A stretch of 64,000 bases of DNA from Corallochytrium limacisporum Hawaii (lineage: Eukaryota > Protista > Pluriformea): assembly GCA_002811645.1 (NCBI GenBank), contig PDIP01000033.1, positions 1-64,000 on the forward strand. Direction: 5' to 3'. This document shows positions 1-64,000 of the stretch, in pieces (position 1 is the first letter of the stretch; each line of letters starts with the position of its first letter). The notes below the pieces were generated by a model. That model did no database searches and was not told the origin of the DNA. It saw nothing but the letters and a program-made list of their open reading frames with translations. The translations under genes were made by a program, and so were the position numbers.

Positions 1-383
1 GGGGGAGTACCATGAGGGTCTACGAAGAGGAAAAAGAGGGAAGGGGGAGGGGGGGGAAAGGGGGGAAAAGGTGGGAGAGGATGACAATGGGGAAAGGGGA
101 ATGGTGTGATCAGTTTGCTCGGCATAGCTGTTCATCAATCTGACGGAAATACACATAAACATCCGATCATTAATCATGAACTGCAGTATACTAATTCGTA
201 TGCGTTTAATCTGAAGAATCCGTGCACGATCACCTATTTAAGGATCTCAGTCATAGGAGATCAAATGAAAGGAACAAGACCACACAACAAACGCCCTGTA
301 CCAACACTTTGTCAACACCCATAAAGAAACAAGGCTACTTTTCAGTGTTAAGTTCGTCAGCAAGTTCAACTTGTACAGAAACC

Positions 384-2060
384 ATGTCTTCAGAACATCA
401 AAACCTCGAGGACATTCCTAAGGTAGTGATCCCTGACACCAAGGACAACAAGAAGGAATCCGAGGCTTACTCGCCAAAGACTCCTGGAGCATGGTCTCAG
501 AAAACCATTGATGGACTTCCAGTCTCGGCCATCTTCATTCTTGTGGTCGAGTTCTGTGAACGTCTAACCTTCTATGGTGCCTCTCTGTGCTTCTTCTTGT
601 ACATGACAGACATGCTCGGATGGGACACCTCCACAGCTAATGCTGCTTACAATGGCTTCACATTCTGGTGCTACTTCACTTCATTGATCGGTGCCTACAT
701 TGCTGATGCGCACCTGGGTCGGTACAAGACCATCCTGTACTTTGCCTGTGTGTACATGGTAGGTGTAGTCCTGCTGACTCTGGGTGCGACTGGACTTGGC
801 TATGGAGACTTCAGCAACCCCCCCGGGACTAAGAATGCGTTCGCGACCTGGTCTTTCATCGCCTCCCTATTTCTGATTGGTCTTGGTACTGGTGGTATCA
901 AGTCTAACGTCTCTCCCATGGTTGCCGACCAGCTGCACAATATTTCTGCTGCTGATGTGGAGAAAGTTTTCAAGTTCTTCTACTGGGCTATCAACGCTGG
1001 CGCTTTCATTGGTATTCTGGTCTCTCCCGTTCTCCATCACTTTGGGACCAAGTTCCAGGGCCCCGACATGGACGCTGCCGAGGGTACCTCTTACTGGATG
1101 GCATACTTGTTCCCGACAATTGTATTCTTCGTTGGATTCTTCATCTACGTTATAGGCAGGCGCTACTACTCCGTTGTGAAGCCTACTGGTTCTCTGCTGA
1201 GTCGCATGTTGGGTCTGACATGGCACGCCGCTAAGGAACGGAAGCACCACAAGAGGACCGGCGTCCCGCCAAAGCGCGTCGAAGAGGAGGGTGATTACGA
1301 GAATGTGAAAGGATTCCTGGACTACGCTTTCCCGGCCTACACCAAGCAGGATATTGCTGATCTCCGTCAGACTCTCCACGCTTGCAAGGTCATGACCGTT
1401 TTCCCTATCTTCTGGGTTCTGTACAACCAGATGTCCACTAATTTCATTGAGCAGGGAACCATGATGCAGCGCCCATCTTGGCTTACTGCTGACCAGCTGA
1501 ACCTTGTTGATCCCTTGGTCATCATGATCTTCATCCCCTTCTGCCAGTACTGGTTCTACCCTTGGATCCGCTCCTTTGGCTACAAGCTGGGTTGCATTTC
1601 TCGCATTTCCATTGGTTTTGCCATCATTGCCTCCGCCTTCGTCTACGCTGGTATCTTGCAGATCATCATCAACAAATCCGAACCGAACTCCGTGTCCATT
1701 TGGCTTCAGATCCCTGCATATGGCCTCATTGGTATGGGAGAGATTTTCTCTTCAACCACTGGACTTGAGTACGCCTATGCAGTCGCACCCGGTAGCATGA
1801 AGTCGCTGTGTATGTCCTTCTTCCTGCTGACCACAGCCATCGCCTCTTTGATCGGTTTGATCATCGCCCCCGTTATGGTGCCCGACAACTACGTCATCAT
1901 CTTCTTCGTGTTCTCCGGCGTAATGGGTGTTCTGGCTCCCCTCTACTACTGGGTGTTCAAGAACTGCGATGTCGAGGTCATTGAACAGGGTGAGTACGAA
2001 ACTGACTCGGAGCACACCATCAACTACGAAGTCGATGTTGATGTTCCCAATCTCCGCTAA
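384..2060 (+). CDS. Proton-dependent oligopeptide transporter (POT/PTR2, SLC15 family)
   Basis: ExxERF-like motif (EFCERLTFYG), GAYIADAHLGRYKTI, GTGGIKSNV, FYWAINAG and about 12 hydrophobic helices. Start placed at the first ATG (accATG, 384) of the 222..2060 frame. Confidence 0.93.
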   Translation: MSSEHQNLEDIPKVVIPDTKDNKKESEAYSPKTPGAWSQKTIDGLPVSAIFILVVEFCERLTFYGASLCFFLYMTDMLGWDTSTANAAYNGFTFWCYFTSLIGAYIADAHLGRYKTILYFACVYMVGVVLLTLGATGLGYGDFSNPPGTKNAFATWSFIASLFLIGLGTGGIKSNVSPMVADQLHNISAADVEKVFKFFYWAINAGAFIGILVSPVLHHFGTKFQGPDMDAAEGTSYWMAYLFPTIVFFVGFFIYVIGRRYYSVVKPTGSLLSRMLGLTWHAAKERKHHKRTGVPPKRVEEEGDYENVKGFLDYAFPAYTKQDIADLRQTLHACKVMTVFPIFWVLYNQMSTNFIEQGTMMQRPSWLTADQLNLVDPLVIMIFIPFCQYWFYPWIRSFGYKLGCISRISIGFAIIASAFVYAGILQIIINKSEPNSVSIWLQIPAYGLIGMGEIFSSTTGLEYAYAVAPGSMKSLCMSFFLLTTAIASLIGLIIAPVMVPDNYVIIFFVFSGVMGVLAPLYYWVFKNCDVEVIEQGEYETDSEHTINYEVDVDVPNLR

Positions 2061-4183
2061 ATCCACTTCACCATCCCACATGAATGCACAACGCACACAC
2101 ACACCACAGAATGTCACATTATCAACATCGTCAAATTAGCATATAGTAATTTTAGTAAAATAAACCAACGCATTTGTATTCAAACCAACAACCATAGCTT
2201 AGCTTGTACGACCTCAAAGTCAGGAAACACTAGTACCAAGCTGCTGCGTGGCATCACCCACAGGTCGATCACATGGAAGACCCGGAAAACCATTGTCCCC
2301 TCCACAGATGGTCGACATCGACCCTGAGTGGTTCCGATACCTCTGTACCAGACCACGTCGGCTCCAAAAGGTGGCCTAATTGACCGATCGCTGTTCCTCC
2401 GGCAGTGCAAGTGGGCACGTAATTTTTTTTATTTGCCCGGGGTCCAAGAAAGAGCGGATGGTTTTGGCCGGGAAATTCTCTCTACCATGGTATATACTAG
2501 AAGGTGCGTGAATTGTCCGCGGCGTATATTTTTTGGTACGAATTCCAGTCCAGCAGATTAAAAAAAGCTCACGCCCGTCTGCAATGGTTTGCGCGCACGG
2601 TCACACGCACTGGAGCACATGCGCACGGTGAGGAAAGTCGACGGGCAACCAGTCAGCAACGTACGTGCTCACCTCTCCGAAATTTTCTTCACGTTCTCTA
2701 ATACTGGATACCGACGAAACCAATATGAAAAAGCACGCGTCCGTGTCATAATCACATTCACGCACAGTACGTTTTGTCCACAGCTGTACTGTGGTCAGGT
2801 ACACCGGTGGATACACCCTAGGACGCCTTGTCTATAGCACGGGAGGGCACCAGTGAGAAAATTATACCGATCGTAGGAGAGCGTCAGAAGGATGGACAGA
2901 AGGCCAGGCAAGTCAACCCCAGCTCAGTTCCCAGCTCGACAGGTTCATTTCAAATCACACCGACCTTATTGTACAGCAGAAGGACATGGCCACCAGTTCC
3001 GAAACCCCGCTGTGGCCACCTGCGAAGGGAAGCAATACCGAGAAGTCAGTAGCCCAATCGCAAACCTACGAAAAGTCGGAACAAGGCACCGGCCCGGTAT
3101 GGAAGCCAGTCACGCCGGCCCAGACAGTTGAGAGTTAGTAGCCGAAACCAACAAATGATAGTAAAGCATACAAGAAGTACCTAAGGGAAGCGAACAACGA
3201 AGACAGCCCCATCCGAGCCGCTCGTAAATGGTAAAACTTCGACACGGAACGACTAGCTGACTAAGCGAGAACTCTGCGTACACACTCTAGTCAAAGACTG
3301 GTGGGTCTTCGTCTTCCTTGCGTGTCACATAGCATCGTAACCGGATACGCGAGGTAACCAGACTACCAGCAGTGCCAATTGCTGAGCAGAAAGTGGTCTA
3401 GAGGTGTCCTCCGCTCGGCACGACGTCTGAGCAGATGGTCTTGCTTGTTTGACTTTTTAAACAATTTGAGGAATGTTGTCAGAAAACTTACTCCCCTACC
3501 TCCCTTCAGGTGCCTTCATTTCAGAAAAATGACTCAGTTGTTTCCAATGAAATAACAACGGCCGTTCGAGGGGCCGGGCTACGCAGTCTGGCTATGCATT
3601 TTCTACCAGAGAATCTCCTGTTAATTCCAGCTATCTCTTCCATTTTTTTGTTGGTTTCAGCGCCACAGAGATCAGGAACGAACCCTTAGTGTGGATGGAT
3701 GGTTTGTGACACACAAAAAGTGTTTTCACATCGGAGTTGCTTCCGTACGTAAATTTTTCCTGTTTTCTTTCCGGGGAATGTGGTTTTCATTTCACTCGCT
3801 GGCCCCGCTGAAGACGCCACCTTCCCCGTCCTCCCCGGCGCCTGATGAGCCGCTCTGGAGGTGGAGAGATGGTAGGGTTGAGCTTGTTTGGTAGTACGTT
3901 CAAGTTCTGTGTACCGAGACCAGCCTGTAAGAGATGGGCCAAAACAGATGCGCATCACTTGGGAGCAGCGCAGCGGGGGGGGTCCAACCCTGCGGCATTC
4001 GGGCTCGGCTGACCACCACCACCTAAACCCACAACGAACGATGATTACAGCATAGCGAATAAGACCTGATAATTCCAAACAGGCGTAGGGTATACAATAT
4101 TGCTTCCTTTTGACATGGTCAAGCGGCGATCATTTACAGGAAGTGGGTTTGTCCTGTTCCATATCTCATCCGAGATTCAAGAT

Positions 4184-4585
4184 ATGACCGCATCATCAGA
4201 TCTTCTTGCTCACCCTCAGACCCTCGCAGATCGAATTCTCATTGAGTGGGTTGATGGAGGCAAAGTAGACAAATTTCTCCGAATATTCGAGGAGTCTACT
4301 GTCTGGTACTATAATAACGTCGCTGTAACAGGTCCCGAGGCATGCAACAAGTTCCTAGCCAGCGCCGCCACCCTGTACAAGAGCACTCGCCACCATAGTA
4401 TGACAAGCTACACTGCGGGAAATGTAATTTTCACTGTGGGCCAGGTAGAGTATACTAAAAATGATGAAACCAAGTTGGATGTGCAATTCATCGACATGTT
4501 CCAGCTTGCGGATGATGCAACAGTGGAAACCCCAAAGATGAAAGTGATCCGCACGGTAGTAGATAACCATGCCCTGGGACAGTGA
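4184..4585 (+). CDS. Small SnoaL/NTF2-like fold protein
   Basis: 133 aa ORF. The pattern VDGGKVDKFLRIF...WYYNN..VTGPEA..KFL...TRHH...IFTVGQVEYT...FIDMF resembles SnoaL-like domains. Confidence 0.6.
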   Translation: MTASSDLLAHPQTLADRILIEWVDGGKVDKFLRIFEESTVWYYNNVAVTGPEACNKFLASAATLYKSTRHHSMTSYTAGNVIFTVGQVEYTKNDETKLDVQFIDMFQLADDATVETPKMKVIRTVVDNHALGQ

Positions 4586-4741
4586 ACTATGTACAATGAG
4601 GTATAGTTATCATTATGTCAATATAGTCACATGACACCATAGTTGATGCTTGGTATTGCCTTGAATGAGGATGGTCCTTAATTGAAAAGGAATGCATTTT
4701 AATGAATAAACGTGTTCGGCAACTGATCTCCTAGCGCAAGT

Positions 4742-5326
4742 TTAGGCGCACGATCTGAGTGAGAGATCGCGTACCTGTCCTCCTTTGTAATCACAGACGG
4801 GGTCACTACGCATTACTTTTGGCACAGAGTCACGTCCTGCCATACCACGACCAGTACCGTCACTGTTGAAGCGATGTTTGTGAGAGCCTGTGTATCCGGA
4901 GCTGTCAGTATGACGATCAACGACAGAGCTGGAAGACGTGGTCTTAAGATCGTGTCTGGAATCTCCAAGAGAAGCCTTGGATGAGATCTTGCTGAACATG
5001 CTCATATTTGATGCCTAGCTGACACTCTGAAGATTGTTGGCAGATGCTCCGTTCCGACCTGCACTGAAATTCTGCGTACTTCCAGAGAAATCAGTCACTC
5101 GGGTCAGACTTTGAGCGGCCGCCTCAGGTGGCACCGGGCTGACATATGTGTAAAGCTCTGGTGAGGTTTTGCTTATAAGATCAACAATCTTTGCATAGGC
5201 TTCGTTGGAACGAATGTTTGGATATTTGTGGGCTGAAATGATCATGAGAGCGTTCTTGAATGCTCGAATTCTAGCTTTCTCTGAGCAGCCCCCAACCAAG
5301 CCCACCTCTCGGAATGCTATGTACAT
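4742..5326 (-). pseudogene. Unknown ORF interrupted by one in-frame TAG (5015-5017)
   Basis: ORFs 5015..5407 and 4742..5005 share a frame and are joined by TAG-GCA-TCA-AAT. Composition is protein-like on both sides. Confidence 0.35.
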
Positions 5327-8300
5327 ACCCCTCCTTGATTTGCAAAGTAGAGTATTATTGAGCTTAATATTAAATGTTTGGAAATGAGTAAGAGATGTCA
5401 TTCTCAAGTGGGTAATTATTTACACCTCCGTGCAAAGTTGCGAGTGGCTTTCGGTTGCTGGGGTGGGTCTTTCAGAGGGTGGGCCCAGTGTTCGTTTGCG
5501 GTACCGAACCCGCGCAGTCAAACGGGGCGCTCATTCAATTCCAAACCATTGTAGCACACGCCAGAGCGCACGCATACCTTTTTCATGAGTTTTTCAGAAC
5601 GATAGTAACCAACTGACAAGTGCCCCCGGCCAGGCCGATCAAAATGTACGGGGCCCGTCCTCACGGTTTTGTCCAATTTCTTTTTTTTTTTCCTTTTTCG
5701 TTTAAGGTCCCAGTGAGGACAATGGCACGCGAGGCGCCCAAGATACCCCACTGTCCACAGTTGGCAGTAAGCCATGCGGTTCAATTTTGTTTTCCGAGAG
5801 CCCCACGGGGGCCTTTTTTCAGCTGGTACGCGCAACCCCCCAAACCCCCCCCCCCGAGCGAGGAGGGGCGTGTTTGATTGACTGGTACGAAAATGAGCAC
5901 TCCCACACGCGCACACTCCGGAAGGCGGTGAGAATTTGTATGTGACCCACCGCCTACTATTCCTGCAACAGTGGGGGAGTGCACGAAGACGCATCCCATC
6001 GCACGGTATGGGTGGGTATGAAGCACCCAAGCCCACACACAGTCCTCGGACAAAAGCCACTTGTATGGGCTTTCCCAGCCCTTCATTTCGGGAACAGATG
6101 AGAGAAAGAGAGACACAGAGAGGAGATGGACCGACTGCGGGCAGCGTTATGCGGGAACTGAGGGCTGTACCTGCGAATAACCCAGACCAACACCAAGACC
6201 CACCGTCGCCCACAGTTCCCCCAAAGGGCACACACACGGTTCTTACCGTGCACACCAAAGAAAGGTCCGTATGTGGAAAGTTGCCGACAGATTCAGACCG
6301 CTGTCCTTTCCCAGTTCCAAATGCGTGGACCAAATAGCGACCCCTTGACTCAGATCAGATTTATCTCCGCTTCAAACTGTGCTTTGATCGAGAAGACGGT
6401 CCGCCCACAACATTGAAGAGGCCGTTCATGCTTAGACGGGTGTCCACCATGTTCACTGACAGCTGATGCCAACGCTGTTACAGATGGGAGCGATTGATAC
6501 GCTTCGTGGAAGCCAAGATTCGTGAGACTGGTGTTCACTTCTGTGGATAACAAGGAATTGAACGCGGGTGATGTGTGCCTAAGTCTGTCATGGGGTCGGG
6601 CATATTGGTTGCTCGATGCACAGTCCTTGGCCAGCGGCGATTCTCTTGGGTCTATTGAATCGTGATGGTGTCAATATTCGTGACTCTTTCCAAGTGCCGG
6701 TTTGACAGTCCTTGGCGTGAGGCAGGAGCACGAAGAAAATTTCTTCCGGCTTGGGCGAATGTGCTGAACCTGATCCTATGGTCACCACTAATACTGCGTG
6801 GGTATAGCAAGAGCCTTGGTTTCCAAATCCATCTTCGTGCCTGCCCCGTACGGGTAACATTTCCATTGTACTAGTATATGTATAACAACTTCCTCCTTGA
6901 GCCATCCAAGTCTCGTGGTCTCAACATGTGCAACAGACTGTAATACGGGGCCAACCTGGGTGTCACTGCCACAGTAATAGGTGCTGAGCGGAAGGAGAGG
7001 AATTGCATAACAGCGGGTTCGTACTTTCTGTACAGGCGGTACTACTCTTAAATACGGCAGACCCTTACCACAATAAACGTTCCCACTGTATCAAGCACAT
7101 CAAAACAATCGCCACCGTTTCGAAATGATATTGGCAAGGGTTTTCCTACCTCCACTGCTCTACCCTGTTTTCGGTAGGGTGGCTCGACCCTCACCATACT
7201 TGCATATGATAGTAAATTACTCCGCCCCGAAGACACTAAATCATCCACCCTTTCTACTCCATCTCGTACTGGTTTTCATATATTGGCCATGCCCACCCTC
7301 TGAGCTCGTCGCACATGCGCTACAACTATTATCTTGATATGACCGGCTCCGATGCTGCATGTCTGTTGCCTCCCTCGCTCTCCCTCCTCCACCCTCCTCT
7401 CTACTCCGCTTGGCAGTTCTCCTAAACCCGATCTGCCGCAACGGCAGCACAGCAGCCAACTCTAATACCCAATGTCCCTCATTTTTTCTGGTCTCATTTC
7501 ACCGTGCACCAAATTTCTTTCAAGAAAATTGAGTATCAGTAGGCGCTGTGCTCAGTCATTAGCACCAGGTATCCGCCGAGATCTACCCTAGGAAGAGGCA
7601 ATGCTAAGGGTTCCCATAGCTGGCCCTATATCGATCGTAGCTCATTGACCGGCTCTGATAATCCCCCCTTTCCATTTCCGGCCATGGCTACAGTTCACTA
7701 TAACGAATGTACCACATACTCCCGTGTGCTCCCATTCCCTCACTCCTCCGTTCCCGTCTCTTCTCAATGTTTCCCTTATAACGTTGCAATGCTCACCCTC
7801 AGCCTGGACTCAGGGTGATAGACGGGAGAGGGCTAGACGGAGGGGCCATAGGGCGTATGAGAAGTGAAAAATCAAAACAGGCCAGTCAGATAGTGTAAAC
7901 GCTAAGGAAGTAGACCACTTACCCAATTATTCAGTTGTCGCACTTACTGCCGATTTGTAGTGCGAGCATTTGGGTACAATTTTTGGAACCATTGACTTTC
8001 CAACAGGGAACCAGACATAGATGGAGAGAATCGTCTTGTCGAAAACCTCTGCGCGAGGAACACAGGCGCTAATGGGACCAGCAATTCGCAGACACTAACT
8101 ATCAATAGCTACAACGTATTCTGCGCTCACCAACAGGCCTCCTTACCCCAAGCACTATCGAACCCCGGAAGCTCCAAGCCAACATCCTCATCAAGGCTCG
8201 ATATTTCTATACCAGGGTACCGACACTTCCACCCGTCAATAAGGAGAACCTGAGTGCGAAGTCTACAGAGCTCTCAGTCGGACGTGTGGGACATCAAGTA

Positions 8301-9357
8301 ACTGGGCAATTGGCTTTGAAATGTGCTTAAAACACAGTTCCAGTTCTCAAAGTCAAGACAGGCACCCTTTTTCCTGTCCCCTCCATGCGGTACTAGATCC
8401 CCTTTCCTGCGTTGGTCGCCAATCGACCGAGTTTCCTTCCTTTTTTGACCATCGATCCTTTCCCTAAGAGTCCGTCCGGACCGACTGCGCGGCAAGTGCT
8501 GCAGCAGTGGGAGAACTCGCGGAAATTTCATGTATCCGGCAGAGTGGTGTCAAATATGGCGAACAGTGAGGGCGGGCCCCGGGGGACGAAGGCAAGGAAT
8601 AGTAAGAAAAATTTCTCATTTTATGTCCCAACAGGTGCTTTTACTATGGTCACACAGACCAACGACCCGCGCAAAAGCGGCGGGCTTAGTCGAGACATCC
8701 CAGTCCAGTTTGGTTGAACCTGGGCAGTCTTTTCAGTAACTGTTGGGTTTCACGATACCCATCGATGTTGGTATCATTCTTTTAGTGTAAGACGAAAACA
8801 TCATACGAGATACCTAAGTAAAAATAAGATATCATAGTGCGCATCATGGTATGGGGATCACGATGATAGCCAGGCAACCAACTCCACTGAGCCAGACGAC
8901 GGGTGAACATGGTATGACCCTTTCGGTACTGAGGGGGCTCGCTTGAACGTGTGGTAAACTCTCAACGAAAGAAATACTCTCAACAAGTGCAGAATAATGC
9001 CCGCTTTGCTATGTTGGACTGTATCTTTGCGGTATTGGCCTCATGTTGTGGGCTCACATATACGTTGTTGGCGCCGGTGATCGCCTGGGAACGGAGGGCG
9101 GTATTCAAAATTGTAATGGACAGGTTATTCCCAAAAGCAGATACTTGTTCACCATACGTAGTCTGTAACTATGTCTACTCATGAGGCAATATGATTCTAT
9201 AGTAAAAACTTAAGATTCAAGATAGAAATAGGAAGTCATCTTCGTCGGCAGCCCAACAGATACTTAAAGAGATCACCAACTTGATCCAAGATCGCCTCCG
9301 GACCCTTGCACAAACAGGCTGTATCATAATCAGTGATAATTTCGAAGGAAAATAAGT

Positions 9358-10263
9358 ATGAAGTCAATTTTTGTTATGACCGTTGCAGCGCTGGCTGGAA
9401 CCGCCATCGCCGTTCCGCTCGGCGCTACTAGACAGATCAGCCCCAATGAACAGATCAGTGTCGTCGATGGTAGCACTATCCCCTTGCCTGAGGACTTCGA
9501 TCCTAATTCCGAGCAAGAGTTGTCGCTACCAGGCACCCGCCTTGTCCCGGAACCGCTACCCATGGATGGTGCCTGCGATTTTGGGGCCACTCCAATTCCC
9601 TGCGACAACTGTAATTTCGAGCGCGGCTTGGAAAACTGGAATTTGGTCACGAGCCTAGTTGCTGAGGACCTTGTCCCCACCGTCTCCACTAAAGATCCCG
9701 AAGGCCTGTATATTGAGAATCCACTGGGCGGAGACCTGGCTGTTGTCCGGGGCGCAGAGCCCGGTGTCTGGCAGGAAATCAGTCGCTCTTTTGAAGGCGC
9801 GCCAGAGGGCTCCCACATGGCTGGCTACTACTGTATCGACAACACGAACGGCTCTGTGGGTCAAGCACAGGTTCTCTACACCACACCAACCTTTGGTGGA
9901 GTCCTAGCAGAGGTCACTCCAGACAGTGAGGAGCGGGCCTGCGACGAGTACATCCGCTTTGTCTTCCCCGCAAACGAGCGCATTGTCTTCCGCACGCGCA
10001 CTATAGGAGATGGAACACAGTTCCCTCAAACTGGTGGCCTCATTGTCGATGGTGTAACTGTTTGTGCGCCAGACAGTGATCTTGATGGCATCCCCAATGA
10101 ATTTGATGCCTGTCCCGGAGACCCTACCAACTCTACTGAAAACGTCAATACCGATGGTGACTACTTGTGTGATGTTAATGACGAAAACCCGGAAGAGTCC
10201 GATGATCCCTTCGCGGGTCTTGACTTCCTCTTTGAACCTGTTGATCGCCTGCAAGAAGTCTAA
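9358..10263 (+). CDS. Secreted acidic protein with a putative jelly-roll/CBM-like domain and thrombospondin type-3-like Ca-binding repeats
   Basis: Signal peptide MKSIFVMTVAALAGTAIA, NCNFERGLENW motif, and C-terminal DSDLDGIPNEFDACP and NTDGDYLCDVNDENP (DxDxDG-type repeats). Confidence 0.75.
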   Translation: MKSIFVMTVAALAGTAIAVPLGATRQISPNEQISVVDGSTIPLPEDFDPNSEQELSLPGTRLVPEPLPMDGACDFGATPIPCDNCNFERGLENWNLVTSLVAEDLVPTVSTKDPEGLYIENPLGGDLAVVRGAEPGVWQEISRSFEGAPEGSHMAGYYCIDNTNGSVGQAQVLYTTPTFGGVLAEVTPDSEERACDEYIRFVFPANERIVFRTRTIGDGTQFPQTGGLIVDGVTVCAPDSDLDGIPNEFDACPGDPTNSTENVNTDGDYLCDVNDENPEESDDPFAGLDFLFEPVDRLQEV

Positions 10264-10434
10264 TCTAAATGGAGAAGCTAACCATGGGCTGCCGGCAGTC
10301 CATCCAATCATAAAGAAGATACTACAACTATATTCACATTGAGTTACATTCCATCTTGTTCACAACAATAGTACGCCCTATCAAATTGTGGTGTGCCAAT
10401 CAACAAGTGAGTTATTGACGTCGTGCTCTACGGA

Positions 10435-12930
10435 TCAATAGGGAGCGTAGCAGAGGTTCACTTCTTTCTTGCCATCGCTGACAAGATGGCGCAAGACGGT
10501 CAGGAACCGTGCCTCCGAGTCTATCAAGTGTCGCCCACAGTACAAATGGGATCCTTTGCCGGTTCTAGTTTCGATTTTGTCTTTCAAGGCTTCGTAGGTA
10601 CACGTTTGGGCAAGATGGCCCATAAGATGGACCTCGCCCTGGGCATCAGTATACCTTACTGGCATCTTCTTTGCCTGGTTGAGGGGACAATCGAGGTCTA
10701 GGGTGGACCAGGACTGCTCACATATTTCACTGACCAGCACTGGCCTATCTGCGTGATCGGTCTGACTGAGAAGCAGTCTAGCTTCGGACATTGCGACCAC
10801 ATATTCACCTAGCCAATTGTACGCCTGGTGCCAGCCTGTCACCGCTGTCTCACATTCTTCGTCTGATGGAAACATTTCCTTCAGAGTCATAATCCTAGAA
10901 AAGGTTTCGTTCTGCATATTATAGAAGATGTGTGCGTTGAGATACTGGAAGATGGTCGGATTCATGAACATTGTTGTCCTCGACGTTTCGGCAGGTTGTA
11001 CCTTTGACAAATACACCATACCATCACCGGGGGAGACTCCTCCAGCAATAACCTGAGATTCCACATGGGACATGATAATAACGGTCACATTCTGGCCTAA
11101 GCGCAGGAAGTTGTGAGTGTACAGAAAATACTCCTCACACAGCTCCTTCATCTCAATGCCCAATTTGATCGCGAGTTTGTTCAACGCGCTCTCGAGTTCT
11201 TTACGGAGGCTGGGAGCATCTTCACCATCGCTACTAGTGTTTTTCGGTTTCTTCAGCCAGGCAACCTCTTCAGCGCTCAAGCAACTCTCAGCACGCACAG
11301 CAGTGGATGGAAGCATGAAGGGAAGTTTTGAGTCCACCTCTACACGCATTCCACCCTTTAAGAAGCTGACGGCATTCAGCAGACACAGGTGCAAACCGGG
11401 CTCCAAAATACCCATACTCTTCAAATGATCATCGCCACGGATAGGCTTTTCGGCCAGAGCTGATGCCCTAAGAACACGGATTGTTTGCTGCTGCGCGCAA
11501 GCATTGATCAGTTTTGCTAACGGTGGATTATCTTCCGGAAATCCAAGCTTTAGAGCGCCAAAAAACTTGCTATCGTCGGCAACCATTTTCACCAGAAGCA
11601 ATGCCTTGCGGGAACCCTTCTGGTTGATTACGGGTTCCCAGTACAGCCGTCCGAGATCTGCCAACTCCTGGGCATTTGTCCGGGGACCGGCTTGCGCGCG
11701 AATGGTACGTTCTAATTCCACCAAAGCGGTGAGAAACGCCCCTTGGAATGTATGAGTGAGCATTTTTGCGTATTCATTGGATAGCACACGGGCAATATCG
11801 TAGTCATGGACAGCCTGCATTGCCCACACAAAATTCTTGGATTCAGGGAGCGCATCATGGCCTTCCAGGCTCACGGACGGGATGTCTCCGTTGGCAGTCA
11901 TCAAAGCCCGACCACTAGGAGTGACTATGAGACAGGAGAGTAGGAGAGGCATGGCGTCCCCACTCTCGCCTTGTTGCTTCTGAGCATGAAGGAATGAACG
12001 ATACAGCCTCTTACCTTTGGGGCCCATACCATAGGCGACAGCTCCATGGCAATCCTCATTCAGGGCACATTGTGATCGGCGTCTGTTGTTCCCCATCATA
12101 CGTGCAGAATTTAGGACACCGCCGCCACGAGTGTTATCAGGTCTCGCGAGTGTGTCCTCCTTCATACGCTCAGAGAGATCAACAATAAGGCTATGGATGT
12201 TGTTCTGTTTGGCTTCTTTAAGTTCTCTCCTGTCTGTCGCATGGTCACCCGACAGGATGATGCCTTGAGGTGAACAAGTTGTCCAGGATAAGGTCTTCTC
12301 GCGATCATCATCCTTCGCAGAGTCGGAGCCAGGTTCCGTAAGTTCCACTGGACTGTTACTCAGTGGTACGCATCGCACACGAACATAGATCTTCTCATCA
12401 TCTGTACTTGCCGCTCCTTCTGAACTCATCACAACACTCCACACTGCGGGATTGAGTGCTTGGGATCGCTTGTGAATTCCTGAGATCCTGACAACTGCTG
12501 TGTGCAGGTTCTCCACCAAGAGTTTGTCAGTGGACCACTGTACCTCAACACTAGCACCATCTGGCAGTGTCGTCCCTGGTTCATAGAAGAGGCAGAGTCT
12601 GAAGTATCCCGGCTTTTTGGCAGGATATACCTTTGCCTGTAGTGGCAAACAAGGCCATGGCACCACTAGAGATAACTGTGACAGTGTCTTCGGCCGCGGC
12701 CGTGGCGATGGCATCTGTATGGCAGTAACCTGACTCGGAACTTCCGAATCGGTGTGTCTGAGTCTGTCCGGTTCTTCCTTTTTGTTTTTGGTCCAGGAAA
12801 AAATTCTCATAGATCTCTTTTTCTTTTCCAAAGAATCTGTACTTCTAAGCAGCGCCAGCGAGGTGTCATAGACCCCTCCCGAATCACCGGAGGCGTGCGA
12901 CGACACGGATCCCCTGTCCTGACGCACCAT
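10435..12930 (-). CDS. ANKFN1/WAKE (Nmf9)-like protein with no visible ankyrin repeats; FN3-like segment and C-terminal ubiquitin/RA-like domain
   Basis: LGRLYWEPV, LEPGLHLCLL...KLPFML...LSAEEVAWL and FLYTHNFLRLGQNVTVI match, in order, ANKFN1 blocks as recalled (LGRVYYEPI, PGLYLGYL...LPNIL...SREEWEW, LYTQEVLELGHNVSF). Confidence 0.72.
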   Translation of the reverse strand: MVRQDRGSVSSHASGDSGGVYDTSLALLRSTDSLEKKKRSMRIFSWTKNKKEEPDRLRHTDSEVPSQVTAIQMPSPRPRPKTLSQLSLVVPWPCLPLQAKVYPAKKPGYFRLCLFYEPGTTLPDGASVEVQWSTDKLLVENLHTAVVRISGIHKRSQALNPAVWSVVMSSEGAASTDDEKIYVRVRCVPLSNSPVELTEPGSDSAKDDDREKTLSWTTCSPQGIILSGDHATDRRELKEAKQNNIHSLIVDLSERMKEDTLARPDNTRGGGVLNSARMMGNNRRRSQCALNEDCHGAVAYGMGPKGKRLYRSFLHAQKQQGESGDAMPLLLSCLIVTPSGRALMTANGDIPSVSLEGHDALPESKNFVWAMQAVHDYDIARVLSNEYAKMLTHTFQGAFLTALVELERTIRAQAGPRTNAQELADLGRLYWEPVINQKGSRKALLLVKMVADDSKFFGALKLGFPEDNPPLAKLINACAQQQTIRVLRASALAEKPIRGDDHLKSMGILEPGLHLCLLNAVSFLKGGMRVEVDSKLPFMLPSTAVRAESCLSAEEVAWLKKPKNTSSDGEDAPSLRKELESALNKLAIKLGIEMKELCEEYFLYTHNFLRLGQNVTVIIMSHVESQVIAGGVSPGDGMVYLSKVQPAETSRTTMFMNPTIFQYLNAHIFYNMQNETFSRIMTLKEMFPSDEECETAVTGWHQAYNWLGEYVVAMSEARLLLSQTDHADRPVLVSEICEQSWSTLDLDCPLNQAKKMPVRYTDAQGEVHLMGHLAQTCTYEALKDKIETRTGKGSHLYCGRHLIDSEARFLTVLRHLVSDGKKEVNLCYAPY

Positions 12931-13846
12931 TGTGTATTTGTCCCTTTACTTTCTCCAATACGATCCGTAACGAAAACAGCTCATTCAACTATACTAGTGT
13001 GAGAATATGTATCCATATTGGAAACCCTAAACTCATATTCTAATAGATGGTGATCTATCCGATGACAATGGCAATGGGCAGAGCTCTGAGATACCTGGGA
13101 TATCAAGTCATCATGGGAAAATTTACATGTCCTGTAGTAACAAAAGCATAGTAGGATATGGTATGTAATACATATATAGTAGCAACCATTCCACAATGTG
13201 CGCACTTAGGTGAAAGTGCCAGCCATACGGAGGAACTCTGTTGCAATCTCCATGCACGGCACTGCTAAATGGAATGACCGTGCTCCTTTTCCCCCCCTTT
13301 CGTGCGTGGTATAAGGAGGGTCCGAGCTGGGTGATTGCCAATTTCCTGCCCGCTACTGTTGCAATACAATAAAAACAAGGGGGCAGGAGCGGTACCGCCT
13401 TTCCATAGTGAATAGACGGGAAGAATTTCGCCGTGGGTGAGTTGGGGTCGCTCACCCGAAGTGTTCCTTCCGGTGCTTAAGTGGCTCTTGGTAGCAAGGG
13501 AAGAACGGGACAGAAGGGCCGAAGGAGGAACCAATCACTTCCGCAGAGCGAGAATGACGTTGCATCACCAGAGTCGGAGCACGAAACATCAGAGCTTTCA
13601 GTGTGAAAACAATTCCTTTCTCTTCTTCTTCGTCGCTTCTCTAGCCGTTTAAGTACGGTTTCGGGTGCACATAGCGGGTCATCGTCAAGCACGCAACGTG
13701 CGGTTGGGAAGGGTGGTGTGATGGCGCGGAGCATCGCTGTGGCTGGTTGCTCCTTCTATTGAAACCCCCCCCCCCTTCCTTCACTACCGCCGAAAGTGCC
13801 CACCGCGGAGGGAAGGGCCCGCTCCTTGTCTCTCCCCACAACCCCC

Positions 13847-14027
13847 NNNNNNNNNNNNNNNNNNNNNNNNNNNNNNNNNNNNNNNNNNNNNNNNNNNNNN
13901 NNNNNNNNNNNNNNNNNNNNNNNNNNNNNNNNNNNNNNNNNNNNNNNNNNNNNNNNNNNNNNNNNNNNNNNNNNNNNNNNNNNNNNNNNNNNNNNNNNNN
14001 NNNNNNNNNNNNNNNNNNNNNNNNNNN
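13847..14027. other. Assembly gap (181 N)
   Basis: Run of N flanked by C-rich sequence. Confidence 0.99.
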
Positions 14028-14366
14028 CTCCCCCCAAACTCAACCCTTCTTCTTCCCCACGTCACCCGCTCATTGGCCCAAACCTTCGGTGGGTTTCTCA
14101 GTTCAATATCCATGTCGCAAGTCTTCAAATTGACTGGCTTCCTGCGCCAAGGAACTTTTGGACATCATTTCTGAAGAGAACATTCTGAAGAGGACGCACT
14201 TTGAAATCAGACAGTGTTATGGACACAAAACAAGCACACAATGATTAACCAAACAGAAACCTTGAATTTTTTGTTTCGATCCTTGCTATGGTTATAATCA
14301 CATTCTTATAAGGTTAGTTGAAAGATAACTGGCAAAGAAAGCAAGTCGACACGATCTGGAATTGAT

Positions 14367-14888
14367 TTAGGCCGTAACAGCTTCCTCTTCCTTCTCGCCA
14401 TGGACCATGACGTGAGAGAACTCCCGGTAGTCCAGCTCCTGGGTTTCACGGTCGATGGGGGCGCCGGCAAAGACGGCATCGACCTCATCTTCGGTCAGGC
14501 GATCGCCCATGGTCATCAGCAGCTCCCGCAGCTTCTCGACGCTGAGCTTGCCAGTGCCTTCCTCATCGAAGCAAGAGAAGGCATTGCGGAGGACATCAAC
14601 GGGGTCCGTGCCCTGCATCTTCTGGCCGAAGAGAGTGAGGAACATGGTGAAGTTGATGGTACCAGGGGCTTCATTGACCATGGCCTCCAAATCAGCATCG
14701 GACGGGGTTTGGCCCAGGGAGGCATACATATCAGCAAGGTCCTCCTTGTCAACGAAACCGTCGTGGTTCTGATCAATCATGTTGAAAGCTTCCTTGAAAG
14801 TGCCAATCTGCTGCTGGTCAAACATGGCAAAGACGTTGGAAGAGGCACGCTGTGCGCGCTTCTTCTTGGCGGTCTTACGCATAGCCAT
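14367..14888 (-). CDS. Myosin II regulatory light chain (MRLC/MYL12/sqh-like)
   Basis: [41 protein letters not shown]-hand, [11 protein letters not shown] and LMTMGDR. Confidence 0.96.
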
Positions 14889-17067
14889 AGTGAATGTCTT
14901 TTGCTTACTTCTCTTTTCTAAACTATTTCACTCACGCTAGTTGTGATACCCGAAAGTGGAATTCCAATAATAAGAAACATCCACTATGGTACCCAGTACT
15001 CAATGAGCCAATGGAGCTAACATTCCTTGATTCGCGACGGTTCACCTTAAGTACTCGATCGAGAACTCGAAATTCCCTTCTACTGTGGGTTTCTAGTCTC
15101 AGAAGGTTCTCCAAAACTAGACAAAGATGTATCTCCAACCACGCTCTGAACTTTCTCCCTGAGAGAACCCGAGGTATGTGTACCCTGCTCCGTCTCTTTC
15201 TCAAACAAAACTCCTGAGGTACAGAAACACTCTCATTCTATGCCCATTGTGCTCACCGTTTGTTTGGTTACAACGGCCCTGGTGATTGGTCCCCATAACG
15301 AAAACACCACCCAGGCATTCGGTGTTTGGGGAGCAACGGAGGCTTGACGGGGAGCGTTCGGGCGCGCCAAATTTTCTTACGGCCTCGTTCATTCCATTAC
15401 TCCTCCTACCCTTTCTTGTCAACTCATATCGTCTACTTTACTATTATAAATGTGTACTTTATTTTTTAAAACTATCCCCTGCGATTCGTATGTGGCTCAG
15501 GTAAGCGCTTACTCTGCACCGTTGGAGACGCAGCGGGGCGGGAAGAGGACAGGAGGTTTCCGGCGCGTTGATTGGCCGCACCACCGTTTCCACCCTGCGT
15601 CGGCTTTGAGGGCGGGGGGCATCCAGCTGCACACGCTGGAATTGAGAATTTAATGGTCCCGGTGCTTATTTTCACTGAATTTTAATACTTTTTGCACACG
15701 TTTTTAACGGAGAGTGAAACAATATCACCACGAGAAGGTCCACGTCTTGTCCCTGCTTCTGTGGAAGAAGAAAAAGATTTTTGCCAGGGGGGGGGGACTT
15801 TTGTGACAAACTTTGAGTTTTCGGGGGCATGAGTAGCAGTGGGGGAGAGGAAAAAGGGGGGGGGGACTCGGAGGAGAATTTTGCAGAGAAGGCGCAAATT
15901 AGAACCACTTCCCAACTGCAGTTATCCCTATAGCCAGTGTTCAGAGACTTACCTACAATTCCGACCTGGATTGCTGAAGGTATGGTGTAGGGCCCAGTTA
16001 GTCTGCCTTGCAGGCCTCTTATTTTTCCTGGTTGCCCATATTGCTATTTTGCCTTACTCACACAGTTTTGGCATAGCGCCGCCACGGCGGGTCACAGAGG
16101 AGCAGTAATGAGGCCGCCCTACAGTACACACAATGCATGCTCTTCGTCCGCGGTGGGGAACCCACCCACAGTCCGAATGCTTTGGACTTCGGTGGGACTG
16201 GGCCATTTTATAGTGCCCGCGGACACTCTATAGTTGTTACTTTGGAGCCGGCCTGAGTAAAGTATTCTGTACATTTATAAATGATTCAAGTTCCTGATTT
16301 AGAGTAAAATGAAAAAGACCACCAAATGCGAGGCACCGTGAACTTACTCTACCGTCGAGACTTCCCACCAATCACGGCTTGGACATTGAGGCCACTGGCT
16401 GGAGCTCCCGACCAATCATTGCTCTTCAAGAAGCCCTAAATCAAAGAGGACCGTATTTCACAAATATGAGCACTATTTTATATACGTACTTGCTTTAAAT
16501 TTACCCCTCTTTTAGGTACAGCTAGTCCGATAGAGCGATCGCAATGTTGTCTATGGGGAGGCTCCTGGCAGGAGGGAGCTGGAGCGGGGTCCCAAGCTTC
16601 GGCTTGGCTTGTGGGCGACAAAAGGAAGAGACACACACGACAGAGAAGGGGCGGGGGATGAGACCCATATTGGAATGGACACAGGAAATGGCTGCGCGCC
16701 GGGCAGACAATTCAGCAGTGTGCAAAAACTGGCTGCCAACGTAGGGCACGTACTGTCCGTTCCCGTCCGTCGGCAGAGCGGGTAGAGTCGGCCCATAGAG
16801 AGAGGGAAAGGAAGGCTGGCGTACGAGAAAGCGAGTTGGTGTCCCAAATGTGCAGGGTTCTAGAAACGCATGGACCGCTATTTGATATTGAGATCTTCGT
16901 GAATTGAAGTCAAAAGAATCTGAAGGGTTTCAATGCACATGCGATTCTCAGCACTGAGATCACGAATCCGGGATCACCAAACTGTAAGGATTTATTCATG
17001 TAAGGCGCTTCTCGGCCGGTGTCCGGCCCATTCCGCATACAGAATCAGACAGGCACATACAGTGGCC

Positions 17068-18384
17068 ATGAGCGCCAAAAAGAGAGAGCAGCTGTCGCGT
17101 TGTGGACTCAAGGAGGCCCCTGTAGCAACCCCAAAGGATGTGCGACAGTCTGCTGTGTTGGGTGCTTTAATAGCGGACGCGGCTGCGATTCCAGGGCACT
17201 GGTACTACGACCTTCAAACTTTATGGACACATTACCCGGAGAGCAGCTGGTGGAAAGAAACCACACAAAGTGATATTACAGAGTGGACTTATCAGGCAGT
17301 GGACCAGAGTAAGAGGCACCCTGACTCATGGAAATACTACAGAAAGGTCCATCCTGAGGATTACCCATATGATATCTATGGCAAAAGTGTATCATTGTAC
17401 GATGCGCCAGGAAGTCACTATCATCCATTCATTCCAGAGGGTGGAGTGACCCTGACAGCTCAAGTTGCTTTGGCTCTGCTCCGGTCACTGGTAGAGAGTA
17501 AAGGGTATGATGTAGTCAGCTATCTGCGGAAGTATTATCCCCTGTTGCTCAGTCCCGATGAACACAGGGACAGTTACGTTGAGCAAGCTCATCGCAATTT
17601 TCTCAAACGGTACTCACAAGGTATGCATCCGACGGAATGCTCCACAAGGACAGAAGCATGCATGGGTGGGGTAGCACAATGTGTGCCTCTGATGGCGTAT
17701 GGTTGCGAGTCTCAGAATGAAGGACCAGACCAGTGGGTGCCTGGGAAACAACATCTTGAACTAACTCATCTTGCACCAGACCTGGCACGAGCGAGTACAG
17801 CTGTACATCACATTTTAAAAGGTCTCCAAGGCGTTTCAGACTTTAGGGAACGTAAGGCAAAGGCAAATGAGCTTATTCGTCAGACGCTAGTTGAATTGAA
17901 CCCGGAGTTGGATGCGGAAGAGATTCATGATGAATTGGATGAGTTGCTGGAAACCACACCAAATATCAAGAAGGATTCTCTCAGATTCAAACGCATGAGC
18001 GTCTTGGGACCGGAGTGGAATAGATGATACGTGCATCTGGGCGCCTTCAATGGCGTTCTTGTACTCTGTCTGCGATATCTCAACGAAGAAGATGGCTTTG
18101 CCAAAGTGATTGTGGCCAATACTATGCATGGAGGGGACTCTACACAACGAGGAGGTTCCTTGGGTGCCATTATGGGTGCTATTTTCTTGATCAAGTTGGA
18201 CTCCAACGCAATGCAGAAACTTCTGTGCGGTGCAGAGGCCCTAACTTTGACGGAACAGCTTGAACGCATTTATGAGAACAATGGAAATTCTCTACCTCTG
18301 CGATGTCGGACCATCCCTACAGATACAGAATTCAGAGAACTGGTTCCAGAAGCACCGGAGGTCAGAGAAGAAAACGATGCGTAA
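17068..18384 (+). CDS. ADP-ribosylglycohydrolase/SelJ-family selenoprotein (438 aa, Sec at codon 320, TGA 18025-18027)
   Basis: N-terminal GALIADAAAIPGHWYYD. ORFs 16933..18027 and 18031..18384 are in frame across AGA-TGA-TAC. The family C-terminal motif ANTMHGGDSTQRGGSLGAIMGA lies after the TGA, and a SECIS follows in the 3' UTR. Confidence 0.88.
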
Positions 18385-18438
18385 AAGATATCATAGGGAA
18401 GTTCGGGGATCCTCTTTTGAGGTCTTGAATTAGCAAGA

Positions 18439-18512
18439 TCTTGCATGATGGCTCGAGCAGTAAAGAATTGCTTTCCTAAGCGAACCTGCTCCGTGGCCTG
18501 AGCAGCCCAAGA
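18439..18512 (+). promoter_or_regulatory. Eukaryotic SECIS element (type II)
   Basis: TCTTG/CAAGA lower stem; ATGA (18445-48) and TGAG (18499-18502) core; helix II GGCTCGAGCAG pairing with CTGCTCCGTGGCC; unpaired AAA at 18462-64; apical mini-stem TTGCTT-tcct-AAGCGA. Confidence 0.85.
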
Positions 18513-18966
18513 GACCCAATCCCTGTGCCACCACTTTCTCATACCTTCCATCCCTCCCACCCATCACTTGTGAGACGGTCTCACCCCACCGGCCTTCCCT
18601 CACCCCGGAGGAGGGGGGCTGCCAAAAACACCCACTTACTACACCAGTCAGTGTCCGATCGGTCTCACCCGGAACAGCAAGGTACAGGAGTGTGCACAAC
18701 TGGGTGGTTACATCAGTCCGTCATACATAATTCAACATAGATACATTCATACACGTTTCATGACACTATATTACACATATGTGTTATTCTAGACTGGCAG
18801 AAACTTGAGGATCTGGGAGATCAGGATGCACAGTAGATCGTATATACAAGAGTACATGCGACGTGAACTTAAAAGGCGACGTGTTCCGCCCGGTATATTT
18901 CGAGGCCCTTCCGTAGGTCACATCAACACACCGAGCTCACATGCAACCGCTTCCCGTCCTTTGGCC

Positions 18967-19830
18967 ATGGCCACTTGTGCCACACCGTCCCCGGTTTGCA
19001 GAGCCAGCAACACTTCCATTCCGACGGCAAACTTGTCTCATTTTGAATATCGACCGCGCTCAGCCAGCACAGTGGACCTAGATCAACATTTCCTCGACTG
19101 TGCGAACGGAGCTGTGCTGATCACAAACTTTGTGGCTTCGCCTGGCAAGGATATTGCTGTGCCACGCGATCCCGAAGACGCCGTGGACCTGGCCTCACCG
19201 GAGTCGGAAGTGGCCAGTGTGCAAGGGGAACTGTATCAGGCACCTGACGGTGTCGTCCATCTTTGCAACATGTCTGACGATGGTGAGCTCAAACGCAGTG
19301 AGTATGGGCCACAGATAAACAATAGTCACAAAGATCCGTTGCCACCGACGAAAACCTCTTCAGACCGTTCCGTAGCTCCAAGTATTGCTAACGACATTGC
19401 AGATTACGCCAGCGATCTAGAGTATGAGGTGGTGCTATGCGAACTGGAGCAGGAAGAACAACAAAACATTGACTCACTGTTGGTGCCAAAATGTAGTGAA
19501 AGCGTGTCAGTTGAAAACACCTCTCCTCAGTCAGACAAGAATGCAGAGGGCCGTCAACCGTACCCAGTACTTCCAGCGCCCGAGCCCCAAAGTTCCCCGC
19601 CGGAACAGACCTTCAAGCGTCCACAAGAAGGCACCATTGCCCTGTTTCTGGCCGGACAGAAATGTCACGAGGAAGGGATACCGCAAGTTCGTCAATGCGA
19701 AGACAAAGTGAAGGCGGTCTGGAAACAAATTGTTGATTTGTGTGAAAGGCCAAAAGTTCAGCGGCAAATCAAGCTCATGCTGCAAGAGTCACCCTATCGC
19801 AATCTCCCGAAAATCTATAAGGTGGAATAG
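18967..19830 (+). CDS. Hypothetical protein (disordered and acidic, helical C-terminus)
   Basis: Long ORF (18805..19830) with gccATGg at 18967. No family recognised. Confidence 0.6.
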   Translation: MATCATPSPVCRASNTSIPTANLSHFEYRPRSASTVDLDQHFLDCANGAVLITNFVASPGKDIAVPRDPEDAVDLASPESEVASVQGELYQAPDGVVHLCNMSDDGELKRSEYGPQINNSHKDPLPPTKTSSDRSVAPSIANDIADYASDLEYEVVLCELEQEEQQNIDSLLVPKCSESVSVENTSPQSDKNAEGRQPYPVLPAPEPQSSPPEQTFKRPQEGTIALFLAGQKCHEEGIPQVRQCEDKVKAVWKQIVDLCERPKVQRQIKLMLQESPYRNLPKIYKVE

Positions 19831-19837
19831 ACATCCC

Positions 19838-20815
19838 CTAGTTTTGTTGACACAATTTTCGCAAGTACGTGCTGCTCAACTTGGCTGCTGCATCATTCTC
19901 GGGCCCAACAAGGTCAATGACCACGCTATCCAGCTCGGACAACCCCAGTTTTATCCGGTGCTTGTTGATCATGTTGACACCTTCAGCAGTTTCCTTGCTC
20001 ACAATGATGGTATGAAGGTTTGGGTCGTTGCCAGCGGGACCCATGGGTTCCACAATAGGCACAATTTCGTATGTAATGTCACTCCGAACCATTTCCAGGA
20101 AACTCCGCACCTTGGCGATTCTGCGGTCAAGTGGCTCCAAGAATTCACCGTGTTTCTTGTTCTTCAACAGTGCTTCCGCGCTCACACCAACTACCAGACG
20201 ACGTGTTGCCGTAAGAGCAGCGATGGTCAGCAGCACCTTATGGCCTCCGTGCAGATGATCAAAAGTGCCTCCACAACAGACCCCTTCGGCCTGGCTGTCC
20301 CGTAATGTACGGTCACCATTACCTAGCTGCTCAAGCAAAGGTGATGGCGGCCCTACAGCACCTTGGCTGATACTCAACGAGGATCCTTCTTGTAGTCCCG
20401 TGATGCGGAAAATCGCAAGCGGACCGAGTCCTTCTTGTTCACGTTTCGCATTGGCATCAACAACCCACTGTTGCTCCTGATTGGATACCAAGAGTCCCTG
20501 GAAGTCTTCCACAAGCACGGGATCGTACCCACAAACTGAGGGGAGAATTATGTTGCAGTTCATGAACGGTCTATCCAGTCTGCTAGCAACTTGGAACATA
20601 AGGTAGTAAAGACGAATCAGGAAGTCTTGCAGGCGGTGGACACCCGTATCCATAAGTTGCTTATCCTCGACGAGAACAACCAAGTGCTTACTGGTTACTC
20701 CAACTGCCTCTTCGAGCTGTGCTAAGGTCTCATGTTCATCCACCTGGCCATGAACATGGAGATTAATGTGGGCAAGGGCGGCCCGAAAGAGGGCTGGTTT
20801 CGCTGCAATCGTCAT
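19838..20815 (-). CDS. Phosphopantetheine adenylyltransferase (stand-alone, Cab4/COASY-PPAT-like)
   Basis: GGTFDHLHGGHKVLL (HxGH), GPA...IIVSKET..G...IN..R and KLSST. No dephospho-CoA kinase domain follows. First ATG is at 20815. Confidence 0.9.
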   Translation of the reverse strand: MTIAAKPALFRAALAHINLHVHGQVDEHETLAQLEEAVGVTSKHLVVLVEDKQLMDTGVHRLQDFLIRLYYLMFQVASRLDRPFMNCNIILPSVCGYDPVLVEDFQGLLVSNQEQQWVVDANAKREQEGLGPLAIFRITGLQEGSSLSISQGAVGPPSPLLEQLGNGDRTLRDSQAEGVCCGGTFDHLHGGHKVLLTIAALTATRRLVVGVSAEALLKNKKHGEFLEPLDRRIAKVRSFLEMVRSDITYEIVPIVEPMGPAGNDPNLHTIIVSKETAEGVNMINKHRIKLGLSELDSVVIDLVGPENDAAAKLSSTYLRKLCQQN

Positions 20816-21085
20816 TGTGCTAAGCTGTTCTATGTGAGATAAATCCGTTTCTATATGCACTCCTTGTTTCTTTACTTGGAGCCTATGCTACTACGTATCC
20901 ATATTTCGTCTGTTGCTCAACTGATGGTCTCTTTTCTCTTGTGGTGTTTCTGAACTCTGACATTGCATCCCTTGATATGAAGATCTCCAGCGTTTGAAGT
21001 AGCTACGGATTGAAGAAACAGCCGTTGGGACAAGCCTGCAGCTGGGAAGAGTCTGGGCACCCTCTCCCGCCCGCACCGTCTTCGG

Positions 21086-21098
21086 CTCTCTCTCTCGC

Positions 21099-21143
<45 letters not shown>

Positions 21144-21146
21144 CTC
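21086..21146. repeat. (CT)n microsatellite, imperfect
   Basis: Seen directly in the sequence. Confidence 0.95.
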
Positions 21147-22755
21147 GTCAATTCCGAAAGTTTCAACCCGGTACTCACAGAAGCGAACTCTTTCCCACTT
21201 CAATATGCAGGTGAACAGTTGGGTCAGTAATGGCGGCCACCTCGACACTGTTGTAATGCACTCACGCCCCCCCCCCCCAAATCACCCCCCTTCTCCTCCC
21301 ACTCAGTCACCCTCCCGTTCCCCACCCACCTCACCCTTGCCTTGGGACCAGAGCCCACCGGCACGACGTTTTCAAACGCCTGCGGGCACGCACTACTATC
21401 GGCTCACATGACCATTTCTTCACCCATCACCACCCCCTCTACCCGGCCGACCGACTGACTCCCAACGGCTAATCATAAACCCCGTCGTTCATCTTTTTCT
21501 TCCCAAGGAAGAAAAAAGCCACTGTCGGGGAGTAGGGCTATTATTACTTACTGTTTGGTGCCGTGAACGAAGACAATGTGAAGCACTGCTTGTGTGTTGT
21601 ATCCTCCGTGTTGTGTACAGGACGCATGGCGCATTCGTACCTTGGTTCGCATGGTATTGGTTTGTTTCCAAATTTTGAAACTAGTGTTCCTGAATCACAG
21701 CCGAGCCAAAACCACAAGCAACCGCCCCAGCATGGAGGTGAATAGGAAAAAGCACTGAGAGAGTAGACAACTACTATGAAGTTCCATGTGTCAGCATGTA
21801 TCTCTATGGCACGGCCAGGCAAATGGCAGCGATTGGTGGTCGAAACATCAACAAAAGAGCGCTGCGGCGGTACCTTCTTGGGACGTATCACGGATTGATT
21901 GTGATGATGACAAATGTTACAGCTCACTGCGGAACTGGGGATGGTAGCAAACAAATCTGACGTGCTCGTTAGTGGTGGTTTTTATCCGCTCCCGTGGTCG
22001 CGCAGGTATATCTTCGTCCCGTTTCCCCCGCCCCCGAGACCCTGGGTGAACGACGGGTAGGAGGGGGGGGGGGAAGGAAGAGTGAGAGTTTCGGACTGGT
22101 AATCTCTACTTGCCGTGCACGCAGCAAGCGTACACAACGCATTACGTAGCGGTAGAAAGTAACTTAGAATTGACAGCCATGGACAGAACTGAAAAGTGTT
22201 TTCCTTGCGTCTGCAAAGGGACACACCGAGGCATAGGGTCGCCTGGGGATTGGTGCTCTGTCTGCCATACCCCTTGTCCATCACACCGGACGAGGGACTG
22301 CAGGCGCGATCTGCATTTAGAATTTTTCCCTTTTTGTTTTTGCAATTTTTCGGGGCCGCTTTGGGTGGGGCCTCCTCTCGCGTCTTGTATTTCTGGACGT
22401 GGACGGGGGATTGAATTAATATACGGATAAACGTCTGATTTCAAGGCCGCACGGGGCAGCGAAAAACAGTTCGTTCTTGTTCGGATCCCATGACAAGGTT
22501 AAGCATACGGTCCCGTGGGAGCAGCCCTTGACTGTGAGCAAGGTAACAAGGTATTCGATAATCGTTTACTTTTCTACCGAGTAGAAGACAAATGTGCTGA
22601 TATCACTGAAAAAGCACTATGCTCTGTGATGAATTCGTTAAAAGAACAGCGTCCTGAAAGACCATAGTAAACTCACGGTACATAGAAATTTCGAATGTCG
22701 ACGTAGTATGTCATTGCGGGTTGACCTTTCATAGTGGACGAAACAAAGAATACCT

Positions 22756-23652
22756 ATGCTTGGGATTTCTCGTACAGGCATCTGGAAGACGGCAACTCAG
22801 CACCTTGTACAAAATCAGCACAGCACGAAGCATATTGCACACAAAGCAAAGTTTAGGGTCGCCCCCATCTCCACATGTACCAATAGACTAAGCAGAAAGA
22901 TGACGTCAGATGAAGAAGTTAACCCTGTCGAGATCCAGAGAGCGCTGACGGCTGTACGCCAGAGGGTTGAGAAGGCCTGTGACGATGCTGAAAGACCAAT
23001 AGAGGGCGTGCGGTTGGTGGCTGTGAGCAAGACGAAGCCTTATGACGCACTTCGGGCTGCGTACAGTAGTGGACAGCGGCATTTTGGTGAAAACTATGTA
23101 CAAGAGGTTGTGGACAAGTCAAAAGTGCTTCCTGAGGACATTTGCTGGCATTTCATTGGCCATCTACAGTCCAACAAAGCCAAGGATATTTGCGCCATCC
23201 CGAACATGTACATGGTAGAGACCGTCCACAGTGAGAAACTTGCCAACCTGTTGGAAAAGCAATGGGGCTCACAGGAACACAGCACTAACGGGCCCTTGAA
23301 AGTTCTGGTGCAAGTGAACACAAGTGGTGAGGAGAACAAGAGTGGCGTCAAGCCTGGAGAACAGGCGATTAAGCTCGCACAACACATTCGGGATAAATGC
23401 AAGAATCTAAAGTTACAGGGTGTGATGACCATCGGTGCCTTTGATCACAGTGTGGCTGAGAGCGGTGACAATCCAGACTTTTTGAAGCTTATAGACTGTC
23501 GTAAGGAGGTGGCGGAGGCGCTTGAAATGGAACCTGAGGACCTTGAGCTTAGCATGGGCATGAGCAACGACTTCGAGCATGCTATTGAGAAGGGGTCCAC
23601 GAACGTCAGGGTAGGTAGCACAATTTTCGGAGCCCGAAACTACAACAAATGA
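22756..23652 (+). CDS. PLPBP: Pyridoxal phosphate homeostasis protein (YggS/PROSC)
   Basis: LVAVSKTKP, FGENYVQE, WHFIGHLQSNK, LSMGMSNDFEHAI and GSTNVRVGSTIFGAR. Confidence 0.97.
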   Translation: MLGISRTGIWKTATQHLVQNQHSTKHIAHKAKFRVAPISTCTNRLSRKMTSDEEVNPVEIQRALTAVRQRVEKACDDAERPIEGVRLVAVSKTKPYDALRAAYSSGQRHFGENYVQEVVDKSKVLPEDICWHFIGHLQSNKAKDICAIPNMYMVETVHSEKLANLLEKQWGSQEHSTNGPLKVLVQVNTSGEENKSGVKPGEQAIKLAQHIRDKCKNLKLQGVMTIGAFDHSVAESGDNPDFLKLIDCRKEVAEALEMEPEDLELSMGMSNDFEHAIEKGSTNVRVGSTIFGARNYNK

Positions 23653-23743
23653 GCGCAACAATCTTAGACAGGTTGGTAACACTTAGTAATATACACTTTG
23701 TACTGTAACACTAATTCCATATCTCGCTCTCGCTCCCAGCTCT

Positions 23744-24535
23744 TTAGAGACTAGGAAGGCTCCTGTTCGCTTTCTTCAGGATGTGATCCAGGTGCATGCA
23801 CAAGAAATCCAAGTGCAGTGGTTCCTTAAGACGGTGATCACCGTCCTTGATAATATGCAATTGTACGTCAGAACCGTCGATGTGCTTGAACAGCTTTTGA
23901 CTCAAGGACCATGGCACATCCCAGTCTTTTCTTCCGTGCATCACGACCACTGGAGTGTCGCCCAAAGGCAACGGTTGTCGCAAAACAAGGTGATCCTTAC
24001 CTTCAAGCATCAGCTTATGACTGTATGGATACGGTTCCTCTTGGTATCGAGACGGTCTATAGAGGACTCCGTTGTCTACCATTTCCTTCCTCTGTTCATC
24101 GCTTAGGTTCGGCCACAGGAGTTCTTCAGTAAAGTCAGGAGCAGCTGCGATCGTGATCAGGCCAATCACCCTTTCAGGAAATGTTCGAGCGAAGAGTGTT
24201 GAAAGCCATCCGCCCATACTTGAACCAACTAGGATCAATTTGTCCGTTTTAGCTGTCTGGGACAGTACAATGTCTTTGCAGTCCTGAAACCAAGTTCCGA
24301 TCCCGCATTCGCTGATCTTCCCCTCCGACTGACCATGGCCAGTGTAATCAAAGCGAAGATAGTTGCACTGGGGGCAAGATTCCCACCATCTTTTCAGTGC
24401 CTCTGACTTTGTCCCGGTGAATTCAGAATTGTAGCCACAGAAGAACACCAGCGTAAATTTCGCCGCAGCGTGGTTGTACTTCTGGAAGGCAAGCTTAAAG
24501 CCATTGCTAGATGTGAGGAATTGCGTGGTAGCCAT
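23744..24535 (-). CDS. Alpha/beta hydrolase, ABHD10-like
   Basis: RFDYTGHGQS, LVGSSMGGW nucleophile elbow, IAAAPDFTE, HGRKD..VP and KDGDHRL. Start uncertain (ATG 24535 or further upstream). Confidence 0.88.
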   Translation of the reverse strand: MATTQFLTSSNGFKLAFQKYNHAAAKFTLVFFCGYNSEFTGTKSEALKRWWESCPQCNYLRFDYTGHGQSEGKISECGIGTWFQDCKDIVLSQTAKTDKLILVGSSMGGWLSTLFARTFPERVIGLITIAAAPDFTEELLWPNLSDEQRKEMVDNGVLYRPSRYQEEPYPYSHKLMLEGKDHLVLRQPLPLGDTPVVVMHGRKDWDVPWSLSQKLFKHIDGSDVQLHIIKDGDHRLKEPLHLDFLCMHLDHILKKANRSLPSL

Positions 24536-25177
24536 GATCACAAAGAATAATTTTCCGTTATCCTCAACAAACTCACCAAGAATGGGTCCAGTTCTATAAC
24601 AATCGCTCATTGATATACCAAGGCACCCCAGATTTCGCAGAAAGGCCAACTCTGATATGTCATCAAAGCGTTAGCGGCGACCCAAGGTCTCAGGAATCTC
24701 CTTTTTGGAAAGCAATGTATTCGGGGCCTATTTTCTCTCCCCCCTCCCCACCTCTGAGCCTGGTGGGAGCGCGCCAAAAGACCGGCCTCGGACTGGGGAG
24801 GTTTGTGGCAGGGGGCCCTTGGAGACCGAACGGGAATCCAGAACATCCCTTGGGTGCATTTCCCTTTCTTTTTGGCGACATGTAAATTGAGTTATTTCAA
24901 AACGGGCGACGTAGCAATGATGTACTGATACCATGTGCTAATATCATCGGCGTCGATAACAAGCATTGTGCACCAAGGGGCCTGTACAAGAGTCCACCTT
25001 CACACAACAACATGCCGTGAGGACATGGGAAGTGACCCTTGGAGTGAGCAAGTCACTTATCCCTGCTTATGACTTAGTTTTTAGTCCAGGAGTTTCATAA
25101 ATCTGACTTCTACAAGGAAACGACCAAGGCTGGCTGGAAGCCCTGCCGGCGGCCGGAGGTCCCTAAAGCACACCGCA

Positions 25178-28159
25178 ATGGACGGCCGGAAACTCGACGA
25201 GGCTGTTCCTGGTGGAAAGGGTGCATCACAGGGTACCAGCAGTCCACGCCTATCGGATGTACACAACCGTCTGCATGAAAGTAATTTGGGACCGGGAATG
25301 GAACACATGAAGAATGTCTCGGGCCGGGGCATCGGTAAAGAAAACAGTCTCGATGAAATGAGTGCCGGAAGAACAGCACGGGCTCGACTGATGCAGTCCG
25401 GATCAACAACTAATTTTGAAGATGGGATGGACACCGATGTTCCACCCTCATATGGTGCATTAGTTTCTGCCTTGGCGGAGTTTGGGCTGACTATACCGTC
25501 TGCTAACTCTTCAATACTCTTACTTCATCAAGATGGAACGCTCCAGAAGTTTCGCGTTTTGCTTGAGACATACTTCGATGAAATTTTCGCACAGGGTTCT
25601 GTATCAAGTGCAAGTACAGGTACTGCACTGTTTGAGTACATTGATGGGTTGCTATCACAACGTGTCGATAAAACAGCAGCAAGTGCAATTGCTGAGTCGA
25701 TGCTCTCAGAGATAGCCAGTATGTGCCGCAGAAAGTTGAGGACTACCACCGTTGCTCATTTGTGCCGAGCCTTTAGGGCGGCTGCCGCACCAATCTGCGA
25801 TAAGATCAGTAGAGAGACACTTGATGCCATTGGCATAAGCATTGGGGAACGTCTCAGTGACGAGAATGACGCTGATACATTCAAGGAGGAGATGATTACA
25901 TCCCTCTTTGGACTCTCGGAAGCGATCGATACTGCTTTGGGGGCGCTTGTCCGGGAGGATAGTGAAGTGAGGAGGATCTGTCGTCACATTGACGAGAATG
26001 CACTACTGCCAGCGGACATTACAGCAGAAATTAGACATGCATGGGGTGCCGAGATGGAATTATCGAACGATGGTGTCATCAATGACTTTGGAACATTTCT
26101 GTCATTTTGGCTATTGTTTGAGCGGACTTTTGAAACCTTACCCCCGACTGGAGCGGAGCTACTTCGTACGCTGATTAGTGGTCTGCAAGAACTTGAGCTG
26201 ACACAGCTCTTAACCTTGCCAGCCTACCGGAAGGCACTGAGAATGGATATGCACGTATATGTTCAGGATACGTGTGCTGGCGAAGACCACTGGATGGAGA
26301 GCTGCTGGCCTCACCTGGATAGCTACTTGGATATCAGTCAACAGACCGTCGTGTTTCGACAGCTGGAATCCATGCTGAGGGTCTCCGAGGACCCTAGACT
26401 GCAATTGACTTTGCAAGAGGAGATGATTGTTTTGCGAAGGCAGCTTCATCAGGACTATGTCTTTCTTCGCGCAGATGAACTGTTCGACATCGCTCGAAGT
26501 TATCCTGAGTCACTTCCCGCAGTGCGTGACCTCAAGCAAGCGATCCAGAAATGTGAGCTAAGCCTTCCGTCCATCAATCAGCGCATTGTTAGTGCCCTGT
26601 CCGGTCAGATTCGGAAGCGTCTGTTGCATCCCGGTATTGATACTGAACGCATTGCTGTCATGTACATCCGGAATATCAAGGTGCTTCGTCTCATTGACCC
26701 AACCGCTGCCCTGGTTGATACAGTTTGCGAAGACATTCGACGCTACCTCCGACGTAGGGATGATACGGTGCGCTGCATTGTTCGCATGATAACAGATGAG
26801 AACGCGGCGCGTGACATCTTCGGGCAGGATGATGACGATGAAGGCGATGAAGAGGACCGCGCGGACATGCAAGGCAGCAAGGACTACGCTGACGTCAACC
26901 GCCTGAGCATCAACACCTGGCACAAATGGAATCCTCTGTTGCCGGAAGCACTCAGCAAGTTAAAACAGCAGCACTTTGCGGGAATACCCTTGCGCGACCG
27001 GCGAATGGCCCACACGGGAGAGATGTTGGGCATGTTACTTGGCATTTACGGTACTCGCGAGAACTTCGTTGGCGAGTACCGGTCACTACTGGCCGAGCGA
27101 TTGTTGGAGAGTATGGACATGGATACGGATCGTGAGGTGCGTTCTTTGGAAATGCTGAAGGTTCATTTGGGTGAGAACAACATGCAATATTGTGATGTCA
27201 TGCTGAAGGATATGGTAGAGAGTAGACGCATGCGACAGAACATTTGTAGTCACTTCCAGAGAACATCACGCGAATGCAGTATTGACGTTTCCAAAATGTC
27301 AATGGCAATTCTCAGTCACCTGTTTTGGCCCACCTTCCGCAGGGATACCATGAATCTTCCGGTTACCATTTATCGGACAATGCAGGTTTACGAGCAAGGA
27401 TTTAAGAGGCAGAAACCCAATCGGTCCCTCCAATTCAAACCGACTGTGGGTATGGTAGAACTGGAAGTCACATTGCCTGATAGGCAGCCCAAGTCATTCA
27501 CTGTGCCGGTAGCAACGGCCGCGATCTTGTACATGTTCCAGGACGCAAATGATGAGGAGGTTACGGCAGCTGTCGACGAAATGAAACGTGCCGAGAGCGA
27601 AGACAACGTCAAGGACGGCATCACATCGCGTACGGGAGTCACTGCCGCTACATCCAAGCCGGAGTGGACCACTCAAGAGCTTAGCCAAACTCTCGGTTTG
27701 GCAGAGGCTACCGTGCGCAAACGAATTGCGTACTGGACGCGCCTGGAGATTCTGAAGGAGTATGCGCCGAATAGATTCTGCACCGCAGAACGTGAGAGTG
27801 AACTCCGACGTGCCATGACCATTGACGCGACTGTAGGTGCCATGAATGAGCCATCACAGAGCATATCAGCCGCGGAACACGATGAGGATGACGATGCCGA
27901 CGACCACGGTGGCGCTCTGAGCTCCGTCAGGGAGAATCAGCAAGAGCAACTCAATCTGATGTGGATGTTTGCCCAAGGTATGCTGCGTAACCTCGGTCCC
28001 CAGAGTGTTGATCGTCTGTGGAATATGGTAAGCATGTATGTGCAAAATTCCGACACCCCAGTACACTGTACCCAGGCTGATTTCAGACAGTTTCTGGATG
28101 TCAAAGTTCGTCAGGACGAACTTCAGGTATCCGGTGGTCTGTACAGTCTCGGTGACTAG
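25178..28159 (+). CDS. ANAPC2: Anaphase-promoting complex subunit 2 (cullin-like)
   Basis: ELFDIARSYPESLPA, RLLHPG, YLRRRDDTVRCIV, EYRSLLAERLL, CDVMLKDM..SRR, ILSHLFWP and a C-terminal WHB segment GMLRNLG...GGLYSL. Confidence 0.95.
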   Translation: MDGRKLDEAVPGGKGASQGTSSPRLSDVHNRLHESNLGPGMEHMKNVSGRGIGKENSLDEMSAGRTARARLMQSGSTTNFEDGMDTDVPPSYGALVSALAEFGLTIPSANSSILLLHQDGTLQKFRVLLETYFDEIFAQGSVSSASTGTALFEYIDGLLSQRVDKTAASAIAESMLSEIASMCRRKLRTTTVAHLCRAFRAAAAPICDKISRETLDAIGISIGERLSDENDADTFKEEMITSLFGLSEAIDTALGALVREDSEVRRICRHIDENALLPADITAEIRHAWGAEMELSNDGVINDFGTFLSFWLLFERTFETLPPTGAELLRTLISGLQELELTQLLTLPAYRKALRMDMHVYVQDTCAGEDHWMESCWPHLDSYLDISQQTVVFRQLESMLRVSEDPRLQLTLQEEMIVLRRQLHQDYVFLRADELFDIARSYPESLPAVRDLKQAIQKCELSLPSINQRIVSALSGQIRKRLLHPGIDTERIAVMYIRNIKVLRLIDPTAALVDTVCEDIRRYLRRRDDTVRCIVRMITDENAARDIFGQDDDDEGDEEDRADMQGSKDYADVNRLSINTWHKWNPLLPEALSKLKQQHFAGIPLRDRRMAHTGEMLGMLLGIYGTRENFVGEYRSLLAERLLESMDMDTDREVRSLEMLKVHLGENNMQYCDVMLKDMVESRRMRQNICSHFQRTSRECSIDVSKMSMAILSHLFWPTFRRDTMNLPVTIYRTMQVYEQGFKRQKPNRSLQFKPTVGMVELEVTLPDRQPKSFTVPVATAAILYMFQDANDEEVTAAVDEMKRAESEDNVKDGITSRTGVTAATSKPEWTTQELSQTLGLAEATVRKRIAYWTRLEILKEYAPNRFCTAERESELRRAMTIDATVGAMNEPSQSISAAEHDEDDDADDHGGALSSVRENQQEQLNLMWMFAQGMLRNLGPQSVDRLWNMVSMYVQNSDTPVHCTQADFRQFLDVKVRQDELQVSGGLYSLGD

Positions 28160-28971
28160 AGAGTTTATTTTAGAGAAGCATAAAGAACACTGAAGAGAAT
28201 ATTCGCTTGGTACCTACAGGTTTCTGGTCTTCCTGCAATTCATGGAATTCGAGTCCGGTTTCTTCTACGCGCTTACGGTCCGCACTGTCAATGACGTAAA
28301 TGAGGGCGTCAACATCATCGAAGTCGGCGAATCGCCTTCTGTCCTCCTATGTCCCACATATTCATCGTAAACCCCAGCTGCTGCACACCCATTGTGTTGA
28401 TTCATTCGCCCTTGAAGTATCTCTAACCTCGGCATGACTGACTGCGTCCTAACACCCTCTCCCCCGCCAGGCACCCCCGGCAACCCCACGGAGGGTCCCG
28501 AGGAGACGGGTTCCCCCTCCCCCCTTCCCTCTCCCGTGGGCCAGCGCCCCGGGGAAGTGCGGGGAGGGCGGGGCTACTGAGGAGCATTTGAAGGGGCCTA
28601 TTTTTCTTCCCGCCATCAACACTTCCGGTGCGTTACAACGCCTCTGCCACTTCACTGCTGGGCCTGCCGTACAATTCCTTTATCCTCAGCTTGAACCACC
28701 GCCGCCTCACTCAGGCTCAAGGCCCCCCTCGGGCGGGGGTGTTTGGAACTGCTGTATTTTTCTTCCGTGGGGCGTTGCAACGGCGCGTCCGGAGCGAGGG
28801 GTGCGTCCGAAGTCGAACGGTGGTCATTTTGAGCCGGGATTTCAGGGGCAGAGGTTCGATGTGGTACAAAATATGCAACAGCTGGCTTTGACAGCTTGAT
28901 TAAGTTTTGGCTAAATGCAATCTTGATGATCATGAACTTCTTTATAAAGTAGTTCTGGTAGTCAACCGAGA

Positions 28972-30522
28972 ATGAAGGTACACTCACTGATCTTGGGCCT
29001 GCTTGCGGTCGGAGCCGTTGCCGACAGCGAGGGTGACGTAGATGTCCTCCGGCCACCATGTGATTGGTTCCCTCACACCTTCGGAACAAAGACACGCTAT
29101 TGTCCACCTCATTTGCGATCCGAGTACGGCTATGACTTTGAGAATCTTCAAGCCGAAGTGCGGGCTCTGGGGGATGAACAGGGATTAGTCTGCCGGCCAG
29201 AACACATTCAAATGTTAGTCCGGCATGGTACGCGGTACCCTAGCACAGGCGACATCCGAAAACTTGACAAATTGCAAAATAAGCTAAACCAACTTGACCT
29301 CCATGGAGACTCTAATTACTTGTGGTTGAAAGACTGGGAGAACCCATTCCATGAGAGCGATGACAAAATGCTACATGAGATTGGTGAGTACGAACTCTAT
29401 GAGATTGCCAAGCGGTATCGGGAACGGTTTCCTACGTTATTCATGGAAAAATATTCGAGTAGAAGCTACCGCTTTACTTCGACCAAGACAGAACGAGCGG
29501 CCCAGTCTGCGAGTGCATTTAGCTACGGTTTGTTTGAGGGAACGGGTATCATCAGCGAAAACGGTTTCCAGCCCGTCGCCATCAACTCTGCATCTATTGA
29601 CCGGGACATTCAGCTCCGGTTCTTTGACAACTGTGACAAGTACCTGAGGGTAGTGAAAGGCGACGACCTGGATGGTGAAGTCAGTCGTCCGGGAGTCAAG
29701 ACGGTGTCCGGAGAGCTCAAGAAGTTTAAGAAAAGCGAAGCCTTGCAGAGTTTGATCGCAGATGTGAAACGAAAAGTTGGTCTACCAGAAGACCATCCGT
29801 TCCCGAGCTACAAGGACCTGTACGGTATTTATGTTATGTGTGCCTATGGGGTGAATTTACGTGGAGACACGACCTTCTGCGACATCTTTGAGGACACGGA
29901 CAAGGCATTGAAGATTTTGGACTTTCACTCCGAACTCAAGACATATTACGTCCGTGGTGAAGGTACAGATATCAACACGCAAATGAGCTGTCCATTGTTG
30001 ACAGATATGTGGGAGCATATTGAGGCCCTGGTGGAAAATTACAAAGATAATCAGAACATGCTGCCCCACCATCAGCTCAAGGGTGCCTTCCGTTTTGCCC
30101 ACGCGGAGACTTTGATCCCACTGGTCAACCTGATGGGACTGTACACCCAGGGTGAAAAAGGTAACTTGACCGCTGATGAATACGAAACCCACATTAAGGA
30201 CCGTGAGTTCCGCAGTGGCATCATGAGCCCTTTCAGCGGTAACATTGGTATGGTCGTGTACAAGTGCACGGGTACGACACCGGACAACGTCCACTGGAAG
30301 GTAGCCACCCTGTTGAACGAACGTGTGTACAAGATGACCCAGGTGGGCTGTGATCACCTACTCTGCGACTACAGCAAGATGCACCACTATTTCCGGGATC
30401 ACTATGGTTGTAACTTTGACGAAGTGTGTAGCTTGGACAAAATGGTTGACGAAGTTGTAGATGCTTCGATCCTTGAGGCCGACTCTCAAGCACATCTGCG
30501 CACTGGTAGCGATGAGTTGTGA
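28972..30522 (+). CDS. MINPP1: Multiple inositol polyphosphate phosphatase (histidine acid phosphatase), ER-luminal
   Basis: Signal peptide, RHGTRYP, LRFFDNC, FAHAETL and C-terminal SDEL retention signal. Confidence 0.93.
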   Translation: MKVHSLILGLLAVGAVADSEGDVDVLRPPCDWFPHTFGTKTRYCPPHLRSEYGYDFENLQAEVRALGDEQGLVCRPEHIQMLVRHGTRYPSTGDIRKLDKLQNKLNQLDLHGDSNYLWLKDWENPFHESDDKMLHEIGEYELYEIAKRYRERFPTLFMEKYSSRSYRFTSTKTERAAQSASAFSYGLFEGTGIISENGFQPVAINSASIDRDIQLRFFDNCDKYLRVVKGDDLDGEVSRPGVKTVSGELKKFKKSEALQSLIADVKRKVGLPEDHPFPSYKDLYGIYVMCAYGVNLRGDTTFCDIFEDTDKALKILDFHSELKTYYVRGEGTDINTQMSCPLLTDMWEHIEALVENYKDNQNMLPHHQLKGAFRFAHAETLIPLVNLMGLYTQGEKGNLTADEYETHIKDREFRSGIMSPFSGNIGMVVYKCTGTTPDNVHWKVATLLNERVYKMTQVGCDHLLCDYSKMHHYFRDHYGCNFDEVCSLDKMVDEVVDASILEADSQAHLRTGSDEL

Positions 30523-30625
30523 TCGGTTCTTTGTTTTAGGCTTGTAAGATGAACTTGTCATTTTGCCACTAGATTTTAATAAGAAATGCTCCTTACACGT
30601 CATGTTTGATGTTCTTTTTTTAGTT

Positions 30626-32698
30626 TCAGTTTGCGGGCGCTGCCTGGGCCCCCTGCTGCTGTTGCCGGGCAGCTGCCTTCTGAGTGACAGTGCTTACCGT
30701 ACCCTGTTCGCGGGGTGCGTCCCAGCTGAGGTCCTTGAGGCGCTGGCAACGCTCAGTTTCCAACTGTACAGCCCGCTGCCAATCCTCGAGACTAAGGGCG
30801 ACCCGACCATGGCTAGCGGCTACGAAACGGGCCATGGTCAACGTCTGGTGCATCTGGGCTTCACCGAAGGAAGAGTCCTGCTTGCGCATGGTGACAAACG
30901 CTTCCGCGATTCTCTTCTGGCCGTCCTCCTTCAACTCGGGGTCCAAGGCCCGTGCGGCACGCACGTACGCGTTCAAAAGGTCCAGGGTCTGCTCGTCAAT
31001 GTTGGACACTTGTGGCATGCTGGCTGCTATCTTGACCGGCACAGTTGCTTGGGTCTGAACCAGTGATCGGCGGGTAGAAACGACTATGGCATTGATCGCG
31101 CAGTCAAATGGCATCGCGCTGTATCCAAAGTTATAGCTAACCTTACCCCACTGCAGGGCCTCCTGAAGGGACTGCAGGTTGCGCATTCCGCGCTCCTTCA
31201 GCTGGCCGGAAGAAAGCCTGGTCTCGTTAAAGATGGCCTGGGTGCCACTGGGAACTTGCAGCAAACCAGACACAAGCCTGTCGTTTATAGGGTCTTTGGT
31301 TGGAGCGTAATTGTCAGCGTTCAGTGCATCGATGGTAAGATCGACAGCAGGGACATAGCGGTTGCAGATCTTCTCGAGCAGCGCATCGAGGCCGTCGACC
31401 AAAGCACCGGACGCTTGAGTCTCTTCGCCCATTTTCAGGCTCTCTGACACCAGAGCAATGTTAATTGGGAAGTGACCCAGTGGCAGTTCGCCGCGACGGG
31501 TGTACAGATGGCTCAAGAGATGCAACAGGACATATTCGGCAGCCAAAGCATCGCCGTAGAGCAGCTCGGTTAGAGTCTTGAGCAACGTTTCACGGGCCCG
31601 CTTGGCAAGGTCATCAGATAGAGCAGGGTGCTGAACGGCGACAGAGGTGGCCGGAGCAAGGAGGGTGTAAAGTTCCTTATCGAACTGTAGCGGCTCCAGT
31701 ACACGGTAGTGCAAGCAGTGTACTCGGGGCACTTGGGAGTGCGGTAGCATGTCACTGACGGTTTGCATGCCGTCGGTGTAGGGTGTGGTGAAATCATGTT
31801 GCGCGGCAGACGTCTGCGGCTGATCAAATTGAGTGGCCATAGGGCTGCTGCTGAATATACCATAGAACTCAACAATGCGGTTCACGGCGGCTAGTTCGTT
31901 GTTGGCACTCTCGCCATAGAGCTTGACAATAGCCGGAACAAATGCAGAGTCCTTAGATGCGCGCCGATCTGGGAAGTTCAGAGGATTTGCCTGTTGCAGG
32001 TCTTCGTTGCCGCTCTTCTGCTCTTCGGATGCCTTAGGTGTCGCGGTTTGCTGTTGGTGCAGCTGCTGAGCGGTACCACGTTTCGTTCCCGTCACGGTCT
32101 CTTCGCCTGTGGACACAGCTCCTGCAGCGTCTGGACTCTTGTCTTCGACATCCATGTCATCATCGAGGCTTCGCTTACCCTTTCGATTTTCCGCTGCTGC
32201 AGGATCTCCATGGTCTTGACTCTGTTGACCATGTTGCTCTTTGTGAGTCGCACCCGGCACAGGCACGACATAGATCTGTCCGCGCTCGTGCAGAGCCTCG
32301 GTCATTTCAAAATCATCAAGGTTGATTTTGCCACCACCAAACAAGGAAGAGCTCTGTAGACTGTCCACATCCTGGAAAGCCACATGCACTCGGCGATCAG
32401 GCTGGGATTTATCCTTAAACGTAGGACAATAGTACTCTGGCTGCAGGGTGTCCTGTACCATGCCGACGTAGCGCACCAGGGATCCCGGTTGAATGTATGG
32501 CAGAGATGCTTTGGTCAGCAGAGGCACCTGGGACCGAACATTTTTCTGTTCAATGTTGCCCTCCACTTGCGACGCAAACTCTCTCAAAATGACGTCCACA
32601 CCAGCGTGTGGGCTCTGAGCACCATGCTGTTCAAACAGATTATGAATCTGCTCACTTGGATTGGCAAACCAGCCAGATTGCTGTGTCTTTCCGGGCAT
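30626..32698 (-). CDS. MCMBP: Mini-chromosome maintenance complex-binding protein
   Basis: LVRYVGMVQD..PEYY, VPVPG, PHSQVPRVH, GDALAAEYVLLHLLS and RLVSGLLQ...ETRL..GQL...G..N. Confidence 0.93.
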   Translation of the reverse strand: MPGKTQQSGWFANPSEQIHNLFEQHGAQSPHAGVDVILREFASQVEGNIEQKNVRSQVPLLTKASLPYIQPGSLVRYVGMVQDTLQPEYYCPTFKDKSQPDRRVHVAFQDVDSLQSSSLFGGGKINLDDFEMTEALHERGQIYVVPVPGATHKEQHGQQSQDHGDPAAAENRKGKRSLDDDMDVEDKSPDAAGAVSTGEETVTGTKRGTAQQLHQQQTATPKASEEQKSGNEDLQQANPLNFPDRRASKDSAFVPAIVKLYGESANNELAAVNRIVEFYGIFSSSPMATQFDQPQTSAAQHDFTTPYTDGMQTVSDMLPHSQVPRVHCLHYRVLEPLQFDKELYTLLAPATSVAVQHPALSDDLAKRARETLLKTLTELLYGDALAAEYVLLHLLSHLYTRRGELPLGHFPINIALVSESLKMGEETQASGALVDGLDALLEKICNRYVPAVDLTIDALNADNYAPTKDPINDRLVSGLLQVPSGTQAIFNETRLSSGQLKERGMRNLQSLQEALQWGKVSYNFGYSAMPFDCAINAIVVSTRRSLVQTQATVPVKIAASMPQVSNIDEQTLDLLNAYVRAARALDPELKEDGQKRIAEAFVTMRKQDSSFGEAQMHQTLTMARFVAASHGRVALSLEDWQRAVQLETERCQRLKDLSWDAPREQGTVSTVTQKAAARQQQQGAQAAPAN

Positions 32699-33071
32699 TT
32701 CGTTTGTTTTGTGTCCAGAAGAGGATGGCTTTTGTATTGAAGGCTATGAGAAATGGTCAACAGTCTAAAACCCGAAGTGGAAGACATCAAGGACCATTCC
32801 GCAAAGACAGAGTGAAACGAAAACGAAGACGCAGAAAGCTTCACGAACGTAACGACACACAACGTCGTTCAGTCATGATTGGGCTGATGAAATCTTCAAA
32901 TGCCAGGTCCGCCGTGCCATCATCCATTTTTTTCCGGTTGTTTCGGTAATAGAAATGGAGAGCAAAAGCAAGCCGTGATAAGGAGGAGAGGGGGTGAGTA
33001 GCGGGCCTCCTTTGGGTGAGACCCTGTGCGATTTCTTCAAACGGGGGAGGGCCCGGTCGAAGCATATGACT

Positions 33072-33083
33072 TTTCGCGCCAAA
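33072..33083. promoter_or_regulatory. E2F/DP-type site TTTCGCGCCAAA upstream of MCMBP
   Basis: Exact overlapping inverted E2F consensus about 375 bp upstream of the MCMBP ATG. Confidence 0.55.
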
Positions 33084-33223
33084 AAATACACCAGCCGTAG
33101 TGAAAATAGGCCCCGTATCCATGTGCCAGTCCTACAACTCTAGATGCCGTTGTGTCTGAACTTCAATAGACGCAACATAGAAAGCGACATACATGCAATG
33201 TATTGATTTTAATGATCCGTAGC

Positions 33224-34876
33224 TCATTTCGCAGCGCGTCTGGCCATCTTTTCCATGATCTTCTCTTTCTCCTTTTTGGCTGTGGCCTCCTGTCGGTCAT
33301 ACTCTTTGTAGGCATTCTTCTTGCCAAACTTCTGCTTGTACTTGCGGTGTGGAATGACGCGCTTGCGAATCTCGATGATGCCGCGCTTGGTCAAACTCTT
33401 AAACCGGTCTTTCATGACATTGCCTTGAGGCTCCAGCCCACGCAGAGAAGAGGTGAGCTCGTCGGTTAGCAGGACATCCGGAAGCTCTTCCTTTTCTTTG
33501 TAACGCGAGAGACGTTCCTTGCGACTTGCTTTCTTGGCCTTTGCTCGCTCCTTTCGGGCCCTAATTGCCTCCCGTTCGGCTTCAATTTGCGTCCTGATCT
33601 TTGCATTGCTGAAGATAAGGGCTTCTTGCTGTCGTACTTGTTTGGCTTCCTTGAGCTTTAGCTCCTCCAAGCGGCGCGCTCGTTCCCGGAGCCGCTGCTG
33701 GCGAGTCTTCCGCTCAATTATGCGGGCCTGGGGGCGGCCATCCTCGTCGTCCTCATTATCTTCACTCGCCTCTTCACTATTGGTTTCGCTTTCGTCTTCG
33801 TCCTCATCTTCCTCGTGGGTTCCATTTTTGACCAAATGCCCCAGGCCTTGCATCATCTCCTGGTCCCGCTCGGCAAGGGTGACAATGGGCGTTTTCTGTG
33901 GGCGCAGGGCCTTCTCTGTTTCCGCTTCCTTCTTCAGGCGCAGCAGCTCCTGACGAGCGGCCTTCATTAGAAGCTCTTGATGGTCCTCAAATGTAGGGTT
34001 GTAAGAAGCGCCAGCCGGGGCCACGTCCACGTTCCGTCCACGGTCTTTCTTGCGTGCCTCCATGACGGTCTTCGGAATTTGCTTAGCCACCGCATTCAGG
34101 AACTCGTCCGAGTCCCAAATATCTATCTCCGCCTTAGAGGTGTTTAGTGTGCCCCGCAATGTACCTTTGTCCTTCATCTCCTCCATCTGTCTCTTCAAGA
34201 CGTCAACGTCCTTGCGAAGCTTCTGCATCTCCTTCTTCGAGTACTCGTCACGGATCTTTGCAGGCATGCGCATACGCACATCACGTTCCTTGGCAGCCCT
34301 CAGACTCTCCGCACGCGTGGCTGAAGTTCCTTTCTCTGAACGAATCTTAGATGACACGGGCTTGACGAGAGGATTTGTTTCCAAAGCGCTCCAGCTCTTC
34401 ATCGGTTTCATCATCATTCGGCGTTGCTTCTTGGTCATAGGCTTTTCGGGTAATTCATCCTCTTCTGCGCCCCGGTCGTCGTAGACGAGATCCTCCGCAG
34501 TCATGTCTTCAAGTGCACCGCCCTGCGCATATTCTTTATTCTTGGACGCCAAGTAGTCTCGGGCATCGTCGACATCAATGTTTTTTCGCCATGCCTTCTT
34601 ACCCTTACGAGAGACTTGTTTCTTTCCAGTCCTGCCGTGCAATTCATTCAGAGCCATCTTTACGAAGTTTTCGTCCGCATCTCGGCTGCGATCAACGCCA
34701 AAGTCGTCCTCACTGTCATTTTCGTCGAGATCTGTTGCACGGTTTCGTGCACGCATGCGCTTCTCCCGTTTCTGCCGATTCTTGCGTTCATTGCGCTCCT
34801 GTGCGGTGACGGCGGCTTTCTTCGCTCCAGGCCCATGCAGGGACTTTGCAAACTTACGACGAAGTTTCTTTCCCAT
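33224..34876 (-). CDS. NOP53: Ribosome biogenesis protein NOP53 (GLTSCR2)
   Basis: SRKGKKAWRKNID, GASYNPTFEDHQELL, LTDELTSSLRGLEPQGN and DRFKSL.KRGIIE.R. Confidence 0.94.
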   Translation of the reverse strand: MGKKLRRKFAKSLHGPGAKKAAVTAQERNERKNRQKREKRMRARNRATDLDENDSEDDFGVDRSRDADENFVKMALNELHGRTGKKQVSRKGKKAWRKNIDVDDARDYLASKNKEYAQGGALEDMTAEDLVYDDRGAEEDELPEKPMTKKQRRMMMKPMKSWSALETNPLVKPVSSKIRSEKGTSATRAESLRAAKERDVRMRMPAKIRDEYSKKEMQKLRKDVDVLKRQMEEMKDKGTLRGTLNTSKAEIDIWDSDEFLNAVAKQIPKTVMEARKKDRGRNVDVAPAGASYNPTFEDHQELLMKAARQELLRLKKEAETEKALRPQKTPIVTLAERDQEMMQGLGHLVKNGTHEEDEDEDESETNSEEASEDNEDDEDGRPQARIIERKTRQQRLRERARRLEELKLKEAKQVRQQEALIFSNAKIRTQIEAEREAIRARKERAKAKKASRKERLSRYKEKEELPDVLLTDELTSSLRGLEPQGNVMKDRFKSLTKRGIIEIRKRVIPHRKYKQKFGKKNAYKEYDRQEATAKKEKEKIMEKMARRAAK

Positions 34877-35820
34877 ATTTTAATCCTACTAATTGTATGT
34901 CAAGTGTATGTTAGAATTGTGAGAACCGAATTGAGCCTAGTCTACATGGTAAGTATCAAAACGCGATTCTTTAAGAGAGTTCTACTAATTTCTTCACCAC
35001 TAAATCAATCTCTTTCTTAACGATTATTTCCAAGGGTCTCAAGTACCTTTTCGACTTAAACTACATAAGATGTAAAAACGACCACGACAACAATCCCACG
35101 GACAAGTTCTCGAGAGACAAGGACCCTTGGAAAGCTGTCACTTTAGACGTACGCACCCACCTGCCACGCGTGTTTCTCACTACGGTGGTATCCGGAACCA
35201 GGCAGGCCAATACCCTCGCACACCCCCCCCCCCCCGCGGGGGGAGGGGCATCCCCACCCCGGAAGGGAGAGAAACCCGCCTTCCCACCCCACGAGGAGAG
35301 CGATATCGCAGCTCTGCACCGGAGACGAGGGGGGCGAGCCGTACGCTGGTCGCCATCCTCTTGAACACGCACTCCCCCCGGTCCCCCTTTCTCCCCGACA
35401 CAGGGGAGGGTGCTGGTGGGCAGCTTTTGGACAGCCTCCATACATTGAGTACCGAAGGCTACCGATAGCATTCCCCAGCGGAGAGTGGCCCTGCCCTGCC
35501 GATCGCTGTGCTTCACGGCCCTTCCTCACCGTGGACCGGGAGGGGGAACCCTTCTGGGAAAGGGGGACCCTATGGCCCCCTGTCGAGTATGGAGCAGAAG
35601 GGCGCGAAGTCTTTGAGTGAGGAGGGAGAGGAAGACGCAGGGGAGCGGAGCAGTCGACAGAGGAGCGCCCTGTAGGTGAGTCCGGCGGGCGTGATGATCA
35701 TGTCCTTGAGGATACTCTTTCGGGTACATGAGCAGTACTGTGTCCTATGCACAATTACCCACCGCACTGGTAGCTCTCTCCAAACACAAGTATGACTGAG
35801 AGCATGAGTGATCTAGAACT

Positions 35821-37317
35821 ATGCGGTTGGGTTCGAAGTGGGTGGTGCAAACTGGTCAACAGCGGTATGCCACAGAGGTACGGCTACCTGACGGCCAGAG
35901 CGGCCTTATAACTATTGCCTTGAAAAAAGAGCGATTTCAATTTTACTATACCAGAGAGCTTAGGGACAGTGTCGCCAATTGCCGAGTACAAATTACTCGT
36001 CTGTTGGAAAATCGGGGAAAGCGTACGGAGCTTCGCACAGAGGAGGCTACGCCCCTGATGAACAAGTTGGTCGAGCTACTGCAGAATCATGCGTCAACCT
36101 ACCAGGCTATGGACAACACCGGAATCCCTTCGTTCCCTGATCTTGACCCAGAGCTTCTGAAGCTATCAAGTCCCCAGGGTGAGTCGCTGCTGACCATTGC
36201 ACAAGATATTCACTTGTGTGAACAGCAGCAAAGTGGAGGCATTCCTGCCTTGCGCATCGCCGACGACCTGTCAACTATACACTTTGCCATTTGCGACAAG
36301 GATAAACGCAGCCATTCAGTGACCATTGCATATCGTCTGCAGTCCTGGTCGTCATCCACCATTGTGGCCGTCATGGGTTTGCAGATCCCACAATTTTTGG
36401 GACTGGCCAATGACCAGGGTACTATCACAGTGCAATCAACAGAACTCGCTATTGCTGCTGGCGGCAATTCCATGGGATCTGGTCATTTCGATTTCGACTT
36501 CGGAACCGAGCAAAGTCTCTCTGTACGGTGGCTGAGACGAAAACGAGTGGGGAATGTCACTGAATATGGAACCCCCAACGGAGGTGAAACGCTTATGATC
36601 ATTCCAAAGGACGGAAATATCCCAAAGCTTCAGGATTTAACGTCTCTGGCACGCGCACTTGTGCACCCTCTAGCAGAATTTTGGAATGTCATGGCAGAAA
36701 TCGATGAACGCTGCCATGTCGAAGATCCTAGAAATCCGGATCCCCGAGATACCCATCGGCGCATCCGCATCGATGTACTATGCTCTGTGGTAGTGGAAAT
36801 CGATCCGCGCATGCCGCATGAAGTGCCCAAACTTCAATTGATTGGCAATGAAGCCAAAGTCACGCGGGTGCGGGCTAAAATGAATGAAGGATTGACCGAG
36901 TGGCACACACCAGTCGCGCTTCCCGAACGAAGTGACAAGGGCAGCAAGAGGGCACCTGATTTGGTGCCACGTTTAGAGCGCCTGCTGGGTGAGACGTTCG
37001 AAAGTCGACCTTTGGTTCCGGTTAGCAAGAAGCGGAAGCATGATGGAGAAAGTGACCTTACGGTTCTGGAATGCCATGACCAAGACGACAACGATGACAC
37101 GGCGCATGGGGCAGAATGCGAAATTTGCTACGCCGAGCACCTCGATGGTCAACTTCCGGATGAATACTGTGGCAATGAACGCTGTGCACGTCGCTTCCAT
37201 AGAGCTTGCATCACGGAATGGCTGCAAGGACTGCCTTCAACGCGCATTGATCTTGACAATATTATCGGTACCTGCCCCTTCTGCGAGTATCCCCTCTTCA
37301 TTCGACAGCAGAGGTGA
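35821..37317 (+). CDS. FANCL: Fanconi anemia E3 ubiquitin ligase FANCL
   Basis: RWD-like block FWNVMAEIDERCHVEDP...RRI...IDPRMP and FANCL-type RING ECEICYA...C.N.RC...FHRACITEWL..LP......IIGTCPFC. Confidence 0.9.
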   Translation: MRLGSKWVVQTGQQRYATEVRLPDGQSGLITIALKKERFQFYYTRELRDSVANCRVQITRLLENRGKRTELRTEEATPLMNKLVELLQNHASTYQAMDNTGIPSFPDLDPELLKLSSPQGESLLTIAQDIHLCEQQQSGGIPALRIADDLSTIHFAICDKDKRSHSVTIAYRLQSWSSSTIVAVMGLQIPQFLGLANDQGTITVQSTELAIAAGGNSMGSGHFDFDFGTEQSLSVRWLRRKRVGNVTEYGTPNGGETLMIIPKDGNIPKLQDLTSLARALVHPLAEFWNVMAEIDERCHVEDPRNPDPRDTHRRIRIDVLCSVVVEIDPRMPHEVPKLQLIGNEAKVTRVRAKMNEGLTEWHTPVALPERSDKGSKRAPDLVPRLERLLGETFESRPLVPVSKKRKHDGESDLTVLECHDQDDNDDTAHGAECEICYAEHLDGQLPDEYCGNERCARRFHRACITEWLQGLPSTRIDLDNIIGTCPFCEYPLFIRQQR

Positions 37318-37387
37318 CAACAAATAGGAATTATGATTTACAATAGAAACGAATTCTTTATGGTCAAATGTGTCATGTTCCCTGGCT

Positions 37388-38038
37388 TCACGCCAACACA
37401 GCATCCTCGACAGCGGCCTTCTTTTCCTGTGCTACTTCCGTGGTAGTCTCTGTCGCGGTCTCCAACTGGGTATTGGGTACCTCGGGCAGCTTCTGCTTGA
37501 CGTCGAGGGCTTCAGTATCGTTTTCAATGCCCACCAGCTCGTCGAGCTCGGCCAGGACATCCGCATCGTCCTCCTCCGTGAGCTTAGCTCCAAGAGCCCG
37601 GCTAATCTCCTCCTGATACTCGATAGCCTCTCGTGTATCATCCATAAGGCGATCTACGTCGTCAATACTAATCTGCTTGTTGATCTCTTGAAGGGCGTCC
37701 TTACCTAGTGTGAGTTGGTCAAACACTTCCTTCTCTTGCACCTTCCATTCAATGGTCTGAACCATTTCTTCAATGTTTTGTAGTTGCGTGTCCGCCTTCA
37801 CCAACAACTTCTCTTGGTACTTGCGCTTCTGCAAGAATAGCTTGGCCTTTTGTTTGTCTCCTTTTTTCAGTGCCTCCTTGGCACATTGCTTCTCACGGTC
37901 TGCAATGGTCTCAATCTTCTTCTGGTACATTTTCAGCTTATCCCTCTGGCTCTTTAAGTCCAGCACTGCACGGTCCTGGGCACTAATATGTTGTTGTGCC
38001 CGCTTGGGGGGCGCAGACTTGCTGCTATTTCCGCCCAT
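37388..38038 (-). CDS. CHMP6: ESCRT-III subunit CHMP6/Vps20
   Basis: Myristoylation start MGGNSS, QDRAVLDLKSQRDKLK.YQK, Snf7 fold and LPEVP MIM2 motif. Confidence 0.94.
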   Translation of the reverse strand: MGGNSSKSAPPKRAQQHISAQDRAVLDLKSQRDKLKMYQKKIETIADREKQCAKEALKKGDKQKAKLFLQKRKYQEKLLVKADTQLQNIEEMVQTIEWKVQEKEVFDQLTLGKDALQEINKQISIDDVDRLMDDTREAIEYQEEISRALGAKLTEEDDADVLAELDELVGIENDTEALDVKQKLPEVPNTQLETATETTTEVAQEKKAAVEDAVLA

Positions 38039-38591
38039 TTTGTGTACGTACGTTGGTGTGGATGTGTCCACGCTATCCTAATGCAAAACTGTATTTTTCG
38101 CACCGCCGGCACCAGTTGGAGAAGAGATCGTGTTGTTAATTGTCGCGTCTGTGATGACATTCCTGTTTAAAAGAACAGAGACTACTTGAATAGTTGGTCA
38201 AGGACAAGATTGAGCCAACGACAGGGCTAAATTGTCCTGTATGATATGACTAATTTCCTAACAGAATATTCCCCGCCGAAGAATGACGACTACACGCCCC
38301 CGGAGAAGCCGAAGGCTAAAACCCGCCTAGCCCCCCCCCCCCTCACGGGTGGGTAGGTGCGGACGGAAGGAGATTCAGAAAGGGCCCCACCAGTCGCCCG
38401 GGCCGGTTTGACCCGTCTCCACACGACTTTTACCACTGTGACTGGGACTGTGAGAAGTGTATCCTGGGCCAAAGAGGAGGGCATGTGGGTATGGTAAAGG
38501 TCCTCCCCCCCCCCGGGGGGGGGGGCCTGGGTGGTATTTTGGTTTGTGAATGTGTCCTGTCTGGTTCCGACAATGGCAATGACCAGTTGAT

Positions 38592-39285
38592 TTAGCCCGA
38601 AGCCTGCGGCGGGGGGAACTCCGAGTAAGCCTTACGTCGCCGGCGCTGCAGTTCACGGGCAAGAATGTTAATCTCTTCGGTCTGTGCTCGCGCCGTTTCG
38701 TGCAGCTCGCGGCGTCGAGCTACCTTCCGGAAGTGGATATCGCACCTGCTCTTGCCGCCAGTGAGTTTGGCCGGTACCGGGTGGCAACCGGGCACCTACT
38801 TGGAAGCTGTCGGTGAGTCCTTGGTGGAGATATCAGGACTGGCATGGGTAGCGAGAAGGTCGAATTCCGTCCTCAGGACATCCGCAGCGGTCCTGGCATC
38901 ACCGCCGAGGCGGATGGTTTGGGCTTTGACTCGCTCCCGGACGCTTCGTTGCAGAGTCCAAATTTGGTTCCGGAGCTTCTCATTCTCAGCTGTCTTCGTG
39001 GCGAGGTATGCCTTCTTAGCCTTGAGCTCCTTCTCCACTTCGCGGATTTGAGAGTCCATAACATCGGTGGTGTAGATACGCTGCCGTTCGGCAGCTTCCG
39101 CTTCGCAGCCGCAATGCACGCATTCGTTCCACTTTGCAGGACATCCTGCACTTCACGGGACACTCGCGGAAGCTGAAGGTCCCGGGTCTCCTCTTTAAGA
39201 TCCTCTGCCTGCAGGTATCAATCTCCCATTGGACCTTGGCGATGTTCTTGCGGAAGTTCTTCATGTCTTCTAGAATGGCAATACC
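38592..39285 (-). pseudogene. CFAP43: Degenerate C-terminal fragment of flagellar protein CFAP43 (WDR96/FAP43)
   Basis: Reconstructed across three frames: IAILEDMKNFRKNIAKVQWE / QAEDLKEETRDLQLPRVSREVQ / EAEAAERQ...ENEKLRNQIWTLQRSVRER...* ...FRKVARRRELHETARAQTEEINILARELQRRRRKAYSEF. This matches CFAP43 C-terminal blocks in order. Frameshifts near 39215 and 39105; TAG at 38796-38798. Confidence 0.75.
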
Positions 39286-41054
39286 TCATCAGCGTTGCAT
39301 TCTAAATAATCAAATCAAATATAATCAAAAAATCATTAGTACCCCAAAAATTGTGATCGTTTTAGATTTTGTTGAAAAAATCAATAAATTTCGTGTCTGG
39401 CTACTGCTCAGTGGTGTGTAATTTCACGGGGTAGGTTGTGGGCAGCTGAACGGACAACTTTGGCTTTTATACTACCAATCACATCAAACGTGACATTGGA
39501 GAACTTTGAATCCTGTGGTCCATACACACATACTCTGAAACATACACTGTATGGCCCAAAGAGTTCAACGGATTGAGTATAGCGTATCAGCCATCATATT
39601 GCCTTCAAACAATCAGGAAGACACTAGGTTTTGCGGTCGCTGAGCAATCTGTGCCGTCTGATCGCGCGCGAAACCTTGTGGCGCCAAAGGGACCACCCCC
39701 CCCCTGTCCTGCCTCACACAGAAACTTGATTGATCCAATATTCTATCACGTCCGTGCACTTTCATTTCTCAAACGGGAGTCTATTTTTAAAGGAAACAAA
39801 ATGTAGGCAGTGTTCCGTTCGGCATTTATTTCCCGCACCTCCCTCCTTCCCTTCACGCCTTTTCCATGGTAGAGCGGTTGGAAAGTAGAAGTGTATTCGA
39901 AAACACACACCACTGTTAGTTCAAATCCCCGGATCTTCCGTCTTGTCATTCCAACTGCTTGCCTGTGTTGATCTACTGCTGTTGTGTTCCTCAGGGTCTT
40001 CTATGTTGTGATCCACGTCAGCTTCTGAGGCCCGCATGCTATTAACATGTTGCACGTCTAGTTCTCTGAGAATATTTGGTTACTGCAATGTCTCCCTTCA
40101 CGAAATACATACACCAGCGGCCGTGAGTTACATTACCGGAATATAGAGAACGAAATGGAATAAGCCAGAATATAGGCGTGAGATGGGAGGGAAGAAGAGA
40201 GAGCGATCAATTGATGTGGATATTTTTCTGCCAGGGACGGAATGTGCCACATAGATCAAAGTACAGGTAACACGGAATGGACCCATAATCAGTGCAGCTC
40301 TTCTCTAAAGTGAGAAAAAAATCAATCAAAGAATGGGACAGCAGAACGTCCGACGGTACCACCTCAACATTCTAGAAGCACGGCCTTCCACATCCTAACG
40401 GAGTGCAACGGATCACCTAACCATACGTAAGACGTGGGTGGGCTATTCTCTGAGTTGTGTAACACGCATGACCTACTTGTACGAACGGACCAGGTAGGGA
40501 TTACCAAGGGGAGGTAACGAAGGGATCCCGACGGTGATACATACGCAATTCTGCTGATTCATTCTGTGGCCGTTAATAAGCACCTGGTATCCACGGAATT
40601 GGCTGATCACAAGAGGTGCTCACCCCCGTACATTCACTACTGCTCCACAGCTGTAAGACGGTCAAAAGCACCGAACAATGGTACAACACGGAAACAACTA
40701 AGGACTGAAGAAGGGAACAATTTTTTTTAAGGGCGAATACAGAAAAAAGGAGTGGCCCCCTTGCGGGTACCGTTTCAAACTCCGAGGCTTTGGAATCTCA
40801 GTACACACGCACGCCGGTCGTGACCAGAGACTAGAAATAAACGTAGGACAGAGAACATGAAGGCCCGCAGGAGAAGGCAGTGTGTAGATTAGGAGTGCCG
40901 CCAACGAAAAAAGCCAATGGATTTGTGATTTCTTGCACAGTGTCCCATCAATTGTTTCCTCTTAGCTGAAACTATTCAAAACATCCGATGATTCGCGTGG
41001 GGTAGAAAGTACTAAGCTAAGGTGTACGATAGTGTTTGCAGCATCGTGAACTAG

Positions 41055-41543
41055 CTACTCTCGCATTCTCCGGGATGCATGCTGAACACAAGATGAGGAT
41101 ACAGGACATCGAGAAGAGCGGTTGCACAGTACCTTTAACATACATGGGACACACCGCGACCTCAAATTACACAGGGAGGGCCATAATTCGGGGTTAGAAT
41201 AGTGAAAACATAGTCGTATTGGTAGTAAACAGTTCATTTCTCCAGCTGAAAATGGAATACTAGCCGCTTGCTCGAGATGCGGTCGGATGCGCAACTTACA
41301 AAAGTAAGGCATAAATTTAGTACTGGACTGTAGCGGAAGGGTTGGAATACGAGATCGGTTGTCCAGGGAGACAGCCGCCCTTTCTTTCAGTCTGTTTCTT
41401 GGCTTTTGTGGCCACTTTGGCAAGTCCTGCGGCTGCCTGTCTGTATATACAGTCTCTGCGGTCTCTGCGAGCCTAGAAATCTCGTCGCCGGCCGCCGTTC
41501 CTTTACGCTGCTGCTCTTCCACACTAGTCATTTGTACAGTCAT
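41055..41543 (-). CDS. Possible hypothetical protein or decayed ORF
   Basis: 162 aa ORF; the N-terminal half has protein-like composition. No family recognised. Confidence 0.22.
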   Translation of the reverse strand: MTVQMTSVEEQQRKGTAAGDEISRLAETAETVYTDRQPQDLPKWPQKPRNRLKERAAVSLDNRSRIPTLPLQSSTKFMPYFCKLRIRPHLEQAASIPFSAGEMNCLLPIRLCFHYSNPELWPSLCNLRSRCVPCMLKVLCNRSSRCPVSSSCVQHASRRMRE

Positions 41544-44500
41544 CTGTTCGCTCTCTTACCATATTGAAATCACCTACCAACGCAAACTTGTCTGCATGCA
41601 TGCATGTCAACCAATGGGTATACCATGTTCGTTTGGAACAAATTAGGAACACAGGAAGAGAAGAAAGGAAAGATGTTGATCTCCGGCTGTACTGGGTTTG
41701 GTTGGTTGTCCGACACAAAAGGGGAAATCGCTTGTACGGTGCCTGTCCTGTTGCTGATCTTATCAAATATTGGGTTCTTGTGTGCAGTGGCTAATTTACT
41801 GGCAGAAAAAATGCGTATAATAGTTGCTGACCATCTGACAAGAGTACTGTGGAAGGTTTGTCATCGAACTCTAATCGCGGTCGAAAGCCCCTCCCCTCTT
41901 CTGGTTTCACCTTTTCTCATCGCCCCTACACCTACGGTCACAGACCGTCCCTACCCTCTGTCCCGGTGACAATGCAGCCCCCGAGTCCTTGGTTGCCCTG
42001 CCATTCCGTGCACCTCGTGGAGAAGTACGTTCTTCACGGATGTTGCGAAGACAAAAGAGGCTGAGGAGAACATGTGCCTGTAGCATGCACGATGGTCAAA
42101 ATAGTACCCCATGGTTGACGTCGCGATCAAAACAAACAATCCAGTAATCAGATGATTCTCAGCCTTCTTCCAATCCGCGATTCTCAGCAAAGTCTGAGTG
42201 AAATCCCAAATAGTTCATGCATGTCGTTTCACACATGAAACCATCGGCTGCCCACTGACGGTCAGTACCAGTCTATTCTTCGTCCATGTATGTTAACCAT
42301 GTTCTTCAGTTTCCTAATACTGATTGCCATTTGCTCATTCACACCGGCAGAAACGATCACCACTTTTTGAAACAAACATTTGAGACCCTCCGACACATAA
42401 CGAGGTGAATGGCAAGTAAGCAGTACTTCGCCCGGGGGGCTACGTGCCGGGGAGACCGGGGGACCCCACTCACGCAAGCCACTCCGTCCAAAACAAGTTC
42501 AGTCGTATATACGTTTGGTTCACATAGGCCAAGAAAGGATTTTACCTTGCATACAGAAGAGTGAGTCACTGCACGGTCTACGGCCAGTTTGAGCCAACTT
42601 TTTTTTGACCACAAACGAGTGATCCTTTGCTGGACCCATATCATGCAAATATCTCTAACCCCTGCAGGCCCCTCCCCAATTCGAGTTGTCTTAGAAATTG
42701 ATTTTAATCGTCTAACATATACGGTATCCGTTTCCCAATTGGAACTCAATTTTCTACTACCACTGGCTCTTCGCTCCTGCCTTCTTCAGGCATCGAAGAA
42801 GCAGCGATCTAATGAAAGTGTTCAGTCTACCCAATAAGAAACTATTGCGATCACACATCGGATATTTATAGACGATCCCCCTACTACCGTCTTTACATGG
42901 TTTTTCCTCAGAACGAGAAGCTGTCACTTTACATACTCTGGGACTTGGATGGACATGCATTCGTTAGTTTAATGTCCCCCTTTCCCTCGGGAAATTTCAA
43001 GTCCCCCTTGTTTTTGTTAAAAGACCTGGGGATTCTGGAGTATGCCATTCAATCTGCAACTGTGAGTGGATGGCACATCAACCTGGGGCCCCTCCAGGGG
43101 AAGAAGAGGGGAGGGGGGGGGGGGGCGCCAGCCATGGCCGTGCCTTTGCTGCTGTAGGTCCAAAGGTCTCTTCGCGTCGTTCTTTCCTCCTTTCTTTTTG
43201 AATCCCTCTCTATTGGAACAACGTCCTCTTTGTCTCTCTCCTTTCTTCCCCAATCGGGTTTCTTTGCCTTCCCTTTTATTTTTCTTTTTGAAATTGGGCC
43301 CCCCTCTCAAAGGCCAGCTGAACTAGCCACATCAATTTTTCACAGTGCTCAAACTCCCCCTTCGCGAGCCGAGCACATCGCGGCGATCAATGCTGGCCTA
43401 CGCGCGGCGATTCATAACGCTCCGTATATTATATGTGTAGCATCCATCTCGCGACCAACGGCCTCGTGTCCTGTGCCGGTCACTGTTCTCAGATGTAGGG
43501 TTTGATGAAAACCAATGCTCTTTTGTCGATCACTGACATGCCCAATGTGTCTGTTTGCTATTTATAAAGTTAGCTACCAGGTACCGACTTGTTCAGCTCT
43601 GGTTACGTCGGCTCTGGTTGGGCAACTTGTAGTGAATTCAACCCCCCTCCCACCCACACTTTCCCGCCCCAACAGAAGCGAGTGACACGATGAACGGAAA
43701 ACTTATTCATCCCTTGCCCCGATGGGTGAAGTACTCTGTGTACGTAAGAAGAAGTATGTAGGGACTGTGGGCTGGGAATCTTGGAAAATGAATAGAAGGA
43801 TTTAATCACTGATACCAAATTCGCCTTCCTGCCAGCGCTTCCGCTCAGAATGTCATGCTACGTACCAAATTCGCATGGTCCCTAGTTGCCGTGAGTATAG
43901 CACACAGACTTGACGCAAGTCAATATCACACTACATGGCAATTCTACTGGTGAGGAGAAACAATCATGCTTTGGTGTGCAACCATTGTGGTGAGTATCCA
44001 TTGCGTGAAACGCACACCTTCTGGGACCAAAAAATTTCCTTCCTTTTTAGGGAGTTTGTGAAAGAGAGTTCGTTCCTTTTCCAACAGGGTTGACCCTACC
44101 ATCGACCTCTATGGTACGACTCGCGTTGGCCTGGATAAGTGGCATCCACAAGAACCATCCAAATGGGGATACACCTGGTTTCTGTGAACAGTGAAATGAG
44201 AACAATAATGGGGCACCGGGAATGAGATGGGTGAAACTCAAAAACCAGGAAAGGGACGCATTCATCAGATGGTCACCACTTGATGAAGTTGACATGTCCC
44301 GCGAAACTGGATCCCCTGTAGTCCACACGTACTGAGTAGACCTGCGGTATGCCTACAATTCAAAACTTTCTTGCATTCTACTCAGCAGAGCCTTAAGCAT
44401 TTCCAAACACTGCTTATTTCAAATGATTCGAACAGAGTTGCGAAAACCGTCCATTTGACAGTTACTTCAGATCCATGATCTGGTGAGTATTCTAAGTGAA

Positions 44501-44562
44501 GGTGAACATCAATCTACTCATTCATATTTTAGACTTTGTTCGTACGCCCAATAGCCATCAGC

Positions 44563-45360
44563 ATGAAAATTTGCCACAGACTATGGGGCCCAAAGGCCAT
44601 CGTGGCTAGCATAAGCCTTTTGGTCGTAACAGTGATTGGTATGTTTCTGATCCTGTTTTCTCTCTCCCTACCATGCGGAAGGAACCAGCAGCAGTATCTT
44701 TACTGGGTCACCAGTGGTGCTTGTGACAGCGACTTTTTTTTTTGGGCAGATTGCGACAATACAGTTTCTACACATGACGAGGACCGCGAAAGGGCAAAGT
44801 ATCTGATTCTCAATGGGGGAATCGTAGCTTGTCTCGGCATTGCGATCCGGCTGTCAGCGCTCTTGCCGAAGAAGACAAAGCGCTTGAATACCTTTCTTCG
44901 CGTGACGGGTGCCATATTAATGTCAGGGGGTGGTATCTGTGCAATAACATCGCTTAAACCTACTTTGGCATACCTCAAAGACTGGCCGGGAACTGGCTTC
45001 ACGACTGGCGAGTCTGTCCTCCTGGTTGGGTCGTTCATCGCCTTCTTCAGTGGTGCATCGTTAGCAATGGTGTCTTTCCCTGTGGAACAGTATCGATTCC
45101 GTGCTATTCAGATTTCCAACGTCCCTGTGCAGTCCACTGCAGTGGAAAAGGGGAATGCAGAGAGCACAGGGGTAGTGATTCGGAGCCCGAATAAACTGCC
45201 GCCGTGTGAAGTTGATTCAGCACGGCGAAGACTACGGAGATGGAGGAAAACCATCTGCATTACCATTCTATCGCTTAGCAATATAACAGGTGTAATAGTC
45301 ATCTTGTGCTTACCCCTGTACAGTCCATCCAATGACAATCCAGGACCACATTCGTACTAG
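44563..45360 (+). CDS. Multi-pass membrane protein with claudin/PMP22-like 4-TM topology plus the start of a second unit
   Basis: TM1, Cys-containing loop, TM2-4, a linker, then a fifth hydrophobic helix. Canonical claudin motif not intact. Confidence 0.55.
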   Translation: MKICHRLWGPKAIVASISLLVVTVIGMFLILFSLSLPCGRNQQQYLYWVTSGACDSDFFFWADCDNTVSTHDEDRERAKYLILNGGIVACLGIAIRLSALLPKKTKRLNTFLRVTGAILMSGGGICAITSLKPTLAYLKDWPGTGFTTGESVLLVGSFIAFFSGASLAMVSFPVEQYRFRAIQISNVPVQSTAVEKGNAESTGVVIRSPNKLPPCEVDSARRRLRRWRKTICITILSLSNITGVIVILCLPLYSPSNDNPGPHSY

Positions 45361-45726
45361 AAATACGGTGTTCAAAGGTATTGCATCATCGACAACCAGA
45401 TCATTGACAATTCCATTGGAGCAGACAGTCGTCTGCAGTCTCCACAAAAGTGTCGATAAACGAGCGTTCAGGACCTCATTATGATTGTCATATTAACTAA
45501 ATCTGTAGAGTCCTTGAAAACTTCTGAACTTCAATGTATTTCGTTTGAACAGTCACATAAGGCATGGAACATGATTGGTACCAATCGGTTTGGGTTCTCC
45601 TCCTTCTTTCCCCAGGCCTAGGGAGGCCCCGGAAGGTTGGAAGTCCTACCCGACCCTCCGGGTTCAGGGAGCGGGTAGGGGAATTGGCCGGGGGAAAGGG
45701 GGGTACCATCGTTGAAGCCGATCGGC

Positions 45727-46809
45727 TCAACAGGTCAGACAAGTTGGATGAATGAGATCATGGCGATTAAACACATATACCTGCTCAAAGACTGGATCAG
45801 TGCGACCATAAAAAGAGGCTGGGTAATTGTAGATCAGGTACTTGTTGAGCTGTTTGACACTATCAAAATGGCTATCATTTTTGCGTGCTTCACCTATGAA
45901 GAAGTTGGCCAACCATTGACTGGCGGCAATAGTGTCCGTATCATGAGCAATGTTTCCCCAAGGCTTCCATTCAAACTGTGGTTTCTCAGGATGCCACTGT
46001 ACTGCCCAAATCGGATATTCATCAGATTCGATTGTGGAGACAAATGGCTGGTTGTTTAGATCTGTGGAAGTGCTAATCAAGTTCCAAAAGTTGTTCAGAG
46101 CGGGTGTGGCTTCGAAATGGTCCAAGTGAAGACCGTACATGTGATTGTTATTGGTAACACTTCGAAGAGCAAAGGTTTCAATGACTGAAGCAGGAGCGTC
46201 TTGAAAGAGTCGCGAACTACGATAGTTCTTGACAAAATGGAGCGGAAGATTGATGTCGGTGGCATTCGTATTCCCCAAAACATTCTGCTGTGCGGAAACG
46301 TTCACTAGGAGCTCAAACCCAAGACAAATCCCAAACACCGGGAACGCCTTGCCCTTTGCATGATACTCTTTCACTTTGTTTAGAATGATCAGTCCAGTCT
46401 CATACCATGGTGTGTTTGGTACTGGCTCACCGGCACCTCCTGGGAAGACCAGCCCGTTGATACGCTCTAACAAGAATTGCAAGTGGTCTTCAGGGGCATC
46501 GTACGGGATGGGAACCACACGACCACCAGCTGCTTCAATCCATTTTACTGTTGGACCGGCAATGTATTGGTCTCCTTTGTCATCGTAAGGAGAGATAGTA
46601 GGCTCAGTCATGATTCCGATGATCGGTCCGGCAAATAGCTTATTGCGTACATTGTGGTTGTCCTTGCCGGATTCATTTGTCTCAGAGTATGAAAGAGTGT
46701 TGAGTTCAAGGTCAAGTTCTGTGAACCCTTGAGGAGGGGCAGCCAAACCGTTAATAACGGTGCCCAAGCTAACCAGAACCAGACAGAGAAACTCAAGTTG
46801 GTTGTGCAT
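45727..46809 (-). CDS. GGH: Gamma-glutamyl hydrolase (peptidase C26)
   Basis: Signal peptide, PIIGI, YIA...VKWIEAAGGRVVPI, NGLVFPGG, GICLGFELL (catalytic Cys) and VQWHPEK..FEW. Confidence 0.95.
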   Translation of the reverse strand: MHNQLEFLCLVLVSLGTVINGLAAPPQGFTELDLELNTLSYSETNESGKDNHNVRNKLFAGPIIGIMTEPTISPYDDKGDQYIAGPTVKWIEAAGGRVVPIPYDAPEDHLQFLLERINGLVFPGGAGEPVPNTPWYETGLIILNKVKEYHAKGKAFPVFGICLGFELLVNVSAQQNVLGNTNATDINLPLHFVKNYRSSRLFQDAPASVIETFALRSVTNNNHMYGLHLDHFEATPALNNFWNLISTSTDLNNQPFVSTIESDEYPIWAVQWHPEKPQFEWKPWGNIAHDTDTIAASQWLANFFIGEARKNDSHFDSVKQLNKYLIYNYPASFYGRTDPVFEQVYVFNRHDLIHPTCLTC

Positions 46810-47746
46810 TATGAGGAGACGAAAATACCTTCACGCCTGTTGGGTTGAAAGATTTAGATACAAACTTGTCACTTAAGGGTGTTCAGCGGCAATGCTGGAA
46901 TCTTTGGATCTTAAACACCACATTCCCCTTATGAAATCGATGTAGAATTTCTTCCAAGGCCTATTGGTGAAACCACTGCACCGAAATCCGAACATGCTTC
47001 CTATCCTGATCTATTGTCCCTACGCGTATTTCTACGGTATGGATGTATATTGGACATGCCGCTATATTGCAACCAGTAGTGTTGCAAAGTGTATCCGCTA
47101 CAACTTCAGCAAATGCAAAGGATTCGGTTCCGGCTCTGAGCCATCGAGTCTAACGGTATCAGACTATAGTTCCTCTGTCGCCTTCGACGTTCACCGGCTC
47201 CTGCACGATTCTGGTCGATTTTCCCTTCAGGCCTGGTCGATGACTCTCGCGAATTCAGTTGCCCAGGAGAACGGACAGTTCTATAGGGAATTGGTAGGGA
47301 AGCGGTACTGCCGATACTTACCCGCTTACCCGCCCCCCGGCCCCCCTCCCCCCCTCAAAAGGAAATCCAGGGTCCATGTTTCTCCTGTCTTTCAATCGGG
47401 GACCGTCTCAGATCTTCGGTGGTAGCAGTACAAACACTATGTAGAAAGAGAGTGTCGACCACTCCCTAAGAGTATACCTTAGTAATACCCGTCCCATCCA
47501 GAAAGAGCTCGTGGAAAGCGGGCTACGGTGCCGATGCTTCTCAGCCTCACCGTAGGTCATGACCAAGGATCCGTGCTAATGTGCACGTCGGAACCAATTA
47601 AGCGTACCGACACCGAAAGGTCACCATCAATGCTGACAATGAAGCCCCCCCCGGGGAACGAACGAAAAAGAGGTTTTGCAATAGGTACAGTAATTTGGAA
47701 AATGGAAGATTGGCGACGATTCTGACGATTCCAGCCACAAAATCAC

Positions 47747-47785
47747 AGAGAGAGAGAGAGAGAGAGAGAAGGAGAGAGAGAGAGA

Positions 47786-47842
<57 letters not shown>

Positions 47843-47856
47843 GGGGGGGGGGGGGG
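47747..47856. repeat. (GA)n microsatellite followed by G15
   Basis: Seen directly in the sequence. Confidence 0.95.
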
Positions 47857-48698
47857 AGAAAGTTTTGGGGAGGAGTGAGGCAGGCGAGCGGACTGGAGGC
47901 CAAGACCCGCCGCGGAGGAGAGGGGGAGAAAGAAAGGAAATCGAACTCGCGTCATTCCCTTTTGCTGCCTGGGCCACAGCACACGCACCCAGCGACACTG
48001 ACACTGCTGCACTTGCAGCCTCACACTCACACGTCCCAAGGGCCGCCGGCCGCAGGGACCCCCCGGAAGGGAAGGGGGGGGCCAGTGACAGGTACACCAG
48101 AGAGGCCCCGCAGCAGCAGCGAAAGCACCAAGCACCAAGCAGCGTCCCGACGACAACACCCAAAGAAAATTTACTGGGCCCGTTCCGTCGTCCCCAGCCC
48201 TCCGCCACTCGGAGCCGGCGAGGGAGCGAGAGTGGAGCGGTTCTCCCCGGAGAGTGGGGGCCAAAGGCCCGGGGTTGACGTTTTCTCTTGGGTTTCCTTT
48301 GCTTTTGTGTCAGCAGGTCGCTGAAGAAACGAAATGGGTGCCCTTGGCAGTACTTTGCCGAGCGACTTAATTAATTGGGCGTTTGCTTTGTTCCTGGATA
48401 ACCTTGGCAAGTTGTCAGGTTTGACTTCACTGAACGTAAGCTTGTTTCATGAACGTTTTCCTTCCTACCGCTGGAATTCACAACCATGGAACAGTAAAGC
48501 TACCTAACACTGGAGATGGTAATCGGAACGAAGTAGTTGACTTAGCTACCGGTCGGTGAAATAAGAACCGGGGGAAAACCCGAACGACGTGGACATCCAG
48601 TAAGAGAACATGGGGTTGGCCATTCATGAGCCTTAGCAAAATAAAAGAAAGCATGACCTGAACAAGTGAATTTGAGGGAAGGAAAACGGGAATAGATC

Positions 48699-50480
48699 AT
48701 GGTCCTAAAGCTATCCGACCGTCAATACCGGTCACTCGGGCAGGTCCCAGTGCATCTGACAAATGAGTATACTATTGCCCGGGCAACCGCAGCCGATCCA
48801 CACGTTCTGCGGACCGCAGAACGGGCAGCTCACGGTGTTCAGGGTAGTCGCTTTCTGCACGATTTCAGTCTAGAAGAGACCGTACAGCTACGCATTCACG
48901 GCCGGCGAGACCAGGAAAAGAAAGAGATCGAAGCACGTAAGAAGCGTATTGCAGACGCCGAGGAAGCAGCGAAACCCGCTGCGGCGCGCCTGTTTGATAA
49001 GCAAGGCACAGAGGCGCTGATCCCGACACGTGCTTCTCAGGAAGCACAGCAGCAGCTCGGTACGGAGTCCGTCGGGTCCGATCAACGGTCATCTCCTGGC
49101 GAGACAGCCCCTACGGAATCACCGAACTCGGGAAGCCCTCGCCAGACCGTGAGGCTTTCTCCAGGAGTGGAACTAAGTAACGGTATGGCGGCGGTGATCG
49201 GTGAACTGGGACAGAAACAAGAGGAGGCACAGGAGCACAAGGTTCCGCCTGTAGCATTGCAGATGAACGGCGACAATGGTAAGATACCTATACAAAAAGT
49301 CGACTCCACCGGCTCTTCTGGCTCCTCACTATTCGTTCGTAAGGCCAAGACCACGGATAACAACGCCGTGAGCAGCCCTGTGTACATCCACAGCAGCCTG
49401 CTTAAGGAATTTGAAGACGACCATGCGGATCCTTTCAAAATTGTGGAAATGCAGGGAGTCAATGAGAGCGAGGAATTGGCCAGTGTCTTTGGCGGCGGCA
49501 ATGCGTCGAATGTGGCGGCTGCTCCCCAGCCGGACCAGCAGCGGCCACAACAACCGGTACGCCCTCCTCGTCGGTCGCGGTCAAATTCGGCCGAGAATCT
49601 GCCGGGTCAAGCAGCTCAGCAACCACCGCAGTTTCAGTCCTATGCTCCGAACGACATGCACAATGTTTTCCTGGGCCAGCTGCAACAGCAGCAATCGGCA
49701 ATGCAAAACAATAATCACCACCATCCAGGACCGCACCACATGGGGTCGCAACAGGACGTACAACCGCACCCTCAACAACAGCATCCACCAACCGCATACC
49801 AAGCCCCTCAGGGTGACCAGCAGCGGCACTCCTCGTCCGGAACGAGTGGGTACGTAGCACCACCACCGCCCAGCACAGGTGCCGGTGGCTACCCGAGGCT
49901 TAACGGGGTGAGCACGACTGCGGACGAGACAGTAGCCGCATCAACCTCTGTCAAGAAGAGTCCCAGGTCCCAACGCAAGGCCGGCACTGGTAAGGATGGC
50001 CCCAACAATAAACGCCGTCCCAAGGTGGATGTGAGCGGCAAGGCCTCCCGGGACCAGAGCAGAGGCAAGAACGGCGAAGCAGCAGGGCAGGACGATACTC
50101 CACCGACATACACCGAGGCCGTGGCCGTCACGGACCCCATGATGCGCAAGTTTATGGACATGGGTTTTCCCCGGGACCGTATTGCTCGCGGTCTGGTATA
50201 CATCGGTGGGGATGACCCGGAGGCCGTCTTCAACTACCTCGTTGCCCTACACGAGCTCATGGATGACCCCACAACGCCGTTGCCACTTGAGGCCGCTGAG
50301 GAGGCCTACCAAAGGTACAATGACGACCTGCAGACGGCCAAGACGTACGGGTTCGCATTCCAGAAGGTAAAGGAAATGGGCTTTGACGAAGTGGACGTGC
50401 GGGTAGCCCTCCGAACCAAAAATAATAACGCAGAGGAGGCCATTGAAGCTCTGTTGAGTGGAGAGCTTGGTAACAACTAG
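48699..50480 (+). CDS. UBAP1: UBAP1-like ESCRT-I subunit (N-terminal UMA, C-terminal SOUBA/UBA)
   Basis: LGQVPV...HDFSLEE (UMA), EFEDDHADPF..VEMQGVNESEELASV, and C-terminal UBA repeats MGFPRD and EMGFD...NNAEEAIEAL. Confidence 0.82.
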   Translation: MVLKLSDRQYRSLGQVPVHLTNEYTIARATAADPHVLRTAERAAHGVQGSRFLHDFSLEETVQLRIHGRRDQEKKEIEARKKRIADAEEAAKPAAARLFDKQGTEALIPTRASQEAQQQLGTESVGSDQRSSPGETAPTESPNSGSPRQTVRLSPGVELSNGMAAVIGELGQKQEEAQEHKVPPVALQMNGDNGKIPIQKVDSTGSSGSSLFVRKAKTTDNNAVSSPVYIHSSLLKEFEDDHADPFKIVEMQGVNESEELASVFGGGNASNVAAAPQPDQQRPQQPVRPPRRSRSNSAENLPGQAAQQPPQFQSYAPNDMHNVFLGQLQQQQSAMQNNNHHHPGPHHMGSQQDVQPHPQQQHPPTAYQAPQGDQQRHSSSGTSGYVAPPPPSTGAGGYPRLNGVSTTADETVAASTSVKKSPRSQRKAGTGKDGPNNKRRPKVDVSGKASRDQSRGKNGEAAGQDDTPPTYTEAVAVTDPMMRKFMDMGFPRDRIARGLVYIGGDDPEAVFNYLVALHELMDDPTTPLPLEAAEEAYQRYNDDLQTAKTYGFAFQKVKEMGFDEVDVRVALRTKNNNAEEAIEALLSGELGNN

Positions 50481-50654
50481 ATGATTGCCAAGACCATGAT
50501 GCACATTGTAGGAGTTGCTTGTATATACAAATCGTGTTTATTTTCCGTATTTTGGTATTGGTTCAAATCCAAACAAAAATGTAGTTGAGTACTACGCCAA
50601 CCGACGAGACTGATCGATTGCAAACGAAACGCTCCAATTAAACTTCTTTCTATT

Positions 50655-53066
50655 TTAAAACTTGCGATTGACCACGGCCTTGGTCTGCTGCAAGGGACCC
50701 ACATGTGGGTACTGCTCTTGCAGTTCCGGTGTAGGCAACTGATGGCAGTCCCTGTACCGATCAAGCAGTGTCGGCACGCGGCTGTCCAGTTGGACACGGG
50801 CGATGCCGGCTAGGGGCGCCCGCGGGGACAGGGACGGTGGCGGTGTCGCCCTGCCTGAATGGTTCTTGGTTTGCGACGGAAGCCGCAGAGATGGGGGTAG
50901 GACCGCGCCGTCGACGCTGACACTGCGTCTCGCGAGAGGATTGCGGTGCGTTGTCTCGACATTGCGCCCTTCATCATCGGACGACGACATGCCACCATCA
51001 TCTACAGTTGCACCGTTGGCGTTGGTCGGGGACTGCCCTTTGTCGTCGTCACCCGTCTTTCCACTGTCGACCAGGATAGAGTATGGCTTGTGGTAATAAA
51101 TGGTCAGGGGCAGCGCCAAACCAATCGGGTGACCCTGACGGTCCTTATTAGGCTGCCGTACACCAGAAGGTCGCGGAGAGGACCCCAGAAGGCTCAAAGG
51201 AGACCCAAATTCGAGTTTTGATGCGGAACTGAGGACATCACTGTTTCGGAAACTGACAGCGGAGACCACAGGGGCCTGGCCCGGATCCTCCAAGACAATG
51301 CCTCCGGAGCAGACGCTGCACCAATGGTTCAAGACATAGTGATCGTCGGACCGGTCCTCATAACCCCATCGGGGATCATGGATGGAATGACTGCGGCGAA
51401 TATTACTATCTTGATCACTCTCTGGATCCAGCAGCAAGGAATGGACATCGACGGTGAGGTGGAAGTCCTTGCCATGATGGTTGTTCCAGTGGTCGCCTGC
51501 ATGGCCCATATCCGCATGGAGGGCGAATTTGAGGTCCACGGGGAACCGCATCGAACTCTGTGCCGCCAGAGTAAATCGCTGCGCCTTGCTCAGGTCCTCA
51601 GAAGGATTGACTTGCAGTTCCGTGCACCCGAGTAGCTTGATCTCAAAAGCAAAGACGTCTATGTTCTGTTCCGGTAGGGAGCAGAAGTAGTGTGCCTCAC
51701 TATCGTGCTGATGCCGCCAATTATCCACGGTAAAGCGGACAGACACGTGCTTATCGTAGGCCTCATTGCGGACGAGAATCTCGCCGCACACAGTGGTGTC
51801 TTCGAGCCGGACAGTGGCCAGCCCGACGTGCCCACCCCCGGCAATCAGCCGTTGCTCACAGTGGTCCGGTGTGAGTTCGTCAAGTTCTTCTTCCAGAAAG
51901 AATTCTGCCCAGGTTTCTTCATCCTCCTCTTTAGACCCCGAAAACGTCCTCTCCTCTTCCACCGCAACACGGTCGAGGTTATCTGAGCTGTCAAAGCGGA
52001 AGAGCATATGACTCTTGTCTTCATCAGCATCGTCATCATCGTCGCTATCACTGTCCGCGGGCTGTCGTGGGCTGCTGCTGCCGTGATGCATCCGCGGATC
52101 GTTCACGTGAAAGAGTGACTCGCTGCCCGTAAAGTTGCGCTTCGGGTCCGGTGAGAACGCACCCCGGGCCGGTACCCGATGTTTTGCGTAAAAGTTTGGT
52201 CTAGTTAAGTAGAAGCGCGGCACCACTCTGTAAGGGTAGGGCGAGACGTACCGCTTCCAATCCCAGACCTGGCTGTGATCATGACTTGCACAGCTCTTAG
52301 CCACCACTGAACCCGACGTTTTTATGGTTTCAAAGTCAAAGTTACACATGCACCGCTGCCGTACGTGGTGCTTTGGGCGCGGGTGGCGCTGACTCGCTGG
52401 GACCCGTGGTAGGTTCTTTCGTGTGTTGGCCTCCGAGTTGGTGGCACGCGGTGGCTCGAGGCCAGTTGCGACATTATTCAGGATCCGTTCAGTGCCCGTG
52501 GGCTCTTCAGGTGTTGTGCTCAGCTTGGACGCCACTGCTGGCTTGTAACCCGCAAAACTAAGACGTCCTGGATTCCACTGTGGTGACGGACAGCGGAACA
52601 ACCAGATTTCGGGTTGGCTTTCGAATTGGACCTTTCGTTCATGCACATGCTTCAGGCGGTAGCTCGAGCTCCAGTCATTGCTTTCCACGTCACTGGTACT
52701 GTACCCGCTTTCATTGTCTGAATCTTCCTGAATCAAATTGTTAATGGCTTGTTTGTTCAGTGGAATATCGATTGGTGATGACGAAGAGGTAGTCACCACT
52801 AGGGTCTCGCCGTTTTGTCTCAAAGACGGAACAGTTGTCCGGGTGAGCTTCTCTTCGCCTTCAGGCGCAACCTCACCAAAGAGATCCTTTGCAACATCGA
52901 CTTCATTCTTCTCAGCCTTTGTGTGATGATGATGGTGATGTCTATGCCGGCGACCTCTATGATCAAATGACGTAGATCTCTTCAAGATTCCTTTCAATGG
53001 CGTCGTCAACTTGGACGCCTTCTGTTGATTCTCCCCCGTATCCGACATACCAGGTTGTGGTGGCAT
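50655..53066 (-). CDS. Protein phosphatase 1 glycogen-targeting regulatory subunit (PPP1R3/Gac1-like, CBM21)
   Basis: KGILK (SILK-like) and RKVQF (RVxF) PP1-docking motifs; CBM21 motifs GEILVRNEAYDKHVSVRFTVDNW and HWNNHHGKDF. Confidence 0.87.
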   Translation of the reverse strand: MPPQPGMSDTGENQQKASKLTTPLKGILKRSTSFDHRGRRHRHHHHHHTKAEKNEVDVAKDLFGEVAPEGEEKLTRTTVPSLRQNGETLVVTTSSSSPIDIPLNKQAINNLIQEDSDNESGYSTSDVESNDWSSSYRLKHVHERKVQFESQPEIWLFRCPSPQWNPGRLSFAGYKPAVASKLSTTPEEPTGTERILNNVATGLEPPRATNSEANTRKNLPRVPASQRHPRPKHHVRQRCMCNFDFETIKTSGSVVAKSCASHDHSQVWDWKRYVSPYPYRVVPRFYLTRPNFYAKHRVPARGAFSPDPKRNFTGSESLFHVNDPRMHHGSSSPRQPADSDSDDDDDADEDKSHMLFRFDSSDNLDRVAVEEERTFSGSKEEDEETWAEFFLEEELDELTPDHCEQRLIAGGGHVGLATVRLEDTTVCGEILVRNEAYDKHVSVRFTVDNWRHQHDSEAHYFCSLPEQNIDVFAFEIKLLGCTELQVNPSEDLSKAQRFTLAAQSSMRFPVDLKFALHADMGHAGDHWNNHHGKDFHLTVDVHSLLLDPESDQDSNIRRSHSIHDPRWGYEDRSDDHYVLNHWCSVCSGGIVLEDPGQAPVVSAVSFRNSDVLSSASKLEFGSPLSLLGSSPRPSGVRQPNKDRQGHPIGLALPLTIYYHKPYSILVDSGKTGDDDKGQSPTNANGATVDDGGMSSSDDEGRNVETTHRNPLARRSVSVDGAVLPPSLRLPSQTKNHSGRATPPPSLSPRAPLAGIARVQLDSRVPTLLDRYRDCHQLPTPELQEQYPHVGPLQQTKAVVNRKF

Positions 53067-55457
53067 GGCTACATGACTACATGACAAACTACGTTTCTTG
53101 TCGACCTATGTTCTGTATATCATCCAATGGTAATGGAGATACCTAGGTTTACACCATAATATTTCATAAGACGTTGCGGTGAATAGTATGCTAAACCATA
53201 TGAACTATTCGCTATACATCAACGACTTTCTTGCGCACAGATCCTGCGCACAAGAGCTCTGATATAGCTGCATCAAAACTTCATGGATTACCATAACTAA
53301 GCTATTGTCCACTGAAGAAAAGCAACGCAACTTTGCAGCGTGACACACATTGCAAACATCATCGAAGTAGATGTCGTCATTGTTCTGCCAACCATCATCC
53401 CCGCAGAGTCTTACGCACCGAGACCCCTCCCTTCCCCATCCAACAAAGGAATAGAACCAAGACACACTCTCTCGCTACTTGCGCTTGTGTTTTCCCTGGT
53501 CGTGTTCTTTCGGTGTGGGGTAAACTTTAGGCAAGGGGAACGAAGGGTGGGTTGGTTGGTTGGTTGGTTGGGGGTTGGGGGGTTTTCGGTCTGCAATGGA
53601 TCTGTGCGACACGCTTTTTCGTTGGTTTTTACTTTTCGGTTTCCTCGTTTCGCTCACTAAACCTCCTCCTCCTCCTCCCCCCTTCACCCCCTCACCCAAC
53701 CCCACCCACCACACACACTCCCTCTTCCGTTGGGTCCCCTTTGCCTCACGCCTGATTATTTTTCTTCATGTTTTTTTTTCCTTTCCAAGGAGCCTCAGAC
53801 CTCCTTAAAACCGGGAGGAACGGGCCAAACGGGGAGGGAGGGAAAAAGTTCCCCGCACCCCCTGACTGCCTCGCTTCCCACCCATCGCCACAAGAATATT
53901 TCTTCTCGATCTTGTGACATTCTTGTCCTGCCCAGGCACACACTTTTAAGAAGGTTAAAAAGGGGAGAACAGAGGAAGGCGAAAGTGGGGGACGGGTAAG
54001 GGACAAACCGAGCCATGAGCCCTGAAGGAAGAAGAAAAATATGGCAGCGGTCCCCACTCTGTGCGTATCACTTGATAAATGTGAAGAAAAAAATGGGGAA
54101 ACAGACACACCACCGAACTTCCGCCAAGGCAAGAAAAGTCAACCCGGAGAGAACTGACAGGGCCCCCCCCCACGGAAGGGGTGTGTGTGTGTGTTGTGCG
54201 GTGGAAGCAGGGGACCACCCGAAATCCGGGGCCGGCAACGCAAGTGGGTTCATTCCGTAGTGAATGTGCGGGTGCAACGGGGAGGGAGACGGGCAAATGG
54301 CAAAACACAAAAGCACACCACACACACACTCTGTCTCTCCCTTGGCGGGGTTGGGGGAGTGTTCGGAGGACGAGGAATACACCCGCCGCCCGCTCTCTGC
54401 GTGGTTTTTGCACTGGGCACCGGGGAGGGTACGTTAGTACGACGAGGCTCAACCCTCGGCACGAAAGCGGGCCCTGAAGGTGCAGCCACTCAGGGCCACA
54501 GAGATCACACTGGCCTTGCGAATGAATGACGAAATTATCCCTCTTTTTCCGTTTTTCCTTTTCTTCCATTGCGCAGGGGCCGCAGGTGAGGATCGGTTGG
54601 GTTTGGGGAAAGGGCGGGGTAGGGGGGATTCGGGGACCAAACTCCTTGCCCCCCCCCCCCTGCCCCGCATTTTCTCCAAGCCTGACAAAACAACAGCGTG
54701 CAGAAGCGTACATAATTTATGAAAGAAATATCGATATTCTGGGGGAAGGCGAACAAAAAATAGAAAAAGGGAAGAGTGAGAGAGATTGAGATACCACCGG
54801 GTCTGATGGCAGACACACTCACCCCACCGCGCAGCAGCAGCGAACAAAAGGGAGAAAACGGGAAAAAAAAAAACAAAAGTGCTGTTTCTCCCTAACCGGG
54901 GCCCTAAAACCACTCCAACCTTTACGTAAATCAAATAGGCCCCCAATCTGTTTTGATTATTCTCTTTTCTTGCTATTTGCAGTGTACGAGATGTGTGGCG
55001 CTCCCATCTGCGCTTCGTTTCCGAAGGGCCCGCCGATTGTCTACCACCGATGGGTACCCAATCCCGCGAACGCAACCGGTGCTCCCTGGCCCCACTATGA
55101 AAATCTGCCGGTATATCGTTCAAACGAAGTCCATGACAAGAGAGATTTTGTCACACCGATGCTTGACAGCCTTTGGGAGAAGCACATTACCCACCTGTCC
55201 CCCACTTTACCCGCCACCAAACAAAGCCGGGTAGCAAATCAGTACATCGTCCCTACTCGTTCGGAACATTATAAAAAAGGAAGGGGACTTTTTCTTCGCG
55301 ATCGAGAAATTCCTATCTCTGTACCTCCTCACATTCCATACTTTTAGTATCAGTGGTATGACAAGAAAAAGAGAAAAAAAAAAGAGCGATACCTTTCTTT
55401 GGTTCAAGGGGATGGGGGGAAATATCTCCGCACACACACGCCCCCTGTACGTGGCAA

Positions 55458-55532
55458 TCCCGTACGCAGCACATACGACGGCTCCCGTACGCAGCACATA
55501 CGACGGCTCCCGTACGCAGCACATACGACGGC
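55458..55532. repeat. Perfect tandem repeat, 3 x 25 bp (TCCCGTACGCAGCACATACGACGGC)
   Basis: Three identical adjacent copies with no spacers. Confidence 0.95.
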
Positions 55533-56200
55533 TGTTGTCTCCTCAAACCACACACTCCGCCCGGGTTGGAGGGCCAAGGGCACGCTCCGTGCGCCACAAA
55601 GTAAACATATGCAGTAGAGTGGATATCGCACAGCTGGGTTTAACGGTGTAATTATCATCATCATCGCAGTGTGACGGTATTAAGTAACGGATCCTCTAGC
55701 ATGCACTAGGTCATAGTCAATCTCAAACTGCAATCACTGTGCAACTTCCAGGCGATCAAGCTGTGTGTGGCCCCGATATACCCCGAGACAACTATGGCAC
55801 AAGCTGCGTACCGCTGGCCCAAAGTTTGCGCCACGTACCGACCCGGGAATCAAGGGAAAGTGGTGCGGTATGAAATCCATAGAAAATAAGCTCGATTTAT
55901 TTCCATTCGAAATCAGTGGTCAAGTGGGTCCCCTTCAAACGGGGGCCTAAATAGATCTGATAATTTCGTGCGGATTCTGTACGATACAGGGTTCGAACAT
56001 TTCCCGCCCTTTGGGGGTGTTGACATTTGATTGTTTTCTCGCGTGTTTGCGGTGGTATATTGGAGGTAGAGGATCAGAAAGAGACCCAGTTCCCAAAGGT
56101 GCACAAGTCGATGAAGGCTGTATCTGTCCTGGCAAGAAATATGCACTCAAAATGAAGGGATGTGACTGAATCTCACTTGACACCGCAAACCATAAACACC

Positions 56201-58288
56201 ATGCCGCCGAAACAGAAGAAGGCGAAGAAGAAGTCGCAAACTGCTGGCTCTCCAAGTAAGGAACCTCTACCGTCGGAAGATGGCACAAAGATTTCGTCCG
56301 AACGGCAGGACTGGGGAATGACTTGGTATACCTACGGCATAGCTGTTGTGATCGCAGCATACTTCACGAGGATCCTTTGGAACCTTGTCGAAGCGCACAA
56401 ATTCTACAGCCACCTGACTCTGCAACAAAGGGAGCTCAGTATGTACTCAGAACAAGGATTTTACTATTCATTCTATAAGCATGCAGCACTGGAAGGGTGG
56501 AGCAGCATACATTCCCACTTTCTAGCGAACGACCGGGTGGAAGCACCGAACACAATCAATGCTCTATACAGGTTCAATGTCTACCAGGAGCTGATCCTGG
56601 GGCTGTCCTATCACTACTGCCGTGAGCTGCTCAACGACATTGACATGGTCACCTTTTACTATGGCTTCATTTTTGCCCTTAATGGAGTCGGCATTGCTAT
56701 GTTGTTCCTTTGCAGTACATCAGCGGGACGTAGCATCTGGGCCGGCCTGCTAACTGTGTCCATATACTGGCTAAATCTGAAGCATGTATCACGGGTGCAT
56801 CATGTTCCGGATGGACGGGAGAGCTTCGGTGTGCCGCTCATGTGGATGCAACTGTTCTCCATTGCGCAAATTTTGCGCAAACCAGAGCCGTTCAAAGCAT
56901 CGACGGCAAACAAGCTCGGCCTTGTGGGCACCACGGTGGCGTTTCTTCTGTCATGGCAGCTGGCTCCCTTGATACTACTGCTACAGGGCTGTGCCCTGTT
57001 TGGAGCGTATCTGCTCCGTGCTATTCCCATGATGCACTATCGTGATATTACGGGAGGCATTATCATTGCCTGTGCGATTGTAACATGGATGATGTACAAC
57101 AACCCGTACACAATTGAATCCCCTGGATTTGTCTACATTGTCGCCATTACGATAATGAGCACGCTGGGGGACGTTTTGTTCGCAGTCAAGCGCACCCTGT
57201 ACAACCCCGATCTTCATGTTATTTTGCGCGTGATGTCTGCTGCTGTGTTGATCAACGTCTCTTTTATCATTGCCATAGCCTTCAGATTTATCATTGGTGT
57301 GCTTAATGGCAACGAATTGTCTCTGGACGAGCACATTGGGCACTTCATCATGACCAAAGTTGGCGGTGAACGGTACGCCACCTTCCATACCAAGCTCTAT
57401 TCATGCCAACCCGCTTTCCAGGCCTTGAAGATGGCGGACTTATGGGAGCTTTCAGACACGCTTCTCGTACCAGTCGCGCTCTTCGGTGTGGTGTCGGTGC
57501 TCTTTTTCGCCATCCGGGACTGGGTCCGCGCGAAGTACCCTGAGGACGTTACGGTCTGCAGTGTATTCCCTCATCGTATTCCTGCGGAGTTGACCATGCA
57601 CGCCATATTGACCCTGCTCTTCTTCACCAGCACGCTGTTTATCTCTCGCTTTAGGGCACTCATGGGCCCTGCCTTTGCTTTGATGGCAGGCCAGGTGTTT
57701 TACCCGGATGCGACGTGGTTGGACACTGTCTCAAGCAGCCGCACCAAATTGTTCATTTGTATCGCGGGTATTGCGGTGATGCTTCGGATCGGGCTTCCAC
57801 GGACCAATGCCTTCATGAATAAGGAATTGGAGTGGCATGACGACGGCTTGGTATCCCTTGCCACTTGGATCAACGAAAATACTGACCCCGACGCGATATT
57901 GGCGGGCGCGATGTCTGTCCTGGGACCGCTTTGCGGGCATACCTTGCGCCGAACAGCCAATCACGCGCACTACGAACACCCGGACATTCGTGAAAGGACG
58001 GAGAAGATCTACCAAATATATTCCGACGCGCCACCGGAGAAAGTTCACTCCCTGCTCTCTGAGTACGACGTGGACTACCTCATCGTGGACATGGCTATGG
58101 TGCGCGCGAAGGCGCCCAAGGGCTGTTCACGTAAGGAAATTGCAGCGCTGTCGACATACAGTGTTCAGACACCGGGCGCCCCAGGCTTTCTCAGCGCCTT
58201 GGATACCTCGGGGGGCGGAAAATGGTTTCAGGTCGGACACCGCAACAAACGTTACGTCGCATACAAAGTACTCCAAGATGGTGGATAA
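56201..58288 (+). CDS. DPY19: Tryptophan C-mannosyltransferase, DPY19 family
   Basis: RELSMYSEQGFYYSFYK, INALYRFNVYQELI, RESF..P, SWQ, FHTKLYSC, WINENT...A.LAGAM, NHAHYE..IRERT; multi-TM. Confidence 0.92.
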   Translation: MPPKQKKAKKKSQTAGSPSKEPLPSEDGTKISSERQDWGMTWYTYGIAVVIAAYFTRILWNLVEAHKFYSHLTLQQRELSMYSEQGFYYSFYKHAALEGWSSIHSHFLANDRVEAPNTINALYRFNVYQELILGLSYHYCRELLNDIDMVTFYYGFIFALNGVGIAMLFLCSTSAGRSIWAGLLTVSIYWLNLKHVSRVHHVPDGRESFGVPLMWMQLFSIAQILRKPEPFKASTANKLGLVGTTVAFLLSWQLAPLILLLQGCALFGAYLLRAIPMMHYRDITGGIIIACAIVTWMMYNNPYTIESPGFVYIVAITIMSTLGDVLFAVKRTLYNPDLHVILRVMSAAVLINVSFIIAIAFRFIIGVLNGNELSLDEHIGHFIMTKVGGERYATFHTKLYSCQPAFQALKMADLWELSDTLLVPVALFGVVSVLFFAIRDWVRAKYPEDVTVCSVFPHRIPAELTMHAILTLLFFTSTLFISRFRALMGPAFALMAGQVFYPDATWLDTVSSSRTKLFICIAGIAVMLRIGLPRTNAFMNKELEWHDDGLVSLATWINENTDPDAILAGAMSVLGPLCGHTLRRTANHAHYEHPDIRERTEKIYQIYSDAPPEKVHSLLSEYDVDYLIVDMAMVRAKAPKGCSRKEIAALSTYSVQTPGAPGFLSALDTSGGGKWFQVGHRNKRYVAYKVLQDGG

Positions 58289-58364
58289 ATATATTAACCG
58301 GTCATTTTGATCCCGTAGTGTAATTGTGGGCATGTGACTTCAGTTTACTTCTACATAAACCATT

Positions 58365-59267
58365 TCAGTGTCGATAGTGTACAGATGAACGAATGTGAAT
58401 GTGATGTGGCCCCATAACCTTGATATGATCGTATTGCAGCAACGGGCTCTGTTGGGGTGGGAACGATTCTTCGGGGAACAAACGCGGCCGGCCCTCTTTC
58501 TTGGCGTTCACCTCGCCGCACAGATGGCCGCAGACAGTGATGCGCACCTCATCGACCAGTTTCTGGAAAACCATCGGTGCGATCACCTTGCCACCGGCGG
58601 TCACGTCGAGCAAGCGGATTCCAAAGTCAGACCACAGTGCTGCAAGGAGCTTCTTAAGGTCTACATGCTTACCATTGTGGTTGGGGAAGGCTTGTACCCT
58701 CACCCTACGGCTAGTGTGCAGCAATGCATCAACCTTTGCCTGCAGTTTCTTTGCCACCGTTTCGTTGCACGTTGCTACCAGTACAGGTAGCTCCAGATCA
58801 TTCAGACTGGGAGAGTCGAACATGGCAATGTTGGGGATATCAAGATCTGGTGAACGAGTTAATACAACCTGTAAAGGCAGACGGTGGTGGACTTTGAGCG
58901 TGTTCGTGCGACAGTAAGATGCTGCCCAGGGTTCATTGCGTAAAATCTCGCCAGTCAAAAGCACTGCATCCGCGTATGCCCAGCCCGTGTTCAGCAGAAG
59001 CCAGTCCAGTTCAGCACCACGTTTGATCCTATCCGGAGAGGCCTTAGCCTCCTTCTTCAGGACAATGTCTGCTGCACAACTTGACTCGCTCTCCTTCAGA
59101 GCCAACACGCCGTCCATGGACATGGCCGACATTGTCCAGACATAGGGCCGAGTGGCCGCAATGGTGGAGCCATGATCATCAATTTCGAGTGGTCGACCCT
59201 GTCGAGCATCCTCGGGGACCTCGTACAATTTGACGATCTCCTCCGGATTTGGGTCCCAGTACTCCAT
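58365..59267 (-). CDS. RibD C-terminal-like (DHFR-fold) reductase
   Basis: PYV...SAMSMDGVLA, ADAVLLTGEILRNE, VVLTRS, VDLKKLL..L...GIRLLDVTAGGKV and LVDEVRITV. Confidence 0.8.
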   Translation of the reverse strand: MEYWDPNPEEIVKLYEVPEDARQGRPLEIDDHGSTIAATRPYVWTMSAMSMDGVLALKESESSCAADIVLKKEAKASPDRIKRGAELDWLLLNTGWAYADAVLLTGEILRNEPWAASYCRTNTLKVHHRLPLQVVLTRSPDLDIPNIAMFDSPSLNDLELPVLVATCNETVAKKLQAKVDALLHTSRRVRVQAFPNHNGKHVDLKKLLAALWSDFGIRLLDVTAGGKVIAPMVFQKLVDEVRITVCGHLCGEVNAKKEGRPRLFPEESFPPQQSPLLQYDHIKVMGPHHIHIRSSVHYRH

Positions 59268-60614
59268 GGGTTTCTTAGGTCTTGTTGAGCTCTCTTTAGA
59301 CTGCGGTGCGTTTCAAAATAAATATATACCCAGGTGGTCGCCTCTCATGCAGCGACCATCTGCGACAAGGCGTTCGTCAGTAGTCAGCCTAAAGTACCTT
59401 GTACATGCACAGTCTTCAGATATTCCTGCTTCAGGGCCCCGTGATTTCAGAACGCCAGGATAAATCGAACCAATCTTGCAACCGTCAGCACCACCGCCAC
59501 CAAGAAACCACTGAGATTCACCCGCTCTGGCCACCAATTCACATGGCTCCTCCACAGGTACAGTAAGGGAGAGGGTGTCGTTGGGGCCCGAAGGAAAGAG
59601 AAGGGATTTGCTTCTCCCGGCAGAGGGATCCTGCGCAGTGTTGAAAAGAAAGATAGTTGTGCTTGTGGGTTCTGGAGGAAAAGCTTGGTGTTTGCCTTGG
59701 CAATAGCCGATCTGTGGGCCCTCCCATCATCCGTACACAAAACCCCCTCGGACCCCCCCCCAACCCCCCCCCCGCGAGCGAGGGAGACACGGACCGCACG
59801 GGCTCAGCGTTAATTCGAAGTAATTACTTATTGTTAGGGTTAGGGGTTATTTAATCCACTTGGTACATTTTTTTCCTTCGGTTTCGGGCCACATCATTCT
59901 GACATAGCGACGGAGGGCGCAAGGACTTTTCCCGGTTCGGTCTGGAACAGACAACAGCCCCCCTCCCCCTCCCGGGGGCGGGGGGACGGGAGGCTTGCCC
60001 CGTCCCGTATGTCGATAAGGAGACCAACGCAGTACGGTACTAAATATACTGCCTTCGCATTCGCCAAATGTGTACACGGTGATTCGTTTTGACTGTTGTG
60101 CCTCAGTCCCAATTAGCATCACTCTCCCGGGAAGTTTGGGGACGGGGACGGTACTGAATGTACCATGATGTTGGCCTTGGCACATCGCTTGTTGCCTCGG
60201 TTTGCTCCGAAGGCCGATCCGGCGGTGGGACGGAGTATCGCCGGTGTCCCTTTTACTCTGAAACGCGTTTGGGTCGCTGCACCGGGGTAGCTTCCGTTTG
60301 TGCAATTCGCTCCATTTTCAACACTGCTGTTGGACGCGCGTTAAACTAATGTTGATGATTCCACCAGTCATTATATTGGGAAGTCGTGGCACGAATCACT
60401 TGTCAGACTTGCTAGTTGAGGGAGTCAAACAGGAGGGTATATGGGACTTTGGAGCGATGAATAACTGTCGTAGAGCAGTATATACTGCAAAAGGGACAAA
60501 TTTCGTCGCAGACATTTCATAGCCATGTCGCATGTGCAGATATGATGAGTCATGAGCAATGACAGTATAAAGGAGTCTAAATCACAAGGACTGGAATAGC
60601 AGACGATCTTGAAA

Positions 60615-63600
60615 ATGTCAACTAGTACGGCTTCAGTGGCTACCACTGCCTCAGCAGCGAGTAGCCTTGCACAAGGCTATGGTCCATTAGTACAGAGCCT
60701 CAGGAAGCTCAAGAGTGTAAAAGAAACCCAGGTGAAGAAACGAAAGCCAATTCTTGATCAGATTGACAAGGCCTTGAACGAGGTGACTGAGGATGATGGG
60801 ACGCCCAAGACGACGGACTCACCGGTTGACGCCGATCCATACTTTGAGCCTTTTCGGCTGTGTATGAAGAGCGGTGTAGTGCCTATGCAGGTAGCCGCAC
60901 TCGATGGTGTCCAAAAACTGATTGCGTATGGTCATTTGAAGGGTGAAATGATGACTACAGTAACAAAGGAGCCGGAAAAGGATAGCGGATCGACGGAAAA
61001 ACAAGAAGTGAGCGTGCCTCTCATCGATCTCATCATCCCCACCGTGTGTGAATGCTTTGCAGGAGGCCAGACGCCAGATGATGTTCAGCTACAGGTCATT
61101 CGTGTGCTGCTTACGGCAGTTTCATCCGGGAATTGTGAGGTGCACGACAGCTCGCTGCTGAGTGCGTTCCGCACCTGTTACAACATATACCTCATCTCCA
61201 AGTCACTTGTCAATCAGACTACTGCAAAGGCTTCCCTTACGCAGATGCTGAATGTAATTTTTCAGCGGATGGAAACTAAGGAAAGTACAACGCGTCAATC
61301 TATGAAGCCTGTAAAAAATGACGGAGAACCGACCGAGCAGGAACTCGACGAAGCGGTTCAAGCAGTCATATCTGATGCTGTCCGGGCAATCTCAAATCCG
61401 GCACTGGCAGAGGATGATGGTGAAGACCAAGTGACAGAAGCAGAAGAAACTGCAGCAGAAAAGGCAAAGGCAGAGGATGAGAAGCAGACCCACGTTGATG
61501 AGGAGGCAAGCACGTCGGACGGAGCAAAGAAGCCAGGAAAATATGGGTTCTGCATTGTATGCGAAAAGCCCGCAGATAAATGGTGCGCCCAAACACGGCA
61601 GCCCGTCTGTAGCGTAGAATGCAAGAATGCGTACATAGCGAGTCTCGAAGACAACCCTGAGGACGCGACAGTTAACGAAGCGGCCTTTTCAGAAGTGCTG
61701 CAGCGCGATGCCTACCTAGTTTTCCGGTCCTTGTGCAAGATGAGTATGAAATCCATTGGGTCCATTCAGCAATCTGACAGGCGATCTCAGGAAATTCGCA
61801 GCAAGACTTTGGCCCTGGAACTGCTTCTGTCTGTCTTGCAAGGTGCCGGCCCAGTTTTTCAGACGCACCCAATGTTTATCTCTGCGGTGCGCCAGTACCT
61901 TTGTCTGAGCCTAACCCGCAATGGAGTCAGCTCAAACCCAGGCATATTCGAGCTGGCGCTGAACATTTTTCTGGCACTGCTGTCTTCCTTTAAGCATTTC
62001 ATGAAGGTACAGATTGAGGTATTCTTCGGTGACATTTTCCTGAATATTTTGGAGACGTCAACATCGTCATTTCAGCACAAGTGGCTGGTATTGCAGGCGC
62101 TCAAGGAAGTATGCGACAGCCCGCCGACCATCATGGACATTTACCTCAACTACGACTGCGGTCTGAATCACAACAATGTGGTCGAGCGCCTTATCAATGA
62201 CCTCAGTAAGATTGCACAGGGAAGGCATGTGGCAGAGCTGGGTGCCACGCAGCAGCAGGAATATAACATGCGTGTCAAGGGCGTGGAATGCCTTGCCGCA
62301 ATCCATAGAAGTATGGCAGTGTGGGCTCAGGACCTTATAGATGAACTCAACGGCACGCCCATCCCGGATAAACCGGACACGGTCAAAGAAGGTGAGGAAC
62401 GGACTAGCATGGAGCTAAACTCAGGCGGCGACGTCAATGGTGCCGGCCATGTCCGATCCAAAGCCCGTGATTCTCCCTACGGGGGATCAACAACACCGGT
62501 TCCGGCCGATGATTCGTCTTCATTTGAATTCCGGAAAAAGAAGAAGGAAGACTTTGCCAAGGGGCTGGCTTTGTTCGAGCAGCGGCCTAAGAAAGGTGTC
62601 AAATATTTCCAGGAGAATGAATTTGTGGGCTCTGAGGCCGGTGAAGTCGCTGTCTTCCTGCACGACACCGAGAAGCTTGACAACACTGCTATCGGTGAGT
62701 ACCTGGGTGACCCCGATGACTTTTGCCAGAAAGTCATGTACGGTTACGTGGACTACCTGGATTTCACAGAAATGCCCCTGGTGGAAGCACTACGCCTGTT
62801 TCTTTCTGGTTTTCGCCTGCCTGGTGAAGCCCAAAAGATTGATCGTCTTATGGAAAAGTTTGCGCAGCGATACTGCGAGAACAACCCAGACAATGGCATA
62901 TTTGCTTCAGCTGATACAGCCTACGTGCTGGCATTTTCCATCATTATGTTGACGACTGACTTGCACTCTGCGCATGTTAAGAAAAAAATGACCAAGGAGG
63001 AATTCATTCGGAACAACCGCGGCATTAATGACTCTAAGGATCTGCCTCAGGAGTATCTTGAAGGCATCTACGATGAGATCGCTGCTAATGAGATCAAGAT
63101 GAAGGATATGAAGCCAAGCGTGAAGCCAACGCAAGCTGAGCTCATGAACGAATCCAAGAGGCGAAGCCTGTACAGCAAGGAAATGCAATATCTCGTCGAG
63201 AATGCCCAAAATGTGCTAAAGGAACGGGCAGATGCAAATGATGCAGATTCCGAGTTCCAGATTGCCACACAAATCGAATTGGTCCGTCCTTTGTTCCGTG
63301 CCGCATGGACTAGCTCTCTGGCCGCATTCTCTGTGGCTTTTCAGAACATGGATGATCCTGAAGTGCTGGGTATGTGCCTAGAAGGCTTTAAGTTGTCTGT
63401 GCGCATTGCCGGTGTCTTTGGATTGGACATGGAACGCGATGCCTTTGTGCAGGGTCTATGCAAGTTCACATCACTGAACAGTGATCTTGGCGAATTGAAG
63501 CCTAAGAACGTGGAATGCATGAAGGCACTAATTTCATTGGGCTACACGGATGGTAACTTCCTGCGTAAGAATTGGTATGACATTCTTAAGGCGATTTCAG

Positions 63601-64000
63601 AGTTGGACATGGCCCAATCCGTCGATGTGGGCGAAAATGGCCACGATGCTAAAGGCTCGCGTAGGAAATCGGGCGATGTCATACCTGGTTCTGGCGAGCG
63701 AAGTGCGCCTGGCCGCGGCCATCGCTATGACCGGGAGAAGCTTCGCCACGTGCAGGAGACGATGGGGGAAAAGAACGCACAGGCGCTGCTGGTGTCCGTG
63801 GACAAGGTCTTTGCCTCAACCTCTCGCCTATCCGGTGAAGCTATCGTGGACTTTGTCCGTTGGCTCTGCCAGGTGAGTGTTGAGGAACTGCAAGCATCGG
63901 ATGTACCCCGCATGTACTCACTGGCCAAGATGGTGGAAATTGCGTACTACAATATGGGTCGTATTCGTCTTGAATGGAGTCGCATGTGGGTGGTCATGGG
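60615..64000 (+). CDS. Large ARF-GEF of the BIG1/BIG2/Sec7 family (3' end beyond the window)
   Basis: Starts at aaaATG 60615 and is still in frame at the window end; absent from the ORF track because no stop is reached. DCB (ALDGVQKLIAYGHL), HUS (YLNYDC), Sec7 FRLPGEAQKIDRLMEKFA and YVLAFSIIMLTTDLH, HDS YYNMGRIRLEWSRMW. Confidence 0.96.
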   Translation, partial: MSTSTASVATTASAASSLAQGYGPLVQSLRKLKSVKETQVKKRKPILDQIDKALNEVTEDDGTPKTTDSPVDADPYFEPFRLCMKSGVVPMQVAALDGVQKLIAYGHLKGEMMTTVTKEPEKDSGSTEKQEVSVPLIDLIIPTVCECFAGGQTPDDVQLQVIRVLLTAVSSGNCEVHDSSLLSAFRTCYNIYLISKSLVNQTTAKASLTQMLNVIFQRMETKESTTRQSMKPVKNDGEPTEQELDEAVQAVISDAVRAISNPALAEDDGEDQVTEAEETAAEKAKAEDEKQTHVDEEASTSDGAKKPGKYGFCIVCEKPADKWCAQTRQPVCSVECKNAYIASLEDNPEDATVNEAAFSEVLQRDAYLVFRSLCKMSMKSIGSIQQSDRRSQEIRSKTLALELLLSVLQGAGPVFQTHPMFISAVRQYLCLSLTRNGVSSNPGIFELALNIFLALLSSFKHFMKVQIEVFFGDIFLNILETSTSSFQHKWLVLQALKEVCDSPPTIMDIYLNYDCGLNHNNVVERLINDLSKIAQGRHVAELGATQQQEYNMRVKGVECLAAIHRSMAVWAQDLIDELNGTPIPDKPDTVKEGEERTSMELNSGGDVNGAGHVRSKARDSPYGGSTTPVPADDSSSFEFRKKKKEDFAKGLALFEQRPKKGVKYFQENEFVGSEAGEVAVFLHDTEKLDNTAIGEYLGDPDDFCQKVMYGYVDYLDFTEMPLVEALRLFLSGFRLPGEAQKIDRLMEKFAQRYCENNPDNGIFASADTAYVLAFSIIMLTTDLHSAHVKKKMTKEEFIRNNRGINDSKDLPQEYLEGIYDEIAANEIKMKDMKPSVKPTQAELMNESKRRSLYSKEMQYLVENAQNVLKERADANDADSEFQIATQIELVRPLFRAAWTSSLAAFSVAFQNMDDPEVLGMCLEGFKLSVRIAGVFGLDMERDAFVQGLCKFTSLNSDLGELKPKNVECMKALISLGYTDGNFLRKNWYDILKAISELDMAQSVDVGENGHDAKGSRRKSGDVIPGSGERSAPGRGHRYDREKLRHVQETMGEKNAQALLVSVDKVFASTSRLSGEAIVDFVRWLCQVSVEELQASDVPRMYSLAKMVEIAYYNMGRIRLEWSRMWVVM

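Follow-up and report, generated by a model that had tools for sequence, protein, structure and literature searches.

Two predicted open reading frames in the genome of Corallochytrium limacisporum follow each other in one frame and are separated only by a TGA codon, which raises the question whether this TGA terminates a short protein or is read as selenocysteine (Sec) within a longer one. The locus lies in a 64-kb stretch of DNA that was analysed as a whole (64,000 nucleotides, here called the window), and a first-pass annotation, made from the letters of the window, had proposed that it encodes a hidden selenoprotein of the ADP-ribosylglycohydrolase (ARH) family. The evidence presented here favors, with a probability of roughly 90%, a real single-exon gene for an ARH-fold protein in which the UGA at codon 320 would be decoded as Sec, directed by a SECIS element and probably aided by a hairpin.

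On the forward strand, a single frame extends from the ATG at 17068-17070 to a TAA at 18382-18384, and its sole interruption is the TGA at 18025-18027. The latter is found in the context ..GPEWNR-TGA-YVHLGAFNGVL.. and is in frame with the open reading frame at 18031-18384. The features of the locus are the following, all positions being those of the window.

17068..18384, + strand: complete coding sequence in a single exon, 438 codons including the putative Sec at codon 320, followed by TAA.
17068..18024, + strand: N-terminal 319 codons, ARH fold, with the motifs HWYY, HPDS, HYH and H.D.Y.E..HR.F, a PF03747 match and 332 homologues detected by HMMER.
18025..18027, + strand: in-frame UGA, read here as Sec; the same in sequencing runs X1 and X2, a TGA in the same loop of homologues, and Cys in the Cys-type forms.
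18026..18070, + strand: stem-loop resembling a Sec redefinition element (SRE), with a core hairpin of 7 bp (18039-18045 with 18052-18058), evaluated by shuffling and by synonymous recoding.
18028..18381, + strand: C-terminal 118 codons with the block ANTMHGGDSTQRGGSLGAIMGA; PF03747 positions 239-278 and phmmer matches to about 40 full-length homologues.
18382..18384, + strand: true stop codon TAA, from the frame analysis.
18439..18512, + strand: predicted type II SECIS element, from folds and a control-trained descriptor; resembles the SECIS of SPS2 and has no differences in run X2.

The Pfam profile PF03747 (ADP_ribosyl_GH) matched the N-terminal piece over profile positions 2-210 (E 4.4e-15; 56.5 bits against a cut-off of 26.2), and the C-terminal piece alone over positions 239-278 (E 9.4e-5; 22.7 bits). 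Since this profile is matched on either side of the UGA, the two open reading frames are two parts of one domain, and the earlier proposals that they represent one gene split by the TGA at 18025, and that a conserved C-terminal block follows the UGA, both held in this analysis, the block being located in the 118 downstream codons. The expectation that automated annotation would truncate the gene was borne out as well, because its public protein (P0001) is a product of 319 residues that is cut at the UGA; a word-index protein search with the N-terminal piece returned only this product of the gene itself. The public protein is thereby deprived of the C-terminal quarter of the fold, and the same error affects dozens of homologues from metagenomes and transcriptomes. 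Within the window, 9 of the 18 long open reading frames stop at TGA, which is the commonest stop codon there, so that the code in use is the standard one and recoding, if any, would have to be site-specific.

The TGA was checked in two public sequencing runs from two studies, designated X1 and X2. Run X1 yielded one contig of 1700 nt over 17055-18754 with zero differences, which spans the ATG, the UGA, the stop codon and the SECIS. The contig from run X2 covers 16940-19500 and contains ten substitutions and one 2-nt insertion, by which neither the TGA nor the stretch at 18439-18512 is affected; three of the substitutions fall in the coding sequence, two of them at third codon positions and one altering the poorly conserved tail. 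The downstream frame is open in both strains, with this single change in the tail. A sequencing error at the TGA, against which the first-pass annotation had cautioned, is excluded by its identity in two runs that differ at ten other sites. Both runs displayed no depth over 16000-16935 and a depth of 84-122 over the gene, a pattern that fits an RNA origin of these assembled contigs, which were taken as RNA by guess.

An exhaustive HMMER search with the N-terminal piece retrieved 332 relatives. Many full-length relatives carry the sequence A-C-Y-I about 40 residues ahead of a GGDNCHRG block; the top matches do not include the C-terminal block, and many of them stop exactly at the UGA of this gene. 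Among the best 150 representative homologues, about 30 end at the UGA column, either in [FI]-S-x-[RS] or in ..GP.WNR. Inspection of the DNA of five lineages (L014/L018, L017, L022, L023 and L024) revealed that the stop is a TGA in the same loop in all five, and that it is followed by Tyr (by Cys in one polymorphic copy) and then by a ..KY...N.N.GGD..RG..LGA block that continues to a second stop. A TGA at this loop is found in at least six lineages that share 25-40% identity, with the downstream block intact and conserved. One protein that had been considered as a WNR-ending Sec homologue (P0024) was dropped, as its contig shows a different context that probably represents an exon boundary.

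The polymorphic copy concerns the codon directly after the UGA, which is TGT (Cys) in the transcriptome copies (L014:1255-1257) and TAT (Tyr) in the genomic copy (L018:5213-5215). These genes are otherwise nearly identical, and they thus display a U-C / U-Y polymorphism beside the presumed Sec.

A maximum-likelihood tree was constructed from the N-terminal domain only, with the U column and everything after it excluded. In this tree all 30 rows with an observed or inferred Sec form one clade (SH-aLRT 95), and the distribution of the labels is explained by one state change. The Sec clade comprises at least 30 clusters at 50% identity, is characterized by the motif [FI]-S-x-[RS]-U-Y, and is sister to the 'ACYI' Cys forms, among which are bacterial-looking genes. 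Where relatives carry a name, they come from protists (Mucochytrium, Creolimax, Cafeteria and Emiliania), and the best matches include an ichthyosporean protein. Of the earlier suggestion of a separate Sec-containing branch, the part that sets this branch apart from the Cys forms is thus supported; its distinction from selenoprotein J is a different matter and is discussed below. NCBIfam contains no specific family for this subfamily, and an Atlas look-up returned generic ARH clusters only.

The Cys-type homologues have A-C-Y-I at the position where this protein has U-Y. In a profile of the Cys forms, the X at the UGA was placed on the Cys column in three of the seven Sec sequences (L017, L018 and L024) and was off by 1-2 residues in the others, the X of the present gene aligning ungapped with the Ala that precedes the Cys. 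This displacement is due to an indel in the Sec clade right after U-Y. On the basis of the shared [U/C]-Tyr dipeptide, the most sensible reading of the alignment is that U occupies the Cys column, a column that is ambiguous by 1-2 residues, and within this range the U would fall in the 'ACYI' loop of the Cys homologues, as had been claimed previously.

The genome (24.1 Mb in 286 contigs) was searched for the Sec machinery on which the first-pass annotation had made its proposal dependent, and most of it was recovered: a tRNA-Sec candidate with anticodon UCA (48.8 bits, above the Rfam cut-off), SepSecS (3e-111), eEFSec with its euk_SelB_III and eEFSec_4th domains, and an SPS2 that is itself Sec-containing (..KLKG-U-GCK..). 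The candidate for PSTK is weak, being a second KTI12-family match of 24 bits. Moreover, four further genes, encoding SPS2 (L004), GPx (L027), an Rdx family protein (L029) and DsbA (L031; ..U-P-W-C..), contain one in-frame TGA each, situated at the classical Sec position, and carry 3'-UTR SECIS elements of one common build. The core of the GPx SECIS is GUGA, not AUGA.

In the tRNA-Sec gene, the only one in the genome (L001:1501-1655; G000:C110:371719-371873), the D, anticodon (UCA), variable and T arms are well formed. The 3' acceptor strand is displaced by approximately 55 nt and has G, CCA and a T9 run behind it, and the insert that separates the T arm from the acceptor strand contains a hairpin of its own. 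ARAGORN made no call on the raw locus, and called a tRNA-SeC after removal of the insert in silico. The insert might represent an intron in a non-canonical place, or else an additional arm of the tRNA.

Beyond the true stop of the present gene, at a distance of about 60 nt and on the same strand, all elements of the full type II SECIS that the first-pass annotation had described were recognized. Helix I consists of 5 bp (18439-18443 with 18508-18512) and is followed by an internal loop, after which the core is formed by AUGA at 18445-18448 and GA at 18500-18501. Helix II comprises 4 + 6 bp (18450-18453/18495-18498 and 18455-18460/18486-18491) with a 1 x 3 internal loop, an AAA is located at 18462-18464, 13 nt past the AUGA, and an apical mini-stem of 6 bp with a tetraloop is formed by 18468-18473 paired to 18478-18483. 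The folding energy of the element is unexceptional relative to shuffled sequences (z -0.44 and -0.79), and the Rfam SECIS models left it unmatched at the gathering cut-off as well as at E <= 10. These models also miss the SPS2 SECIS of this genome and the elements of the homologues; as control elements are missed too, their silence on the candidate says little.

A SECIS descriptor was derived solely from the four control genes of this genome (SPS2, GPx, Rdx and DsbA), and it superseded a first, looser scan that had been tuned on the candidate itself. With this control-trained descriptor each control was found as the sole match in its own locus, and the 64-kb window yielded one match, at 18445 (+). 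Markov simulations gave a chance rate of 1.4 +/- 1.1 matches per 128 kb, corresponding to approximately 0.003 per given 300-nt stretch on one strand. In sequence, the candidate is very near to the SPS2 SECIS (CAUGAYGGC..AAAGAA..GCCUGAG). A MAFFT alignment of the control SECIS elements was structurally incoherent. Two SECIS-like matches of the looser scan, one at 40468 (+) in a gene-poor stretch and one at 18761 (-) just downstream of the gene on the opposite strand, fail the control-trained descriptor and are as many as expected by chance.

Among the homologues, the 3' UTRs of L014/L018, L022 and L023 each contain an AUGA or GUGA element that is plausible by eye and that falls outside the control-trained descriptor. 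The 3' UTR of one Sec-type homologue on a metagenome contig (L023:2764-3160) comprises a tandem duplication of approximately 190 nt with a GUGA-type SECIS-like stem in each copy, and its mRNA may have two SECIS elements.

The RNA directly downstream of the UGA was found to be unusually structured. The 60 nt from the UGA onwards fold at -18.1 kcal/mol (z -2.97 relative to dinucleotide shuffles), a stability that was reached by 0 of 200 shuffles. The 7-bp hairpin at 18039-18058 that had been noted near the UGA is real, and it is embedded in the longer SRE-like stem at 18026-18070. The same 7-bp hairpin is present at the same offset in L014/L018, with two compensatory pairs and three GC/GU changes, and in this comparison 100% of the cells are paired versus 33-57% when the partners are slid; L017 has a hairpin of 11 bp at nearly the same place. 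Relative to synonymous recodings, z values of -2.3 (this gene, -2.34), -0.5, -3.2, -1.3, -2.6 and -3.8 were obtained for the six Sec lineages, and of -0.6, +1.2 and -1.6 for three Cys genes. The hairpin is thus more stable than its synonymous recodings in four of the six Sec lineages (the other two being not significant) and in none of the three Cys controls. As far as can be judged from these six Sec and three Cys lineages, the data support selection for an RNA structure after the UGA, as would be expected for an SRE. Such an element in SEPN1 and other selenoprotein mRNAs was reportedly described by Howard et al. The present hairpin shares with it the position of a stem-loop a few nt 3' of a Sec UGA within the coding sequence, and differs in being predicted, from recoding tests and two compensatory pairs between two lineages. 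It would represent a case of an SRE outside the vertebrates.

In the standard eukaryotic pathway, the SECIS recruits SBP2 and eEFSec carrying Sec-tRNA. What was observed directly comprises the structure of the gene, the UGA and the coding sequence downstream of it, both conserved, the SECIS of the genome's own type and the machinery genes, and from these we infer the insertion of Sec. In the proposed mechanism, the expressed, intron-less gene at 17068-18384 (+) would give rise to an ARH-fold protein of 438 residues, in which codon 320 (UGA, 18025-18027) would be decoded as Sec under the direction of the type II SECIS in the 3' UTR (18439-18512), while the stem-loop at 18026-70 right after the UGA would probably aid the recoding as an SRE.

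Two other explanations of the UGA were considered. It could be a real stop, in which case the product would comprise 319 residues or the locus would be a pseudogene of recent origin, with a downstream frame and a SECIS-like fold that persist as remnants or arose by chance. The 319-residue product is indeed what gene callers give, the window uses TGA as a stop more often than any other codon, and the energy of the SECIS is unremarkable. These points are opposed by the recurrence of the TGA in this loop across six or more lineages of 25-40% identity with an intact conserved block behind it, by a SECIS of the genome's own type 60 nt past the second stop, and by a downstream frame that is open in two strains with a single change in the tail. 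Moreover, a product of 319 residues would lose the GGD-loop helix, a part of the ARH fold, and this explanation is considered highly improbable. Even less probable appears to be a read-through of the UGA as a standard amino acid (Cys, Trp or Arg, by a near-cognate tRNA) without Sec. It would leave unexplained the SECIS, the Sec machinery and the UGA-bearing SPS2, GPx, Rdx and DsbA genes with their SECIS elements, nor would it account for the pattern of Cys/Sec exchange across the family, despite the fact that read-through is known in eukaryotes and can be promoted by a hairpin 3' of the stop. The initial interpretation of the locus as a hidden selenoprotein is thus strengthened by the UGA that is conserved in homologues, the SECIS and the Sec machinery; judged from the sequences, Sec at codon 320 is almost certain.

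The position of the putative Sec in the protein was considered in relation to known structures. A model of a Cys-type homologue has the ARH fold (pLDDT 95.8), and the nearest solved structures are those of MJ1187, a Listeria ARH-type immunity protein, DraG and ARH3, at 14-20% identity. With DraG, ARH3 and MJ1187 (PDB 2woc, 2foz and 1t5j) the all-helical ARH fold is shared, as indicated by TM values of 0.6-0.8 for the modelled Cys homologue and profile E values of 5e-20 to 5e-5. The di-metal site of DraG is not conserved in the profile alignment: the His of HWYY is found at about the position of E28, Leu/Asn take the places of D60/D61, and D245 and T246 are exchanged for Cys and His in the subfamily and for Thr and Gln in the present gene. 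The acidic di-metal (Mg/Mn) ligands of active ARH/DraG enzymes are thus absent by profile alignment to DraG, and ADP-ribosyl hydrolase activity can therefore not be assumed.

Closer counterparts of the protein are the Cys-type 'ACYI / GGDNCHRG' proteins of bacteria and protists (P0016, P0052 and P0060), which are 25-33% identical, are predicted to have the ARH fold, and share with it the motifs DALA.P.HWYY, HPDS, G.HYH, H.DTY.E..HR.FF, LTH and GGD..RG. They differ from the present gene by a Cys in place of the UGA, by having no SECIS and, in the three that were sampled, no stable hairpin after the Cys codon, and by their place on the other side of the Sec/Cys split in the tree. The Sec/Cys column coincides with the Ala of the S-S-A-Y-I loop of DraG, just ahead of the helix that leads to the GGD loop, and in the proposed reading Sec would stand in for the Cys of the A-C-Y-I loop that precedes this metal-loop helix. 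The GGD loop of the present gene is GGDSTQRG, without the second Cys and the His that are found in most relatives; in a sampled alignment, the sequences that are without the first Cys keep the second one. As the subfamily has His/Cys in place of acidic metal ligands, the Sec/Cys would most likely be an active-site nucleophile, a redox residue or a metal ligand of a remodelled enzyme. The Sec/Cys loop, together with the His/Cys-substituted metal site, offers a concrete entry to the activity of the subfamily.

The only described selenoprotein of the ADP-ribosylglycohydrolase / J1-crystallin fold is selenoprotein J (SelJ, SELENOJ), and the present gene likewise combines Sec with the ARH fold. Both have one Sec, located in the C-terminal third, as well as a eukaryotic SECIS in the 3' UTR, Cys homologues and no known function. 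The present gene is distinguished by being intron-less in a small, intron-poor protist genome and by nearest relatives that are of protist or environmental origin, a comparison in which SelJ is represented by its description only. The Sec context of SelJ, reportedly NT-U-GLPGAF, may resemble that of the Sec clade, in that U, a few residues and P-G-A-F would parallel U-Y-N-A-V-P-G-V-L. The Sec clade as a whole, including this gene, is probably the SELENOJ family in the broad sense.

The founding description of SelJ is that of Castellano et al. 2005, as cited in PMC7539508 and PMC13134290. SelJ has been reported from ray-finned fishes, sea urchins and amphioxus, and Cys forms of it from cnidarians (PMC13134290, PMC3473315), and recent literature calls SELENOJ restricted to fishes, sea urchins and amphioxus (PMC13134290). 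Algae have also been reported to contain SELENOJ, with the Sec at the same position as in animals (PMC7539508). Apart from SelJ, a link between selenoproteins and ADP-ribosylglycohydrolases was not found in the collection of papers searched.

An alternative, which also takes the gene as a genuine selenoprotein, is that the Sec clade is not SelJ and derives from an independent Cys-to-Sec conversion in the HWYY / HYH / GGDNCHRG ARH subfamily. It would then constitute a second, independently evolved family of ARH-fold selenoproteins, with an active site remodelled by His/Cys and a Sec-redefinition hairpin that is conserved. We consider this unlikely, though well within the range of serious interpretations. 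The sister position of the Sec clade to the 'ACYI' Cys forms, bacterial-looking genes included, would agree with it, as would the protist identity of the named relatives (Mucochytrium, Creolimax, Cafeteria and Emiliania) and the described restriction of SELENOJ to fishes, sea urchins and amphioxus (PMC13134290). The report of algal SELENOJ with the animal Sec position (PMC7539508) and the abundance of the Sec clade in protist transcriptomes speak against it. Two profile searches, in each of which 8000 candidates were scored, retrieved more family members, none of them named 'selenoprotein J' and none of animal source. This outcome is in line with a second family, but the absence of animal SelJ means little at 8000 scored candidates per search. 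The possible resemblance of the Sec contexts noted above would also argue against independent families.

The more probable assignment, to SELENOJ in the broad sense, has consequences for the history of that family. Members of the Sec clade occur in what is probably a unicellular relative of animals and in numerous marine protists, which bears on the question whether SelJ arose in animals or is of older origin; if the clade is SelJ, then SelJ would be a protist enzyme of ancient date and not a crystallin-like protein restricted to animals. In terms of family size, ARH-fold selenoproteins form a large and mostly unannotated protist clade.

Two observations were made on the Cys-type members of the subfamily. 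A protein of Creolimax fragrantissima (P0003, 780 aa) contains a tandem pair of domains from this ARH subfamily, each of which is of the Cys type. In a bacterial-looking locus (L019), the gene for a Cys-type homologue overlaps by 4 nt with each of its neighbours, a short-chain dehydrogenase gene on the upstream side and a photolyase-related (DPRP) gene on the downstream side, and these genes may provide a clue to the function of the subfamily.
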